NCBI GenBank assembly: GCA_963666365.2
Contig: CAXXNF010000002.1
Location: 1,088,001 to 1,152,000, forward strand
DNA from: Syntrophales bacterium
Lineage (GTDB): Bacteria > Desulfobacterota > Syntrophia > Syntrophales > UBA2210
DNA: 64,000 nt
Direction of reading: 5' to 3'
The notes beneath the pieces were generated by a model that was given only the letters and a program-made list of their open reading frames with translations, was not told the DNA's origin and searched no databases. How positions within the stretch are numbered: position 1 is the stretch's first letter; every line of letters starts with the position of its first letter. Positions 1-64,000 of the stretch are shown here, in pieces. The translations under genes and the position numbers were made by a program.

Positions 1-277
1 CATATTTGCCCCAGAGTGGGTCATTGCCAAATTGCCGCCACCACCATCTGTCAAATTCGGTCCAGGGATCGAGCACGCCGAACTCTTCTTTCATTAAAAA
101 CGCATAGGCCTTGTTTATATCCTGCATCGTAATATGGGCTTCCTGATCGGGATTGACGTCGGGATGCCATATTTTTGCGAGTTCCCGATATTTGGTCTTG
201 GCGTCCTCGGCTGTAGCCCGTCTGGTGATACCTAATGTTTTCCTTGCCTTCTCTACTTTGAGATTCCGATTTTCCAC
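1..277 (-). CDS. Small DnaJ (J-domain) protein, 3' end runs off the window
   Basis: Not in the ORF track. Manual translation from GTG 277: MENRNLKVEKARKTLGI...KTKYRELAKIWHPDVNPDQEAHITMQDINKAYAFL...WWWRQFGNDPLWG; HPD motif in a J-domain context. Confidence 0.85.
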   Translation of the reverse strand, partial: MENRNLKVEKARKTLGITRRATAEDAKTKYRELAKIWHPDVNPDQEAHITMQDINKAYAFLMKEEFGVLDPWTEFDRWWWRQFGNDPLWGKY

Positions 278-283
278 GTTAAC

Positions 284-730
284 TCATTTCTCTCTCAAAT
301 CTTTTTTTTTACCAATAATGCTATATAAGGCCGCGTCATAAGGGTCGTTACTGGCAAAGATTTCATCACCGGTGACACCAAGCATGTAGTCCGACTGGAC
401 GGTAAAGTATTCAGCAACCGCACGTTCTATTTGTTCCAAATCCTTATGCTGCATCAAGTTCATATAGGAATCGCGATTTTTTGATCGTTCTTTATAAAAT
501 GCTGACTGGGGATTGAGCAGCATGACAATAATCTTTCCCGAAGGACGTAATGCCGCAGCCGATTTTTGTAGGGCTTGCCGGTAATCTTCTATAAATTGCA
601 GTGACGCCACATAGATAACCGCGTCAAAGGAGGACTGCGGAAAGGACATATCCTCCGCCCGTCCAACAACGGTTCTTACTGTGTCGGGCGCGCACTTCAA
701 GGCTTCCTGCGAAATGTCCAGCCCCGTCAC
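284..730 (-). pseudogene. Class I SAM-dependent methyltransferase, 5'-truncated
   Basis: VTGLDIS...AEDMSFPQSSFDAVIYVASLQFIED motifs are present. Motif I (GxGxG) is missing, and the frame hits TGA about 16 codons upstream with no start codon. Confidence 0.6.
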
Positions 731-1005
731 ATGAAATCCATTTTCGAATCGGTCGTGAAAATCTTCACTATCAGCCTTTCAAAATATTTTCTTTCATTTT
801 TTTTGGCTACGCCTATAGCCTTCTTGCATGATACTCACCCAGGATTTCCACTGTAAAAAACCAGCAGCCCTGACATTTTTTTCGGACTTCTTTACCGTAC
901 CTTGGTTTATTTTTTCTAAGGTCCCACATATAGAAGACGGGATATCATATGTCAAGATAAAAGCGACCTTCAAGAGGGTGTTAATATATTGAATATATTT
1001 ATTAT

Positions 1006-1047
1006 TTGTCGGGTCGGCAGGATTTGCACCTGCGACATCCTGCTCCC
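1006..1047 (-). repeat. Degenerate direct repeat of the 3' half of tRNA-Pro (att-like site)
   Basis: ttgtcgggtcggcaggatttgcacctgcgacatcctgctccc matches 2101-2142 at 39/42 nt. Confidence 0.9.
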
Positions 1048-1239
1048 CAAAAAGTTGTCCTTAGGGACTTTTAACTTTATATCTATCTAAATACATTAAG
1101 TATTTCCGTTCACCTGGTTTTAAGTAGCTCCTATACATAGTGTGAATAATATCATATGCTTGTGCATACCTTCGTTTGCTGAGGGGAGAAATAGGGGAGA
1201 AAATATATCCAATTGATATAATTACTTACAGATTTCAGT

Positions 1240-1268
1240 TTGACAAATTATTCCCTGTAGGCTATATT
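1240..1268 (+). promoter_or_regulatory. Sigma70 promoter of the TA operon
   Basis: TTGACA(1240-1245)-17 bp-TATATT(1263-1268), 6 nt before ATG 1275. Confidence 0.8.
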
Positions 1269-1274
1269 CCTCTC

Positions 1275-1637
1275 ATGGCATGGAATGTTGAATACACAGA
1301 TGAATTCGCAGAATGGTGGGATACTCTGGAAGAAGATGAACAAATCGATGTCGATGCCGTTGTGGGACTGTTAGAAGAAAAGGGGCCACATCTTTCATAT
1401 CCTTACAGTTCCGATATCAAGGGAAGTAAATATGGTTCATTAAGAGAATTACGGATTCAGCATAAAGGAATGCCTTACAGAGTGCTATACGTCTTTGATT
1501 CTCGAAGAACGGCAATTCTTCTCATAGGAGGCAAAAAGACCGGTGATGATAGATGGTATGCCAGCTATGTTCCGATTGCAGAAAAAATCTATGAGGATCA
1601 CATTCAAGCGCTTAAGAAAGAGAAAGGAAACAAATAA
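1275..1637 (+). CDS. higB: Type II toxin, RelE/ParE superfamily (HigB/Gp49-like)
   Basis: MAWNVEYTDEFAEWW...GPHLSYPYSSDIKGSKYGSLRELRIQHKGMPYRVLYVFDSRRTAILLIGGKKTG; toxin-first order. ATG 1275 preferred over TTG 1176. Confidence 0.9.
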   Translation: MAWNVEYTDEFAEWWDTLEEDEQIDVDAVVGLLEEKGPHLSYPYSSDIKGSKYGSLRELRIQHKGMPYRVLYVFDSRRTAILLIGGKKTGDDRWYASYVPIAEKIYEDHIQALKKEKGNK

Positions 1638-1951
1638 TGGCAAAGCCATATAAGACATTAAGAGATAGGATGTCTCCCGAGGCAAGAAAAAAGGCTGCCG
1701 AAAAAACAAAGAACATGCTTGAAGTGATGCCGCTTCAGGAACTTCGCAATGCACGACACCTAAGTCAGGAACAATTGGCGAAAACATTGTCTGTCAAACA
1801 GTCTTCGGTATCGAAACTTGAACAGCGGACCGACATGTATATCAGTACGTTGAGGAACTTCATAAAAGCAATGGGTGGAGATTTGGAAATAATCGCCCGG
1901 TTCCCGGATGGAGAAATTCTGATTAATCAGTTTGAAGACATTGAAAAATAG
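1637..1951 (+). CDS. higA: XRE-family HTH antitoxin (HigA-like)
   Basis: LQELRNARHLSQEQLAKTLSVKQSSVSKLEQRTDMYISTLRNFIKAMGGDLEI; TAATG overlap with the toxin. Confidence 0.9.
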   Translation: MAKPYKTLRDRMSPEARKKAAEKTKNMLEVMPLQELRNARHLSQEQLAKTLSVKQSSVSKLEQRTDMYISTLRNFIKAMGGDLEIIARFPDGEILINQFEDIEK

Positions 1952-2100
1952 TCCGGGAAAATGAAATGATAATCTCCCCTTGCCCCTCTTTTTCAAAGAG
2001 AGGTATTACTGCAACTTTCCCCCAGGACTCCCGCACCAAATTCGCACCACTTTTCCGAGGCAAAATATTTTTATAAGTAATTAATATTATAATATAAAAC

Positions 2101-2177
2101 TGGTCGGGGCGGCAGGATTTGAACCTGCGACATCCTGCTCCCAAAGCAGGCGCGCTACCAGGCTGCGCTACGCCCCG
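2101..2177 (-). tRNA. tRNA-Pro(UGG)
   Basis: cggggcgtagcgcagcctggtagcgcgcctgctTGGgagcagg...ggttcaaatcc...ccccgacca; cloverleaf with encoded CCA. Confidence 0.97.
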
Positions 2178-2196
2178 ACAGGGTGCATCTAGTTGA

Positions 2197-2790
2197 TTAC
2201 AGGTCGGATTGCAAGCTTTTTTTCAGTTTTTCGAAGGCTTTTCCTCGATGGCTGATCTTGTTTTTTATGCGCGGATCAAGTTCGGCCACGGTCTTATTGC
2301 ACTCAGGCACCACAAAGACGGGATCGTAGCCGAAGCCCTCGGTACCTTGGGGGGTGAGATCGATATACCCTTCCAGGCTTCCCTCATATGATTTGTAATC
2401 TCCGTCGGGATTGTACAGGACGAGTACACATTTAAAGGCTGCGGTTCTCTTCTCTTTCGGAACGCCCGCAAGATCCATGAGCAGTTTTTCGATATTGCGT
2501 TCATCCGTCGCGTTCGGTCCGGAATAGCGTGCAGAATAGACCCCCGGCCGACCTTCGAGATAATCGACCGCCAGGCCGGAATCGTCGGCAATGGTCACAA
2601 AACCGGTGTATTCGGAGATAGTCCTGGCTTTTTTCAGAGCATTTTCGAAGAAACTGTCTCCGTCTTCAATGACATCGGGGGCATCAGGATAATCGTTCAT
2701 CGAGAGAAGATCGATACCGGCATTCTTAAGCAGCGCCTTGACTTCTCTTATTTTTCCTTTGTTTTTAGAGGCAAAAACAATCTTCTTCAG
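2197..2790 (-). CDS. rdgB: XTP/dITP diphosphatase (Ham1 family), probable CTG start
   Basis: [22 protein letters not shown] and KISHRGKA motifs. The conserved N-terminus [15 protein letters not shown] lies upstream of the tracked ATG 2700. Confidence 0.93.
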
Positions 2791-3512
2791 CGTAATTCTC
2801 CCAAAATTTCCCGCTGCCTGTCGATCAGTTCTTCGATTCCCTTCATTGCCAGATCGATCATCCTGTCCAGGATCTCTCTCTCGAAAGGTGTCTGCTCGGC
2901 CGTCCCCTGAATCTCGACTATCTTGCCCTCCCCTGTGATGACAAAATTCGCGTCGACCCCGGCCTGAGAATCTTCTTTGTAATCCAGATCGAGCAATATT
3001 TGGTTCTCCACTACCCCCACACTGACGGCGGCCACAAAATCCCTGAGGGGGTTTTTTTCGAGCCGCCCTTCCCTCAACAGACTCTTGAAAAGTTCCGCCA
3101 CCGCGATAAGTCCGCCTGTAATCGATGCCGTCCGCGTACCGCCGTCCGCCTGAATCACATCGCAGTCGACATAGACCGTTCGTTCTCCAAGGGCTTCAAG
3201 ATCGGTCACTGCGCGCAGCGATCGTCCGATGAGTCTCTGTATCTCAAGGGTACGCCCGCCCTGCTTGCCCCGTGCCGATTCGCGTGTATTTCTCGTGGGC
3301 GTCGACATGGGAAGCATCGAATACTCCGCCGTGAGCCAGCCTTGTCCGCTTTCCGCGAGAAAAGGAGGCACGCGGTCTTCGATCGAAGCGGCGCAGAGTA
3401 CCCTGGTGTTACCCATCTCGATCACTACCGATCCCGCCGTAGTAGTCAGAAAGCCGTTGGCAAGGGTCAGCGGCCTCAATTCATCGTGAGTTCTGTTATA
3501 TGATCGACTCAT
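2787..3512 (-). CDS. rph: Ribonuclease PH
   Basis: [41 protein letters not shown]. Confidence 0.97.
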
Positions 3513-4219
3513 AATGATCCCGCCGATGAAAAATATTCTTCGATGCTTTTGGAAATGGCTTTGGCGATGTCCTTTTGTGTATCTTTTTCCAACAGCATGT
3601 TGCGGTTTTTGACATTGGTGGCAAAGCCCAATTCAATCAACACTGCCGGCATTTGAATATCCTGCAGTACGGCAACGGGGGCGCCTCTCAGCCCTCGTCC
3701 CTGCCTGACAAAGACTTTTCCCAATTCCCTTTGCACAATGTTGGAAAAGCGAATGCTGTCGTTTAGACACTTGGTTTCAATCATGTCGTTCACGACATTC
3801 TTTGAGGTGTGCTTCTCCGACTTTGCCGAATCGAAACCCCTGAAATATACTTCGTATCCCAAAGATTTAGTTCCAAACCCCGCATTGACATGGAGACTGA
3901 CAAAAAGGTCGGCTTTTGCCGACTGCGCCGCCTTTTTTCGGTCTTTAACGGCAACCGAACGGTCATCTGACCGGGTCAGTACCACCTTTATTGCCTTTTG
4001 GGGGGAAAGAATTTCCTCTATCCTCTTTCCGATGGAGAGAACAACCATCGCCTCGGTGACACTTTTCGATAATTCAATGCCCTGTTCCTGTCCCCCATGG
4101 CCGGGATCTATCATAACGCAATATTCGGCGGCCCATGCCGAAAAGAAACTTCCCATCCCTAAAAGCCCGATAAGAATCACGAGCCCGGTCCACAGCAATA
4201 ATAGTTTTTCTCTGTTCAT
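3509..4219 (-). CDS. N-acetylmuramoyl-L-alanine amidase (Amidase_3), exported
   Basis: Signal peptide, [21 protein letters not shown]. Confidence 0.9.
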
Positions 4220-4316
4220 TGTGCCCTGTTTCATAAAAAATGGATTCAATCTCAAGGTGCGCTTAATACCGCACACACCTTCGTGCTGTCAATGTCTGCC
4301 CTGTGAAATTTTCTCT

Positions 4317-6503
4317 TTAATGTGCCCGCCGCCCCGCTTTTTCAAAAGGTTCCCGCAGTCTTTCAATGGAAAGAACGCTGTTGAGCTTCTTCAGCTGCGC
4401 CACAAGCCTGTTGTATTGATTCAGGTCACTTACATTTAACTGAAAGTCCAGATTTGCCCTGTTGTCAGGAAAGGTGTTTACGTCGGCATAGCTTATATTA
4501 ATACCGAGCGCGGATATCACATTGCTCAATTCAGCAAGAAGCCCCTTTTTGTCCTTGCATGCTATGCGAATATTCACGGGGTAGGTCTGCCCTACTTCAA
4601 CCTCCCACTTTACGTCCAGCATGCGATCGGGATCCATTCCCTTCACCTGAGGACAGCTCGCCTGATGTACGCTCACGCCCCTTCCCCGCGTGATATATCC
4701 CACAATGTCATCACCGGGGAGCGGGCTGCAGCATCTTGCAAATCGGACAAGCATGTCATCGACGCCCTTGACCGATATGCCGGCGCCGGAGGTTTTTTTA
4801 AACCTCTTCTTCAGTTTATCGAGGATGCCTGCTTCAACGTCTTCTTCATTTTCGCGCTCCTCTTCTTCGAAAACCTTATTGAGCACATAGTGCGCCGACA
4901 TTTTGCCGTAGCCGATAAGGGCAAGCAGATCATCCAGCGTCGACAGTGACTGATCTTCCAGCAGGAGCTTGAATCCTTCCGATTTTACCACCTTGTTGAG
5001 CGCTATACGTCGTTTTTTCAGCTCCCGCTCGAAAATATCCCTGCCAAGTGCAACGCTGCGTTCTTTTTCTTCTGTTTTGATCCACTGCTTTATCTTTGAG
5101 ATCGCCCTGGAGGTAACGGCATACTTCAGCCAGTCTTTACTGGGAAAATGACCGGGTTGCGTCATAATCTGTATGGTGTCGCCGTTTTGCAGCTGATATT
5201 TCAGGGGCACAATGGCCCTGTTTACCTTGGCGCCCACGCACCTGTTTCCCACATCTGTATGAATACTGTAGGCAAAATCGATGGGGGTCGCCCCTTTCGG
5301 AAAAGATTTGACGTCTCCCGTCGGGGTAAATACGTAGACCTCGTCGGGATAGAGGGCGAGTTTAAGGTTTCTCATAAACTCGCGGGCATCTTTATATTCC
5401 TGCTGTGCGTCCAGTAATTCCCTCAGTTGCTGTATCTGCCTGTCTTCATCCTGCGAATAAGGTTCCCCCTCTTTGTAGCGCCAGTGGGCGGCGATGCCGT
5501 TTTCCGCCCATCCGTCCATCTCTTTTGTACGTATCTGGATTTCTACGCGTTCTCCATAGGGACCGATCACCGTGGTATGAAGTGACCGGTAGTTGTTCGC
5601 CTTGGGCATGGCAATGTAATCTTTGAATCTCCCGGGCACCGGTTTCCACAGCGCGTGTACCACGCTGAGCGCCTCATAGCACCCCCTCTCCTTGTCCGTA
5701 TCGAGGATGATTCGAAAGGCGCTGAGATCATAGACTTCGTCAAAATTGATGTGCTGTTCACGCATTTTTTTATAGATGCTGTAAAAATGCTTCGCCCTTC
5801 CCTTGACGGTGCCTTTCAGGCCATATTCTGACATCCTTTTTCGAATGATATCTATAACCTCTTTCGTGTAGGTTTCGCGCTCTGTCTTTTTCTTTGCGAC
5901 GCGATCGATCAGATCGTTATATCCTTCAGGGTGGAGATATTTGAAAGCCAGGTCTTCCAGCTCGATCTTTATCCAGTTGATTCCAAGGCGACTTGCCAGA
6001 GGTGCATATACTTCAAGCGTTTCCCGCGAAATGTAGACCTGTTTTTCCTGTGTGTGATATTCAAGTGTGCGCATGTTGTGCATGCGGTCAGCAAGCCTTA
6101 CCAGCAGAATACGTATATCGGCCGACATGGCCATAATCATTTTTCTGAAATTTTCCGCCTGCTGTTCGACTTGACTTTCAAACACAATCTTACTTAATTT
6201 TGTCAGCCCATCGACAAGGAAGGCCACCTCCTTGCCGAAAAACTCTTCGATCTGTTCCAGGGACGTCAGCGTATCTTCCACCGTGTCATGAAGGAGCCCC
6301 GTGATAATGGTGGCAACATCAAGCCTCATCTTTACCAGTGTCCAGGTGACTTCCAGCGGATGAATCAGGTAGGGCTCTCCGGACAAACGCACCTGACCCT
6401 GGTGAACCGATGCGGAAAAGATGTAGGCCTTCTCTATCATCTCCACTTCAGCCTGGGGGATGTATTTCTGGGCTTCATCGATTATGTCCGTTATTCGTAT
6501 CAT
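4317..6503 (-). CDS. spoT: Bifunctional (p)ppGpp synthetase/hydrolase (Rel/SpoT)
   Basis: HD domain (LHDTVEDT), synthetase (RFKDYIAMPKANNYRSLHTT), TGS (GATPIDFAYSIHT) and ACT domains. Confidence 0.96.
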   Translation of the reverse strand: MIRITDIIDEAQKYIPQAEVEMIEKAYIFSASVHQGQVRLSGEPYLIHPLEVTWTLVKMRLDVATIITGLLHDTVEDTLTSLEQIEEFFGKEVAFLVDGLTKLSKIVFESQVEQQAENFRKMIMAMSADIRILLVRLADRMHNMRTLEYHTQEKQVYISRETLEVYAPLASRLGINWIKIELEDLAFKYLHPEGYNDLIDRVAKKKTERETYTKEVIDIIRKRMSEYGLKGTVKGRAKHFYSIYKKMREQHINFDEVYDLSAFRIILDTDKERGCYEALSVVHALWKPVPGRFKDYIAMPKANNYRSLHTTVIGPYGERVEIQIRTKEMDGWAENGIAAHWRYKEGEPYSQDEDRQIQQLRELLDAQQEYKDAREFMRNLKLALYPDEVYVFTPTGDVKSFPKGATPIDFAYSIHTDVGNRCVGAKVNRAIVPLKYQLQNGDTIQIMTQPGHFPSKDWLKYAVTSRAISKIKQWIKTEEKERSVALGRDIFERELKKRRIALNKVVKSEGFKLLLEDQSLSTLDDLLALIGYGKMSAHYVLNKVFEEEERENEEDVEAGILDKLKKRFKKTSGAGISVKGVDDMLVRFARCCSPLPGDDIVGYITRGRGVSVHQASCPQVKGMDPDRMLDVKWEVEVGQTYPVNIRIACKDKKGLLAELSNVISALGINISYADVNTFPDNRANLDFQLNVSDLNQYNRLVAQLKKLNSVLSIERLREPFEKAGRRAH

Positions 6504-6546
6504 ACACCGTCGTCCTTACGACTGCGGCGACAATAGTGCGGCTCAA

Positions 6547-8274
6547 TCACGCTTCACATTCCTTCATCAGTCCATTCACCGCATTTACAACAAAATCCTC
6601 CGCGTCTTTAAGAGGAACGACTACCATATCTCCCGATTTTCTGAATTGTACCTCCAGCGACCCTTCCGCTAACCGTTTTGCACCGATGGTAACCCGCAGG
6701 GGTATTCCTATCAGATCGGCATCCTTGAACTTTACACCTGCCCGCTCGTCTCTGTCGTCCAGTACCACCTCCAAACCGCGATCCATCAGTTTCTTATAGA
6801 GGTCTTCAGCTGCCTGGGACAGTCTGTCGTCCCCCACGTGTACCGGCGTAATAATCACCTGGAAGGGTGCTATCGACAGGGGCCATATAATGCCGTTATC
6901 ATCGTGACTCTGTTCAATGCAGGCTGCGGCGGTTCTGTTGACTCCTATGCCATAGCATCCCATGATCATTGGTTTTTCTTTGCCGTCGCTGTCGAGAAAT
7001 GCCGCATTCATGGCCTTGCTGTATTTTGTCCCCAGCTTGAACACGTGTCCCACCTCAATGCCGCGGGCAAAGTTAATTCCCCCGCCACATCGGGGACAGC
7101 AGTCCGTTTCCGTGACGACCTTAAGGTCGGCATAGTCGGTAATGGTAAAATCCCTTTTGGCATTGCAGTGCTTCATGTGATAGTTCTCTTTATTGGCGCC
7201 TACCACAAAATTTTTCATGTTGATCAGCGAATAGTCCGCAACGATCCGGCACTTGATCCCTACAGGACCGGCAAATCCCCGGGGTGATCCCGTCGCTTCA
7301 AGGATTACGTCGTCCATTGCAAGCTCAAGGCTTTCGGCGCCGAGATAATTGTTGAGCTTGATCTCGTTGACTTCTTCGTCTCCTCGAATAAGAACTGCCA
7401 CAGGGGTTCCGTCCGCCACGAATATCAGGGTCTTTACGACCTGGGCAGGAGTGACCTTAAAAAAAGCACACACCTCTTCGATGGTTCTCACATCGGGCGT
7501 ATGCACTTCTTCGAGCAGAAGGAGATCCGCCTCGTTTACAGGATGTGTTTCCGGTTTGGCCACCTCGGCTTTTTCCAGATTCGCCGCATAGGTACAGGCG
7601 GTGCAATAGACCATCGCATCTTCTCCCGTATCGGCGGTTACCATGAATTCATGGGAAAAGCTTCCCCCTATGTTGCCGCTGTCCGCCTCTACCGCTCTAA
7701 AATGAAGCCCGCACCGCGTAAATATGCGTTCATAGGCCTTGAACATTTTCTGATAGCTGATCCCCGCACCATCTTCGTCGCAATCGAAGCTGTAGGCGTC
7801 TTTCATGCTGAATTCTCTGCTTCGCATGACACCGAAGCGAGGACGTATCTCGTCTCTGAACTTGGTCTGAATCTGATAGAGGTTTACAGGCAACTGCCGG
7901 TAGGTTTGTATCTCATTTCGCACTATTTCCGTGATCACCTCTTCATGAGTCGGTCCTATGCAGTAATCCCTGTTGTGACGATCCTTGAACCGCAGCAGTT
8001 CCTTTCCGTATTTGTTCCATCGCCCCGACTCCTGCCACAGCTCTGCAGGCTGCACTGCCGGCATGAACACCTCCTGTGCCCCGGCACGGTCCATCTCCTC
8101 GCGAATAATCTCTTCAATTTTCTTTATCGTACGATAGCCGAGGGGAAGATAGGAATAGATCCCACCGGCCAATTTCCGTATCATGCCCGCCCTCAGCATC
8201 AACTGATGACTGACAATTTCCGCATCTGCAGGCGTTTCCTTTGTCGTAGGCAAAAACATCTCCGAATAGCGCAT
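6547..8274 (-). CDS. proS: Prolyl-tRNA synthetase with insertion editing domain
   Basis: GPTHEE, QIQTKFRDEIRPRFGVMRSREF, GIEVGHVFKLG, MGCYGIG. Confidence 0.97.
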   Translation of the reverse strand: MRYSEMFLPTTKETPADAEIVSHQLMLRAGMIRKLAGGIYSYLPLGYRTIKKIEEIIREEMDRAGAQEVFMPAVQPAELWQESGRWNKYGKELLRFKDRHNRDYCIGPTHEEVITEIVRNEIQTYRQLPVNLYQIQTKFRDEIRPRFGVMRSREFSMKDAYSFDCDEDGAGISYQKMFKAYERIFTRCGLHFRAVEADSGNIGGSFSHEFMVTADTGEDAMVYCTACTYAANLEKAEVAKPETHPVNEADLLLLEEVHTPDVRTIEEVCAFFKVTPAQVVKTLIFVADGTPVAVLIRGDEEVNEIKLNNYLGAESLELAMDDVILEATGSPRGFAGPVGIKCRIVADYSLINMKNFVVGANKENYHMKHCNAKRDFTITDYADLKVVTETDCCPRCGGGINFARGIEVGHVFKLGTKYSKAMNAAFLDSDGKEKPMIMGCYGIGVNRTAAACIEQSHDDNGIIWPLSIAPFQVIITPVHVGDDRLSQAAEDLYKKLMDRGLEVVLDDRDERAGVKFKDADLIGIPLRVTIGAKRLAEGSLEVQFRKSGDMVVVPLKDAEDFVVNAVNGLMKECEA

Positions 8275-8357
8275 TACTCCTCCTGTATATGCAAAAGGGC
8301 CGAGAGCTCAAGAATTCGAGGATTCGAGTAGCGGGGGGTTCACTTGAATCGCCGGAC

Positions 8358-9431
8358 TTAAACGCCCTTTGCTCCTTTCAGCATGGCATCAATTTCGTCC
8401 ATCAGGACGTGCACAAAATCTTTTTCCTCTATCTTTTTGGTAATTTTACCCTTTTTAAAAAGCACTCCCGAGTGCCGACCGCCGGCAATGCCGATATCCG
8501 CCTCCGCGGCCTCGCCGGGCCCATTGACCACACATCCCATGAGAGCGATCTTGATGTGTTCCTTCATGCCGAAAAGGCGCCGTTCCACTTCATCGACCAG
8601 TGCAGGGAGATCTATCTCACAACGGCCGCAGGTCGGACATGAAATGATATCGGGTCCCACTTTGCGCATATTCAGGGCGCCCAGAATTCCGTACGCAACG
8701 GAGACTTCATTTACGGGATCGCCGGTAATCGATACACGGATGGTATCGCCGATTCCTTCATAGAGAAGCGCTCCCAGACCAATGGAAGATTTTATGGTGG
8801 AACGCAGCAATCCGCCGGCCTCGGTCACTCCCAGATGAAGCGGATAGTCCGTTTTTTGCGAAATTTCGCGGTAGGCCTCAATCATTGTGGCAACATCGGA
8901 AGATTTAAGTGAGAGCTTGATCGCATCAAAATCCTGTTCCTCGAAAAACGCAATGTTTCGAAGCGCACTTTCCACCAACGCCGAAGCAGTGGGGCCTCCG
9001 TGCCTTTTCAGGATATCTTTTTCCAGAGAACCTGCATTGACGCCGATCCTGATGGCGGCATCCCGTTCCCGGGCTGCCTCGATGACCGATCGCAGGTGTT
9101 CCCTGGGCGTGTTTCCCGGATTAATTCTGATCGCATCCACCCCCTGCTCCAGGGCTCTCAAGGCAAGACGATGATTGAAATGGATATCCGCGATCAGTGG
9201 AATATGTATCTGTTTTTTTATCTCGGCCAAAGCTTCTGCAGCAACTATATCGGGAACAGCAAGTCGCACGACTTCGCAGCCTGCCTCTTCCAATCGAACG
9301 ATCTGTGCCACCGTTGCATTGACATCCCTCGTATCGGTACAGGTCATAGATTGTACCACCACAGGGGCGTTACCACCGATTTTTACAGAACCGACTGAAA
9401 TTTCTTTTGTTTTATTTCTCTTATGCGTCAT
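8358..9431 (-). CDS. ispG: HMBPP synthase (IspG/GcpE)
   Basis: VQSMT, PLIADIHF, RINPGN, CPTCGRC, MGCVVNGPGEA. Confidence 0.97.
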   Translation of the reverse strand: MTHKRNKTKEISVGSVKIGGNAPVVVQSMTCTDTRDVNATVAQIVRLEEAGCEVVRLAVPDIVAAEALAEIKKQIHIPLIADIHFNHRLALRALEQGVDAIRINPGNTPREHLRSVIEAARERDAAIRIGVNAGSLEKDILKRHGGPTASALVESALRNIAFFEEQDFDAIKLSLKSSDVATMIEAYREISQKTDYPLHLGVTEAGGLLRSTIKSSIGLGALLYEGIGDTIRVSITGDPVNEVSVAYGILGALNMRKVGPDIISCPTCGRCEIDLPALVDEVERRLFGMKEHIKIALMGCVVNGPGEAAEADIGIAGGRHSGVLFKKGKITKKIEEKDFVHVLMDEIDAMLKGAKGV

Positions 9432-9523
9432 ACAACCTGTCACATGCGCCTTTGTATCGCTTCAGATATAGCATGAATATAAAAGACCGATCAATGATTA
9501 AATATTCAACGCTTTCGTACAGA

Positions 9524-10936
9524 TCACCTCTCTGCCTTCAATGAGCCTTCGAAGCGACCATCCCGCAGACAGGTCAACACCTCTTTGCGATATTCTCTTG
9601 AGAAAGGCCGCGGCTCGCGCAGTATCTCGGGCACATCCGAATTCATCAGGGACAGCAGTCTATTGAGTGCGCAGTACATATCCACGGGCGGGCACACATG
9701 CCTCGTCATGTATCTGACGAGTTTAAACGTTTTGAGCGCGTCAAACCAGCTATGGATGTGCCGCAGCATCACCACATCACGTGTGCTGTTGTTTCCCAGT
9801 TTCCGCCACACCGGCGCAATGCCTTCTCTCACAAGAAAATCCGCAAGGGCAGGATGAATTTCCCTTGCCTGTTCCACTATATGTTCTTCATTACTCATTA
9901 CATTGTGCCTTATGCATTGAAGCCACTGCTTCAGGATATGAAACACTTCGGGATCATAGGTCACATAGTGAACAGGACGTCCATCGCCCAGTCGCGCCAT
10001 CGTCTTTCCCGTGCCGAAGGGGACGCGCATCGACACCCGCGCAGAGGGGCGCACGCGAGTATCGGTGATAATTGAAAGGGCCGTCGTTTTCTCCAGTTTA
10101 TTGAGAAAGTAAAAGTCTTCTCCCGCATCCCTGACACTCATTCCCCTGACCGACAGATACCCTTCCGCCGTGCAGACGATAGTTGAGCCGATGGAGTGAT
10201 AGGCGTAGGGAGACCCGGCATATTGCAGACCCAGAGTGTAATACCGTATAAATGTTTCATACCAGCATATCGCATCATCCGTCTTTTCGTCTTCTCCCTG
10301 CTGATGCGAAAAGGCAACGACAGCAGCGTTCAGTGCGCGACTCTTAAAGTGTGAGCGGATGCTTTTCAGATAGTTGGGTTCGACCAGGGCATCGGCATCA
10401 AGAGAAAAAATCAATCGCTGCCCCTGCGCATTATAATCAAACACCTTTAACGCCGCATCCATGCCGATTTTTCTCGCAAGACCCACGCCACCTCTTTTGC
10501 GCGGCAGTTCAAGGCCCGGCGACGATGCATCGATATAGGCAAGAGGAAGCCCGGCATCTATAATTTCCCTTGCTTCAGAACCGTCTTCCGGCAAGGGACG
10601 CCTGTCCATAATCCGGCGTACTGCATCGATGGTTGCGCGATTATCTGCGATATCGGCGTTCGCTGCATCTCCTTCCTCCCTGTTGTTTATCACACAGAGG
10701 GCAAGAGTTTTTTTGATCTGTGCACGATCATTTCTGGAAAGCGATGCAAGGGTTCTAAAAAGGTGCGCCGATTCCGCCAGTGCAGGAATGACGACCACAC
10801 TCTCGATACCGCCGAGAACCGGTTTTGTAATGCGCCACTTCCTGTCAGCCCCGTAACACCTCAGATACTTTTGAACCTTTGGGGGAACTGCCGCCCTTTC
10901 ATCGGCTGTATCATCGCAACTTTGTAATTTCTTCAT
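9524..10936 (-). CDS. Uncharacterised GT-A fold (family 2-like) glycosyltransferase
   Basis: VVVIPA, GGVGLARKIGMD, DxD motif (LDAD), GEDFYFL, RVPFGTG. Confidence 0.7.
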   Translation of the reverse strand: MKKLQSCDDTADERAAVPPKVQKYLRCYGADRKWRITKPVLGGIESVVVIPALAESAHLFRTLASLSRNDRAQIKKTLALCVINNREEGDAANADIADNRATIDAVRRIMDRRPLPEDGSEAREIIDAGLPLAYIDASSPGLELPRKRGGVGLARKIGMDAALKVFDYNAQGQRLIFSLDADALVEPNYLKSIRSHFKSRALNAAVVAFSHQQGEDEKTDDAICWYETFIRYYTLGLQYAGSPYAYHSIGSTIVCTAEGYLSVRGMSVRDAGEDFYFLNKLEKTTALSIITDTRVRPSARVSMRVPFGTGKTMARLGDGRPVHYVTYDPEVFHILKQWLQCIRHNVMSNEEHIVEQAREIHPALADFLVREGIAPVWRKLGNNSTRDVVMLRHIHSWFDALKTFKLVRYMTRHVCPPVDMYCALNRLLSLMNSDVPEILREPRPFSREYRKEVLTCLRDGRFEGSLKAER

Positions 10937-11877
10937 ACCCCTCCCATGCGCGCTTCTACCAGGGATTTGAGAGAAAAATAGTCATCGAATTCGAACCAGT
11001 GTATGCCTATTCCCTTCCGCTCCATCCGCCTGAACCAGGTTTCCTGCCTTTTTGCAAACTGCCTGATCCGTGCAGTAAGAACAGTTACCATTTCGTCATA
11101 GGTAAGTTCACCTTGAAGGTACCTGCCCACATATCGATATTCGAGACCGAAGGAGTCCAGCTTTTCCCAGCTTAGCCCCCCCAGATGAAGTTCTTTCACT
11201 TCTTCCACCATCCCCATCTTCAAACGATCCCGCAGACGCAGTTCTATGCGCTTGTGCAGCAGTGATCGTTCAATGCGTATGCCTGTTACAAGAGGGATAA
11301 CGTCCGGTTTTTTAACCATTGTATCCGATGGGGCGCAGACACTCCGCTCTTCTATTTCTATGGCTCTGATCAGACGGCTTTTATCAAGAAGATCGGTGGT
11401 GTTGTGGAGCGCGGGATTGAGATCATGCAAGCGCTTCCGAAGCGTTTCCATGTCATGCCCTTCGAGTTCCTCATGCATCTGCGGATCTGGAGGAACCCGC
11501 GCCATGTCGTACCCCTCTATAACCGATTCGAGATAGAGGCCTGTGCCGCCGACAAGAATCGGGATTGCCCGACGCTGATGCACTTCCTCAAAGACACGGT
11601 AGAATTGCTGCTGATATTCGAAGAGATTGAACTCATACTCGGGATCGACAATGTCAATCAGGTGGTACGGAATCGATCGACCTTTTTTTGAAAATTCCCC
11701 GTAATCCTTTCCCGTTCCAAGATCCATGCCGCGATACACCTGCCGCGAGTCGGCAGAAATGATTTCTCCGCCTGTATCTAAGGCAAGGTCAACCGCCAGG
11801 CTGGTTTTTCCCGACGCCGTGGGGCCAAGGATGACAACAAGATTATATGGCTTTCTATGGTCTCTGCAATCGGACAT
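10933..11877 (-). CDS. miaA: tRNA dimethylallyltransferase
   Basis: GPTASGKT, ISADSRQVYRGMDLGTGK, VGGTGLY, RQFAKRQETWFR. Confidence 0.95.
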   Translation of the reverse strand: MSDCRDHRKPYNLVVILGPTASGKTSLAVDLALDTGGEIISADSRQVYRGMDLGTGKDYGEFSKKGRSIPYHLIDIVDPEYEFNLFEYQQQFYRVFEEVHQRRAIPILVGGTGLYLESVIEGYDMARVPPDPQMHEELEGHDMETLRKRLHDLNPALHNTTDLLDKSRLIRAIEIEERSVCAPSDTMVKKPDVIPLVTGIRIERSLLHKRIELRLRDRLKMGMVEEVKELHLGGLSWEKLDSFGLEYRYVGRYLQGELTYDEMVTVLTARIRQFAKRQETWFRRMERKGIGIHWFEFDDYFSLKSLVEARMGGV

Positions 11878-12031
11878 GGATTAGAACGTCTCGTACCTCG
11901 GGTTCCATTCCGTATATCAGAATTTTCGAGATGCGAAAACCATATGTGTCACAATACGGCGGGAGGTGTGTTATGAAGTAATCGAGAGGGGAAATCCTTT
12001 ATGTAAAGAAAATCCCCCCGCTTGTTTCGAG

Positions 12032-12427
12032 TTACAGTTTCACTGTGAGTACCGGACATGGAGAGTTCAGAATAACGTACTGGGCATTTGAGCCGAGCAG
12101 AAATTTTCCTACTTTCGATCTCATCTTCACTCCCACTATCACTAATTCAGCTTTTTGCTCCGCGGCAAACTCGACAATATCCTCACCGGGAGTGAGACCA
12201 TGAATCAGAAGATGGGCTTCACATTCAAGGCCCTCTTTTTTCACTGCTTCTTCCGCGTATTGAAGTCCTTTTCTCGCATTGTCTATGTCGTCAACCTTCT
12301 CATTTCGACCGCCTTCGAGAGAAGTAATCACTATCACCTTTGCCCCAAGAATCTTTGCATACTTTTTTGCGAGATCCAGTGCCATCTGAGACATTCTCGA
12401 CCCTTCATACCCTACAATTATTTTCAT
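12032..12427 (-). CDS. Universal stress protein (UspA family)
   Basis: MKIIVGYEGS...GKFLLGSNAQYVILNSPCPVLTVK. Confidence 0.92.
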   Translation of the reverse strand: MKIIVGYEGSRMSQMALDLAKKYAKILGAKVIVITSLEGGRNEKVDDIDNARKGLQYAEEAVKKEGLECEAHLLIHGLTPGEDIVEFAAEQKAELVIVGVKMRSKVGKFLLGSNAQYVILNSPCPVLTVKL

Positions 12428-12522
12428 GCCTTCCTCCTTTTTCTCGAAGCCTCAAAGATTTTATTACATCCTAAAATTATGAATGAATTTTGGCAATGTT
12501 TTTTTTCATAATGAATATAGTG

Positions 12523-13764
12523 TCAATCCAGGCGGTGAACGAAAAGGCCGCTACGGAGTTTCGGCTCGAACCACGTGGATTTGGGAGGCATAATATGCCC
12601 CGAATCGGAAACCGCCATCAACTGGTTCATATCGGTGGGATACAACGAAATTGCCAGTTCATATTCACCGGAATCCACACGCTGTTCGAGTTCTTTTGTT
12701 CCCCGTATACCCCCTACGAAATCAATTCTTGGATCATGTCTCATGTCGGCAATGCCGAGAATAGGCGTAAGCAGGGTATTTTCGAGCAGCGATACATCAA
12801 GGGACTCCACAATCCCCATATCCGCAGGCAATGGACCTCTGAGCGAAAGTTTGTACCAGCATCCCTTCATATACATTCCGAATTCACGTGAATTCCGCGG
12901 CGCTTTTTCCTTGAAAGGACTGAAAAGGTAAAAATGTTTTTCAACAGTCGTCATGAAATGTTCCGCACTCATGCCGCCGAGATCCTTTACGATTCTGTGG
13001 TAGGGAAGAATTTTAAGCTGGTCATGGGGAAAGATAACGGCCATTATTCGATTGTACGATTCGTTGCCCCTGTGGGCCGGGTTTCTTTCACGGCGCAGCT
13101 TTGCCACCGTCGCTGCCGATGCGGCACGGTGATGACCGTCCGCGATGTACAGGGCGTCTACCGCCGCAAACTTCTCTGTGAGCGCCCCTATCAAATCATC
13201 ACGGTCAATAACCCAGACCGTATGAACGATTCCATCATCGGCGGTGAAATGATACTCCGGTTCACCCTCGACAACCTTCTTTACTATAGCATCGATGGAG
13301 GTCCGGCTTTTATAGGTCATAAATACGGGGCCCGTTTGCGCCCCCACGATGTCTATGTGGCGTGTTCGGTCCATCTCCTTGTCGGCGCGGGTTAATTCGT
13401 GCCGCTTTATTGTTCCTGCCTCATATTCTTCTGTATCGACAAGTGCCACGACGCCATGCTGCACGTGATCGCCCATTTGTTGACGGTATATGTATAATCT
13501 GGGGGTTTGATCCTGCATGAAAATCCCCTCACCTATCATAGCGGCAAATGTATCCCGCGCCTTGTCATAGACGATTGCGTCATAACTATCCGTCGCATCG
13601 GGTAAGTCAATTTCCGATTTGATTACATGTAAAAAACTTTTTGAATTCCCCCGGGCAATACTTCGGGCCTCTTGACGATTCACCACATCGTAGGCGCAGG
13701 AGGCCACATCCTTTGCGTACTCTTTTTTTGGCCTGAAGGCCTTAAACGGTTCTATTACACTCAT
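12523..13764 (-). CDS. DUF1015 family protein
   Basis: IKRHELTR, YIADGHHR, MPPKSTWFEPKLRSGL. Confidence 0.92.
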   Translation of the reverse strand: MSVIEPFKAFRPKKEYAKDVASCAYDVVNRQEARSIARGNSKSFLHVIKSEIDLPDATDSYDAIVYDKARDTFAAMIGEGIFMQDQTPRLYIYRQQMGDHVQHGVVALVDTEEYEAGTIKRHELTRADKEMDRTRHIDIVGAQTGPVFMTYKSRTSIDAIVKKVVEGEPEYHFTADDGIVHTVWVIDRDDLIGALTEKFAAVDALYIADGHHRAASAATVAKLRRERNPAHRGNESYNRIMAVIFPHDQLKILPYHRIVKDLGGMSAEHFMTTVEKHFYLFSPFKEKAPRNSREFGMYMKGCWYKLSLRGPLPADMGIVESLDVSLLENTLLTPILGIADMRHDPRIDFVGGIRGTKELEQRVDSGEYELAISLYPTDMNQLMAVSDSGHIMPPKSTWFEPKLRSGLFVHRLD

Positions 13765-13980
13765 TAATCTCTACAACTCCCTTTAAATTCGTGTAGTTCT
13801 AGCATAAATGCGCTCCTAAGATCAACAGAATTACATCGCAGGTCCCTCTTTATCGGTCTGTCACTTGCAAAATTTCACGCTGAGTAGTAAGGAAAGTGGA
13901 AAAGTAGGAAGAGTGGGAAGAGGGGTTTTATTTTTCAGACGTCTCATCCCACTCCTTAATGATGCGAAGGGAAGAATCCG

Positions 13981-14463
13981 ATGAGCGATGTAACGAGGGT
14001 GTTTATCCACGGACTCGAAAGCAGCGGGAAGGGCACGAAAGGCCTGTTTTTCAGTGAACATTACCCTGACATGATTATTGAAGATTATTATGGCCCGCTC
14101 GGCGCAAGAATGGATACGCTGCAAAAGGTCCTTGAAGGGAAGGATGCGCTCATTCTCGTGGGTTCCAGTTATGGTGGATTGATGGCGGTGTTGTTTGCCT
14201 GCGCCAACCCGGAGAGGGTGAAAAAACTGATCCTGCTGGCGCCGGCTCTCGAACTGCAGGAGTGTGCCGAGTTCAAAGACAGGCGGCTCGATATCCCTGC
14301 AATCGTCTATCACGGGCGGCATGATGACGTTGTGCCTGTAGAGCCGGTACGAAAAATTGCCGCCGACATGTTTCCAAACCTCGAGCACCACATTATTGAT
14401 GACAACCATTCCATAGAAAAAAACTTCAAATTGCTGGATTGGAAACGTCTCCTGTGCTATTGA
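13981..14463 (+). CDS. Small alpha/beta hydrolase (YqiA-like esterase)
   Basis: FIHGLESS, GSSYGG nucleophile elbow, HGRHDDVV, DDNH. Confidence 0.88.
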   Translation: MSDVTRVFIHGLESSGKGTKGLFFSEHYPDMIIEDYYGPLGARMDTLQKVLEGKDALILVGSSYGGLMAVLFACANPERVKKLILLAPALELQECAEFKDRRLDIPAIVYHGRHDDVVPVEPVRKIAADMFPNLEHHIIDDNHSIEKNFKLLDWKRLLCY

Positions 14464-14487
14464 CAATCAGTTGCGCTGTTGTATATT
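14460..14487 (+). promoter_or_regulatory. Putative sigma70 promoter for the NIL-ferredoxin gene
   Basis: TTGACA-16 bp-TATATT. Confidence 0.5.
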
Positions 14488-14535
14488 CATTCTTGACGCA
14501 TCATATGCGAGTGAAGTGATAGAAGGACCGATCAA

Positions 14536-14955
14536 ATGGAAGCATCATTTTCACAAAAAATTGTGATTCGGTATACTGCAGAGAACGTGAGTCAACCTGT
14601 GGTGTGCAGGCTCGCCCGGGATTATGACCTGGATTTCAACATCCTCCATGCCCGGGTCCTTCCCAAGCGCGAGGGGGTGCTGGCGCTCGATCTGTCAGGG
14701 ACAAAGGAAAATTTCGACCGGGGCATTCGATATCTGAAAGAGGCGGGACTCAGGGTAGAACCGCTGTCGAAAAGCGTCACCCGCAATGTTGAGCGGTGTG
14801 TCCACTGTGGATCATGCACGGCGTTCTGTTCCACCGGCGCCCTTTCCATCGATCCCGTAACCATGGAGGTTATCTTCGATTCCGATCGCTGCAGCGGCTG
14901 TTCGATCTGTGTCAAGGCGTGCCCGGCGCGGGCCATGGAAATCAATCTTCTCTGA
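14536..14955 (+). CDS. NIL domain plus 2x[4Fe-4S] ferredoxin protein
   Basis: FNILHA (NIL motif); CVHCGSCTAFC and CSGCSICVKACP. Confidence 0.9.
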   Translation: MEASFSQKIVIRYTAENVSQPVVCRLARDYDLDFNILHARVLPKREGVLALDLSGTKENFDRGIRYLKEAGLRVEPLSKSVTRNVERCVHCGSCTAFCSTGALSIDPVTMEVIFDSDRCSGCSICVKACPARAMEINLL

Positions 14956-14959
14956 GGAA

Positions 14960-15292
14960 TTATTTTTTATCTGCGAAGAATTCACTCCCCTTCTCGACGA
15001 TTCTGTCTACTTTTTCTGTAAAGACTTTGCCTTTTTCGATCGCACCTCTGCCCTTTTCCATGATGTCGCCTGTATGAGTCCTGACGTCCTCTATGGTGGT
15101 TTGAATTTTGTCGGAAAATTCATTCGGCGCCTTGTAGTAGAGGTACCCGGCAATGCACAAAAGCACTATCCCGAGTATTAAAACCAGTTTGATGATTTTT
15201 TTCATCAGGAAGTAGAAAATTAAAAGCGCCAGAAGCGCCATCGCCATCAGAGCGACCGGGTTGGCAGACAGATACTGCAATAAATCGTCCAA
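14960..15292 (-). CDS. Hypothetical membrane protein (2 TM plus charged tail)
   Basis: AGGAGG RBS before TTG 15292; two hydrophobic segments. Confidence 0.7.
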   Translation of the reverse strand: MDDLLQYLSANPVALMAMALLALLIFYFLMKKIIKLVLILGIVLLCIAGYLYYKAPNEFSDKIQTTIEDVRTHTGDIMEKGRGAIEKGKVFTEKVDRIVEKGSEFFADKK

Positions 15293-15315
15293 CGGGAATA
15301 CCTCCTGCAACGGCG

Positions 15316-15729
15316 TTAGAGGGTGATAACCGGTCTAAACAGAGGAATGGCGACCTCTTCGGTTCTGTCATCCCAGACCACTTCAACCGGCATGTTGCAC
15401 CGCACCTCATCGGGCCGGCATCCGATTATATTTGTGATGAGATGAGGCCCTTCATCAAGTTCCACTATCGCCGCCACATAGGGAACCTCTCCGGTGAATG
15501 CGGGATGAAAGGCCTTGTGATACACGACATAGCTGTACACTCGTCCCCTCCCTGACGCAACAGTCCATTCCGAGTTTCTTGAGCAGCACTTCGGGCAGAG
15601 AAACGAAGGCGGCATACGAAAGGCGCCACAGTTGCGGCACTGCTGGATTTTCAGCTGGTGTGTTCCACAGGCGTCCCAGAACGGCTTTGTATCGGCATTG
15701 ATGCCCGGCAAAGGTTTAATATCGCTCAT
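15316..15729 (-). CDS. DUF35 Zn-ribbon/OB-fold protein (ChsH2 C-terminal-like thiolase partner)
   Basis: PFWDAC, CRNC...CPKC, GRGRVYSYVV, PYVAAIVELDEGP; 4 nt after the thiolase stop. Confidence 0.92.
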   Translation of the reverse strand: MSDIKPLPGINADTKPFWDACGTHQLKIQQCRNCGAFRMPPSFLCPKCCSRNSEWTVASGRGRVYSYVVYHKAFHPAFTGEVPYVAAIVELDEGPHLITNIIGCRPDEVRCNMPVEVVWDDRTEEVAIPLFRPVITL

Positions 15730-15733
15730 GATA

Positions 15734-16888
15734 TTACCACCTCCTCAGTATGTAACAGGCATGGGTTTGCAATATGCCCCCATTATCGCTGCACAGAATT
15801 ATTTCCGGTTCTCTTGTGTCGGTGGCGGGACCCAGTTGCCGACCGCCGCAACGACCCATGAGCTGCATGACTGCTTCCGTAAGCGGCGTCAGTCCCATAT
15901 GATAGGCTTCCGAAAGCTGTCCCCCTGAGGTATTGACCGGCATGGCGCCTCCCGGTTCGATTGTTCCGCCGGCAAACCATCCCTCTCCTTCGCCGGGACC
16001 GAAAAATCCATAATCCTGAAGAGTTATTTCAACCGTGTAGGTAAAACAGTCGTAAATTTCACAGGCATCTATATCGGAAAGGGCAATTCCCGCCATATGA
16101 AGGGCGTCCGCACCCGCTCTCACGGCGCCGGTGGGGCCGGCAAGATGGAGGGCCGTCTGAAGATCAGCCGACGGGTTGTGCTGCCCCATCCCCATAATCG
16201 TGACAAGATTGTGTTTGAGGTCGCGGGCGCGTTCAACCGTTGTTACTATGCAGGCCCTTCCTCCATCATTGATCAGGCAGTTATCGGGAAGGCGGAATGG
16301 TTCGACCAGCCATTTTGAATTGAGATACTCTTCCTCGGTCATCGTGCGATCATGCATTATGGCCCGTGGATTGAGGTTCGCCCACTTTCGCTGCCCTACG
16401 GCGATGTGTTTCCATGTATCGGGACCGGTATGAAATTCATGCATCGCCCTGCGTGCGGCCATTGCATATCCCCCCGTTGCACCAAAAAGACCCCATATCG
16501 CTTCGTCACCGCTCATTTCCGTGAGCATTTTTACCATGCTGTCGCCAGAATGAGCGTACGAGAGAAGCACATAGTTACAAAGACCCGATTCAAGCGCGCC
16601 AACTGCGTGCAGTAAATGACTGCGCGATCAATTCGCGTCCTGCGCCATAAATGTGGGAGATAATCCCAGCTGCTGCGCCACAAGATAGGGCGTCACATCC
16701 CTTTCACCGGTCGGTGCAATAAAATGTCTGTAGAGAATAAGCCCGTCGATGTCCCGGGGGTTTAACCCCGCATCTTCAATCGCCTGCGCGCATGCCTCCA
16801 GATGAAAACTGAGCGTTGTTCTATCCGACACGTTCCCCTGAGGGGTATATCCTACCCCGACTATGGCATATTTGTCCTTCACACTCAT
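15734..16888 (-). CDS. Thiolase-fold (SCP2/Ltp2-like) protein, 384 aa, in-frame UGA at codon 87 (probable selenocysteine)
   Basis: Tracked ORFs 16628-16930 and 15734-16570 share one frame and only TGA 16628-16630 separates them. AAGGAGG RBS before ATG 16888. Motifs AIVGVG, AIEDAGL, NPRAI, EIYDCFT, NTSGGQLSEAY. Confidence 0.8.
16594..16625 (-). promoter_or_regulatory. Candidate bacterial SECIS hairpin
   Basis: After UGA: uc GCGC a GUCA uuu ACUG CACG CAGU UGGC GCGC, 12 bp with a U bulge and the apical loop about 18-19 nt after UGA (folded by hand). Confidence 0.5.
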
Positions 16889-16945
16889 AGGGCCCTCCTT
16901 TTCGACTGCAGTATTTCCGTTTATATGCACACGACTCGAATTCCC

Positions 16946-17494
16946 CTAGAGAGAGGCATTCAGCTCGTCCCCTGATTCATTGATTTCATTGTCCCCCGTG
17001 AGCTGTTTTTTCAGTTTTTCGATTTCCTTACGCGCCCTTACAAGATCATCCGTGGTAATTTTCAGGCGTTCGACAAGAATTTCCGAGAAAATACGATAGA
17101 GCATACAGGAAAATACAAGCTTATCTTTTCCCGCTAACTTCTCCAAAGCTGCCACATCCGTTGCAATACACACCGTCTCGCTTACCGCATAGGCGGAGGC
17201 CGAGCGGGGCGCCCCTCCCGCCGCCGCCATCTCACCGAAAATATCGCCCCTTCGCTTAATAAGCGTGACCTCTCTATTGTCTTTCACGATCCTGACAGAT
17301 CCCGATAAGAGCAGATAGAGGAGAGTATCGCGGTTTCCCTCATCAATGATATATTCCCCGGCGTCATATCGATTGATTGTGCTCAACTTCAGAGCGCCTT
17401 GAAACTCTTCTTCCGAGAAGGATTTTAAAATCGGCAGCTCTCGAACTTGTGACATCAACTCCTGACTCAGCTCGACAAAGTTCGATTGAAGCAT
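16946..17494 (-). CDS. Stand-alone cyclic nucleotide-binding domain protein
   Basis: YIIDEG, GDIFGEMA...PRSASAYA; no HTH; coiled-coil-like tail. Confidence 0.88.
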   Translation of the reverse strand: MLQSNFVELSQELMSQVRELPILKSFSEEEFQGALKLSTINRYDAGEYIIDEGNRDTLLYLLLSGSVRIVKDNREVTLIKRRGDIFGEMAAAGGAPRSASAYAVSETVCIATDVAALEKLAGKDKLVFSCMLYRIFSEILVERLKITTDDLVRARKEIEKLKKQLTGDNEINESGDELNASL

Positions 17495-17611
17495 CGTTTT
17501 ATTCCACCTTTCTTCTGCCGTATATAGTGAACTCTATTACACCAAAAAGGGCATCTATATCAATAAGTGAGGCGAAGCGACACTATGATCTTGCCTGTTC
17601 CCCCTTCAGTC

Positions 17612-18427
17612 TCATAGCTCGATGCTGTCAAAAGGGCGTAGAATTCTGATGGTCGCCTTCGGCACCGATGCCCCTATGCGCTCTATAAAGGACTTCATTT
17701 TTAAAAAAGGAAGTGAAGCTACGTACCCGTCTTTTCCAACCGGAAGGGTAAAATCATCAAAGTGGAAGGGGATGATAAGCGACGGCTTCAACATCTGCAG
17801 GAGGGATGTCGTGTATTCTGCTGCATATTCCCATCCGGGAACACACAGGCACAGCACGTCACACCATCGCCCTTCAAGTTCCGATTCGATAAAGTTCGCA
17901 CTCCCCACATGAATAAAGGAAATCCCGTCGATTTCAAGATGCGGCATAAACATCCCGCCCAATCGATACTCTTTCGCCTTCAAGGGAAGACGGGCTGAGG
18001 GATCTATTTCACCGGGGTAGGGCACCTTTCCCATAAGCACCCTCCCGTGACAGGAAGGAATCATGGTCACGGCGGCGGCGCTGATTTGAATACGTTCATT
18101 ACCCTTACATACGATGACGCGTTCCTCTTCACCATAGAACCCCATGAGCGTCTGAAGACTTTCGCTTCCAATGACCGGTCCTTCGCAATACTTTGCCATC
18201 AGCGGTATGTCCAGGGCATGGTCAAAATGCGTATGTCCGACAATGATCGCTGCGCAGGGCGCCGAGAGGGATTCGGCATAGGCGCCGACGCTGTCTTCGC
18301 GGGGGGTGAGGAATCCGAGAAAAATCTCTCGCTTCGACGGCCGGGAAAGATAGGGATCGATCAGCATCGTCCTTCCCTTCGCAGTGATTTCGCAGCCCGC
18401 CGTACCCAGCCATCGGAATGTCACCAT
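17612..18427 (-). CDS. Metallo-beta-lactamase-fold hydrolase
   Basis: RWLGTAG, IDPYLSR, HTHFDH, IPFHFDDF. Confidence 0.9.
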   Translation of the reverse strand: MVTFRWLGTAGCEITAKGRTMLIDPYLSRPSKREIFLGFLTPREDSVGAYAESLSAPCAAIIVGHTHFDHALDIPLMAKYCEGPVIGSESLQTLMGFYGEEERVIVCKGNERIQISAAAVTMIPSCHGRVLMGKVPYPGEIDPSARLPLKAKEYRLGGMFMPHLEIDGISFIHVGSANFIESELEGRWCDVLCLCVPGWEYAAEYTTSLLQMLKPSLIIPFHFDDFTLPVGKDGYVASLPFLKMKSFIERIGASVPKATIRILRPFDSIEL

Positions 18428-18446
18428 TGCGCAGCTCACTCCCTTT

Positions 18447-20315
18447 TTAACTGGATCTCAAAAACCAGATCGTTGCCGCCGATTCGTCAAATAAGGCGGA
18501 CCCATCCTCAATTGCATTGAGTGCCTCCCAACTGCGCGCAATCATTTCAGACGTTGGATACAGGGAATCGGAAGAGATTCTCAATCCCTTCCCGACCATG
18601 ACCTCGGCCCTGTTGAAAGCGCCGGCCGAGGCATTAATAATCAGTCCCGTTTCACTGCATGCGTCCGATGCAAGGTAGAGCACCATGGCCGATACCATCC
18701 GCGGGTCCATCTTCTCCGCCTGCCCCTCCGGCATGACATCCGCGTTCATGCGCGTCGCCGCGAGGGGCGCAATGGTATTCACGGTGATGCCATAGGGTGT
18801 TGCCTCGCGGGAAAGCGCCCTCATAAGACCAATGAGTCCCATTTTTGCGGCGCCGTAGTTTGACTGCCCGAAATTACCGTAAAGACCTCCCACTGAAGTG
18901 GTCATAATGATTCTTCCGTATCCCTGAGCTGCCATATGCTCAAAGGCCGCCTGCGTGACATGAAAGGCGCCGTTCAGGTGCACATCGAATACGGCACGCC
19001 AGTTTTCGATGGTCATCTTTACGAAACTCTTGTCCCGTATGATTCCTGCGTTATTTATCAGAATATCGACTTTGCCGAAGGCATCGAGCGCCCTTTTTAC
19101 AATCGCCCGTCCTCCCGCAACCGTCGCGACGGAATCGCACTGGGCTACAGCCGTTCCTCCGAAGGCTCGTATTTCCTGCACCACTCGCTCCGCCGCGGTT
19201 CCAGTGCCTTCTCCCGCCCCGTCTCTGGGCACCCCGTAATCATTTACCACGACAAAGGCGCCTCGCCGGGCGAGTTCCAGGGCATACACCCTGCCCAGCC
19301 CTTCTCCGGCGCCGGTGACAATTGCCACCCGGCCGTCGAAGCGGATGTCATCTTTCGGTAAGCGTTGTGTGGGTAAATTCCCGGAGGCCTCAATCGATGG
19401 TGTGGAAAAATCCACTATCTTTTCGAAAAGTTCACCGATCATGCCGTCCTGATCCCAGTAAGGGACCGCATTATCAAGTCGTGAAATTTCCGCCCATGCC
19501 TGTGCAACATCTTCCACGTCTACAGAAGCGCCATTAATTTCCGGGACATGACTTTTCCCTGTCAAAACGGCGGCCCTGGCATAGGTTCCCGCCCCGGCTG
19601 CATATATCTTTCCCGATTCGGCGCATTCTTGTGATGAAAGACAGACCGCCATGGGAGAAACATAGGCCGGATCAATATCCCGTCGGTCGTTCCCGGCATG
19701 CGGCACACCCATTGTGGAAGGTAAGATCAGCGGAATGAGAACATTGACCCCGATATTGTATTTTCTTCCCTCAAGCTTGATCACGTTCATAAGACCGACA
19801 CAGGCCATGGACGCGGCACTTCGCATCGCACCCCCCGATGACCCAAACAGTATGGTCTCGGGTAAAACAAACACTATTCTTCCAAAATTATTTTCACGCA
19901 TCGCTCTGAATGCGGGTCGGCACAGAAAAAATGCTTCTTCAATAGGTTCGATCGTGCCGGTATGCCAGGACACTGGCGTAATATCGGTGAAGGAACCGCC
20001 GGATCGGGACACATCGGGCATATGGATCAGAATTTGAAGGGTTCCGGAATGTGTGAGCGCACCGGCGATCAGGGCCTCCCCCCCCTCATTCGACGCCTCG
20101 TACAGGACGGAATCGTATGTGCCATGCATTCCTTCAGCCCTGCTGATCATCTCGCTGTCCCGGCGTTCTGATCCTTTCTTCATGCCACGCACCACATAAC
20201 AGCCACGACTTTCCAGTTCCATCGCGATCCTATGGCCCAGATCCCCGCCTCCCGTGATCAGGGCCGTCTGCCCCTCAAAACGGATTGAATGGTTCATGTC
20301 GTTATTCGAAACCAT
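18447..20315 (-). CDS. Tandem double-SDR protein (MFE-2/Fox2-type hydroxyacyl-CoA dehydrogenase-like); N-terminal copy degenerate
   Basis: C-domain: VTGAGEGLG, INNAGIIRDKSF, NFGQSNYGAAK. N-domain: ITGGGDLG with no YxxxK. Confidence 0.85.
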   Translation of the reverse strand: MVSNNDMNHSIRFEGQTALITGGGDLGHRIAMELESRGCYVVRGMKKGSERRDSEMISRAEGMHGTYDSVLYEASNEGGEALIAGALTHSGTLQILIHMPDVSRSGGSFTDITPVSWHTGTIEPIEEAFFLCRPAFRAMRENNFGRIVFVLPETILFGSSGGAMRSAASMACVGLMNVIKLEGRKYNIGVNVLIPLILPSTMGVPHAGNDRRDIDPAYVSPMAVCLSSQECAESGKIYAAGAGTYARAAVLTGKSHVPEINGASVDVEDVAQAWAEISRLDNAVPYWDQDGMIGELFEKIVDFSTPSIEASGNLPTQRLPKDDIRFDGRVAIVTGAGEGLGRVYALELARRGAFVVVNDYGVPRDGAGEGTGTAAERVVQEIRAFGGTAVAQCDSVATVAGGRAIVKRALDAFGKVDILINNAGIIRDKSFVKMTIENWRAVFDVHLNGAFHVTQAAFEHMAAQGYGRIIMTTSVGGLYGNFGQSNYGAAKMGLIGLMRALSREATPYGITVNTIAPLAATRMNADVMPEGQAEKMDPRMVSAMVLYLASDACSETGLIINASAGAFNRAEVMVGKGLRISSDSLYPTSEMIARSWEALNAIEDGSALFDESAATIWFLRSS

Positions 20316-20527
20316 TGCCTGACCTTTCTCAGTATTTATAGCTGGCAGTAAGAATAATACATTCATCCTATAAAACCAAGCGGTATATTCATCACGCTGA
20401 TTTAACAGACCCTGAACTCACACCACGTGATCATCGTGAACTCTTGAAGCGAGAGAGAGCAAATTCATCTTTCAATAGCGCTTTCAATATGGCAGTATCG
20501 TGCACAAGGACATATGGGTGCTGCGCG

Positions 20528-22279
20528 ATGTACGGCTGGTGCGGAAAAATTCTGAGGATCGACCTGACAACCAGGCATTTCTGCGCCGAAGAACCGGACG
20601 GCAAACTTCTGCATACCTGCATCGGCGGCAGAGGACTCGCGGGCCACTATCTTTCTCAGGAGACTGCCGGAAACTGGCACGATCCCTCCATGCCCCTCCT
20701 CTTATTTGCCGGACCGCTCGTCGATACGGCTTCTCCCACGTCGGGACGAATGACGATCATGGCGCGCTCGCCATTAACGGGGACAGTCGGAGACGCATCG
20801 GTAGGGGGAAATCTTGGAACGTTTATCAAAAAGGCGGGGTGGGACGGCGTAATCATCACAGGGAGGAGCGACTCTCTCTGTGGTATAGAAATCGATGATG
20901 GCACTGTATCCATTGTGGATGCCTCACATCTTGCCGGAATGAAAATCGGCGCCCTGTCACAACATCTGAAGGGAAAAGGAGCCGTTGCCGCCATCGGTCC
21001 CGCGGCGGAGAAGGGCGTACTTTTTTCGAGTGTAATTATAGACGGCCACTTTGCGGCGGGACGAAACGGCATCGGGTGCGTCTGTGCGTCAAAAAACATC
21101 AAGTACCTGCGCATAAGAGGTTCCGGCAGGACAGAGGTCTTTGATCAGAAAGAACTCATAAAGGCTCGCGAAGATATCACCCGCCTGATTGCCGCCTCCC
21201 CTGCCCTTCTCGGCGAACTTGGTCTTGGCCGTTACGGAACACCGGCGCTGTACGATTTGATGCACACACGGCGCATGATGCCCACCGATAATTTCAGAAA
21301 GACCCGTTTCGATCACGCGTCCTCCATGAATGCCTGTGCGCTGCACAGAACCTACCGCCCCCGCAGGGCTGGATGCCGTGGCTGTCACATCAATTGCAAG
21401 AAAATATCGCCTGAAGGAACGGTGATTCCGGAATTTGAATCACTTTCTCATTTCAGCGCCCTTCTGAGCAATCGGGATCTGTCGTCCGTCGTTGAAGCGA
21501 ACAGGATCTGCAATGAGCTCGGCATGGACACGATTTCGGCTGCCTCGACGCTTGCCTGCTACGCCGAAATTGAAGAAAGAGCCCTTGCGCCCGAAGAGAT
21601 CCTTGGTCTTTTACAGGATATCGGCCTGGGAAGAGGCATCGGCATCGCTCTGGGACAGGGATCGGCCCGCTATGCGGAATCGCAGGGCCGTCCGGAATGC
21701 TCCATGTCGGTAAAAGGACAGGAATTACCCGCCTACGATCCGAGGGGCGCCTACGGAATGGCACTTGCCTATGCCACGTCGACGCGTGGCGGATGTCACC
21801 TGCGCGCCTACCCGATCTCGCATGAGATTCTCAGAAAACCGGTGGCAACCGACCGATTCACCTTCAGCGGCAAGGCCCGCGTCATCAAAATCGCCGAGGA
21901 TCTCAACGCGGCCGTCGATTCTCTTACGGCCTGCAAATTCGTATTTTTTGCGGCTTCGCTGGAAGAATATGCACGCGTCTTTTCCGCCGTGACCGGGGTT
22001 TCTACGTCCGCCCAGGATCTTCTTAAGGCAGGAGAGCGGATATGCTACCGGGAACGAATCATGAATGCCGCACAGGGTTTTTCGGCAGATGACGACGATT
22101 TGCCCGACCGGTTCTTCACTAAAGAAGGATCGAGCGGAAACAATATTTCAATACCGCCCCTTGACCGAAAGGATTTTCTGGAAGCACGATCGAATTATTA
22201 TAAGATTCGAGGGCTCAGTAACAGGGGGATGCCTACGGAAGAAAAGGCAAAGGAGCTGGGGCTTTCGTGGAATCAATGA
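20528..22279 (+). CDS. Aldehyde:ferredoxin oxidoreductase family (W/Mo-pterin)
   Basis: MYGWCGKILRIDL, SPLTG, AAGRNG, CRGCHINC, GMDTIS, PAYDPRG, TRGGCHL. Confidence 0.93.
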   Translation: MYGWCGKILRIDLTTRHFCAEEPDGKLLHTCIGGRGLAGHYLSQETAGNWHDPSMPLLLFAGPLVDTASPTSGRMTIMARSPLTGTVGDASVGGNLGTFIKKAGWDGVIITGRSDSLCGIEIDDGTVSIVDASHLAGMKIGALSQHLKGKGAVAAIGPAAEKGVLFSSVIIDGHFAAGRNGIGCVCASKNIKYLRIRGSGRTEVFDQKELIKAREDITRLIAASPALLGELGLGRYGTPALYDLMHTRRMMPTDNFRKTRFDHASSMNACALHRTYRPRRAGCRGCHINCKKISPEGTVIPEFESLSHFSALLSNRDLSSVVEANRICNELGMDTISAASTLACYAEIEERALAPEEILGLLQDIGLGRGIGIALGQGSARYAESQGRPECSMSVKGQELPAYDPRGAYGMALAYATSTRGGCHLRAYPISHEILRKPVATDRFTFSGKARVIKIAEDLNAAVDSLTACKFVFFAASLEEYARVFSAVTGVSTSAQDLLKAGERICYRERIMNAAQGFSADDDDLPDRFFTKEGSSGNNISIPPLDRKDFLEARSNYYKIRGLSNRGMPTEEKAKELGLSWNQ

Positions 22280-23424
22280 TGTACAAATATGAGCAAAAGC
22301 TGAGTGAGGCGGGCCTTACCGAAGAGGGAGCGCCCCTCATGGGGGTGCTCGATGCGGAACTTCTGTGGAGCAGGCGCAATCGACACACCCCGTTTCTTGA
22401 AAGACTCTTTAAGGAACTGAATATCAGTTCTCTTCTGTTTTCCGAACCCAGAGAGCCCTATCGCACGATTATCGATCACCTCTGCCGCACTTCGGACGGA
22501 ACGATCTTTCCGGAAGACTGTGAAACGCGCACATTTCTACATGATCTCCCCGTGGCCGGGACACTCAGTGCTGCAGAGATCGCGGCCTTTCTCAAACACC
22601 GCAAGTGCGTTCTGATTCCGGGACATGGCATTATCACCTTTGGGACGGTCAGTCCCGAACAGGCGTTTATCACGTACAGTTCCGTCTGTTTTGCCGTCTT
22701 TGTAAAATTTTTTTCGGACATGCTCTACAGAAAAAAGCGGGGCACGATTTCCCTTGAAGAATTAAAGATTTTCAGACGGGTGCGCACTATGCTCGATGCA
22801 CCTGTTTCCAATGCTCCCCTGCTCGCCCAGTCCCCTTTCTCCGACGAAAAAGAAGTGCTGCGTGTTATTGAGGAAGCAGGGAAAGAAGTGGTGCGGTACG
22901 GTCTCGTGGATTCTTACTTCGGCAATATCTCTTACTGTTTCCAGGGTACGCTCTATATAAGTCAGACCAGCAGTTCCCTCGACGACCTTGCCGGGTGCAT
23001 CGATCCCTGTCCTCTCGACGGATCATCCTGTGCAGGCATCACTGCCTCGAGCGAACTCCCGACCCACCTGGAAATCGTTAATAATTCCAACTCAAGGGCA
23101 ATCCTTCACGGACACCCGAAATTTTCTGTGATTATCTCGATGGACTGCGACCGTGACGACTGCCTGGCTCGAGGTCTCTGCCATCGGCGCTGCCCCGAAA
23201 GACGGCTTCTCGACGACATTCCTATTGTACCGGGCGAGGTGGGTACGGGTCCCTTCGGCCTCTGCACCACCGTCCCCGATGCCGTCCTTGAGGCCTGCGG
23301 CGCCATCGTCTATGGCCACGGGGTTTTCACCACAAGCAAATCCGACTTCAACGAGGCCTTTTCCCGTCTGCTGAATATAGAAAACAGGTCCCGAGAAGAA
23401 TACTTTCGGCGATTCGACGAATAA
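22276..23424 (+). CDS. Class II aldolase/adducin-like protein with duplicated domain
   Basis: DSYFGNIS, ASSELPTH, ILHGHP and YGHGVF in the C-half; PGHGIITFG in the N-half; ATGA overlap with AOR. Confidence 0.75.
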   Translation: MMYKYEQKLSEAGLTEEGAPLMGVLDAELLWSRRNRHTPFLERLFKELNISSLLFSEPREPYRTIIDHLCRTSDGTIFPEDCETRTFLHDLPVAGTLSAAEIAAFLKHRKCVLIPGHGIITFGTVSPEQAFITYSSVCFAVFVKFFSDMLYRKKRGTISLEELKIFRRVRTMLDAPVSNAPLLAQSPFSDEKEVLRVIEEAGKEVVRYGLVDSYFGNISYCFQGTLYISQTSSSLDDLAGCIDPCPLDGSSCAGITASSELPTHLEIVNNSNSRAILHGHPKFSVIISMDCDRDDCLARGLCHRRCPERRLLDDIPIVPGEVGTGPFGLCTTVPDAVLEACGAIVYGHGVFTTSKSDFNEAFSRLLNIENRSREEYFRRFDE

Positions 23425-23436
23425 TGATCGGATCTT

Positions 23437-24216
23437 TTACAGAACGATCGTCCCTTTGAGATACAGCACCGCCTCGCCTGCAATCGAAACCCGTTCTCCC
23501 TGATCGCGGCAGAACAGCTCTCCTCCTCGTTTTGACAACTGTCGTGCGTGAAGCTCTTTTTTCCCCAGCCTTTCAGACCAGTACGGAATGAGGGTGCAAT
23601 GGGACGAGCCCGTCACAGGATCTTCCGGAACACCGACCCTGGGTGCAAAAAACCGCGAGACAAAGTCACAGCTCGACCCCGGCGCCGTGGCGATGATGCC
23701 GACGCATTCGAGCGCGGCAAGCCTCATAATATCGGGCTTCATAGTGTGTATCACCGCTTCCGATTCAAACACAGCCAGATAGTCTCGTGCACACCGAACT
23801 TCCAGGGGCCGTTCCCCCAAACCCTCGGTCAATGCTGCGGGGATATCGCAGGGAGATGCCGGTCTGGCGGGAAAATTCATCGCCAGACGGGCACCTGTTT
23901 TTTCTACGCTGAGCAATCCGCTTCTCGTTTCGAAATCGATCCTGTCGAGCTCAGGTTCATAAAAATTGAAAATTACAAAGGCGCTTGCCAGCGTTGCATG
24001 ACCACACAGATCAATTTCAATTTCCGGCGTAAACCAGCGAAGCTCGTAGGTGGTGGTACTCTTGACCAGAAAGGCCGTTTCGGCCAGGTTGTTCTCCGCG
24101 GCAATGGCCTGCATTGTCTCGTCGGGAAGCCTTGAATCGAGCATGCAGACTCCTGCCGGATTTCCCCGGAATATGATTCCCGTAAAGGCGTCTATCTGAT
24201 AAAAAGACACTTTCAT
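23437..24216 (-). CDS. PhzF-family epimerase/isomerase
   Basis: QIDAF, GNPAGV, ETAF, LRWFTP, LCGHATLA, EDPVTGSSHC. Confidence 0.93.
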   Translation of the reverse strand: MKVSFYQIDAFTGIIFRGNPAGVCMLDSRLPDETMQAIAAENNLAETAFLVKSTTTYELRWFTPEIEIDLCGHATLASAFVIFNFYEPELDRIDFETRSGLLSVEKTGARLAMNFPARPASPCDIPAALTEGLGERPLEVRCARDYLAVFESEAVIHTMKPDIMRLAALECVGIIATAPGSSCDFVSRFFAPRVGVPEDPVTGSSHCTLIPYWSERLGKKELHARQLSKRGGELFCRDQGERVSIAGEAVLYLKGTIVL

Positions 24217-24322
24217 GATCAGTGTTTTTCTCCTCTCACAGCTATAGGGTTGTTGCAGCAAATCGGAAAATAAGGTAATGTACTTGCTACACTTTTTTGT
24301 TTCTAGTACAGGACCGCGAATT

Positions 24323-25135
24323 ATGACATGTTCAAAACTTTATATAATAGTTGTTGTTATCGTTCTATCTCTTTGTATCGTATCATGTGCCACCGTCCCC
24401 ATTACGGGAAGACAGCAACTCAGCCTCGTTCCCGCGTCAAACATGCTGTCCATGAGCCTGCAGCAGTACGATGATTTTCTGAAAAAAAACAAAGTCAGCA
24501 CCAATGCCGCACAGGTCCGGATGGTGAAACGGACGGGCGGACGGATTCAGCAGGCGGTCGAACGGTTTTTTACCGAAAGGGGAATGTCACAGGAACTTCG
24601 AAACTACGAATGGGAATTCAACCTTATTGAAAGTGACGAAGTGAACGCCTGGTGCATGCCCGGTGGAAAAGTCGCGGTCTATACAGGAATTATGCCGCTC
24701 GCACGCGATGAAAATGGACTGGCGGTGATCATGGGGCACGAGATTGCCCACGCCGTCGCCGGTCATGGCGGGGAACGCATGAGTCATCTGCTTGTCGTCC
24801 AGATGGGCGGTATCGCCCTCTCAGCAGCGCTCTCCCAAAGTCCTCAGCTCACACAGCAATTGTGGTCAACCGCCTTCGGTCTGGGCGCCCAGGTCGGGTT
24901 GATCCTTCCCTACAGCCGTCTGCAGGAACATGAAGCGGATCGTCTCGGCTTGATATTCATGGCTATGGCCGGTTATGCACCCGATGTCGCCGTACCCCTC
25001 TGGGAGCGTCTGGCTGCCCAGAAAAGCGGAAGCGCGACGCCGGCATTTCTGAGCACCCACCCCACCGACGCCTCGAGGATCGCCGAGATCAGGTCCAGCC
25101 TTCCCGAGGCGTGGCGTTATTACAGAAAACCGTGA
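24323..25135 (+). CDS. M48 family metallopeptidase lipoprotein
   Basis: Lipobox IVSC, NAWCMPGGK, HEIAH, EHEAD, FLSTHP. Confidence 0.93.
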   Translation: MTCSKLYIIVVVIVLSLCIVSCATVPITGRQQLSLVPASNMLSMSLQQYDDFLKKNKVSTNAAQVRMVKRTGGRIQQAVERFFTERGMSQELRNYEWEFNLIESDEVNAWCMPGGKVAVYTGIMPLARDENGLAVIMGHEIAHAVAGHGGERMSHLLVVQMGGIALSAALSQSPQLTQQLWSTAFGLGAQVGLILPYSRLQEHEADRLGLIFMAMAGYAPDVAVPLWERLAAQKSGSATPAFLSTHPTDASRIAEIRSSLPEAWRYYRKP

Positions 25136-25156
25136 GTCTTGCATTACCATTAAAAC

Positions 25157-25915
25157 CTATCGTCCGAAGACCTTTTTTAATAGCTCCGTGGTCCGTTTGG
25201 CCGGGTTTTGACGGATCGCCGCTTCTTCCTTCGCCAGGTAATAAAAGATGCCGTCCATGCCCTTTTCAATCACATGTCCGGTGAGATCGGCCCTGACATC
25301 GGGCGCGAAGGGAATTGACTTATACTGGCCCACTGCCGCGTCATAGGCCGCAATCGCCCCGACATCGGAAAGACTGTCTTCCACCACGGGCCTCATCTCT
25401 GCAGCAAGCGAATCGGACATTTTTTCTTTGAAATACTGCGTGGCCGCATCATCGGGTCCTTTATAAATGCCCATGACATCATCCAGCGTCATTTCCTTTA
25501 TGGAAGCAATAAAAAGCGCTTTCGCCCTGGGCGCGGCTTCTTCGGCAGCCCTGTTCAGCCGCAGTTCCAGATCGTCAAGCATCGACGACATGCCGATTTT
25601 ACTCAACGCCGACTGAACCGTCCGGAAGCTCTGTGGAAGCGGTATATGAATGAAGCTGTCGGCATTGAAGCCGTCCTTTGCGCCCAGCTGCTTCACTACC
25701 CGTGATGTGCCTACTGCAAGGGCCTCTTTGAGACCGGAGGCAATGTCACTCTCTGTGAGGCTGCGTTCTTTCGGCGCTGCCCTGTTCACTTCTTCCAGCA
25801 TACTCTTTGCCTTGCCGAACCAATCGATCGCCTCTGTCGCCGACACACAACAGAGCAGCACAATACTGAGGGTCAGCACGAATGCAACGGCCCATGCGCG
25901 CACGGTATCTTTCAT
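25157..25915 (-). CDS. DUF4197 exported protein
   Basis: AAGGAG RBS, signal peptide, GLKEAL, LNRAAE, EEAAIRQNP..RTTELLKKVFG. Confidence 0.88.
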   Translation of the reverse strand: MKDTVRAWAVAFVLTLSIVLLCCVSATEAIDWFGKAKSMLEEVNRAAPKERSLTESDIASGLKEALAVGTSRVVKQLGAKDGFNADSFIHIPLPQSFRTVQSALSKIGMSSMLDDLELRLNRAAEEAAPRAKALFIASIKEMTLDDVMGIYKGPDDAATQYFKEKMSDSLAAEMRPVVEDSLSDVGAIAAYDAAVGQYKSIPFAPDVRADLTGHVIEKGMDGIFYYLAKEEAAIRQNPAKRTTELLKKVFGR

Positions 25916-25955
25916 TTTCGCTCCTTGGTTCATGGATCCCGATCGTCGATTGTTC

Positions 25956-26381
25956 CTAATCGGTAAATCCTTTTTTCTGCATCTCCCTCTGCTTTTTGAA
26001 AAGCGCCATGCCGGTCCGGAGTCTCCTGAATCCGAAATGTTCGTAGAATCCTTCTTTCCCCGGCGATGAATAAAGCATAATATTCTGACCGGAAATTCGT
26101 TCCAGAAGAGACTCCATGATCTGCCTCCCGATGCCTCTTCCCTGCCACTCCGGCAGAACTGCCACATCGTAGATGACCGATTGATAGGCGCCGTCCGACA
26201 GGGCACGTCCCGTTGCAATTACTCCCGAATCGTTAAGCACAAAAATGACTGCACGACTTCCCTCAAAGGCCCTTTTAAGCAGGTCGGGCGGATAGGCGGT
26301 GAGACCGGCCTTGTAAATTACCCTATGTATCCTGAGCCAGTCAATGCCCTCACAATCAAATTTCAGCGTAATATCATCCAT
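25956..26381 (-). CDS. GNAT acetyltransferase
   Basis: GRALSDG, IYDVAVLPEWQGRGIG, FYEHFGF. Confidence 0.9.
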   Translation of the reverse strand: MDDITLKFDCEGIDWLRIHRVIYKAGLTAYPPDLLKRAFEGSRAVIFVLNDSGVIATGRALSDGAYQSVIYDVAVLPEWQGRGIGRQIMESLLERISGQNIMLYSSPGKEGFYEHFGFRRLRTGMALFKKQREMQKKGFTD

Positions 26382-26610
26382 CTGCCTGTCTGAATCCTTC
26401 GGCTGTTTGACTGCGCCATGAATTTCCCGTACAAAGAAATAGTCGTGGGCGCTTCCAAGAGGTGAAAGGTACGATCGGTTTTCCCTTGGGAGCTGAAATG
26501 TATGATACCGCAACGAAGGAAAAGAGGCAATCTTCCTTTTATGGGTGATGGGTGCATGGCTGCAGCTCATGAAAACTACAAAGCCCTTCGACGGTATCTA
26601 TAATATTTTA

Positions 26611-26639
26611 TTGACAATCACACTGCAGAGGGGTAGAAA
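26611..26639 (+). promoter_or_regulatory. Putative sigma70 promoter of the mnmA operon
   Basis: TTGACA-17 bp-TAGAAA. Confidence 0.5.
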
Positions 26640-26678
26640 CCTTTTTCTTCCGATCCTGCTGCCGTTAAAAGGAATCCT

Positions 26679-27746
26679 ATGGATAGAAAAAGCGTCTTAG
26701 TAGGGGTAAGCGGCGGTGTTGACAGCACCGTTGCCGCCTGTCAGCTCAAAACTGAAGGGTATCATGTGGAGGGGCTGTATATTGATAACGGATTTCCCGG
26801 CTGTGCCTCATCAGATGCAGCCGACGCATGTAATAAAATTAATATTCCTCTCCATACAGTATACGTCGCCCATGCGTTCAGGAAAGGCATCGTGGATTAC
26901 TTTGTGGCGGAGTATGCAGCGGGAAGAACGCCCAACCCCTGCGCAATATGCAATAAAGTGATTAAATTCAAATACCTTATTGAGGAAGCCGACAGACGCG
27001 GACTTCCCTACATCGCCACCGGTCACTATTGCCGAATCGAACATGACGACCTGCGGGGGATATTCAGCCTGCTCTGCGGCATCGATGCGAAAAAAGATCA
27101 GTCCTATTTTCTGTTTTGCCTGGGGCAGGAGGAATTATCACGCCTTATCTTTCCCAACGGCGGCACAACAAAAGAAGCAGTAAGGGCAACGTCCATTGCA
27201 GAAGGATTCGGCAGCGCATCGCCAAGGGAAAGCCAGGAGATCTGTTTTATTCCGGACAACGATTATCGCCGGTTTATCGAATCTTTTGCGACTGATATTC
27301 CCTTCAGACAGGGGGACATCGTGACCCTTCAGGGAGATATTGTGGGACGCCACCGTGGAATTCATACGGTTACAATCGGTCAGCGCAGGGGGCTCAATAT
27401 CGCGTCGGAACGGCCCTATTACGTGCTTTCGATTGACAAAGATCACAACAGAGTCATCGTCGGTCGGGATGAAGAGCAGTGGTGCAGTGGTCTTTCGGTA
27501 TCAGGCGTCTCCTGGATCGACCCCGGTTTCTCGAAAAACACTCCCCAGCGCGCATTTACCCGCATCCGCTATCGTCACAGAGGCGTCCTATCGTCAATCA
27601 CGCCCCTCACTGAAGATGGGCGTCGTGTAGCCGTCACCTTCGACTCGCCGCAGAAGGCGGCGGCGCCCGGTCAGGCCGCCGTCTTCTACGATGGCGACAG
27701 AGTGCTCGGCGGAGGTTGGATCGAGGAGGTAATCCCCAATGACTAG
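26679..27746 (+). CDS. mnmA: tRNA-specific 2-thiouridylase
   Basis: SGGVDS, TPNPCAICN, ATGHY, KDQSYFL, ESQEICF, TIGQRRG, PGQAAVFY. Confidence 0.96.
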   Translation: MDRKSVLVGVSGGVDSTVAACQLKTEGYHVEGLYIDNGFPGCASSDAADACNKINIPLHTVYVAHAFRKGIVDYFVAEYAAGRTPNPCAICNKVIKFKYLIEEADRRGLPYIATGHYCRIEHDDLRGIFSLLCGIDAKKDQSYFLFCLGQEELSRLIFPNGGTTKEAVRATSIAEGFGSASPRESQEICFIPDNDYRRFIESFATDIPFRQGDIVTLQGDIVGRHRGIHTVTIGQRRGLNIASERPYYVLSIDKDHNRVIVGRDEEQWCSGLSVSGVSWIDPGFSKNTPQRAFTRIRYRHRGVLSSITPLTEDGRRVAVTFDSPQKAAAPGQAAVFYDGDRVLGGGWIEEVIPND

Positions 27747-29058
27747 CGTTGCCGTTGCGACACTGGGCTGCAAAGTCAACTACTACGAATCGGCGGGAAT
27801 TATCGAAAGGCTGGCTGAACAAGGATATACCATAGTGCCATTTTCATCGGAAGCCGACATCTATATCGTCAATACCTGCACCGTGACGGCAAAAACCGAC
27901 TACCAGTCACGGCAGCTTGTGCGAAGAGCCGGGAAACGTAATCCCGAATCATCGATTATTGTTACCGGTTGTTATGCTCAGATTGCGCCGCAGGCGCTGG
28001 CGGAGCTTCCCGGCGTTGTCCTCGTGGCGGGGACGGAGGCAAAAGAACGGATTCCCGAGATTATAGGGACTCTTCGACATTCCGAGGCGGCACACAACAT
28101 TATTACTAGTGATATCAGTCAGGTGCGGAGGTTTTCGGGACTTCCCGTCACGGGATTTCACGGCCGGACGCGGGCCTATCTCAAGATTCAGGACGGCTGC
28201 AATGCCTTTTGCAGTTACTGCATTATTCCCTACGCCCGCGGACCGAGTCGCAGCCTGCCGCCGGATCGGGTGATCGAAGCGGTCCATTCTTTACAGCATG
28301 CGGGCTATCGTGAAGTGATTCTTACAGGCATTCATCTCGGACTCTATGGGAATGATCTCGATCCCCGACTTACTCTTGCTTCGTTGATCCGAAGAATTGA
28401 GGGAGAAACATCGCTGGAGAGATTACGTATAAGTTCAATAGAGCCGATGGAGGTAACGAATTCTTTAATCGACACCATTGCAACTTCTTCTATTACCTGC
28501 CATCATCTTCACATCCCGCTGCAAAGCGGCGATGAACGCGTGCTCGCACGCATGAAGCGCACCTATACTGCTGAGGATTTTCGCGGGCATGTTATGAATA
28601 TCATGGAACGAATGCCGGATGTGGCCGTGGGCACCGACGTGATTACTGGGTTTCCCGGAGAAAGCGAAGAAGAATTTTGCAGGACCCTGTCCTTCATCGA
28701 CGCGTTGCCCCTTGCGTATCTTCACGTATTCCCCTATTCCACACGTCCCGGCACCCACGCCGCTGAAATGGCTGGGCAGATAAAGGAGTCCGTTAAAAAG
28801 AAACGGGCGAAAATCCTTCGGGAAAGAGGCATGGAAAAAAGACGAGCCTTTATTGCCCGCTTTATCGGTAATGAACTATCGGTTCTGGTGGAGGCAAAAA
28901 GCGACGGCGCCGGCGGAGGGCTGAAAGGTTTTTCCGACAACTATATTCCCACGCACATTGCCAACGGGGACAGGACACTTGTAAACCGGATCATTTCCGT
29001 AACGGCGGAACATTGTGAAGGAGAAATTCTCGTGGGAAGGATCAGGACACATGGATAA
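27739..29058 (+). CDS. mtaB: tRNA t6A37 methylthiotransferase
   Basis: TLGCKVN, NTCTVT, KIQDGCNAFCSYCIIP, HVFPYSTRPGT. Confidence 0.93.
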   Translation: MTSVAVATLGCKVNYYESAGIIERLAEQGYTIVPFSSEADIYIVNTCTVTAKTDYQSRQLVRRAGKRNPESSIIVTGCYAQIAPQALAELPGVVLVAGTEAKERIPEIIGTLRHSEAAHNIITSDISQVRRFSGLPVTGFHGRTRAYLKIQDGCNAFCSYCIIPYARGPSRSLPPDRVIEAVHSLQHAGYREVILTGIHLGLYGNDLDPRLTLASLIRRIEGETSLERLRISSIEPMEVTNSLIDTIATSSITCHHLHIPLQSGDERVLARMKRTYTAEDFRGHVMNIMERMPDVAVGTDVITGFPGESEEEFCRTLSFIDALPLAYLHVFPYSTRPGTHAAEMAGQIKESVKKKRAKILRERGMEKRRAFIARFIGNELSVLVEAKSDGAGGGLKGFSDNYIPTHIANGDRTLVNRIISVTAEHCEGEILVGRIRTHG

Positions 29059-29773
29059 AGAACGGAACGACGAGCTCAGAGCGCTTCAGGAGCGTATAGG
29101 ATATCTCTTTTCGGATGTCGCGCTCCTCGACACCGCGCTCACCCACACCTCTTTTGTGAATGAAAATCAGGGTCTTGGATATGCTGACAACGAACGACTT
29201 GAGTTTCTGGGCGATTCCGTGCTGCAGCTTTCCATAAGCGAGCTCCTCTTCGAGAGGTTCCCCGCTGCCCATGAAGGCACCCTCTCAAAGATCAGGGCAT
29301 CCCTGGTCACGGAACAGTCGCTCGCCGAAGTTGCCCTTTCATTCGGCATCGGACAGTGGCTCCTTCTCGGAAAGGGTGAAGATGGGTCGGGAGGAAGAGA
29401 AAAGCCATCCATCCTTGCCAATGCCTTCGAGGCAATTATCGCGGCGATCTTTCTCGACGGCGGGTATCAAAAAGTCAGGTCTGTCATGGCGACAATATTT
29501 GGTCCTCTCGTCGAACATTCCGAGGAAGAGCGCTTCTACCGCGATGCGAAATCCCATCTTCAGGAAATCTCTCAGGCGCGCTTTAAATTGATCCCGCATT
29601 ATGCACTCATTGAAGAGTACGGCCCTGATCACGACAAGACCTTTGAAATTGAAGTGACCATAGGATGCATTGCAAAAGAACGCGGTCTCGGAAAAAGCAA
29701 AAAGGAGGCCGAGCAGAAAGCGGCAACAAAGGCACTGGAATCACTTGCCGACGAAGGCTGCACAACCGGATGA
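29051..29773 (+). CDS. rnc: Ribonuclease III
   Basis: NERLEFLGDSVL; dsRBD with GPDHDKTF and GKSKKEAEQ. Confidence 0.97.
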   Translation: MDKERNDELRALQERIGYLFSDVALLDTALTHTSFVNENQGLGYADNERLEFLGDSVLQLSISELLFERFPAAHEGTLSKIRASLVTEQSLAEVALSFGIGQWLLLGKGEDGSGGREKPSILANAFEAIIAAIFLDGGYQKVRSVMATIFGPLVEHSEEERFYRDAKSHLQEISQARFKLIPHYALIEEYGPDHDKTFEIEVTIGCIAKERGLGKSKKEAEQKAATKALESLADEGCTTG

Positions 29774-30825
29774 AACGACTCATTGTACCCATATTCGTCA
29801 TGAACAGCGGCTGCCCGAATCGATGTGTCTTTTGCAACGAGCGGATTACCGCCGGTGATTTTCCCGACATGGTTACCCGGGATGAATTGAACGCTACCGT
29901 GGAAAGGTATCTCGCCGGCGCCAGGAAGGAACGCTACGACACAGTACAAATTGCCTTTTACGGCGGCAATTTTACCGGCATGACATATTCCTCCCAGGAA
30001 AGGCTCCTCCGGTATGCCCTCCCCTACATCGAAAAGGGGATTGTCTCTTCAATCAGAATATCAACACGGCCCGACTGGATCGATGCTCGCTGTCTCAATT
30101 TTCTCAAGGCCCATCATGTACGCACCGTTGAAATCGGCGCACAGTCCCTTGACGATGAAGTCCTTGCACTATCAAAGCGGGGGCATACTGCGTCCCAGGT
30201 AAAAAGCGCGGTTGCCCTGCTCAAGTCCGGGGGATTTGAAACGGGCGTACACCTGATGGCGGGCCTTCCCGGTGACTCGAAAGACCGTTTTTACCGAACC
30301 GTTTCCGAGACAATCGCCTTTCGCCCCGACACGGTACGAATTCATCCAACCCTTGTATTAAGGGGCACCGTCCTCGCCGACCGGTATGAGCGCGGTCTCT
30401 ATCGGACGCTCTCTCTCAACGAGGCAGTCGACTGGTGCAAGGATGCCCTCCGTCGCTTCAAAGCGGCGGGCATTCTCGTGATAAGAGTCGGGCTCCACCC
30501 CACCGATGAGATGGTCCGGGGTGAAAATGTCATTGCCGGTCCTTTCCACCCCGCCTTTCGATCGCTCGTCGAAAGCGCCCTTTTCCTCGATATGGCCTTA
30601 CAGCTCCTTAAGCATATGACACCTCGAATCAAATCAGTGTGTTTCTCAATTTCTCCGCACGACAGCTCCTACTTTCGGGGCATCAGAAACGTGAACATAG
30701 CCGCACTGGAAACACGCCTCCCCGGCACATCCCTTACCGTCAGAGAAGACCCTCTTCAGAAGAGAGACACCATAGCGATGTCGGCAGATGGAAGACGCTA
30801 TGAAACTGATTGTACGACGGCATAA
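29770..30825 (+). CDS. Radical SAM protein (Elp3-like)
   Basis: CPNRCVFC, AFYGGNFT, ISTRPD, GPFHPAF. Confidence 0.9.
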   Translation: MKRLIVPIFVMNSGCPNRCVFCNERITAGDFPDMVTRDELNATVERYLAGARKERYDTVQIAFYGGNFTGMTYSSQERLLRYALPYIEKGIVSSIRISTRPDWIDARCLNFLKAHHVRTVEIGAQSLDDEVLALSKRGHTASQVKSAVALLKSGGFETGVHLMAGLPGDSKDRFYRTVSETIAFRPDTVRIHPTLVLRGTVLADRYERGLYRTLSLNEAVDWCKDALRRFKAAGILVIRVGLHPTDEMVRGENVIAGPFHPAFRSLVESALFLDMALQLLKHMTPRIKSVCFSISPHDSSYFRGIRNVNIAALETRLPGTSLTVREDPLQKRDTIAMSADGRRYETDCTTA

Positions 30826-31034
30826 TGAGATTTCTCAACCACCGTCTGCAGCAGATGAAATCTCTCTTGTACACGGCGTTTCCGGTTGGGTCCGCACATG
30901 ACGGGATGTCAGAAATGACTATGTAATATAATTAGTTATTATATAGATATAATATAATGCTTGACAGGCGGCACTCATCCAATTAGTAGACATAACTCAC
31001 TACATTTCATCAAATCAGAAAAAGGAGAACTATC

Positions 31035-31910
31035 ATGACTATGGAAACGCATAAAATCACTGTATCCAGAGGGACATTCAACCTCCGGGACCGGGGTAAT
31101 CAGGACGGATACCCCGTCATCATGCTCCATGGATGGCCTGAGAGTTCTTATTGCTGGGAGGGTGTGACCTCCTTTCTGGATAAGTATCTGCGTGTCATCG
31201 CCCCCGATTTGCGAGGCCTGGGCGAAAGCGAGCGTACACTGGACGTCAAGGCCTATCAAAAATTGGAACTGGCCAAGGACATAATCGAAGTCATAGATTC
31301 TCTTGGGATTAGCGATTTCTACCTTGTCGGCCATGACTGGGGCGGCATCGTGGCCCAGGAGCTGGCGTTTCTTATTCCCGATCGGGTAAAGAAATTCGTC
31401 ATAATGAATATTCCCATCCTGACCAATGCCAAGGGCGCCGCTGAAGTTGAAAAGGCAATGATCGCCATGCGATTCATCCCGTACTGGTATCAATATTTTC
31501 AGATGCAGCCGGGGCTTCCGGAAGCCATGATCAAAGGCAACGAACGCACGTGGATAAGTTATTTTTATGGAAAAAAAGGCAAGGAGGGCGCCATTCCGAA
31601 AGAGGCCATTGAGGAACATATCCGTTGTTACCGCATTGAAAATACACCGGCCACAGGCGCATCCTACTATAGGGCAATGTTCACCCTGGACGCTCCGCAC
31701 TGGGCGACACTTGCCGGAAAGAGATTTTCGATGCCTTCGCTCTATATCTACGGGAATGAAGATTCTGTTATTATTCCTGCAAACATCACCTACCTGGAAG
31801 ATTGCTTTGATTCGATCAGGGTAGAACAAGTAAAGGCGGCTCATTTTCTTCAGGAAGAAAAGCCCCGCGAGGTCGCCGAATTGATGAACGCATTTTTAAG
31901 GGAGAAATAA
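31035..31910 (+). CDS. Alpha/beta hydrolase (epoxide hydrolase-like)
   Basis: HGWPE, APDLRGLG, GHDWGG, AHFLQEEKP. Confidence 0.9.
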   Translation: MTMETHKITVSRGTFNLRDRGNQDGYPVIMLHGWPESSYCWEGVTSFLDKYLRVIAPDLRGLGESERTLDVKAYQKLELAKDIIEVIDSLGISDFYLVGHDWGGIVAQELAFLIPDRVKKFVIMNIPILTNAKGAAEVEKAMIAMRFIPYWYQYFQMQPGLPEAMIKGNERTWISYFYGKKGKEGAIPKEAIEEHIRCYRIENTPATGASYYRAMFTLDAPHWATLAGKRFSMPSLYIYGNEDSVIIPANITYLEDCFDSIRVEQVKAAHFLQEEKPREVAELMNAFLREK

Positions 31911-31912
31911 TC

Positions 31913-32299
31913 ATGTCCGGTATTGAGTCGAATAAAGATCAATTTAAAAAATTGGAAGCCAACCCCAACGAAGAGCCCTTTGTTATGTTAAATCTTCTGA
32001 AATTCAAGAAGGAAGGCGGCAGGGATTCTTATTTTCGGTATATCAAGGAATCCGGTCCCTATGTCGAGGGAGTCGGCGCCAAGGTGTTGTATTTCGGAAA
32101 AGCCAATGAGCTGCTTCAGGGAACGGAAGATTGGGATATCTTGATGCTTGTTCAGTATCCGTCACGCAAGGCGTTTCTTAAAATGGCCAACGATCCGGGC
32201 TACCTCAAGGTTCATGAATCCCGCGAGATCGCTTTGGAACGGGCCGTACTCTATGCGACAGACCCGGTGAAATTCAAAGCAATCTTTACTGAAAAATAA
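31913..32299 (+). CDS. DUF1330-like protein
   Basis: PFVMLNLLKF, WDILMLVQYPSRKAF. Confidence 0.8.
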   Translation: MSGIESNKDQFKKLEANPNEEPFVMLNLLKFKKEGGRDSYFRYIKESGPYVEGVGAKVLYFGKANELLQGTEDWDILMLVQYPSRKAFLKMANDPGYLKVHESREIALERAVLYATDPVKFKAIFTEK

Positions 32300-32372
32300 T
32301 GGAAGCGCAGTTATGTTTCCGGCTGAAAATCTTTATGATAGATGATGGAAACTATTACAAGGGAGGCTAAAT

Positions 32373-34181
32373 ATGGCAGGCGAATTTGATATGAACAGCG
32401 CGTACGACAATCCTAACAATTTGGTCGATTTATTCGAGCAAAGCGTGGTCAAGTATCCAAACAACCGGCTTTTCGGAACCAAGAATCCGGCCTCCGATCA
32501 GTATGAGTGGGTAACCTTCAAACAGGTGGCCGCACGGGTCGACAACCTGAGGGGCGGCCTGAATACACTCGGGTTGGAAAAAGGCGAGAAAGTCGGCGTC
32601 ATTCTCAACAACTGCACGGAATGGTTTATATGCGAGCAGGCGGTACATGGCCTGGGCGGGGTACTGGTCCCCATGTATCTGCAGGAACTACCCAAAGTCA
32701 TTCAGTATATTGTTGCCGATGCTGAAGTGAAGTATTTGTTCGTCCGCGATATCGGCGTTTACGAAAAAATAAAGAATTTTAAAGGAGAAATTCCCACGCT
32801 CAAGGATATTTTCCTGGTCTGCGGCGAGGGTGAAAATTCCATGAACGCCCTGGAAGAAACGGGCAAAAACAATCCTGCGCCGTCCATCCAGCCTTCATGG
32901 TCGGATCTGGCCAACATCGTCTATACCTCGGGCACTACAGGCGATCCTAAGGGCGTGATGCTTTCTCACGGAAGTCTGACCTTATGTGCGCGATGCGGTG
33001 TTGACATGTTTGGTCTAGACGAAGCCATGCATGTCGTGGCGATTCTTCCCTGGGCGCATGTCTTTGGCCTTTCCGCCGATCTCCACGACTACATCCACTG
33101 CGGAGGCGGCATCGCCTTTGCCGAATCGGTCGACAAGCTGGTCCAGAACTTTCAGGAAGTGAAACCCACGGGACTCTCCGTCGTTCCCCGTATTGTGAAT
33201 AAAATCTATGATACCGTTCAAAAGGGTGTAGCCGCCGACCCGACCAAGAAGCAGTTTTTCGACGCGGCCATAGCGGAGGCGGTAAAGAATCGGGATCTGC
33301 CTGAAAAAACAAAAGAATTCAAAGATTACGATGCATTGGTCTTTTCCCAGGTCCGCAATGTCTTCGGCGGCAATCTGAAATTCTTCGTCACCGGCAGCGC
33401 ATTGATGAAACCGGAAATCGCACTCTTTTTTAAAGATATCGGTCAACCGACCTTTGACGGCTACGGGCTCACGGAAACGGGACCCACACTTGCCATGAAC
33501 TCGCCCAAATACGGCAACAAATACGGCACAGTGGGAAAAGTCGTAAAGAACATGCATGTGGTGATCGACAAGTCGCGCGTGGGCGAGGACAGCATCGACG
33601 GTGAAATTATCGCCTACGGCGCGCACGTGATGATGGGCTATCACAATAAACCCGAGCAGACGGCAGAAGTCATGATGGCTGATACATGGAACGGCTTTCC
33701 CGGCATCCGCACCGGAGACAGGGGCTGGATCGACGAGGAGGGCTATCTCCATATCACCGGCCGCTTCAAGGATGAATACAAACTGGCCAACGGCAAATAT
33801 GTGCATCCCGAAGGTATCGAAAACGAAGCGAAACTGCTCGGCTATATTTCGAACATCATGCTCTACGGCGACGGCAAGGATTATAATGTGGCCATCGTTG
33901 TTCCCGACTTTGCCGAACTTAAGGCGAACCCAAGCATCAAGCCTCTCCTGAAAGAGACGCTGAAAGATTCGCTCACGGAAAAGGCGCTGCAAGAGCGACT
34001 TTCCGAGGATATTATTGCCCATCTTCGCAAAACCTATGGCGGCTATGAAGTACCGCAGAAGTTCCTCTTCATTGCAGAAGATTTTACGGTGGAAAATGGC
34101 ACGCTGACCCAGACAATGAAACTCAAACGGCCCCTGGTGCTGAAAAAATATGGCGAAGAGCTGGAGGCCCTGTATACATAA
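32373..34181 (+). CDS. Long-chain fatty acid-CoA ligase
   Basis: YTSGTTGDPKG, GYGLTET, RTGDRG, TQTMKLKR. Confidence 0.93.
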   Translation: MAGEFDMNSAYDNPNNLVDLFEQSVVKYPNNRLFGTKNPASDQYEWVTFKQVAARVDNLRGGLNTLGLEKGEKVGVILNNCTEWFICEQAVHGLGGVLVPMYLQELPKVIQYIVADAEVKYLFVRDIGVYEKIKNFKGEIPTLKDIFLVCGEGENSMNALEETGKNNPAPSIQPSWSDLANIVYTSGTTGDPKGVMLSHGSLTLCARCGVDMFGLDEAMHVVAILPWAHVFGLSADLHDYIHCGGGIAFAESVDKLVQNFQEVKPTGLSVVPRIVNKIYDTVQKGVAADPTKKQFFDAAIAEAVKNRDLPEKTKEFKDYDALVFSQVRNVFGGNLKFFVTGSALMKPEIALFFKDIGQPTFDGYGLTETGPTLAMNSPKYGNKYGTVGKVVKNMHVVIDKSRVGEDSIDGEIIAYGAHVMMGYHNKPEQTAEVMMADTWNGFPGIRTGDRGWIDEEGYLHITGRFKDEYKLANGKYVHPEGIENEAKLLGYISNIMLYGDGKDYNVAIVVPDFAELKANPSIKPLLKETLKDSLTEKALQERLSEDIIAHLRKTYGGYEVPQKFLFIAEDFTVENGTLTQTMKLKRPLVLKKYGEELEALYT

Positions 34182-34247
34182 CATGCGCTAGTACTGTCAG
34201 TTTCTGCACATTAGGCCCCCTTTTCCGGAGGCGGGCACACAAGACAA

Positions 34248-34288
34248 CACACCCCTCCCTTTTACACAGGGCGGGGTGTATTTCTTTC
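34248..34288 (+). terminator. Putative intrinsic terminator
   Basis: acacccctccct-loop-agggcggggtgt followed by atttcttt. Confidence 0.5.
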
Positions 34289-34399
34289 CATGACGCACAA
34301 AATGATTTTTAATGATTATCCCGAATAAATCTGATACAAACTACCGTTCACATAACCTTTAAGTGCAGAACTCACAGGGAATCTGCAGGGAGAATCAGC

Positions 34400-35290
34400 G
34401 TGTTTAAATCAGGCTTCGTGGGCATAATCGGAAGACCCAATGTGGGGAAATCAACGCTCCTTAACACCATCATTGAAGAAAAGATCTCCATTACCGCCCA
34501 TAAACCCCAAACAACGAGAAACAGAATTACGGGCATCAAAAACGTCGAAAACGGTCAATTTGTGTTTATCGATACCCCGGGCATTCATAAGGGCACGTCG
34601 TCTCTCAACCACTACATGGTGACCACAGCCATCAATACCCTCTCAGATTCGGACTTGATTCTGTTTATCGTGGAAGCGCAAAGCGAACTCGATCAGAACG
34701 ACCGCTTTATCGTCGAAGTCCTTCGCGACATAGCAACACCGGTGATACTTGCGATCAACAAGATCGATCTGGTGAAAAAGGAATTGTTGCTTCCCATGAT
34801 CGATCGGTTGAAGGACCTCCATGCATTTCGAGAGATCATCCCGCTTTCCGCCGTCAAGGGGTTCAATGTCGACACATTGCTCGGGCAGATATGGAAGATT
34901 CTCCCCGAGGGCCCTCCTTATTTCCCCGAAGACATGATGACCGACGTGACCGAGCGGTTTCTCGCGCAGGAAATGATCAGGGAGAAAATCACCCTTCTCT
35001 CTCATCATGAGATTCCCTATTCCACGGCGGTAACCGTGGATACGTTCAAAGAAGACGAAACAAGAAATCTGATCAAAATTCAGGCCGCCATTACGGTGGC
35101 AAAAAAGTCACAGAAAGGCATCATCATCGGAAAGCAGGGGGCCATGTTGAAACGAATCGGCACACAGGCGCGACAGGATATGGAGCGCTTTTTCGGCGCC
35201 CGAGTGTACCTGGAGCTGTTTGTAAGGGTCAGCAAGGACTGGACGGACGATGCTCGCATGCTGTCTGAATTGGGGTACAAGATAAAATGA
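34400..35290 (+). CDS. era: GTPase Era
   Basis: GRPNVGKS, PQTTR, DTPG, NKID, KH domain IIIGKQG. Confidence 0.97.
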   Translation: MFKSGFVGIIGRPNVGKSTLLNTIIEEKISITAHKPQTTRNRITGIKNVENGQFVFIDTPGIHKGTSSLNHYMVTTAINTLSDSDLILFIVEAQSELDQNDRFIVEVLRDIATPVILAINKIDLVKKELLLPMIDRLKDLHAFREIIPLSAVKGFNVDTLLGQIWKILPEGPPYFPEDMMTDVTERFLAQEMIREKITLLSHHEIPYSTAVTVDTFKEDETRNLIKIQAAITVAKKSQKGIIIGKQGAMLKRIGTQARQDMERFFGARVYLELFVRVSKDWTDDARMLSELGYKIK

Positions 35291-36621
35291 AACCGATTGT
35301 GGCAATAGTGGGCAGGCCGAACGTGGGTAAATCCACCCTTTTCAACCGCCTCTCCGATACCAAAAAAACAATCGTCATCGATCAGCCCGGGGCCACCCGC
35401 GATCGAAATTACGGAGATGCATACTGGAACGGCAGAGATTTTATAGTTATCGATACCGGTGGTTTTGAACCGGTTTCCAAGGAACAGATGCTCGTACAGA
35501 TGCGCCGTCAAACGAATCTTGCCATAGAAGAGGCCGATGCCATTATATTTCTTCTTGACGGCCGGGAAGGCCTGACACCGTCCGATACGGAAATAGCCCA
35601 TCTTCTGAGAAAAACAGAGAAGCCGGTTTTTTATGCCGTGAACAAGACCGACAATGCAGCACAGGAAGCGCAGGCCTACGATTTTTACCGCCTCGGGATC
35701 GATAAGCTCTATCCTGTATCTTCACAGCATGGTCTCGGCGTCGCGGACATGATGGATGACGTGGTGGCGGCGCTTCCGGAGCGGGACGAAACGGAAGAGG
35801 AACTGCCTACAGAGGAAAGAATAAGAATCGCCGTAATTGGAAAGCCGAATGTGGGCAAATCATCGCTCATCAACAAAATCCTCGGTTATGAACGGACGGT
35901 GGTCACCCCCATCCCCGGCACCACCAGGGATACCGTGGACACTCCTTTCGAGATGGGGGACAGGAAGTTTACCCTCATTGACACGGCGGGTATCAGGAAA
36001 AAAAGTAAAATCAGTCTCAAGCTGGAACAGTACAGCGTGGTGGAAGTCATGAAGACTCTGGACCGATGCGACATCGCGCTGATAATGATCGATGCCGGGG
36101 AGGGGGTGACCGATCAGGATACAAAGATTGCCGGTCTTGCCCATGAGCGCGGCGTAGCAAGCATTCTTATTATTAATAAGTGGGACCTGATAGAAAAGGA
36201 CAACACCACAATCGGCGCCTATGTACGGCATGTGAAAGACAGTCTCAAATATCTCGACTTTGCGCCGATTCTTTCCATTTCGGCACTCACGGGACAGCGG
36301 GTCCAGAAAATCTTCGACCTCGTGGAAAGGGTGTACGACCAGTACACCAAGCGAATCACCACGGCGCAGTTAAATCTCAAACTTGCCGAATTCGTGCAAC
36401 GTATGCCGCCTCCCCGATACCGACAGAGGGCCAACAGCCTTGTCTATGCAACACAGGCATCAATCAAGCCGCCTACGTTCATCATTTTTGCCAAGGAACC
36501 AAAGGCAATTCATTTTTCTTACGAGCGATATCTCATGAACAGACTGCGTGAAGAATGTTCCTTTGAGTACACGCCCCTTCGAATAAAATTCAGAAAAAAA
36601 GAAGGTAAGGAAAAAGGATAA
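35287..36621 (+). CDS. der: Ribosome biogenesis GTPase Der (EngA)
   Basis: Two tandem G domains (GRPNVGKS, GKPNVGKS). Confidence 0.97.
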   Translation: MKPIVAIVGRPNVGKSTLFNRLSDTKKTIVIDQPGATRDRNYGDAYWNGRDFIVIDTGGFEPVSKEQMLVQMRRQTNLAIEEADAIIFLLDGREGLTPSDTEIAHLLRKTEKPVFYAVNKTDNAAQEAQAYDFYRLGIDKLYPVSSQHGLGVADMMDDVVAALPERDETEEELPTEERIRIAVIGKPNVGKSSLINKILGYERTVVTPIPGTTRDTVDTPFEMGDRKFTLIDTAGIRKKSKISLKLEQYSVVEVMKTLDRCDIALIMIDAGEGVTDQDTKIAGLAHERGVASILIINKWDLIEKDNTTIGAYVRHVKDSLKYLDFAPILSISALTGQRVQKIFDLVERVYDQYTKRITTAQLNLKLAEFVQRMPPPRYRQRANSLVYATQASIKPPTFIIFAKEPKAIHFSYERYLMNRLREECSFEYTPLRIKFRKKEGKEKG

Positions 36622-36625
36622 ACTT

Positions 36626-37789
36626 ATGCCGGGAAAAGTCGCTGCACTCACAGGCGCCTGTATCGCACTGCTGATTATGATCAGGGCACTGCCCTCGACA
36701 GCCGCCGAATGGCCCGATGCACTCAGGATAGGCATATACCTGCCCATGACAGGCCCTGCCTCCGACTCGGGCCGTAAGCTTTATGCAGGAATTTCCATCG
36801 CCCATGAAACAAAACCCGCCCTGGCTGAGGGTGTTTCTGTTGAGCTGGCGCTTATCGACACGGCAGGAGACGTGAAGCAATCGCTGGAAGCGGTCAGAAC
36901 GCTTCTCAATGAAAATAAAGTGTGCGTAGTTATCGGCGAGGCCGGAGAAAGAACTACCAGGGCTGCAAGCATAATCACCGAACAGCGGAAAATTCCTATG
37001 ATAACCCCCGCCGTCACATCATCGAATCTCACGGAATCGAGAAATTATCTGTTCCGCACCTGTGTTTCCGATGCCTTTCAGGTTCACACCATCGCGCGTT
37101 ATGCCCTCGAAACGCTTGAAGCCCGCAGGGCTTCCATACTCATTGATATCACCAGCGAGGCCAGCATAAATATGGCGGAGAGCTTCAAAAATAGTTATAC
37201 GGAAAAGGGCGGCGCCGTTGCTTCGCTTGCCTATTGCGCATCCGGCGATCAAGATTTCACCCTGCAGATTTCTTCTTTCATGGCTTCGAAGCCGGACTTT
37301 CTGTTCCTCCCCCTTTCTTACCCCGAAGTGATCGGATTCAACAAAAAGGCCCGGGAACTTGGTTTTACCCTGCCGACCTTTATACTTCCCGGCGCCGATC
37401 CGAGCCTGCTTGTTGCGAAAGGGGGAAATTCCCTGGAAGGCATCATGTTTTTGGCTCATTTCAGTCCCGATGCGTCCGCAAGCGAGCGGGACAAGGCCTA
37501 TACGGATGAGTTCAAGAAAAAGAAGGGGTACCGCCCGGGAATACTGGAAATTCTGGGCGCCGATGCCTATTTTGTGGTGCTGGACGCCGCTGAGCGGGCA
37601 CAGTCCGCGGATGGGAAGGACATAAAAAACGCCCTTGCACACACCCGCCAATTCCCCGGACTGTCCGGCCCGATTTCACTTGGAAAGGACGGGAATGCAC
37701 ACAAAAGCTCCTTTCTTGTTCAGATCAAAGAGGGCCAGCTTAAATACTTGAAAACAGTGGGGGCTCAATTGGCGGAGCAGGGCAATTAA
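36626..37789 (+). CDS. Branched-chain amino acid-type ABC substrate-binding protein
   Basis: Signal peptide, IGIYLPMTG, YLFRTCVSD, DQDFTLQI. Confidence 0.88.
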   Translation: MPGKVAALTGACIALLIMIRALPSTAAEWPDALRIGIYLPMTGPASDSGRKLYAGISIAHETKPALAEGVSVELALIDTAGDVKQSLEAVRTLLNENKVCVVIGEAGERTTRAASIITEQRKIPMITPAVTSSNLTESRNYLFRTCVSDAFQVHTIARYALETLEARRASILIDITSEASINMAESFKNSYTEKGGAVASLAYCASGDQDFTLQISSFMASKPDFLFLPLSYPEVIGFNKKARELGFTLPTFILPGADPSLLVAKGGNSLEGIMFLAHFSPDASASERDKAYTDEFKKKKGYRPGILEILGADAYFVVLDAAERAQSADGKDIKNALAHTRQFPGLSGPISLGKDGNAHKSSFLVQIKEGQLKYLKTVGAQLAEQGN

Positions 37790-37790
37790 T

Positions 37791-38498
37791 CTATACTCCC
37801 AGGTAGGCTTTCCTCACTGCTTCATTTTCCAGAAGATTCTCTGCGGAATCGGAAAAAGCCACGACCCCGTTTTCAATCACGTACCCTCTGTGTGCCACCT
37901 TTAAGGCAAGATGTGCGTTCTGTTCGACGAGAAAAATCGTCGTCTTCTGTTCACTGTTTATTTTTTTAATGATATCGAATATCTGCCTTACCACGAGCGG
38001 CGCAAGCCCCAGCGACGGCTCGTCAAGCAGAAGGAGACGGGGGTTCGCCATTATAGCCCTCGAAATGGCAAGCATCTGCTGTTCACCGCCGGAAAGAGTC
38101 CCCCCCGCCTGATGTCTTCTCTGCGCCAGAATCGGGAAAAGGTGAAACACATATTCCATATCCCTCTTGACCTGTATCGCGTCCCTCCTCAGAAAGGCGC
38201 CCATATCCAGATTTTCCACTACCGACAGATGGGGAAATATATGTCGTCCTTCGGGAACCTGGCAGATGCCGCGCGACACGATCTCGTGGGGCGCCAATTC
38301 ATGTATCGGCTCTCCCATAAAAATAATCTCTCCCGAACGGGGCGGCGCCACGCCGCAAATTGACATCAGTGTCGTCGATTTTCCGGCCCCGTTTGCCCCT
38401 ATGAGCGTTATCATTTCCCCTTCCGGTATTTCTATAGAAACTCCCTTGAGCGCCTCGATGCCCCCATAAAAGGTATGTATGTCCCGCAACTCAAGCAT
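37791..38498 (-). CDS. livF: BCAA ABC ATPase LivF
   Basis: GANGAGKS, VPEGR, LSGGEQQMLA, LVEQN. Confidence 0.95.
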   Translation of the reverse strand: MLELRDIHTFYGGIEALKGVSIEIPEGEMITLIGANGAGKSTTLMSICGVAPPRSGEIIFMGEPIHELAPHEIVSRGICQVPEGRHIFPHLSVVENLDMGAFLRRDAIQVKRDMEYVFHLFPILAQRRHQAGGTLSGGEQQMLAISRAIMANPRLLLLDEPSLGLAPLVVRQIFDIIKKINSEQKTTIFLVEQNAHLALKVAHRGYVIENGVVAFSDSAENLLENEAVRKAYLGV

Positions 38499-39310
38499 CA
38501 GATCAGTTCATCTCCCAGATAGGCCTTGATGACAACGGGATTGCGCTTGATTTCCTCCGGGCTCCCTTCAGCTATTTTTCTTCCGTAATCAACTACATAT
38601 ATTCTTTCCGAGAGGCTCATAACCAATTTCATGTCATGCTCGATTAAAAGAATCGAAATTCCCTCCCTCCTGCGTATGTCCCTAATGAGCGCTACCAATT
38701 CTGCAGTCTCCTGCGGATTCATGCCCGCGGCAGGTTCATCAAGAAGCATCAAAAATGGTTCGGTGGCCATCGCCCGGGCTATTTCGAGACGCCTTTGAGC
38801 CCCATAGGGGAGGTTTTTGGCGAAGTCGTTCACATAGTCTGCAAGACCCATTTTCTCCAGGATAGCATAACTCGCGTCAACAATACGCCGTTCTTCTTTC
38901 CTTGTCCCTCTTCCCTTGAAAACGGCGCCGACAATGCCCGTTTTTGTTCTGCAATGTCTGCCTATCATCACATTTTCAAGGACAGTCATATTTTGAAACA
39001 ATCGAATATTCTGAAAGGTTCGCGCAAGTCCCCTTTCGGTCACCTGGTTTGGTTTCAGTCCATTGACACGCCGCATCCTGCCGTCTGGACGCCCGGCAAT
39101 AAAAACATCGCCATCGGTGGGCTCGTATATCCCCGCGACGCAATTGAAAAATGTCGTCTTTCCAGCGCCGTTCGGTCCGATAAGCGCAACAATTTCCCCT
39201 TCCTTCACATTAAGATCCACCTCGTCCAACGCCCGAAGGCCGCCAAAGTTCATTCCCAGATTGCATACCTGCAATATCGAGTCATGTTCGCCGCCGGAAC
39301 CGGTCTTCAT
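38498..39310 (-). CDS. livG: BCAA ABC ATPase LivG
   Basis: GPNGAGKT, ARTFQNIRLF, LPYGAQRRLEIARA, IEHDM. Confidence 0.95.
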   Translation of the reverse strand: MKTGSGGEHDSILQVCNLGMNFGGLRALDEVDLNVKEGEIVALIGPNGAGKTTFFNCVAGIYEPTDGDVFIAGRPDGRMRRVNGLKPNQVTERGLARTFQNIRLFQNMTVLENVMIGRHCRTKTGIVGAVFKGRGTRKEERRIVDASYAILEKMGLADYVNDFAKNLPYGAQRRLEIARAMATEPFLMLLDEPAAGMNPQETAELVALIRDIRRREGISILLIEHDMKLVMSLSERIYVVDYGRKIAEGSPEEIKRNPVVIKAYLGDELI

Positions 39311-40518
39311 TGAACTTTCCCTTCATATTTATAGGTTTTCCTGACATCGCTCACGATACCGCCCGGTCTGAATACCATCATCACCACAAGCAGGGCGCCG
39401 AACATCAGCATTCTGTATTCGGAAAATGCGCGCAGATATTCAGGCAATAAAATCAGCACAAGCGCGCCGAGAATCACGCCTATTACCGAGCCCATTCCCC
39501 CCAGCACGACAATGCAGAGAATAATGATCGATTCCCATATGGTAAAACTTGCCGGATTTACAAAGGTTGTTTTTGCCGCAAACACAACGCCGCCCATTCC
39601 GGCCCAGGTAGCCCCCAGGGCAAAGGCGGTCAGTTTCGTTTTTGCCTTGTCTATGCCCATGGCCTGGCAGGCAATTTCATCTTCTCTCAGGGCAATCCAT
39701 GCCCTGCCGATCCGGGAATCCTGAAGGCGTTTGACGACAAAGATCGTCAACAGGCACAGCACCACTACAATATAATACATATACACAGCCGCACCGTGAA
39801 GGGACAGCTCAATGCCAAAAAATGACGGCCGGGGTATATTTGCTATTCCGCTTGGACCAAAAGAAAATTCGTTCCAGTTTTCCAGGATGATACGTATGAT
39901 TTCGCCAAAGCCGAGCGTTACAATCGCCAGATAGTCCCCGCGCAGTCGTAATACCGGAAATCCAAGAACAATGCCGAAAAACGCTCCCAGCAACGCGCCT
40001 ATGGGCAGTACCATCCAGAATGTGAACCCGAAATGATAGTTCAACAGTGCATAGGCATAGGCGCCGACGGCGTAGAACGCAACATATCCAAGATCGAGCA
40101 GTCCCGCCAAGCCAACTACTATATTAAGTCCCAGACCGAGCATCACATATATGAGTGCGGTAATGATGATATTGGTTTGATAGAGGGACACAACATGAGG
40201 AAATATGACGATAACGATGCCGGTGACAATCACAACGGGGAGGAATAGTTTTTTCTTTTCCGCCGCGAGCGATATAAAAGATGTGTGTAGTGCGTTTACT
40301 TCGAATGCACCGCTGATTCCCAGCTTTTTTCGCTCGAGAAGGTACCGCCACAAAAATGAAAGTACAAAGCTTCCCACACCGACCACGATCATGTTTTCCC
40401 AGCGCCATTCGACGAGCTTCTCAATCGGATTGACGCGGATCACCATTAGGGGAAATGTCAGAAACACGAACCACAGCGATACGTATATTGATTTTTTAAT
40501 TTCAGATAATTTAAACAT
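39307..40518 (-). CDS. livM: BCAA ABC permease LivM
   Basis: GLAGLLDLGYVAF, LRLRGDYLAIVTLGFGEI. Confidence 0.95.
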   Translation of the reverse strand: MFKLSEIKKSIYVSLWFVFLTFPLMVIRVNPIEKLVEWRWENMIVVGVGSFVLSFLWRYLLERKKLGISGAFEVNALHTSFISLAAEKKKLFLPVVIVTGIVIVIFPHVVSLYQTNIIITALIYVMLGLGLNIVVGLAGLLDLGYVAFYAVGAYAYALLNYHFGFTFWMVLPIGALLGAFFGIVLGFPVLRLRGDYLAIVTLGFGEIIRIILENWNEFSFGPSGIANIPRPSFFGIELSLHGAAVYMYYIVVVLCLLTIFVVKRLQDSRIGRAWIALREDEIACQAMGIDKAKTKLTAFALGATWAGMGGVVFAAKTTFVNPASFTIWESIIILCIVVLGGMGSVIGVILGALVLILLPEYLRAFSEYRMLMFGALLVVMMVFRPGGIVSDVRKTYKYEGKVQ

Positions 40519-40619
40519 TTACAAAACCAGCAATAAACAACCAGTAACGAACGTTACAAGAAGTGCTTGTATACAATGTATCACCCTACTTCTCTTGCCT
40601 TGCATACTTTTCTTACGTT

Positions 40620-41522
40620 TTACACCTTTGTGTGCTCAGCGCGCCCGAGTATGCCGGCCGGCCTCAAAATCAAAATCAGGACAAGAATTATAAAGGCAAA
40701 CACATCCTCATAATCGCTCGATACGTATCCGGTGGCAAAACTTTCCGTCCAGCCGAGAATAAAACCGCCCAGCACGGCGCCGGGAATACTGCCGATTCCG
40801 CCCAGCACGGCAGCCACAAAGGCTTTAATACCCGCAATAAACCCGATGTAGAAGTTGATCATCCCCACATGCGAGGCAATCAAAACACCCCCGATTGCCG
40901 CCGTAGCCGAACCCACTATGAAGGTAACCGAAATAACCGTATTGATATCAACTCCTAGAAGCATGGCCATAACCCGGTCTTGCGACGTGGCGCGCATCGC
41001 CTTTCCTATCCGGGTGAATTTGATCAAAAATGTCAGCAGCGCCATGACCACCGCCGTAGTGGCAAGAATCACCACATCCGTGGACCCTATAATATGGGCG
41101 TAGGGTTCCATAAACTCAAATTCCGGTATAAGATTTGGAAAGGGGAGAAAATCTGAGGTCTGGGCAAGCAGCACGTAATTTTGAAGAAAAAGTGACATTC
41201 CTATCGCGCTGATCAGTGCGGAAAGACGCGGCGCCCCGCGCAGGGGCTTGTAGGCGATTTTTTCTAAGGTAAAACCATAGGCGCTAGAGTATATTACCGC
41301 CACAAGACCCGCAATAAACAGTATTGCGATTGTGTTCATGCCCATGAGCGTGAGGACGGAAATGACGATCAATGCCGTAAAGGCGCCTATCATGTAAATT
41401 TCACCATGGGCGAAATTGATCAGTTCGATGATTCCATAGACCATTGTATAGCCGAGCGCGATGAGGGCGTAAATACTGCCGCGCGTTGACCCGCCTAAAA
41501 ACAGTTCCAGGAAATATTCCAT
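40620..41522 (-). CDS. livH: BCAA ABC permease LivH
   Basis: YALIALGYTMVYGIIELINFAHGE, AAVLGGIG. Confidence 0.95.
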   Translation of the reverse strand: MEYFLELFLGGSTRGSIYALIALGYTMVYGIIELINFAHGEIYMIGAFTALIVISVLTLMGMNTIAILFIAGLVAVIYSSAYGFTLEKIAYKPLRGAPRLSALISAIGMSLFLQNYVLLAQTSDFLPFPNLIPEFEFMEPYAHIIGSTDVVILATTAVVMALLTFLIKFTRIGKAMRATSQDRVMAMLLGVDINTVISVTFIVGSATAAIGGVLIASHVGMINFYIGFIAGIKAFVAAVLGGIGSIPGAVLGGFILGWTESFATGYVSSDYEDVFAFIILVLILILRPAGILGRAEHTKV

Positions 41523-41602
41523 AGTCTTTCCGCGTTCCTCTCATTATATTTTCCAGCCCGGCCCGCGCACTGATGCTTGGGACTCTCTGCAACGGCGCCC
41601 TT

Positions 41603-41639
41603 AAAAAAAAAGGGGCCAGACCACACCCGCCTGCCCCCT
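41603..41639 (-). terminator. Intrinsic terminator/attenuating hairpin between livK and livH
   Basis: ggggcaggc-loop-gtctggcccc followed by a T run on the minus strand. Confidence 0.6.
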
Positions 41640-41679
41640 GCACACACTTCTCGGCCACTCACAAAAACGGCGCCCTAAA

Positions 41680-42816
41680 TCAGCGTGGCGTAACTTCTAC
41701 ATAGGCGCCGTCTTTCACCTGATACATCGTAAAACCGATTCCCACTGCGTCGCCCTTCTCATCGAATTTGATTCTTCCGAGCGGGGTGTCCACATATTCG
41801 GTTTTTAACACCTTCGCTACCGCTTCATAGTCGGGAGAACCCGCTTTTGCAATCGCATTCAAGAGCGCCTGCGTTGCCGCACAGGCATTCAGAAAAAAAG
41901 CCCCCGGTTCATCGCCGTAGGTATCTTTGTGCGCCTTAATAGCCGCCTGAGCCAGTGGGTTTCCGGTCGTATCCCGGGGGCCGGTGGCATAGACGCCCTC
42001 GGCATATTTACCTGCTACCTTGATGAATGTATCGTCCTTGACTCCGTCATCTGAAATAAAATACGTCTTCATGCGCTTTTTTCTCATCTGCATAACGATT
42101 CTCGAGGCCTCCGGGTGATACCCTCCGAATATCACCGCCTCCGCCCCTGAACGCCTGATTTTCTGCACAACGGCTGAATAATCCACGGCGCCTGGGGTAA
42201 CCCCTTCAAACAACACGACCTTAGCATCGGGCTCTTTTTCAAGAAAGGCCTTTGCAAATTCGGCCAATCCCTTCCCGTAATCGCCCTTGTCGTGCAGTAC
42301 TGCAATTTTTCTGACCTTCAGTACTTTAAGAGTAAAATCAACTTCCATACGCGCCTGCGCGTCGTCCGATGAAATGGTCCTGAAAAAATTGGGATATTCG
42401 CCGCTCTGGGTCAAGGGAGGATTCGTCGCCGACGGAGACATGCAAATCACGTTTTCATCCCGGTAAATGGCCAGTGCGGCCTTTGTGGAGCCGCTGCAGA
42501 TATGTCCGATGACAACGTCCACATGCTGTGAAACGAGTTTCGTTGCCGTATTTGTGGCCACCTCGGGCTTACAGACATCGTCTTCGACCAGCAGTTCCAC
42601 CTGTGTACCGAGAATGCCCCCCCTGGCGTTGATCTCGTTCACGACCAGTTCGGCTGCTCTGACGGAGGGCAAACCGTAGGATGCCAGATCACCGCTATGG
42701 GCGCCGGCAACCCCCACTTTGATTGTTTCCGCTGCGTGAGCAGTGCCGCCGATCGCCACAAACAGCGCTATCGCCGTCACCATCGATGAAAATATTTTGA
42801 AAGTAGTGGTTCTCAT
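41680..42816 (-). CDS. livK: BCAA ABC substrate-binding protein
   Basis: EDDVCKP, GHICSG, SPSATNPPLT, HDKGDYGKGLA, FGGYHPE. Confidence 0.92.
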   Translation of the reverse strand: MRTTTFKIFSSMVTAIALFVAIGGTAHAAETIKVGVAGAHSGDLASYGLPSVRAAELVVNEINARGGILGTQVELLVEDDVCKPEVATNTATKLVSQHVDVVIGHICSGSTKAALAIYRDENVICMSPSATNPPLTQSGEYPNFFRTISSDDAQARMEVDFTLKVLKVRKIAVLHDKGDYGKGLAEFAKAFLEKEPDAKVVLFEGVTPGAVDYSAVVQKIRRSGAEAVIFGGYHPEASRIVMQMRKKRMKTYFISDDGVKDDTFIKVAGKYAEGVYATGPRDTTGNPLAQAAIKAHKDTYGDEPGAFFLNACAATQALLNAIAKAGSPDYEAVAKVLKTEYVDTPLGRIKFDEKGDAVGIGFTMYQVKDGAYVEVTPR

Positions 42817-42887
42817 GAGTATCGATACATTTCAACCGCACCATGAATTTTTAAACAAACGCCCGTGATGTGCGTCAGCGGGCCGCT

Positions 42888-44081
42888 TCAGACCAGCATC
42901 TTTACGGCCTGTGCCATACGCTGCAATCCCTCTTCAATCTGCGCCATCGACGTCGCATAGGAGAGACGAATGTAACGATCGGCCCCGAAGGCGATGCCGG
43001 GAACAACTGCAATACCCGCAACATCAAGCAGATAGCTTGCGAATGAATTCGAATCCTTCACAAGGTGTTCCCCGAAAGATTTCCCATAGAGCGAAGACAC
43101 ATTGGGGAACACATAAAAAGCGCCCTGAGGCTCAGTACATCGCACGCCCGGCATATTGTTCAGCGCGGCCACGATATAATTTCGTCTTTTTTTGAACTCT
43201 TCCACCATGGCTTCCGTTGCGCTTTGTGCGCCGGTGAGCGCCGCTACGGCCGCCTTCTGCGATATTGACGTCGGATTAGACGTATTCTGGCTTTGTATTT
43301 TTGCCACCGCGGCAATGATTTCCTGCGGTCCGGCGGCATATCCTATCCTCCATCCGGTCATCGAATGAGACTTTGAAACACCGTTTACTACCACCGCCCG
43401 GCTCATCATCTCCTCATCTACGGTTACGACATTCGAAAACCGGTATCCATCGTAGACGATCTTCTCGTAAATATCGTCGCTTATTACCGTAATCGAGTGT
43501 TTTTTAATGACATCGGCCAGAGCCTTCAGCTCTTCATCCGTGTAAGCCGCGCCTGTCGGATTAGAAGGACTGTTCAAAATAACAGCCCTGGTCTTCCCCG
43601 TGATCGCCTGTTCCAGCGCATCGGGGGTCACCTTGAATTGATCGGTTTCTCCCGTTTCAAGAATAACCGGTGTGGCATCGGCCAGAAGCACGATATCGGG
43701 GTATGATACCCAGTAAGGCGCCGGGATAATCACCTCATCCCCCTTGTCGAAAAGAGCCTGTGCGAGATTGTAGATCGTATGCTTCGCCCCACAGGAGACC
43801 ACCACCTGGGACATTTCATAGGAAAGCCCGTTGTCATTCCGCAATTTTTCAATAATGGCCTTTTTAAGTTCGTCTATACCGCCTACGGGGGTGTATTTTG
43901 TAAAACCCTCTTCAATCGCCTCTATCGCCGCGTGCTTGATGTGATCCGGGGTATCGAAATCCGGTTCACCGGCGCCGAAGCTCAGAATATCCTTTCCTTC
44001 CGCACGCAAGGCAGCTGCCTTCGCCGTAACCGCGAGCGTAGGCGATGGTTTGATTCTCCCTACACGATCCGCAAGTTTCAT
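42888..44081 (-). CDS. Class I PLP aminotransferase (aspartate aminotransferase-like)
   Basis: GEPDFDTP, NSPSNPTG, DDIY, SKSHSMTGWRIG. Confidence 0.93.
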   Translation of the reverse strand: MKLADRVGRIKPSPTLAVTAKAAALRAEGKDILSFGAGEPDFDTPDHIKHAAIEAIEEGFTKYTPVGGIDELKKAIIEKLRNDNGLSYEMSQVVVSCGAKHTIYNLAQALFDKGDEVIIPAPYWVSYPDIVLLADATPVILETGETDQFKVTPDALEQAITGKTRAVILNSPSNPTGAAYTDEELKALADVIKKHSITVISDDIYEKIVYDGYRFSNVVTVDEEMMSRAVVVNGVSKSHSMTGWRIGYAAGPQEIIAAVAKIQSQNTSNPTSISQKAAVAALTGAQSATEAMVEEFKKRRNYIVAALNNMPGVRCTEPQGAFYVFPNVSSLYGKSFGEHLVKDSNSFASYLLDVAGIAVVPGIAFGADRYIRLSYATSMAQIEEGLQRMAQAVKMLV

Positions 44082-44128
44082 TTCTTTTGGCCCTCACTTT
44101 ATTATGTGTTGGTGGAATGTTCTCACTT

Positions 44129-44650
44129 TTAACACCTGTCTTTTCTTTTCCTGGAACAGCCTTCCCTCAAAAGGGGGAATTTTTCTTTTAACAGTTGCAG
44201 CACATCATCGGGAACCAGCCCGCGCACCGAGCCTCCGAAACTTGCCGCTTCCTTGATGATGCGGGAATTACAATAAAACCACTTGGAGCCGGTCATCAGA
44301 AATACCGTTTCTACCTGGCGGTCAAGTCTCCGGTTAATCAAGGCCAGCTGAAATTCATACTCGAAATCCGACATTGCCCTCAGTCCCCTCAGGATGACCG
44401 TTGCATCAACCGTTTCAAGATAGTCGACCAGGAGACCGGTATAGCTTCCCACTTCCAGTTTCGGGTTGTCTCCTATGAGCTGCCTGATCATCTCAATACG
44501 TTCTTCCACAGTAAAGAGCGCCGATTTTGTCGGATTGTTACCGATTGCAATAATGATTTTGTCAAATATCCTCAAGCCCCGGTTGATGATGTCGACGTGC
44601 CCGTTGGTGATCGGGTCAAAAGACCCCGGATATACCGCTACTTTACCCAT
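44129..44650 (-). CDS. coaD: Phosphopantetheine adenylyltransferase
   Basis: YPGSFDPITNGH, RGLRAMSDFEYE. Confidence 0.97.
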   Translation of the reverse strand: MGKVAVYPGSFDPITNGHVDIINRGLRIFDKIIIAIGNNPTKSALFTVEERIEMIRQLIGDNPKLEVGSYTGLLVDYLETVDATVILRGLRAMSDFEYEFQLALINRRLDRQVETVFLMTGSKWFYCNSRIIKEAASFGGSVRGLVPDDVLQLLKEKFPLLREGCSRKRKDRC

Positions 44651-44692
44651 TGCACAACTCCTTACACAGTTGATTGGAACAGATTAGAGGCC

Positions 44693-45253
44693 TTACCGCG
44701 AGCCGCCTGCGAAAGGCCTGAAAAATGTGAGCGCTGTATCTCCATATCTTCGCTGCTCTGTCAATTGAAAAGTGCCTCCATGGATACATTCTTCTCTGAC
44801 GGAGTGCTCTACAATAAACAGACCTTCTTCCGCAAGCAATTGATCCATGCCGGGTATATGCAGTATCTTTTCTGCATATCCCTTTTCATAGGGGGGATCG
44901 GCAAAAATAACCTCAAAACATTCCCTGCGATTTCGAAGGAGGGGAACTGCCTTTTCCACGGGTGCGACAATAATTTCGAAACCATGCTCAAATCCGCAAC
45001 GCTGAATGTTGTTTCGTATGGCTTCGGCATGCCTGCGCCTTTGTTCCACAGAGACCACCGCGTCGGCGCCTCTGCTCATGGCCTCTATGCCGACATTGCC
45101 CGTTCCGGCAAAGAGGTCGAGAAAACGCACACCCTCCAAGGGACCGATAATATTAAAAAGCGATTCCTTAAGTCTGTCGGTCGTTATCCTGATGCAGTCG
45201 CTCTTCGGGGCAACAATATTCCTGCCCTTGGCCTTTCCTCCAATTATTTTCAT
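44693..45253 (-). CDS. rsmD: 16S rRNA m2G966 methyltransferase
   Basis: MKIIGG, ESLFNI, LDLFAGTG, DPPY, YGDT. Confidence 0.93.
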   Translation of the reverse strand: MKIIGGKAKGRNIVAPKSDCIRITTDRLKESLFNIIGPLEGVRFLDLFAGTGNVGIEAMSRGADAVVSVEQRRRHAEAIRNNIQRCGFEHGFEIIVAPVEKAVPLLRNRRECFEVIFADPPYEKGYAEKILHIPGMDQLLAEEGLFIVEHSVREECIHGGTFQLTEQRRYGDTALTFFRPFAGGSR

Positions 45254-45256
45254 GTA

Positions 45257-46276
45257 TCAGGACAAGTAATCCTTTATGAGAATCTCCGCTATCTGAACGG
45301 CATTGAGGGCCGCCCCTTTTCTGATGTTGTCCGAGACAACCCACATATTGATTCCGTTGGCAATCGATTCGTCTTCTCTGATCCTCCCCACGTAGGTATC
45401 GTCTTTCCCCGCCGCATCAATGGCCAGCGGATATTCGAATTTTGCCGGATTATCAACCACGGTGACACCGGGGGCTTTTGAAAGAAGCTCTCTCACCTCG
45501 GAGGCAGTAATTTTCTGTTTTGTTTCGATATTCACCGATTCAGAATGGCTGAAAAATACGGGCACCCTCACGGTCGTGGCGGTAACGGCAATGGCGGGAT
45601 CATGAAGAATCTTTCTTGTTTCATTGACCATCTTCATTTCTTCCTTGGTATAGCCGTTTTCTAGAAACACGTCGATGTGGGGAAGACAGTTAAAGGCGAT
45701 TCTGTGAGGATAGACCTTCGCCTGCGGTTCCTTGAAACTCATGAGATCCCGGGTCTGCTGTTCCAGTTCCTCTATTGCCTTTTTTCCTGTACCGGAAACC
45801 GCCTGATAGGTTGAAACAACAATCCTTTTAATGCCTGCTGCATCGTATATCGGCTTCAAGGCCACGATCATCTGTATCGTGGAACAGTTGGGGTTTGCAA
45901 TAATATGTTTCGCTTTGTACAGGCCGATATCCTCAGGATTTACTTCAGGTACGACAAGTGGTATTTCAGGAACCATTCTGAAAGCGCTTGTGTTGTCGAT
46001 AACCACACATCCCGCCTTTGCCGCCGCGGGGGCAAACCGTTCACTGATGCTGCCGCCCGCCGAAAACAACCCTACCTGCATTCCTTCAAAGGATTCCTCC
46101 GTAAGAATTTCCACCGGCCAGGCCTTCCCCCTGAATTCCATCTCTTTTCCCAGAGATCGCTCCGACGCCAGAAACTTTACCCTGTTTACAGGAAAATTCC
46201 GTTCTTCAAGGATTTTAGTCATCTCATTTCCGACAGCGCCTGTTGCACCCACTACGGCCACATTATACTTTTTCAT
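45257..46276 (-). CDS. asd: Aspartate-semialdehyde dehydrogenase
   Basis: GATGAVG, NPNCSTIQ, STYQAVSG, DNIRKGAALNAVQIAE. Confidence 0.97.
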   Translation of the reverse strand: MKKYNVAVVGATGAVGNEMTKILEERNFPVNRVKFLASERSLGKEMEFRGKAWPVEILTEESFEGMQVGLFSAGGSISERFAPAAAKAGCVVIDNTSAFRMVPEIPLVVPEVNPEDIGLYKAKHIIANPNCSTIQMIVALKPIYDAAGIKRIVVSTYQAVSGTGKKAIEELEQQTRDLMSFKEPQAKVYPHRIAFNCLPHIDVFLENGYTKEEMKMVNETRKILHDPAIAVTATTVRVPVFFSHSESVNIETKQKITASEVRELLSKAPGVTVVDNPAKFEYPLAIDAAGKDDTYVGRIREDESIANGINMWVVSDNIRKGAALNAVQIAEILIKDYLS

Positions 46277-46362
46277 TGTCTACTTCTTTCACTCCCCATT
46301 CTTAGAGTTATAGGCCTCAAGACATCTTGCGGCTTTTATCGCCTCGCAGATCCGCCGGCCTT

Positions 46363-47130
46363 TTATCGCAACTGTTCATCCTCCTGGTCTCTGTGAACCT
46401 TTTTATTCGCCATCTTGCAGAGCGTCCATGAAGGACCTGAAATACTGTATCCGACGGCGACGGCAAAAAATACTATTTGCGGCTCAAGCACGACGAAAAC
46501 AAATATGAGCACGATAAGCACAAAGGTCATAAAAGGCTTTCGCGCAAAAAAATTCAGATCTTTAAAGCTGTAGTACTTGATGTTGCTTACCATGAGTAAC
46601 GATAAAAAAAACATCGCCGTGGGAATCGAGGGGTGATGAAAGGTCCCCTTGCCTCCCAGAAAATTAAAAAACAGTATGGTCGTCGCAATCACAAGCGCCG
46701 CAGCGGGAATGGGAAGCCCGTTGAATATCTTGCTGTCGACACTGGCAATTTGTATGTTGAATCTCGCCAGTCGCATGGCGCCGCAGGCAACAAAAAGAAA
46801 CGCGATAAGCCATCCATACCGTCCGTAGGGCGAAAGCGCCCAGTTGTAGGCAATAATTGCAGGAGCAACGCCGAATGACACAAGGTCCGAAAGTGAGTCG
46901 TATTCCACGCCGAATCTGCTGGTCGTATTGGTGAATCGAGCAATTTTCCCGTCCAGCCCATCCAGCACACAGGCGATAATGACCAGGATTGCCGCACGAT
47001 GAAAATTACCGTCGATTGAAGATATGATCGCATAAAACCCGCAGAAGAGGCTTCCTGTCGTAAAAAGATTGGGCAGGATATAAATGCCCTTTTTCATACC
47101 GTCACGCTCACCCTTTTCATGCATCCTCAT
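46363..47130 (-). CDS. pssA: CDP-DAG-serine O-phosphatidyltransferase (start 47130 or 47097)
   Basis: LPNLFT, DGLDGKIAR...FGVEYDSLSD, RLARFN. Confidence 0.95.
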   Translation of the reverse strand: MRMHEKGERDGMKKGIYILPNLFTTGSLFCGFYAIISSIDGNFHRAAILVIIACVLDGLDGKIARFTNTTSRFGVEYDSLSDLVSFGVAPAIIAYNWALSPYGRYGWLIAFLFVACGAMRLARFNIQIASVDSKIFNGLPIPAAALVIATTILFFNFLGGKGTFHHPSIPTAMFFLSLLMVSNIKYYSFKDLNFFARKPFMTFVLIVLIFVFVVLEPQIVFFAVAVGYSISGPSWTLCKMANKKVHRDQEDEQLR

Positions 47131-47774
47131 GGCAGCCTCCCTATCGCTGTCGCGCCCGCCTTAACCTTGTCTCCCACGGTCACAAGGATCTCCGTATCCA
47201 CCGGAGCAAACACTTCCAATCGCGATCCGAACCGTATCAGACCGAACCGCTCCCCCTTTTCAAGTCTCATTCCTTCCTTTTTCCAACATACAATGCGTCG
47301 TGCCACGAGACCGGCAATTTGTATGACAAGAATATCTCTTCCATCATCCCTTTTTATGACAACGGCGTTTCTCTCGTTTGAAAGGGACGCCTTGTCCAGG
47401 TTGGCCGAAAAAAATTTGCCCTGTCGGTAACTGATTCTCCCTACGATGCCGGCACAGGGCGACCTGTTGACATGAACGTTGAAAATATTCATAAAAATAC
47501 TGATTTTTTTGAATCGGCCAGGGAACAATTCTCTTTCTCCTTCTGCCTCTTCGATTTTAAGAATGCGTCCATCGGCCGGAGACACCAGAAGATCCGCTCC
47601 GGATGGAATTTTCCTCTCGGGGTTCCGAAAAAACCACAGCACATAGAGGGCAGCCAGGGCGAAGAGAAGGCCAGCCCAGGCAAAGGAAAACAAAGTTGCC
47701 GCGACGGCAACAAGGGCAAGAGGCACAAAAAAACGCATTCCATCGAGGGCGATCGGAAATTCAGTTTTCTTCAT
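47127..47774 (-). CDS. psd: Phosphatidylserine decarboxylase proenzyme
   Basis: FFRNPER, SPADG, NVHVNRSP, QIAGLVARRI, FGS cleavage motif. Confidence 0.95.
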   Translation of the reverse strand: MKKTEFPIALDGMRFFVPLALVAVAATLFSFAWAGLLFALAALYVLWFFRNPERKIPSGADLLVSPADGRILKIEEAEGERELFPGRFKKISIFMNIFNVHVNRSPCAGIVGRISYRQGKFFSANLDKASLSNERNAVVIKRDDGRDILVIQIAGLVARRIVCWKKEGMRLEKGERFGLIRFGSRLEVFAPVDTEILVTVGDKVKAGATAIGRLP

Positions 47775-47838
47775 ATTATCCACCGTTTCATCTATATCGT
47801 CCCACCGGGAACAGGACACCCTCTTCTCGATGCCGCCT

Positions 47839-48525
47839 TTACTCGCGCTGCCCGCCTTCCGCATAGGATGATCTCAAATAGTGCGGCATTACCGTTAGTG
47901 CACTGAGCCTATCACCAGACTCGTATTTTTTCAATCCTATAACTCCCACTGCACTCGCACGGATATTATTGTCCGCAGGGCCTGCAAAATGAATCTTTTC
48001 TGCGAGTGTTTCTTTGAAATAGTCTGCGTAGGCGACGGCACCTTCACCTACAAAACACATCTTCCCGTCAATTTTATCAATGAGGGCCTGCGGGGTAATG
48101 ACCATCTCTTCACCCACTCTTTGCGGTATCTCACCCGATCGCGGTTCGTAACAGGCCGCATATAGTTCGCCTCTTCGCGCGTCCAGCATCGCACAAATCG
48201 GCATATTTTCCTCACGCACATTCATCGCAAGCGCATCAAGCGACGACACCGCCACCACGGGCTTGTTATGGGCAAAGGCGAGCCCTTTCACGGATCCGAT
48301 ACCGACCCTGAGTCCCGTGAATGAACCGGGACCGACGGTGCATGCCAAAAGTTCTATATCGGAAAGTGCTATCTCCGTCAGTGACAGCGCCGCTTCTATG
48401 GCGGCAAGTGTCGTTTCTCCATGCTGCCGGTCCGTGGTGAGGGCAATTTCAACCAGCACCCTTTTGTAATTCAGAATCGACAGGGACATCCCCCGTGAAG
48501 CTGTGTCGAGAGCCAGGATGAGCAC
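47839..48525 (-). CDS. tsaB: t6A biosynthesis protein TsaB
   Basis: ILALDTA, GPGSFTGLRVG, DARRGELY. Confidence 0.95.
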   Translation of the reverse strand: MLILALDTASRGMSLSILNYKRVLVEIALTTDRQHGETTLAAIEAALSLTEIALSDIELLACTVGPGSFTGLRVGIGSVKGLAFAHNKPVVAVSSLDALAMNVREENMPICAMLDARRGELYAACYEPRSGEIPQRVGEEMVITPQALIDKIDGKMCFVGEGAVAYADYFKETLAEKIHFAGPADNNIRASAVGVIGLKKYESGDRLSALTVMPHYLRSSYAEGGQRE

Positions 48526-48528
48526 GGA

Positions 48529-49599
48529 TCACTCTCCTCCTGTGAGTTTGACGATATCGTTATAGGTGACCCAAAACATTAGCACTATGAGCAGGAAAAA
48601 TCCCACCTGTTGCGCTGCTTCACGCCATTTCGGCTTTATTTCCCTCCTGGTGATCAACTCGATGAGATAAAACATGATATGCCCCCCGTCGAGTACCGGA
48701 ATGGGTAATAAATTGAGCACTCCCAGATTTACACTGAGAATTGCCATAAAAAAGAGAAAGGGCACAAATCCCTGACGGGCGTAATCTCCCGACATCTTCG
48801 CAATGAATATCGGGCCGCCCAATGTCTTCGGGGAGATTACCCGCTGCACTATTTTTACCATGCTTATGTAGGTAAGTTTTATAAACCACCAGGTCTGGGC
48901 GATCCCCTCGGCGACAGCTCGAACGGGATTGAGCCTTTCGATATGCGTCTCCGATGAAATGCCGATGCCGATCGCATATGATTCCGACTTTTCCCCAAAA
49001 ATATTGGATCGTTCCGTGGTACGGGGCGTGACGATAACATCCAGAATCCGGTCTTCCCGCTCTATGACTATCTTGAGGCTGTTCCCCCCGCTGGCACTTA
49101 TTATCTCGGAAAGTTCGGACCATTTTTTGATCTCTCTGTCATCGATCCTGAGAATCCTGTCTCCCTCCTTCAGCCCTGCTTCGTAGGCCGGACTGTTCTC
49201 CATGACAGTACCTACTTGAGAGGTTGACACGGGAACGCCGATCGAATAAATCAGAGCAAAGGCGACGAAGGCAAACAGAAAATTAAAAATCGGACCGGCC
49301 ACCACGATGGCCATTCGTTTTATCACCGATTGATTGAGGAAGGACCTTTTTTCATCTTCCGGAGATAATTTCTCGCCGTCGGATTCGCCCAGAAGTTTCA
49401 CATAGCCACCGAGGGGAATGATCGACAGCACATATTCAGTCTCGCCGATTTTCCTGCCTATGATTTTCGGTCCGAAGCCGAGAGAAAATTTAAGAACGCC
49501 CACCCCGATGCGCTTGGCAACAATGAAATGTCCAAACTCATGGACAAAAATAAGCACGCCAAGCAAAATAATTACCGATACGATATTAATGCCAATCAA
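48529..49599 (-). CDS. rseP: RIP metalloprotease RseP
   Basis: HEFGH, PDZ domain, NLLPIPVLDGG. Confidence 0.95.
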   Translation of the reverse strand: MIGINIVSVIILLGVLIFVHEFGHFIVAKRIGVGVLKFSLGFGPKIIGRKIGETEYVLSIIPLGGYVKLLGESDGEKLSPEDEKRSFLNQSVIKRMAIVVAGPIFNFLFAFVAFALIYSIGVPVSTSQVGTVMENSPAYEAGLKEGDRILRIDDREIKKWSELSEIISASGGNSLKIVIEREDRILDVIVTPRTTERSNIFGEKSESYAIGIGISSETHIERLNPVRAVAEGIAQTWWFIKLTYISMVKIVQRVISPKTLGGPIFIAKMSGDYARQGFVPFLFFMAILSVNLGVLNLLPIPVLDGGHIMFYLIELITRREIKPKWREAAQQVGFFLLIVLMFWVTYNDIVKLTGGE

Positions 49600-50765
49600 C
49601 GATTTTCCTGTATCCTTTCAATAATTTTACCCGTCTCCACCCGCGCCCGCCGGTCCGCCTCGAGAATATCTTCTATAGTGCTCGAGTTACGGGGCGTATG
49701 TCTCTGAAGGGCCTCCCCGATAATTTCAGCAATGTCAAGAAAACCTATCACGCCTGAGATAAAGGCATTGACGGCGACTTCATTCGATGCATTCAAAACC
49801 GCCGGTGCGGTTCCGCCGACACGCGCCGCCCGGCATGCAAGGTCCAAGCTCATGAATTTTTCCCTGTCCGGCGCGAAAAAGTCCAGCGTTCCCACTTCGC
49901 ATATATTGAGGTTGCAATGTTCGCTGAAAAGCCGGTCCGGATAGGACAGTGCATATGCTATGGGGACTCTCATATCGGGGACGCCCAGTTGCGCAATGAT
50001 GGAACCATCCACATACTCCACCATGGAGTGAATGATGCTCTGGGGGTGAATCACCACATCGATCTTGTCGACGTCAACGGAAAAAAGCCACATGGCTTCT
50101 ATAATCTCCAGCCCTTTGTTCATCATCGTCGCCGAATCGATGGTGATCTTCGGTCCCATTTTCCAGTTGGGATGTTTCAGCGCTTCTTCAACTGTCACCG
50201 CTCCGAGTTCATCAACGGCCCTGTGAAGAAAGGGCCCTCCCGAAGCGGTAAGAATTATTCTGCGCAGGCTTTTTGTTGTGTGGCCTTCAAGACACTGAAA
50301 AATTGCGCTGTGTTCACTGTCCACGGGAAGCAATGCCACGTTCTTTGCCCGTGCCTTTTCCACTACGATACCGCCTGCCATAACCAGTGTTTCTTTGTTT
50401 GCCAGTGCAATATCCTTACCGGCATCGATTGCGGCAATCGTAGGCAGAAGCCCCGCGGCTCCGACCATGGCGGAAATCACCGTCCGCGTCTCGTTCAGTG
50501 TCGCCACCTCATTGTACCCTTCAGCCCCCCATAGGATCTTCGTCGGGTTCGAGGGTCCGAGCCTTTCGCGCAACCGTGCCGCTTCGTCCTCGTCAATGAC
50601 CGCCGCCGCCGATGGTCCGAAGCGTTCGATTTGTTCAGCAAGCAGCGCAACATTACGATACGCCGTAAGCCCTGCCACACGAAAATGCGACGGGTTGGCT
50701 GCAATCACGTCCAGGGCGTTTCTGCCTATGGATCCTGTTGAACCGAGTATGGATATATCTTTCAT
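49596..50765 (-). CDS. dxr: DXP reductoisomerase
   Basis: LGSTGSIG, ANKETLV, PVDSEH, HPNWKMG, NKGLE. Confidence 0.97.
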   Translation of the reverse strand: MKDISILGSTGSIGRNALDVIAANPSHFRVAGLTAYRNVALLAEQIERFGPSAAAVIDEDEAARLRERLGPSNPTKILWGAEGYNEVATLNETRTVISAMVGAAGLLPTIAAIDAGKDIALANKETLVMAGGIVVEKARAKNVALLPVDSEHSAIFQCLEGHTTKSLRRIILTASGGPFLHRAVDELGAVTVEEALKHPNWKMGPKITIDSATMMNKGLEIIEAMWLFSVDVDKIDVVIHPQSIIHSMVEYVDGSIIAQLGVPDMRVPIAYALSYPDRLFSEHCNLNICEVGTLDFFAPDREKFMSLDLACRAARVGGTAPAVLNASNEVAVNAFISGVIGFLDIAEIIGEALQRHTPRNSSTIEDILEADRRARVETGKIIERIQENR

Positions 50766-51568
50766 GGCAACATGAACAGCTTATAATAATATACAAAGGG
50801 AGCGATAAAAAGCAGTGAATCCAGGCGGTCCAGCACTCCGCCATGGCCGGGGAAAAGGGTTCCCGAATCTTTCCTCCCCGACGCTCTCTTGATTGCCGAT
50901 TCGCAGAGATCTCCCAGCTGGCCGAAAATGCTGCCCAGAAATCCAAGCATGGCGGCATGCATCCAGGGAACCTGCTGTAAAAAGAGGAATGAAAAGACGA
51001 CACAGACAATCACCGCTCCGGCAATTCCTCCCAATGATCCCTCGACTGTTTTGCCTGCGCTGACCGATGGAATAAGTTTTCGCCTTCCCCAGGTCCGTCC
51101 CGCGTAGAAGGCGAAGACATCACTGGCAAAGGCAATTAGTACGAGAAAGAAAATCCATTCTCTCCCCTTCTCATCATCTCTCACCAGAATAAAATAGGAC
51201 ATCATCAGCGCCACATAGAACACGCCGAATATCACCTTCACGGGAGCGTCAATGTTCGCCGGATAGGTCCGTATTTTGAGCAAAAAGAGAATGAAGACAC
51301 CTATCACCACAAAGGTAGAGAGTGCAATGACAAGCTCGAGACCGCCCACAAAGGCCGCCGCCATGACGAGAAATCCCGCAACGAGCGTTTCACTCTTTTC
51401 CTTTGGCATGCCTTCGGAAAAGACCATTGCGTTGTATTCACCAAGTCCGAGCAGGGCCAGTGCAGCAATAAAGAGGGCAAAAACAAGCTTGGTGCCCAGT
51501 ATAACGACACAGAGAATAACGGGCAGTGCAACGGCAGCCGTTATCCATCTTTTTGCATGAGAATTCAT
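50762..51568 (-). CDS. cdsA: Phosphatidate cytidylyltransferase
   Basis: KTVEG, GDLCESAIKR, KDSG..PGHGGVLDRLDS. Confidence 0.95.
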   Translation of the reverse strand: MNSHAKRWITAAVALPVILCVVILGTKLVFALFIAALALLGLGEYNAMVFSEGMPKEKSETLVAGFLVMAAAFVGGLELVIALSTFVVIGVFILFLLKIRTYPANIDAPVKVIFGVFYVALMMSYFILVRDDEKGREWIFFLVLIAFASDVFAFYAGRTWGRRKLIPSVSAGKTVEGSLGGIAGAVIVCVVFSFLFLQQVPWMHAAMLGFLGSIFGQLGDLCESAIKRASGRKDSGTLFPGHGGVLDRLDSLLFIAPFVYYYKLFMLP

Positions 51569-51572
51569 AATG

Positions 51573-52310
51573 TCAGTTCCTTGACAACTGATCGCTGGTC
51601 AATCCGAACCGCCGTTCCCGTCTTTGATAGTCGACAATGGCCTCAATGAACGAATCTCTTGAAAAATCGGGCCATAGCACGTCGACAAAATAGAGTTCCG
51701 TGTAGGCAATCTGCCAGAGCAGAAAATTACTTATTCTGTATTCGCCGCTGGTCCTGATCAGAAGATCGGGATCAGGCATACCGGCCGTGTACAGATATTT
51801 CGAAAACGTCTCCTTATCAATGCGTTCGGGATTGAGTGCGCCCGTTTCGCAGTCCTTCATCATGCGCCGCACCACCTCGACGATCTCGTCTCTGCCGCCG
51901 TAGCTGAGGGCCAACGTAAGCACCATATCGCCATTATGCTTCGTTTTTTCCAGCGTATCCCTCAGCACCTCCCCTACGCGGCGCGGGAGGGCATCGATGT
52001 CGCCGATGGTCGAGAGCCGTATGCCGTTGTCCACCATTTCCTGCAGCTCCGCCTTGAGGTAGTCTTCAAGCAACGACATCAGTGCACGCACTTCATCCTT
52101 GGGACGAGACCAGTTTTCCACTGAAAAGGCATAGAGTGTGAGAAAATTAACCCCTAATTCCCTGGCGGTTCTCACCACGCTCCGCACCGCATCGGCGCCC
52201 TTTTTGTGCCCTATGAGCCTTCTCAGTGCGTTTTTTTTTGCCCACCGGCCATTTCCATCCATAATGATCGCGACATGCCGAGGGAGTCTATCCTTGTCGA
52301 TTCTATGCAT
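51573..52310 (-). CDS. uppS: Undecaprenyl diphosphate synthase
   Basis: HVAIIMDGNGRWA, FSVENWSRP, IRTSGEYRISNFLLWQ. Confidence 0.97.
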   Translation of the reverse strand: MHRIDKDRLPRHVAIIMDGNGRWAKKNALRRLIGHKKGADAVRSVVRTARELGVNFLTLYAFSVENWSRPKDEVRALMSLLEDYLKAELQEMVDNGIRLSTIGDIDALPRRVGEVLRDTLEKTKHNGDMVLTLALSYGGRDEIVEVVRRMMKDCETGALNPERIDKETFSKYLYTAGMPDPDLLIRTSGEYRISNFLLWQIAYTELYFVDVLWPDFSRDSFIEAIVDYQRRERRFGLTSDQLSRN

Positions 52311-52433
52311 ATAAATCCTATATCCACAAAATAATTAACAACATCGGAGTGGTGTATCATAGCACGACGCCATTTTCAATCTATCTTTGGAGGCACCGTC
52401 CACGATGTCATCCTTCCTGCACGGCCTGAGCAT

Positions 52434-52461
52434 AAAGAAAAAGGGAACCGAGGTTCCCTTT
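52434..52461 (-). terminator. Intrinsic terminator after frr
   Basis: aaagggaac-ctcg-gttcccttt followed by ttcttt on the minus strand. Confidence 0.75.
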
Positions 52462-52486
52462 CCTGACCTGTACACCATGACCGGCA

Positions 52487-53044
52487 TTAAATCTCCATTA
52501 TCTCGGCTTCCTTTGCGGCCATCACCTCGTCGGTTTTCTTTATGTACTCGTCGGTTATCGTTTGCACATCCTCCTGGTAATCATGAAGGTTGTCCTCTGA
52601 AATATCTCCGTCCGTTTTCAGTTTTTTCAGTTCATTGTTTGCATCGCGGCGTGAGTTTCGGACCTGGATTTTGCATTCCTCCGCCATTTTTTTGACGATT
52701 TTAACCAATTCTTTTCGTCGCTCCTCAGTTAAAGGCGGGATAGATATCCGAATAATTTTTCCGTCATTTGAAGGCACCAATCCCAGTTCCGATTTCTGTA
52801 TCGCCTTTTCAATGTTTCCAAGGGCGCTCTTGTCCCATGGTGAAATGACGATCATCTGGCTTTCCGGTACGGAAAGTGTGGCCACTTGATTCAGAGGAGT
52901 CGGCGCACCGTAATAATCCACTTTTATCCCGTCAAGCAACGCGATGGAGGCGCGGCCGGTTCTTACTTTGTGCAGCGACTTTTGAAAAAATTCAACGTTG
53001 CTTTCCATGTTCTGGCGTAGTTCTTCAAAAATCAGTTCCGTCAT
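52487..53044 (-). CDS. frr: Ribosome recycling factor
   Basis: [21 protein letters not shown]. Confidence 0.97.
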
Positions 53045-53763
53045 GTCTCACTCCCGACAATTGTTCCGACATTTTTCCCACACACCACATCCCGAATATT
53101 GCCTTTTTTTTCAAGATTAAAAACGATAAGGGGAAGATTGTTGTCCCGGCACAGCGATATCGCCGTCGCATCCATTACTTTTAAATTCCGCGCCAGCGCC
53201 TCGGTATAACTGACCCGATCGAACATCACCGCATCCCGGCATGTTACAGGATCCTTGTCGTAGACCCCATCAACCTTTGTCGCCTTGAGCATCACATCGG
53301 CATTTATTTCCAGCGCCCGCAAGGACGCCGCCGTGTCGGTGGTGAAGTAGGGATTTCCCGTTCCCCCCGCAAAAATGACCACTCTTCCAGCTTTCAGGTG
53401 CTTTATAGCCCTCTCTCTCACGAAAGGTTCGGCTATGCGCATCATTTCAATTGCTGAAAGAATTCTTACGGGGATTTCTCGTCGTTCAAAGGTTTGCTGA
53501 AGGGCAATACTGTTCATTACCGTTGCCAGCATACCCATGTTATCGGCCGACGCTCTGTCAATACCATGGGAGGTCATTTCCACCCCCCGATAGATGTTGC
53601 CGCCGCCGATCACGATGCCGATCTCCACCCTCATTTCGACGAGAGCGCTTATTTCGTCGGCAATAAATTCCAGAACGGCCATGTCGATGCCAAAGGATTT
53701 TTCTCCCAGCAGCGCCTCTCCGCTCAGCTTCAGAAGAACCCTTTTGTACACCGCCTTTTTCAT
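53041..53763 (-). CDS. pyrH: Uridylate kinase
   Basis: [21 protein letters not shown]. Confidence 0.97.
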
Positions 53764-53823
53764 TGCCTGCCCGTAAGAAGCGACCGGCTGCATTGGCCGG
53801 CCCTTCATCAGAAATACCGCCGT

Positions 53824-54423
53824 CTAGAGTTCTTCACCCAGCTGGAATCGTGCAAAACGCCTTACGATTATATTCTCACCGGAATTGGCGATCATGCCGT
53901 TCACAAGATCGCGTACAGTTATATTCGTGTCTTTAATGAATTTCTGATCGAGAAGACATACTTCCTCATAATATTTTTTCAGTTTGCCTTCGATAATTCT
54001 GTCCATTATTTTTTCAGGCTTCCCTTCCTGAAGGGCCTGGCTCCGATATATTTCCTTTTCGCTTTCAAGTTCCTTTTCCGGGATATCTTCGGGTCGCACA
54101 TATTTGGGGTTGGTCGCCGCGATCTGCATGGCGATATCCCGGGCCATTGTCTTGAAGTTATCCGTTTTTGCGACAAAATCCGTCTCGCAATTTACTTCCA
54201 CCAGAATGCCTATTCTTCCCTCCATGTGCACGTAGGATGCAACCATGCCTTCCTTCGCTGCACGGGAAGAACGCTTTGTCGCTGCCGAAAGACCTTTCTT
54301 TCTCAGATACTCAACAGCTTTATCAAAATCGCCGTCAGAAGCGGTCAGCGCTTCTTTGCAATCCATCATTCCGGCGTTTGTCTTGTCACGCAATGCTTTT
54401 ACCTGTGATGCTGAAATAGCCAA
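53824..54423 (-). CDS. tsf: Elongation factor Ts (short form)
   Basis: GMMDCKEAL, EVNCETDFVA. Confidence 0.97.
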   Translation of the reverse strand: MAISASQVKALRDKTNAGMMDCKEALTASDGDFDKAVEYLRKKGLSAATKRSSRAAKEGMVASYVHMEGRIGILVEVNCETDFVAKTDNFKTMARDIAMQIAATNPKYVRPEDIPEKELESEKEIYRSQALQEGKPEKIMDRIIEGKLKKYYEEVCLLDQKFIKDTNITVRDLVNGMIANSGENIIVRRFARFQLGEEL

Positions 54424-54424
54424 T

Positions 54425-55258
54425 TTACTCTACCTCCTCCGTTATTTCCTCGACTTCTTCATGACCCCTGTCATCGGTTTCCTGATGTTCGGCATCTTTT
54501 GTCTCCACGCTTTCCGGCACATCCTGTTCTTCTTCAGAGTTGTCTTTGTCGCTTTCGGCCTGAACCCGCTCTTCAAATCGACGCTTGCCCTCTTCCACTG
54601 CATCGGCCATCTTTGAAGAAAACAGCTTTATTGCACGAATTGCGTCGTCGTTTCCTGGAATCACATAGTCAATATCATCGGGGTCGCAATTTGTATCGAC
54701 TATCGCCACGATCGGAATTCCCAGCTTGCGCGCCTCCTTTACGCCGATCACTTCCCTCTTCGGATCTATCACAAAGAGCACTCCGGGCAGTTTTTCCATG
54801 TAACGAATGCCACCGAGTACTTTCTGCAGTTTCTCACGCTGCTTCTGCAGCTTCAGTATCTCTTTTTTCGGGAATGCATTGACGCTTTCATCCTCAAACA
54901 TCTGATCATATGTATTCAACTGATCGATGCTTTTCTTGATTGTCACAAAGTTAGTGAGCATGCCGCCAAGCCATCGCTGGTTTACATAGGGCATCCCGCA
55001 TCGTTCCGCTTCCGCCTTTATCGATTCCTGGGCCTGACGCTTTGTGCCGAGAAAGAGAACATTCTTTCCCGAAGCAACCGTACCTGTAATAAATTCATAG
55101 GCAACTTCAAATAACTGTACCGTTTGCTGCAGATCAACGATGTAGATTCCGTTACGGGCGCCAAAGATGTACGGTTTCATCTTCGGGTTCCAACGGTTTG
55201 TCTGGTGACCGAAATGGACACCGGACTCAAGTAGCATTTTCATTGAAATATGGGCCAT
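54425..55258 (-). CDS. rpsB: 30S ribosomal protein S2
   Basis: [36 protein letters not shown]. Confidence 0.98.
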
Positions 55259-55355
55259 GCGTTTCTCCTTTCGCTGTTTAAACCTCCACCCATTTTTTAT
55301 TTATTCCCGTAACTTCTCACTCAAAGCAACAGCGGGAACAGATCGGGTGTGTGTT
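55259..55355 (-). promoter_or_regulatory. rpsB (S2) autogenous leader
   Basis: acacacacccg...ttcccg...cgggaa...atgggtggagg, resembling the cacacac...gtggagg architecture of proteobacterial rpsB leaders. Confidence 0.55.
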
Positions 55356-55456
55356 TTGTACTACGCGGTCGATCGAACTACCACATGCACTGCAAATAAT
55401 CAAGGCAAAAAAATCTCTGATATTCCTCACGTAAAGGGGGAATATGCACTCAGTCA

Positions 55457-55855
55457 TTACAGAATTTTTTTGCCGGCCTCAGATCCGCCTTCAACTATAT
55501 ACACGCTGGCAATCTTACACAGGATCGCCGACTTTGGATTAATCGTAGCCTTGATACTGTGCACCCACTCAACATTCTCTTTGAACACCTCATCGTCGGT
55601 ATGAATAGTCACATCACCCTTGATCTGGAATCCACCCTTCTCACCCCACCAGGCAAGTGCTATCCGAGGATTCTCTTTCATATTCTTCAGCGTCTTGTCA
55701 AAAAATTGGTCCGAGATGAGCAATCTCTCGTCATCCAGGAACTTCAATGCACCAACAGGCACCACATTCGGCATACCATCCTTTGTCGCCGTTGAAAGAA
55801 ACGCCAGTTTTACCGATTTCAGACTCTCTTTGATTTCTTCCGTCACTTGAACCAT
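55457..55855 (-). CDS. Pyridoxamine 5'-phosphate oxidase-like FMN-binding protein
   Basis: LSTATKDGMPNVVP, DQFFDKTLKNMKENP, GFQIKG. Confidence 0.88.
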   Translation of the reverse strand: MVQVTEEIKESLKSVKLAFLSTATKDGMPNVVPVGALKFLDDERLLISDQFFDKTLKNMKENPRIALAWWGEKGGFQIKGDVTIHTDDEVFKENVEWVHSIKATINPKSAILCKIASVYIVEGGSEAGKKIL

Positions 55856-55898
55856 AAAGCTTTCCTCCCGTGAATAGGTAAGTTCATACTAATTTCTC

Positions 55899-56306
55899 TT
55901 ATAGTACGGAATGTATTTTTGCCACCAGGTCCTCAATTACAACCGGTTTTGCGACAAATATACGTCCCCCCATGTCGCCGGTCTCATTTTCCTTTATAAT
56001 GGACGTGACGAATATGATGGGAATGGCGGCGGTTGATGGATTCTCCAGCAATTCTTCCGCCACCTCGGCGCCCGACATGCCGGGCATTACGATATCGAGG
56101 AGAATGCAGTCCGGTCTTTCCTCCTTCGCCAGTTGTATCCCGGCGCGCCCGTTGTGGGCCACAAGCACCTCGAATTCATAGGATGATTGATTTCCTTCTC
56201 TTCGCAGGAGACGATCAATAAAGCTCTTGCGCGTTTCCAGGGTTTTTTTTATTCCCCGGCAGAAATCTTCTTCGTCATCGACCACCAGTATCTTTTTCAC
56301 CGCCAT
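55899..56306 (-). CDS. Single-domain response regulator
   Basis: ILVVDDE, LLDIVMPGMSG, FVT, KP; AAGGAGG RBS. Confidence 0.92.
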   Translation of the reverse strand: MAVKKILVVDDEEDFCRGIKKTLETRKSFIDRLLRREGNQSSYEFEVLVAHNGRAGIQLAKEERPDCILLDIVMPGMSGAEVAEELLENPSTAAIPIIFVTSIIKENETGDMGGRIFVAKPVVIEDLVAKIHSVL

Positions 56307-56385
56307 CGCATCCTCCTTCTTGTGCAAGAAACTCGGATCATCATAATGAAGCCCTATCAAATATGCACTCCCTGTCCTCCGAACA

Positions 56386-59300
56386 TCAGGATTCCCGGGA
56401 CTCAGTCCTCCCGGCTGAATCGACGGGGAATTCGATAATAAAAGAGGCGCCCCCCCATTCGTTATTCTCCGCCCATATGCTCCCGCCATGATCTTTCACA
56501 ATTCCATAGGTGATTGAAAGTCCCAACCCCGTTCCCTTCCCCTGCTCCTTGGTGCTGTAGAAGGGATCGAAGATCAGCCTCAGATCCTTTTTTTTAATCC
56601 CTGGTCCCGTATCGGCAATTGTTATGCGAAGGCAGTGTCCGGACCCCGAAGAGCAGCCTTCGGTGCGTACAAACAATTCTTTCCGCCCCCTGCCCTCCAT
56701 GGCATCGAAGGCGTTTGAAAAGAGGTTAATCAGCACCTGTTCCATTTTTTTCCTGTCCAGTTCGATTGACGGCAGGTTCGGCTGGCACGCAAGATGGCAG
56801 GTGATGCCGTCCAGCCTCATCTGGGGGGAACAGAGTTTTACCACATCCTGAACAACCTCATTGATATTATCCGCCTGCACCTCCTTTTTTGAAATACGCG
56901 AAAACTCCCTCAAATTCTCGGTAATCGCCACGACACGATTTACCTGCTCCATACAGATATCCAGTTCCTCGATCACCTCGGGTGAAAGTTCTTTCATTGT
57001 CTTTAGAAGCTGCAGTTCCAGGGATATTATTCCCACAGGATTGAGAATTTCATGGGCGACTCCCGCCGAAATACGACCGAGAGAAGTAAGCTTTTCGGAT
57101 TGAAGCAACTGATTTCTCGCATTTTCCAGTTCCCTGTCGACCCGTTTCCTTTCCGTAATATCCTGAAGTATGCCTACTGTGCCCACAGTAAGGCCTTTTT
57201 CATCCATCATCGGCACGACCTCGTGATAGACCTCGACAGGCGTACCATCCCGACCGATGAATGAACATTCCACACTCCTTTGTGTTCCCTCCTGCACAAC
57301 CGTTTGAAGCAGTTCCGATGCGACTGACCTGTTGTCGGTAGTGAATAATTCAAGAAAATCTTCATACGTCCCCTGAAATGTCTCCTCTTCAGCGCCGACA
57401 ATGCGCAGAAACTCCCGGGAACAGTATACTTCATCTGTCGCTCGTTCCCACTCCCAACTTCCGATTTTTGCAATTTTCTGTGCCTCGTCGAGGCTCTTGC
57501 GAATCTTTACAATCGACGCCTCCATTGCCTGCTGGGAAGTGACATCCAGACAATGGGCGATGTAGCCCAGGAAGTTTCCCTTGCTGTCGTAACGCGGCGT
57601 ACCTTCGCTCAGAAGCCAGCGATACTCGCCGTCGTATCTGCGCAGGCGATAGGTGATGTTGAAAGATTCGCGCCTGTCGAAGGCATTTTCATACACCATA
57701 AGAAGGCGATCAAGATCTTCAGGATGGACGCTTGACATCCACCCGTCTCCCAGATCCTCATCGAGGGTATGACCGGTAAATTCCCGCCATGTCCGGTTTA
57801 AATAATCGCGCTTTTTGTCCCTGCCGGAGGTCCATATCAGGGCTCTGCCTGAATCGGCCAGGGTGCGGTAACGATACTCTGCTTCCTGCAGACGCCTTTC
57901 GACTTCTTTTTGCTCTGTAACATCGCGCACCACGCCTCTGAATCCTCTGGGGGTGCCCATCGCATCCCGGATGAGCGAAACGGACATATCCCGCGACTGC
58001 ACTGTTCCGTCCTTCGTTATTACGCTGTAATTCGCCATAAGAGCGGGAATACCCGTGCGGTAGACGCTGTTATATATCACGAATACTTGCCCGGCTACTG
58101 CTTCGGTCATGTATTCGCGGTAATTCATCCTGTACAGTTCTTCCGGCGTACACTTGTGCATTCGTGCCAGTGCATCATTGATAAAAGTGTAATTTCCCTT
58201 GAGGTCGGTTTCGAAATACCCCTCCTTAATCTCGTCAAGTATGGAGCGGTATCGTTCTTCACTCGCTTCGAGTAGTTTGAGCGCATGCCGTTGAAGAGTA
58301 ATATCCTCGTATATAAGCTGAAAACAGGTCTCGCCGCTCCATATAATTTCTTTTCGCCATACCTGAAGATGCCCTACCTCGCCGCTTTTTCGCACAATCT
58401 CGATTTCATACTCCGAGGGAACCTCCTCGCCGCGGGCACGCTTCTCTTTTCTGGCCAGATGTTCGAGATAACTCTCGACGGTGTAACGATCCGCAACAGT
58501 AGTCTCGCGCCAGTCTTCAATACTTTCGTATCCGAACAAACCCTGAAGTACTCTGTTCACATAGAGGGTTTCCCCTGTTTGCGATACAATGCGGACGCCC
58601 AGGGGAGATTCGTCCAGCGACAACCGGAAATTTTTCTCACTGCTTTGAAGCGCGGCAATGGCCTGTTGCTGGTCGAATTCGGCCCGTTTCCGATCGGAAA
58701 TATCCCGGCTCACTCCGGAGAACCCCACCACAGCACCTTTGTCGTCCCGTATCGGCGCCGCGCTTATTTCCATCCAGACCCGGCTCCCATCACGGTGTAA
58801 ATGCTCCGCCTCTATGACCATGTGATCATCTTCATGCTCACCTCTCATAAGTTTTGTAAAGGCATCGATCACATGCTGTCTGATTTCAGGCGGGTGACTG
58901 TCGTGTATCGTCCGCCCCCTTGCCTCTCTGGAAGAAAATCCCAGCAACCGCTCCACCGACGGCGATATGAAATCGTAGGTCATGGTATTCAAATCAAAGG
59001 TCCAGACAATATCACTCGCATTCTCCACCAGAAAACGGTACCGTGCCTCGCTGACACGAAGACCCTTCAACAGAGCTTCACCTGCGAGTTCCGCCCGTTT
59101 CCGGTCGTCAATATCACGCATGACGCCATGAATGCCGATGAGTATTCCCCGCTCGTCGCGCATCCCCGCTACCACCACTTCGTTCCACCGGGTAGTGCCG
59201 TTTTTGTGATAGTATTCCACATCGAGGGTGATGGTTCTGTTCGGATCGACATTGCCGGCTGCCTCCCGTTCAAGCTCATATGCCATTACCTCTCGTATAT

Positions 59301-59619
59301 GGGATAACGATGCAGGGGTTATCTGTTCGGTCACGTCCTGGGCCTTGCGCTCTTCCGGGGTGAAGCCAAGCACCCGCTCAATGGCAGGACTTACGGAGAG
59401 GGTCCGAAGATTAAGGTCCTGGGTCCACATGACATCGTTCAACCTATCGGCGAGCAAATGATGCCATGCGTCGGCTTTCTTTAATTCCTCGATTTCCGCC
59501 TTTGATTGAGACAGCGCTGCCCGCAGCGCCGATTCCGATTGCTTCAATTCTTCTACACGAGTTTCAAGCAGAGATATTTTTCTGAGCAGCGCCTCGATGT
59601 TTCTTTCTTCCTCTTTCAT
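56386..59619 (-). CDS. Cytoplasmic multi-PAS (about 6) sensor histidine kinase
   Basis: Repeated PAC ends (RDIDDRK, RDISDRK, EDITLQR, RDVTEQK, LDVTSQQ, QDITERK); H-box AHEILNP; N, G1 and G2 boxes; no TM segment. Confidence 0.93.
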   Translation of the reverse strand: MKEEERNIEALLRKISLLETRVEELKQSESALRAALSQSKAEIEELKKADAWHHLLADRLNDVMWTQDLNLRTLSVSPAIERVLGFTPEERKAQDVTEQITPASLSHIREVMAYELEREAAGNVDPNRTITLDVEYYHKNGTTRWNEVVVAGMRDERGILIGIHGVMRDIDDRKRAELAGEALLKGLRVSEARYRFLVENASDIVWTFDLNTMTYDFISPSVERLLGFSSREARGRTIHDSHPPEIRQHVIDAFTKLMRGEHEDDHMVIEAEHLHRDGSRVWMEISAAPIRDDKGAVVGFSGVSRDISDRKRAEFDQQQAIAALQSSEKNFRLSLDESPLGVRIVSQTGETLYVNRVLQGLFGYESIEDWRETTVADRYTVESYLEHLARKEKRARGEEVPSEYEIEIVRKSGEVGHLQVWRKEIIWSGETCFQLIYEDITLQRHALKLLEASEERYRSILDEIKEGYFETDLKGNYTFINDALARMHKCTPEELYRMNYREYMTEAVAGQVFVIYNSVYRTGIPALMANYSVITKDGTVQSRDMSVSLIRDAMGTPRGFRGVVRDVTEQKEVERRLQEAEYRYRTLADSGRALIWTSGRDKKRDYLNRTWREFTGHTLDEDLGDGWMSSVHPEDLDRLLMVYENAFDRRESFNITYRLRRYDGEYRWLLSEGTPRYDSKGNFLGYIAHCLDVTSQQAMEASIVKIRKSLDEAQKIAKIGSWEWERATDEVYCSREFLRIVGAEEETFQGTYEDFLELFTTDNRSVASELLQTVVQEGTQRSVECSFIGRDGTPVEVYHEVVPMMDEKGLTVGTVGILQDITERKRVDRELENARNQLLQSEKLTSLGRISAGVAHEILNPVGIISLELQLLKTMKELSPEVIEELDICMEQVNRVVAITENLREFSRISKKEVQADNINEVVQDVVKLCSPQMRLDGITCHLACQPNLPSIELDRKKMEQVLINLFSNAFDAMEGRGRKELFVRTEGCSSGSGHCLRITIADTGPGIKKKDLRLIFDPFYSTKEQGKGTGLGLSITYGIVKDHGGSIWAENNEWGGASFIIEFPVDSAGRTESRES

Positions 59620-59841
59620 TCATCCCCCCGGGAAATGCACCCTAACAACCTGTACTCGCTCACATTAATTCAATTTTTCACAATAGCGCCGCGATGTCAA
59701 GGACTACATTGCCACCATTGTCGCCTATGAACCACTTCACAGGAATGGAGCAACAAACATTCAAGGATACTGCCGCAATTGCCGATATGGATTTTATTGA
59801 GCATACGATCGATTGTATCTGTCCTTTGTGGAGTTGTAGAA

Positions 59842-60303
59842 ATGCAAAAAGGAATCGTTGAATATATCGAAAGTTTGTATATTTTTGATGGCTTAAGGGG
59901 CAATGAACTGGCATTTACCGCAAACTTGATGGAAATTGAGTATTTTCAAAAGGATGAAATTATTTTCAAAGAAGGAGATAAAGGCGATTCGGTCTGTTTC
60001 GTTATTGAAGGTATCCTTGAAGTCATAAAAAACAACACTGCGGGAAAGAATGTAGTGATTGCTGAATTTTCAAAGGGTCACTCCATCGGTGAAATGGCCC
60101 TTATCGACAGCTACCCCAGGTCAGCCACCGTAAAGGCGCGTACAGGCGGATATCTTGTAAAGCTGACGAAACATAAATTCGAGACAATCCTGCAAGAGCG
60201 ACCCGGCACGGGAATCAAGATTCTCAAGGGAATTGCGCGCCTTTTAAGTCTTAATCTTCGCCGGACATCGGGTCATCTCGCTGAAGTGCTGTCCTCCTCC
60301 TGA
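59842..60303 (+). CDS. Stand-alone cyclic nucleotide-binding domain protein
   Basis: IFKEGDKGD, IGEMALIDSYPRSATVKA. Confidence 0.9.
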   Translation: MQKGIVEYIESLYIFDGLRGNELAFTANLMEIEYFQKDEIIFKEGDKGDSVCFVIEGILEVIKNNTAGKNVVIAEFSKGHSIGEMALIDSYPRSATVKARTGGYLVKLTKHKFETILQERPGTGIKILKGIARLLSLNLRRTSGHLAEVLSSS

Positions 60304-60316
60304 AAGATAGCCTACG

Positions 60317-60341
60317 AAAGGCCTAGTCGACGAGGCCTTTT
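60317..60341 (+). terminator. Putative terminator hairpin
   Basis: aaaggcct-agtcgacg-aggcctttt. Confidence 0.55.
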
Positions 60342-60475
60342 ATCGCGTTTCTCACCCCATGCATTCCTCCATCTTTGAAGGCGTGTCCATTCACCGGCAA
60401 GAATCTGCAAATCTCCTGCCGGTCAGACGATTCCCGGTCTTTCTTGCATAAAGGGATAGTCGGAGAGTTTCTCTT

Positions 60476-60504
60476 TTGACATTCGGCACATTACTTAGTA
60501 TAGC
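60476..60504 (+). promoter_or_regulatory. Sigma70 promoter of the CoA-transferase operon
   Basis: TTGACA-17 bp-TATAGC. Confidence 0.65.
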
Positions 60505-60639
60505 CTTCGGCAGCAGGCTCAGGCTTCAACGATTGAAGATCCCTGAAAAATCAAATAGTGTCCCTTCCCCTAAGGGACTGAAGATACCGTGATTTTTCGA
60601 GAGTTCATCATCGATACTATTTTCAGGAGGAACTACACG

Positions 60640-61695
60640 ATGGCTAATACCGGTGCATCCAAAGTGATGACGACCGCGGAAGCGATCAGCCGATTCGTCC
60701 ACGACGGCGACAGCGTCATATGCGGCAATTATACGGAGGGGCTGCCGTTCAGCCTGATTTTTGAAATTATTCGACAGAAAAAGAGGGGGCTTACCTATTA
60801 CAGTCAGTCCGGTTCGGCCGATGCGGAATTCATGGTGGCCGGCGATTGCGTTGACAGGATGTGCTCCGCCTTTATCCATAAGTGGGGGGGACGCGGCGCG
60901 GGCAGCATGGTTGAACGGTATCAGCGGTCAGGAAAAATTCAGGTAGAGGACTATTCAAATTTCACCTACAATGCCCGACTGGCGGCCGGCGCCTTCGGCT
61001 ATTCCTGTATGCCAGTGCTCCCGGCAATCATGTATTCCGATGTGTTCAAAATTAGAGGATACATGGGGGACCGGAAATTCGGCACCATCTCCTGCCCCTT
61101 TACCGGCAAAACGCTTCCCGTAGTCCCCGCGGCAAATCCCGATGTATGTCTGTTGCATGTACAGAGGGCGGATAAATTCGGCAACGCCCAGCATTGGGGA
61201 GGCCTTGGATCGACCGTGCATGCCTGTATGGCCAGCAGGAAGATCATCGTCACCTGTGAAGAACTGGTGGACAGCGATATCATAAAATCCAGCCCCCATC
61301 ACACGATCGTTCCCGCCTTCAGGGTCAACGCCGTAATAGAGGAACCTTACGGCTGCCATCCTTCGGAGCTGCCCGGGTACAGAAACCCCGACCGGGCAAT
61401 GTACAATCTGATCAATAACACCTTCTTCTCAGAGGAGGGCCTCACATCGATGTTTGATGAATGGATCTACAATCTTCCGGACCGTCACGCCTATATTCAG
61501 CATTACATCGAGGTATTCGGATCGGAGATGCTGCATCGTTATCAGGCAAAGTCATACTACTCCGCTCCTGCGAACTACGGCATCGCCTTCGAGTCGGCCT
61601 GGGACAACAATGGGATTTCCCTTGACCTGGGTGTCGACATGCAGGGACTGGACGCACTTGTGGAGCAGAAAGGAGAGCTGGTCAATGTTAAGTAA
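60640..61695 (+). CDS. Family I CoA-transferase subunit A (glutaconate CoA-transferase-like)
   Basis: AGGAGG RBS; AEAISRFVHDGD, CPFTG, PDVCLLHVQRADKFGN, PYGCHPS. Confidence 0.9.
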   Translation: MANTGASKVMTTAEAISRFVHDGDSVICGNYTEGLPFSLIFEIIRQKKRGLTYYSQSGSADAEFMVAGDCVDRMCSAFIHKWGGRGAGSMVERYQRSGKIQVEDYSNFTYNARLAAGAFGYSCMPVLPAIMYSDVFKIRGYMGDRKFGTISCPFTGKTLPVVPAANPDVCLLHVQRADKFGNAQHWGGLGSTVHACMASRKIIVTCEELVDSDIIKSSPHHTIVPAFRVNAVIEEPYGCHPSELPGYRNPDRAMYNLINNTFFSEEGLTSMFDEWIYNLPDRHAYIQHYIEVFGSEMLHRYQAKSYYSAPANYGIAFESAWDNNGISLDLGVDMQGLDALVEQKGELVNVK

Positions 61696-62515
61696 AAAAA
61701 TCACCAAGCAGGAACTGTTGATCATTACCGCAGCGCGGCAGATACATGACAGAGACGTGGTGGTCCTGGGCGTAGGACTCCCCATCCTTGCCGGCGCCAT
61801 CGCCAAGCAGACCCATGCGCCTGACGCGGTGCTCCTGATGGAATCGGGAATTATCGATTTCGAACCCTGCATCCTGCCCACGAACGTAGCCGACGCCACC
61901 TGCACCAGGGGATACGGATGCGCCATGGATCTCTTCAGCGTCTTTACCACAATTACCTACGCAGGATACCTCGACAAGGCCTTCCTCGGCGTGGCACAGA
62001 TCGACAAGTACGGCAACATCAACACCTCCTACCTGGGACCGCCCCCCTACTCCCAGCGAATTACCGCCGCGGGAGGCGCTCCGGAATTTTATTCCTATGC
62101 AAAGGAAAGCATCCTGACGATGAAAGGGACTGGATTTGTTGAAAAACTCCCCTATTTAACTTCGCCCGGCTATCTGGGAGGAGGCAACGAACGTGATGAA
62201 TCAGGGTGCTTTACGCCGGGGTCGGGGCCGAGCGTTCTGATCACTCCCAAGGGGATGTTCAAATTCGACAAGGAAACGAAGGAGATGTATCTCGATGCGC
62301 TCTTTCCCGGGGTATCGGTAGAAGATGTCAAGCGCGACATTCCCTGGGATCTGAAGGTGGCCGACACTATCCATGGATTTCCCGTACCTCATGACGAGGA
62401 GGTTGAAATTCTGCGAAAAATATCGCCCCGCGATTCCTTCTCCAACACGACCGCTCTCGAACTGGTACAGGCGCATTACGCCCGGAAAATAGCTGCAAAA
62501 AAAGCGGCTTCATAA
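61685..62515 (+). CDS. Family I CoA-transferase subunit B
   Basis: GVGLP, LMESG (putative catalytic Glu), FLGVAQIDKYGNINT, TSPG. Confidence 0.9.
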   Translation: MLSKKITKQELLIITAARQIHDRDVVVLGVGLPILAGAIAKQTHAPDAVLLMESGIIDFEPCILPTNVADATCTRGYGCAMDLFSVFTTITYAGYLDKAFLGVAQIDKYGNINTSYLGPPPYSQRITAAGGAPEFYSYAKESILTMKGTGFVEKLPYLTSPGYLGGGNERDESGCFTPGSGPSVLITPKGMFKFDKETKEMYLDALFPGVSVEDVKRDIPWDLKVADTIHGFPVPHDEEVEILRKISPRDSFSNTTALELVQAHYARKIAAKKAAS

Positions 62516-62711
62516 TAACTGAACACATGGGACAGGTCGTGCAATCACACAATGCTGCATTGTACGGCCCGCCCATGGCATTGAAGTTTTCCAATTTCAA
62601 AAAGTCTGTTTCAAAAAGACTTGATAAATAATTCACATTTCTACAGAATGAAACAGCCCGTGTAAATGCATGTATCCTCACATAATTTTGATCAGGAAGG
62701 AGGGGTCTCGA

Positions 62712-63053
62712 ATGGAACAGTCTGTTCCTTCAAAAAAGTCCGCAATGATAATCTACATTCTCTACCTTGCGGGAATTGTTTTTCCTCTCACGAGCATCGT
62801 CGGCGTCATCATGGCCTACATTTACATAAGCGATGAACAATCGTGGCTGAGGTCACACTACCATTTCCAGATCAGAACCTTCTGGATCTCAGTTCTGTTA
62901 ATGGTTGCAGGGGTACTGACCTCATCGGTCTTCATCGGTTTTGTGATCCTCCTGTTCTGGTTAATCTGGATGATAGTACGGTGCGTCAAAGGTCTGAGAG
63001 CGCTTCAAAGAGGAGCGGAACATCCCAATCCGACGGGGTGGCTCTTTGACTGA
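62712..63053 (+). CDS. Small membrane protein (DUF4870-like)
   Basis: IYILYL...SHYHFQIRTFW...RCVKGL. Confidence 0.8.
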   Translation: MEQSVPSKKSAMIIYILYLAGIVFPLTSIVGVIMAYIYISDEQSWLRSHYHFQIRTFWISVLLMVAGVLTSSVFIGFVILLFWLIWMIVRCVKGLRALQRGAEHPNPTGWLFD

Positions 63054-63122
63054 GATTCGTGGCAGATGGATCGGCACATTTCAACTGTTTTGATGACTTC
63101 ATCACATGAGGTTGGCTGAATC

Positions 63123-64000
63123 ATGTTCTCATTTCTCCCGGGCACGTTACTTGGAATAACCTGTGTGGGTTTCGTGATTCTCAATACCCTGTTCTGGGCT
63201 GTTCCGGTGCATGCCCTGGCCTTGACAAAACTTATTATCCCCTGCGAGGGCTGGCAGATCAGATGCGCCCGTTACATCATGACCGTGGTCAGAGGGTGGA
63301 TATGGGGCATTCTGGTATCATTGAAACTGACCCAGAAGGTGCAGTGGGACATCAACGATCTTTCGGGCATCAAGAGGGATGAATGGTATTTCCTCAACAG
63401 CAATCACCAGTCGTGGACCGATATCGTGGTGCTGCTGCGGACCTTCGGCAATGCAATCCCCTTTCCCAAATTTTTTCTCAAAAAGGAACTTGCCTGGATT
63501 CCTATTTTCGGCAGTGCCTTCTGGGCATTGGACTACCCCTACATGAAACGGTATTCAAAGAAGTTTCTTGACGCACATCCCGAAAAACGGGGCACGGATC
63601 TGGAAACGACAAAGAAAATGTGCGAGCGCTACCGTCACACGCCGGTTACAATCCTCAATTTTATCGAGGGGACGAGGTTTACACCGCAGAAACACAGCCG
63701 TCAGCACTCACCCTACCGGCGCCTCCTTCGCCCCAAGGCGGGGGGATTCGCCTTTGCCCTTAATGCGATGGACGGCAAGATCAAAAGGATGCTGGATGTC
63801 ACCATTGTCTACCCGGACGGTCCCCACACGTTCTGGGATTTTCTGTGCGGCCGCGTTTCACATATTATCGTACGGGTAAAAGAGAAGATAATACCCGATC
63901 GGTTTCTTCACGGCAACTATGCGAGTGACGCCGTTTTTCGCGAGGATTTTCAGATGTGGGTTGGCGATCTCTGGCACGCAAAGGACGAACTCATAGAAAT
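63123..64000 (+). CDS. YihG-like acyltransferase (PlsC family), runs off the window
   Basis: Not in the ORF track. Manual translation gives NHQSWTD, KFFLKKEL, WALDYPYMKRY, FIEGTRF, LLRPKAGG, LDVTIVYP. Confidence 0.9.
   Translation, partial: MFSFLPGTLLGITCVGFVILNTLFWAVPVHALALTKLIIPCEGWQIRCARYIMTVVRGWIWGILVSLKLTQKVQWDINDLSGIKRDEWYFLNSNHQSWTDIVVLLRTFGNAIPFPKFFLKKELAWIPIFGSAFWALDYPYMKRYSKKFLDAHPEKRGTDLETTKKMCERYRHTPVTILNFIEGTRFTPQKHSRQHSPYRRLLRPKAGGFAFALNAMDGKIKRMLDVTIVYPDGPHTFWDFLCGRVSHIIVRVKEKIIPDRFLHGNYASDAVFREDFQMWVGDLWHAKDELIE

Follow-up and report, generated by a model that had tools for sequence, protein, structure and literature searches.

An in-frame UGA in a thiolase-superfamily gene of a Syntrophales bacterium very probably encodes selenocysteine

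The thiolase superfamily includes the DUF35/SCP2-type thiolases, represented among solved structures by archaeal acetoacetyl-CoA thiolase (6esq/6et9, 7yvy), the benzoylsuccinyl-CoA thiolase BbsAB (7pxp) and the SCP2-thiolases of Leishmania and zebrafish (3zbg, 6hrv). It also includes the steroid side-chain retro-aldolases Ltp2 and Sal, solved with their DUF35 partners as Ltp2-ChsH2 (6ok1) and Sal-Shy (9myr). According to PMC12329534, these aldolases have a glycine at the nucleophile position and do not need covalent catalysis. A further relative is PhlC of the Friedel-Crafts acyltransferase PhlABC (5m3k, 9skh/9skm), whose DUF35-type partner is PhlB. Bacterial selenoprotein genes (formate dehydrogenase, SelD and others) combine an in-frame UGA with a small hairpin 16-37 nt downstream that carries G then U in its apical loop, have Cys homologues and occur in hosts with selABCD; redox or metal-binding proteins make up nearly all catalogued families. 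Hartmanis and Stadtman reportedly described, in 1982, a selenium-containing thiolase from Clostridium kluyveri, in which the selenium was present as non-specific selenomethionine, not as genetically encoded selenocysteine.

We analysed a 64,000-nucleotide stretch of a Syntrophales genome (the window). On its minus strand a single frame runs from the ATG at 16888 to a TAA at 15734-15736 and holds 384 sense codons, the TGA at codon 87 being the sole internal stop (Table 1). Re-reading the frame and its translation bore out the initial annotation, which had described one 384-codon gene with an in-frame TGA and a strong ribosome-binding site; AGGAGG indeed lies 5 nt upstream of the ATG. Around codon 87 the read-through protein is ...FMAQDAN-U-SRSHLLHAVGALESG.... 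It matches Pfam Thiolase_C_1 over the cut-off (E 3.4e-38), and its best NCBIfam model is NF004811 (245.8 bits against a cut-off of 421). The TGA does not stem from an assembly slip. It is retained in contigs from other runs: those of X1 and X3, which belong to separate studies, show 0 differences across the whole stretch, and a contig from a third study (X7, record 15, covering 16215-16844 and ∼ 99% alike) has seven differences, none at 16628-16630; one or two of these three runs may be the source of the window itself.

Table 1. Features of the locus, in window coordinates.
Feature	Position	Strand	Remarks
Thiolase-superfamily selenoprotein gene (predicted)	15734..16888	-	384 codons + TAA
UGA codon 87, probably read as selenocysteine	16628..16630	-	conserved column TGA/Cys
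Candidate SECIS hairpin	16594..16610	-	stem GCACGC/GCGCGC, A.C mismatch, loop AGUUG
Ribosome-binding site AGGAGG	16894..16899	-	direct sequence reading
DUF35 partner gene	15316..15729	-	137 aa; Pfam zf-ChsH2 + OB_ChsH2_C

Orthologues have either TGA or a Cys codon at this column. Among 60 relatives, 14 of 17 close orthologues have TGA. Across the order (339 genomes) it occupies 31 of 41 places, and a 401-genome sample of the phylum shows it in 8 of 11; in each set the remainder encode Cys. Cys also occupies column 87 in all full-length database homologues (119/119; 66-75% identity) and in the six non-TGA orthologues examined at the DNA level (6/6). Every homologue in this check therefore has Cys or TGA at the column, and none a third residue. 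A search with the pattern TGATC, 15 free bases and the hairpin described below gave matches in 59 species genomes, each of them in frame in the thiolase-like gene (59/59). The TGA is more than chance, since the same codon stands in the same column in dozens of independently assembled genomes. The clade is distributed among syntrophic and sulfate-reducing Thermodesulfobacteriota, and the gene, hairpin included, is present in two cultured strains, Desulfatibacillum alkenivorans DSM 16219 and Desulfatitalea alkaliphila M08but. In the wider family (125 representatives, 33-56% identity) column 87 is mostly S, T, G or A, not Cys; in the nearest outgroup (P0124, 56% identity) the YDC and EAY motifs are present and the Cys at this column is missing. 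The clade may have acquired selenocysteine in a single origin, followed by several reversions to Cys.

A 17-nt hairpin, GCACGC-AGUUG-GCGYGC, starts 20 nt after the U of the UGA, giving a UGA-to-loop spacing of 23 nt. It was derived as the RNAalifold consensus of 11 Sec forms. Twenty of the 22 Sec forms, and none of the six Cys forms, contain its sequence GCACGCAGTTGGCG[CT]GC exactly, and the two variant Sec forms retain the stem. The hairpin lies inside the gene's strongest trough of synonymous change: at codons 92-98 the share of same-residue pairs with differing codons falls to 0.119, the lowest of 384 windows along the gene (median 0.552), compared with 0.608 for the same codons in the Cys forms. 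The bSECIS model (PMC13188914) describes a loop of 3-9 nt with a G in loop positions 1-2, a stem of at least 4 bp, a location 16-37 nt after the UGA and an MFE of -7.5 kcal/mol or lower. Loop, stem and spacing of the hairpin agree with this model, AGUUG having G then U at positions 2-3. The window's own 17-mer carries an A.C mismatch and at -5.3 kcal/mol is weaker than the energy limit, while the variant with U reaches -9.2 kcal/mol. RNAalifold found no covarying pairs among the 11 Sec forms, because the hairpin does not vary. The MFE fold of the window's own sequence differs from the conserved hairpin, and the z-scores of its 81 nt and 43 nt segments are unremarkable (-0.48 and -0.59); single-sequence folding is therefore uninformative either way. 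An Rfam scan of window positions 15000-17500 at E values up to 10 gave no matches.

The window genome has complete selenocysteine machinery: selA, selB, selD and tRNA-Sec (76 bits) are present, all four over curated cut-offs, and selD itself carries a TGA. selA was found in 5/5 other Sec-form genomes tested. Loss of the machinery as the origin of the Cys forms was ruled out, as selA is also present in 5/5 Cys-form genomes tested. Both halves of the gene are under equal purifying selection. In six Sec-form pairs (dS 0.27-1.44), codons 1-86 give a dN/dS of 0.07-0.13 and codons 88-384 one of 0.06-0.14, and identity to the window protein is almost the same in the N-terminal part (0.73) as in the C-terminal part (0.74). 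Column, hairpin, machinery and selection together support the selenoprotein proposed in the initial annotation. The refuting conditions set out there were all checked, on homologues, machinery, contigs from other runs and selection, and every outcome favoured Sec. UGA-87 is very probably decoded as selenocysteine by way of the in-frame mRNA hairpin, which would recruit SelB and Sec-tRNA(Sec) so that selenocysteine is inserted during translation. These comparisons make it almost certain that we are dealing with an intact gene for a thiolase-like selenoprotein.

The DUF35 partner, a Cys4 zinc ribbon followed by an OB fold, begins 4 nt beyond the stop codon of the thiolase-like gene. Of 28 orthologous loci, 27 have a DUF35 gene immediately downstream, and the 28th (L040) is cut by the contig end. 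No other neighbour is conserved in the 28 loci examined, and the gene context singles out no pathway. A CdhD-like gene and a ferredoxin recur in five loci and an ECH gene in two; MaoC, CoA-transferase, AMP-ligase and double SDR genes were seen once each. A PhlA-like (KAS-III-like) gene is missing from the 1.5 kb flanks of all 28 loci and from the window, and no steroid-degradation genes were found among the neighbours of the loci examined.

The AlphaFold2 model of the window protein (pLDDT 94.7) has a thiolase-like fold. Its nearest solved folds are 4u4e, 6ok1, 9myr, 7yvy and 6esq, and Foldseek gives a probability of 1.00 to 6esq, 7yvy, 7pxp and 6hrv. The DUF35/SCP2-type thiolases share this fold (TM 0.82-0.87), the separate gene for a zinc-ribbon/OB partner, a Cys or Sec in the nucleophile loop and an acid/base Cys in an xDCF loop. 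Sequence identity to them is only 20-26%, however, and the clade differs in having Sec for Cys in most members, Tyr279 for the His of HDCF, Tyr329 for the His of the GHP turn, a nucleophile loop three residues shorter and an invariant Arg two residues after the Sec. The closest solved structures of known function are Ltp2-ChsH2 and Sal-Shy (E 1.6e-38 and 1.5e-36; 30% identity), with which the clade has in common the Tyr of the YD[HC][FY] motif, the Sal-type Cys, the Ltp2-type second Tyr and the DUF35 partner. Unlike these aldolases, members of the clade always carry Sec or Cys in the nucleophile loop, the DUF35 partner (137 aa in the window) is without a MaoC hydratase fusion, and the neighbourhood is without steroid-degradation context. 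With PhlC it shares the local motif PTFM..ANC and a DUF35-type partner, whereas overall identity is 20% and the loci lack a PhlA-like third gene.

The initial annotation had placed the UGA at the nucleophile position of a thiolase-fold enzyme. The fold was upheld; the protein is not a canonical thiolase, since both catalytic histidines are replaced by tyrosines. As to the position, residue 87 lies in the model in the loop that joins strand 80-83 to helix 91-100, and an ungapped alignment puts it on the acyl-accepting Cys88 of PhlC, for which a PDB title names a C88S mutant. Because the clade's loop is three residues shorter than in its relatives, profile alignments to 6esq and 7yvy assign residue 87 to position -1 or +2 relative to the nucleophile Cys of thiolases, which stands at the start of helix N-alpha-3. 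The position given in the annotation holds for the loop and in the PhlC alignment; the exact register is tentative. All 119 homologues have the same residue at twelve positions (C87, R89, C104, Y279, D280, C281, F282, N319, S321, E327, Y329 and C347), and C281 of the YDCF loop is also invariant in 28/28 orthologous loci. Y279 and Y329 stand in place of the HDCF and GHP histidines. Position 330 is not conserved (F in 80, Y in 25 and H in 4 of the 119; H330 in the window). As predicted from the alignments and model, the active site is a hybrid, in which Sec/Cys87 of the nucleophile loop is combined with the SCP2-type acid/base Cys281 and with Tyr for both thiolase histidines.

We propose a two-gene system of the thiolase superfamily, in which the small zinc-ribbon/OB (DUF35) subunit would hold the enzyme together and the catalytic subunit would act on a CoA-thioester substrate. 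Sec87 would sit in the loop that holds the nucleophilic cysteine of thiolases and of the acyltransferase PhlC, with Cys281 of the invariant YDCF loop as SCP2-type acid/base and Tyr279 and Tyr329 replacing the thiolase histidines. The selenolate, ionised without help from a histidine, would attack the substrate carbonyl, and a Se-acyl (selenoester) enzyme intermediate would arise as a C-C bond is broken or formed; the acyl group would then pass to CoA or another acceptor. The low pKa of the selenolate and its good leaving-group character would stand in for histidine activation. We cautiously favour such a covalent mechanism with the Sec87 selenolate as nucleophile. Counting against it are the absence of both thiolase histidines and the two nucleophile-free retro-aldolases among the nearest solved relatives. 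We infer both the Se-acyl intermediate and the compensation for the missing histidines by Sec. The broader proposal, that selenocysteine serves here as an acyl-carrying nucleophile and not as a redox centre, opening a selenoester route to the C-C bonds of CoA thioesters in a pocket without both histidines, seems to us evenly balanced.

Other explanations of the TGA and of Sec87 have to be weighed against these proposals. A plain nonsense mutation or sequencing error would make the gene a fresh pseudogene. A single sequence by itself cannot decide against this, and gene callers do split or truncate the gene (P0116 and P0123 are 267-residue C-terminal pieces). Yet the same TGA stands in 31 of 41 orthologous places of the order and in the 59 species genomes found by pattern, dN/dS is ∼ 0.1 on both sides of it, a nucleotide-invariant hairpin follows it in the TGA forms only, and contigs of three studies keep it. 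This explanation is extremely improbable and for practical purposes refuted by the comparative data. Alternatively, the UGA could be read through as something other than Sec, by a near-cognate tRNA for Trp, Cys or Arg or by local recoding without SelB. In favour of this, the hairpin is short, its copy in the window folds weakly, and the Sec reading is comparative. We nevertheless regard non-Sec read-through as very unlikely, given the strict alternation with Cys, the full Sec machinery and the fit of the hairpin to the bSECIS loop and spacing rules. TGA also terminates 7 of the 19 Pfam-supported genes nearby, which speaks against read-through and rules out a general reassignment of UGA.

A real selenoprotein might still work without an acyl intermediate, as an Ltp2/Sal-type retro-aldolase or lyase on a 3-hydroxyacyl-CoA. 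Tyr279 would then be the base and Cys281 or Tyr329 the acid, with Sec87 acting as a proton relay, as a substrate or metal contact, or as a selenenylsulfide redox switch with Cys281 or Cys104. Among solved structures the aldolases 6ok1 and 9myr rank next after 4u4e, and Y279, C281 and Y329 match the catalytic Tyr294/Tyr344 of TcLtp2 and Tyr302/Cys304 of CtSal, as given in PMC12329534. The outgroup P0124 retains YDC and EAY without Cys at column 87, and most of the 125 wider relatives likewise lack that Cys. On the other hand, Cys/Sec87 is invariant in the clade (119/119 homologues and 28/28 loci) together with the clade-specific Arg89 and the shortened loop, which argues for a new catalytic function and against a passive role. 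In the selenoenzymes described in the reviews consulted, Sec takes the place of catalytic residues; in the PhlC alignment residue 87 falls on the acyl-accepting Cys88, and the DUF35 partner is free-standing, in contrast to the MaoC-hydratase fusion of ChsH2 and Shy. The retro-aldolase reading is possible but rather unlikely, and the selenolate mechanism remains our preferred model.

The initial annotation had also placed this fold outside the classical selenoprotein families. The main text of PMC13188914, together with its catalogue table, is without the word 'thiolase', and so are the main texts of PMC12013277, PMC13326102 (the BSepDB family list not being covered), PMC9312934, PMC5029168 and PMC1976440. 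Full-text literature searches combining thiolase with selenoprotein or selenocysteine gave nothing relevant among the matches listed. Selenium use in a thiolase fold is thus not listed in the selenoprotein catalogues examined, which agrees with the annotation within that scope.

Nearly all catalogued selenoproteins are oxidoreductases or handle metals or chalcogens. If our interpretation is correct, genetically encoded selenium would extend to acyl-transfer and C-C bond chemistry on CoA esters. Since the Sec and Cys versions share one tree, they offer a natural comparison of Se-acyl and S-acyl intermediates, and the question is directly testable because two cultured strains carry the gene and the hairpin. 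Gene callers split or truncate the gene in dozens of genomes, and metabolic reconstructions therefore lose an intact enzyme; the genomes affected are those of anaerobic degraders of fatty acids, hydrocarbons and aromatic compounds.

Read through its one internal stop, the minus-strand frame encodes a member of the thiolase superfamily (Pfam Thiolase_C_1, E = 3.4e-38). The initial annotation had described a single TGA interrupting an otherwise intact gene of 384 codons, and this was borne out, with the TGA as codon 87. Under table 11 the gene appears as two ORFs, one per half, with 100 and 278 residues. TGA serves as an ordinary stop codon here, as 7 of 19 neighbouring Pfam-supported genes end in it. 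Sequence support for the TGA, one of the proposed checks, comes from contigs of three sequencing runs that keep it: those of X1 and X3 (two studies) show 0 differences over 15316-16950, and that of X7 (record 15, a third study) shows 7 over 16215-16844, none at the TGA. Since these matches are contigs, they are evidence of presence only; one or two of the runs are possibly the window's own source.

Features of the thiolase-like gene and its surroundings (window positions)
Feature	Position	Strand	Remarks
Thiolase-superfamily gene	ATG 16888 to TAA 15736-15734	minus	single frame, 384 sense codons, one internal stop
In-frame TGA, codon 87	16630-16628	minus	sole internal stop of the frame
AGGAGG	16899-16894	minus	upstream of ATG 16888
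DUF35 gene, 137 residues	15729-15316	minus	ChsH2-type zinc ribbon + OB fold (Pfam); starts 4 bases past the stop of the thiolase-like gene
cNMP-binding protein, MBL-fold protein, 639-residue protein with SDR domain (C-terminal half)	16946-20366	minus	upstream of the thiolase-like gene
Aldehyde:ferredoxin oxidoreductase and class II aldolase-domain protein	20444-23424	plus	
ORF, 470 residues	9524-10936	minus	no Pfam match
ORF, 201 residues	13861-14466	minus	no Pfam match
ORF, 116 residues	14960-15310	minus	no Pfam match; just downstream of the DUF35 gene

We searched whole genomes with the read-through protein in six frames, counting stops. The 17 close orthologous places in 60 relatives (70-83% identity) contain exactly one TGA in 14 cases and none in three; the TGA always falls in the same column (DAN-U-SR), which in the other three reads DANCSR or EANCAR. 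All 339 genomes of the order yielded 41 places in 39 genomes at E ≤ 1e-120, of which 31, counting the window's own, have one TGA and 10 have none. Across the phylum, sampled evenly with 401 genomes, 11 genomes matched, eight with a TGA (again counting the window's own) and three without. Among the best 120 of 2347 database proteins matched at E ≤ 0.001, all 119 full-length ones (66-75% identity) have Cys at column 87, and the 120th (P0116) is a C-terminal piece of 267 residues with 94% identity, the expected gene-caller product of a form with TGA at this column (Sec form). The suggested comparison of homologues thus returned a conserved TGA alternating with Cys. Two genomes carry two Sec-form copies each, G033 (L026, L042) and G320 (C223, C8). 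At L049:1-2661 in the Cys-form genome G355, an open frame of 909 residues spans the gene; the 500 residues on its upstream side have no Pfam match, and it could be a fusion or simply an open GC-rich frame.

RNAalifold predicted one hairpin from 11 Sec forms, GC(A)CGC-AGUUG-GCG(C/U)GC, with no covarying pairs because the sequence is invariant. When the DNA of 28 orthologues (22 Sec, 6 Cys forms) was compared, GCACGCAGTTGGCG[CT]GC was found to start 20 nt past the U of the UGA in 20 of 22 Sec forms and in none of the six Cys forms; the two deviating Sec forms keep the stem, one having the mismatched third stem letter changed (L028), the other the loop CGUGG (L039). Synonymous variation was measured in seven-codon windows as the share of same-residue sequence pairs that use different codons. 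At codons 92-98 this share is 0.119 in the Sec set, the lowest of 384 windows (median 0.552), and 0.608 in the Cys set (median 0.591). In section 5 of PMC13188914 the bSECIS model includes an energy limit of -7.5 kcal/mol. The hairpin agrees with that section in its 5-nt loop, its six-position stem and a GU at loop positions 2-3 (23 nt past the UGA); the U variant (-9.2) lies within the energy limit and the window copy, with its A.C mismatch (-5.3), outside. Rfam gave no match to the hairpin, and the window's own sequence folds preferentially into another local structure, with an unremarkable z-score. What speaks for a SECIS element is therefore how differently the string is conserved in Sec and in Cys forms, rather than thermodynamics. 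Short, deeper metagenome contigs of X4 and X7 (records 10, 17 and 18) match 16578-16642 alone, that is, the UGA and hairpin, as expected if the invariant element is common to other organisms.

The sel genes, also named for checking, are all present in the window genome (4.0 Mb, 2 contigs): selA (608 bits), selB (361), selD (383) and tRNA-Sec (76) exceed the curated cut-offs. The selD gene (G000:C1:483557-484486, outside the window) has one in-frame TGA, and selenophosphate synthetase is therefore itself a selenoprotein in this genome. By comparative criteria the thiolase-like gene is a bacterial selenoprotein gene, and UGA-87 is very probably read as selenocysteine. Read-through of the UGA without Sec is considered very unlikely, and a pseudogene less likely still. 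Protein identity to the window copy is 0.73 over codons 1-86 and 0.74 over codons 88-384, and dN/dS, the proposed test of the two halves, ranges over 0.07-0.13 (codons 1-86) and 0.06-0.14 (codons 88-384) for six Sec-form pairs with unsaturated dS (three pairs with the window's gene, saturated in at least one part, are left out). Purifying selection thus acts equally on the two halves.

A pattern scan (TGATC, 15 free bases, hairpin) of one genome per species in GTDB r232 found 59 loci, all 59 matches lying in frame in this thiolase-like gene, whose frame stays open for at least 87 codons upstream and, downstream, for all 144 codons to the locus end; as the loci were chosen by the pattern, this is a count of carriers and no test of the hairpin. 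Among the taxa in the record titles are Syntrophales, Syntrophaceae, Smithella, Syntrophus, Desulfobacterales, Desulfatiglandales and Desulfarculaceae, and the carriers include two strains in culture, Desulfatibacillum alkenivorans DSM 16219 and Desulfatitalea alkaliphila M08but. A 62-row tree (27 loci without the partial L040, 30 database homologues taken as every fourth of 119, and five outgroups) places every Sec form in one subclade (parent support 100/96) with Cys forms interleaved. The Sec/Cys label needs seven changes, six of them forced by well-supported branches, and L027, which has Cys but nests among Sec forms, retains most hairpin letters. From the uniformity of the hairpin we infer one origin of Sec followed by repeated reversion to Cys. 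Loss of the Sec machinery was ruled out as the cause of the reversions, since selA was found in all five Cys-form genomes tested, as in all five Sec-form genomes.

An AlphaFold2 model (150-row alignment; pLDDT 94.7, pTM 0.94) matched best in the PDB, by Foldseek, to 4u4e, a putative Sphaerobacter thiolase. The steroid aldolases Ltp2-ChsH2(DUF35) (6ok1) and Sal-Shy(DUF35) (9myr) rank next, followed in order by the archaeal thiolases 7yvy and 6esq, the benzoylsuccinyl-CoA thiolase 7pxp, SCP2-thiolases, TbSLP and PhlC. The NCBIfam models all score below their cut-offs (best NF004811, 246 versus 421 bits). Residue 87 lies in loop 84-90 of the model, which connects strand 80-83 with helix 91-100; the strand-to-helix loop is the nucleophile-carrying element of thiolases. 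The phmmer alignment of PTFMAQDANC to PhlC is ungapped around the Cys and puts residue 87 on Cys88, the residue of the C88S mutant named in the PDB title of 9skm. When 6esq and 7yvy are aligned by profile, residue 87 falls at -1 or +2 of their EAACASG Cys, according to where the 3-residue gap is put. The initial placement of the UGA at the nucleophile position is thus upheld by the loop and by PhlC, but not in exact register by these profiles.

The 119 Cys homologues share invariant C87, R89, C104, Y279-D280-C281-F282, N319, S321, E327, Y329 and C347, whereas H330 varies (F 80, Y 25, H 4). PMC12329534 describes HDCF and a nucleophilic Cys in SCP2-thiolases, catalysis by Tyr294 of YDHF and Tyr344 in TcLtp2, and use of Tyr302 and Cys304 of YDCY in CtSal, which has Gly at the nucleophile position. 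Compared with these descriptions, the clade therefore joins the xDCF Cys of SCP2-thiolases and Sal and both Ltp2 tyrosines to a nucleophile-loop Sec/Cys, differing from CtSal in this last residue and from SCP2-type thiolases in a Tyr in place of His. The Ltp2-type tyrosines occupy the places of the two thiolase histidines; both histidines were tested and are absent, and we therefore do not class the protein as a canonical thiolase. Nor is it classed as an Ltp2/Sal aldolase, because the position does not lack a nucleophile, the DUF35 partner is not MaoC-fused and there is no steroid-degradation context. Across 125 full-length representatives of the wider family (33-56% identity), column 87 usually holds S, T, G or A, and Y279 (117/125), D280 (120/125) and N319 (123/125) are kept; the nearest outgroup, P0124, also lacks Cys at this column. 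Sec/Cys87, Arg89 and the loop shorter by three residues are therefore innovations of the clade on an aldolase-like background.

The DUF35 gene lies directly downstream in 27 of 28 orthologous loci (L040 stops at a contig end), and no other neighbour is conserved among the 28. Of the upstream genes (16946-23424) only the cNMP gene recurs, in a same-genus relative, and the 116-residue ORF has a counterpart (49% identity) in a same-genus genome only. A gene with PF04463 (DUF523/2-thiouracil desulfurase) and DUF1722 adjoins the pair at L031:306-1280, L033:2879-3853 and L037:122-1201, and a C_GCAxxG_C_C gene does so in one locus (L044:829-1335); both the PF04463 and C_GCAxxG_C_C families stand in the selenoprotein table of PMC13188914. 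A gene for a CdhD-like (corrinoid Fe-S protein subunit-like) protein lies upstream in five loci of two genera (L025, L026, L027, L030, L040), accompanied in L026 and L027 by a 2x[4Fe-4S] ferredoxin gene.

A fold outside the classical bacterial selenoprotein families had been suggested at the outset. Consistent with this, the main texts of PMC13188914 (2026 catalogue review, table included), PMC12013277 (deep-Sep), PMC13326102 (BSepDB; family table apart), PMC9312934 (2022 review), PMC5029168 (2016 survey) and PMC1976440 (the Olavius symbiont paper) make no use of the term 'thiolase', and a full-text literature search, with most subscription journals outside its coverage, found no report of a Sec-containing thiolase. 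On comparative grounds the selenoprotein gene is genuine, and the catalogues examined do not include its fold.

The main rival reading of its function makes it an Ltp2/Sal-like lyase, with Sec in an accessory or redox role. The Foldseek ranks and tyrosines resemble those enzymes and the loop residue does not; we hold this reading possible rather than probable. In the nucleophilic mechanism that we favour, the Sec87 selenolate would attack the carbonyl of a CoA-bound substrate. Cys281 would shuttle protons and the two tyrosines would polarise thioester and carbonyl while a C-C bond is cut or formed, and the acyl group would be carried on selenium until taken by CoA or another acceptor. The Cys of thiolases is normally activated by a His. 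We propose that, with Tyr in place of this His, the clade may compensate by using a residue whose ionised form already prevails at neutral pH.
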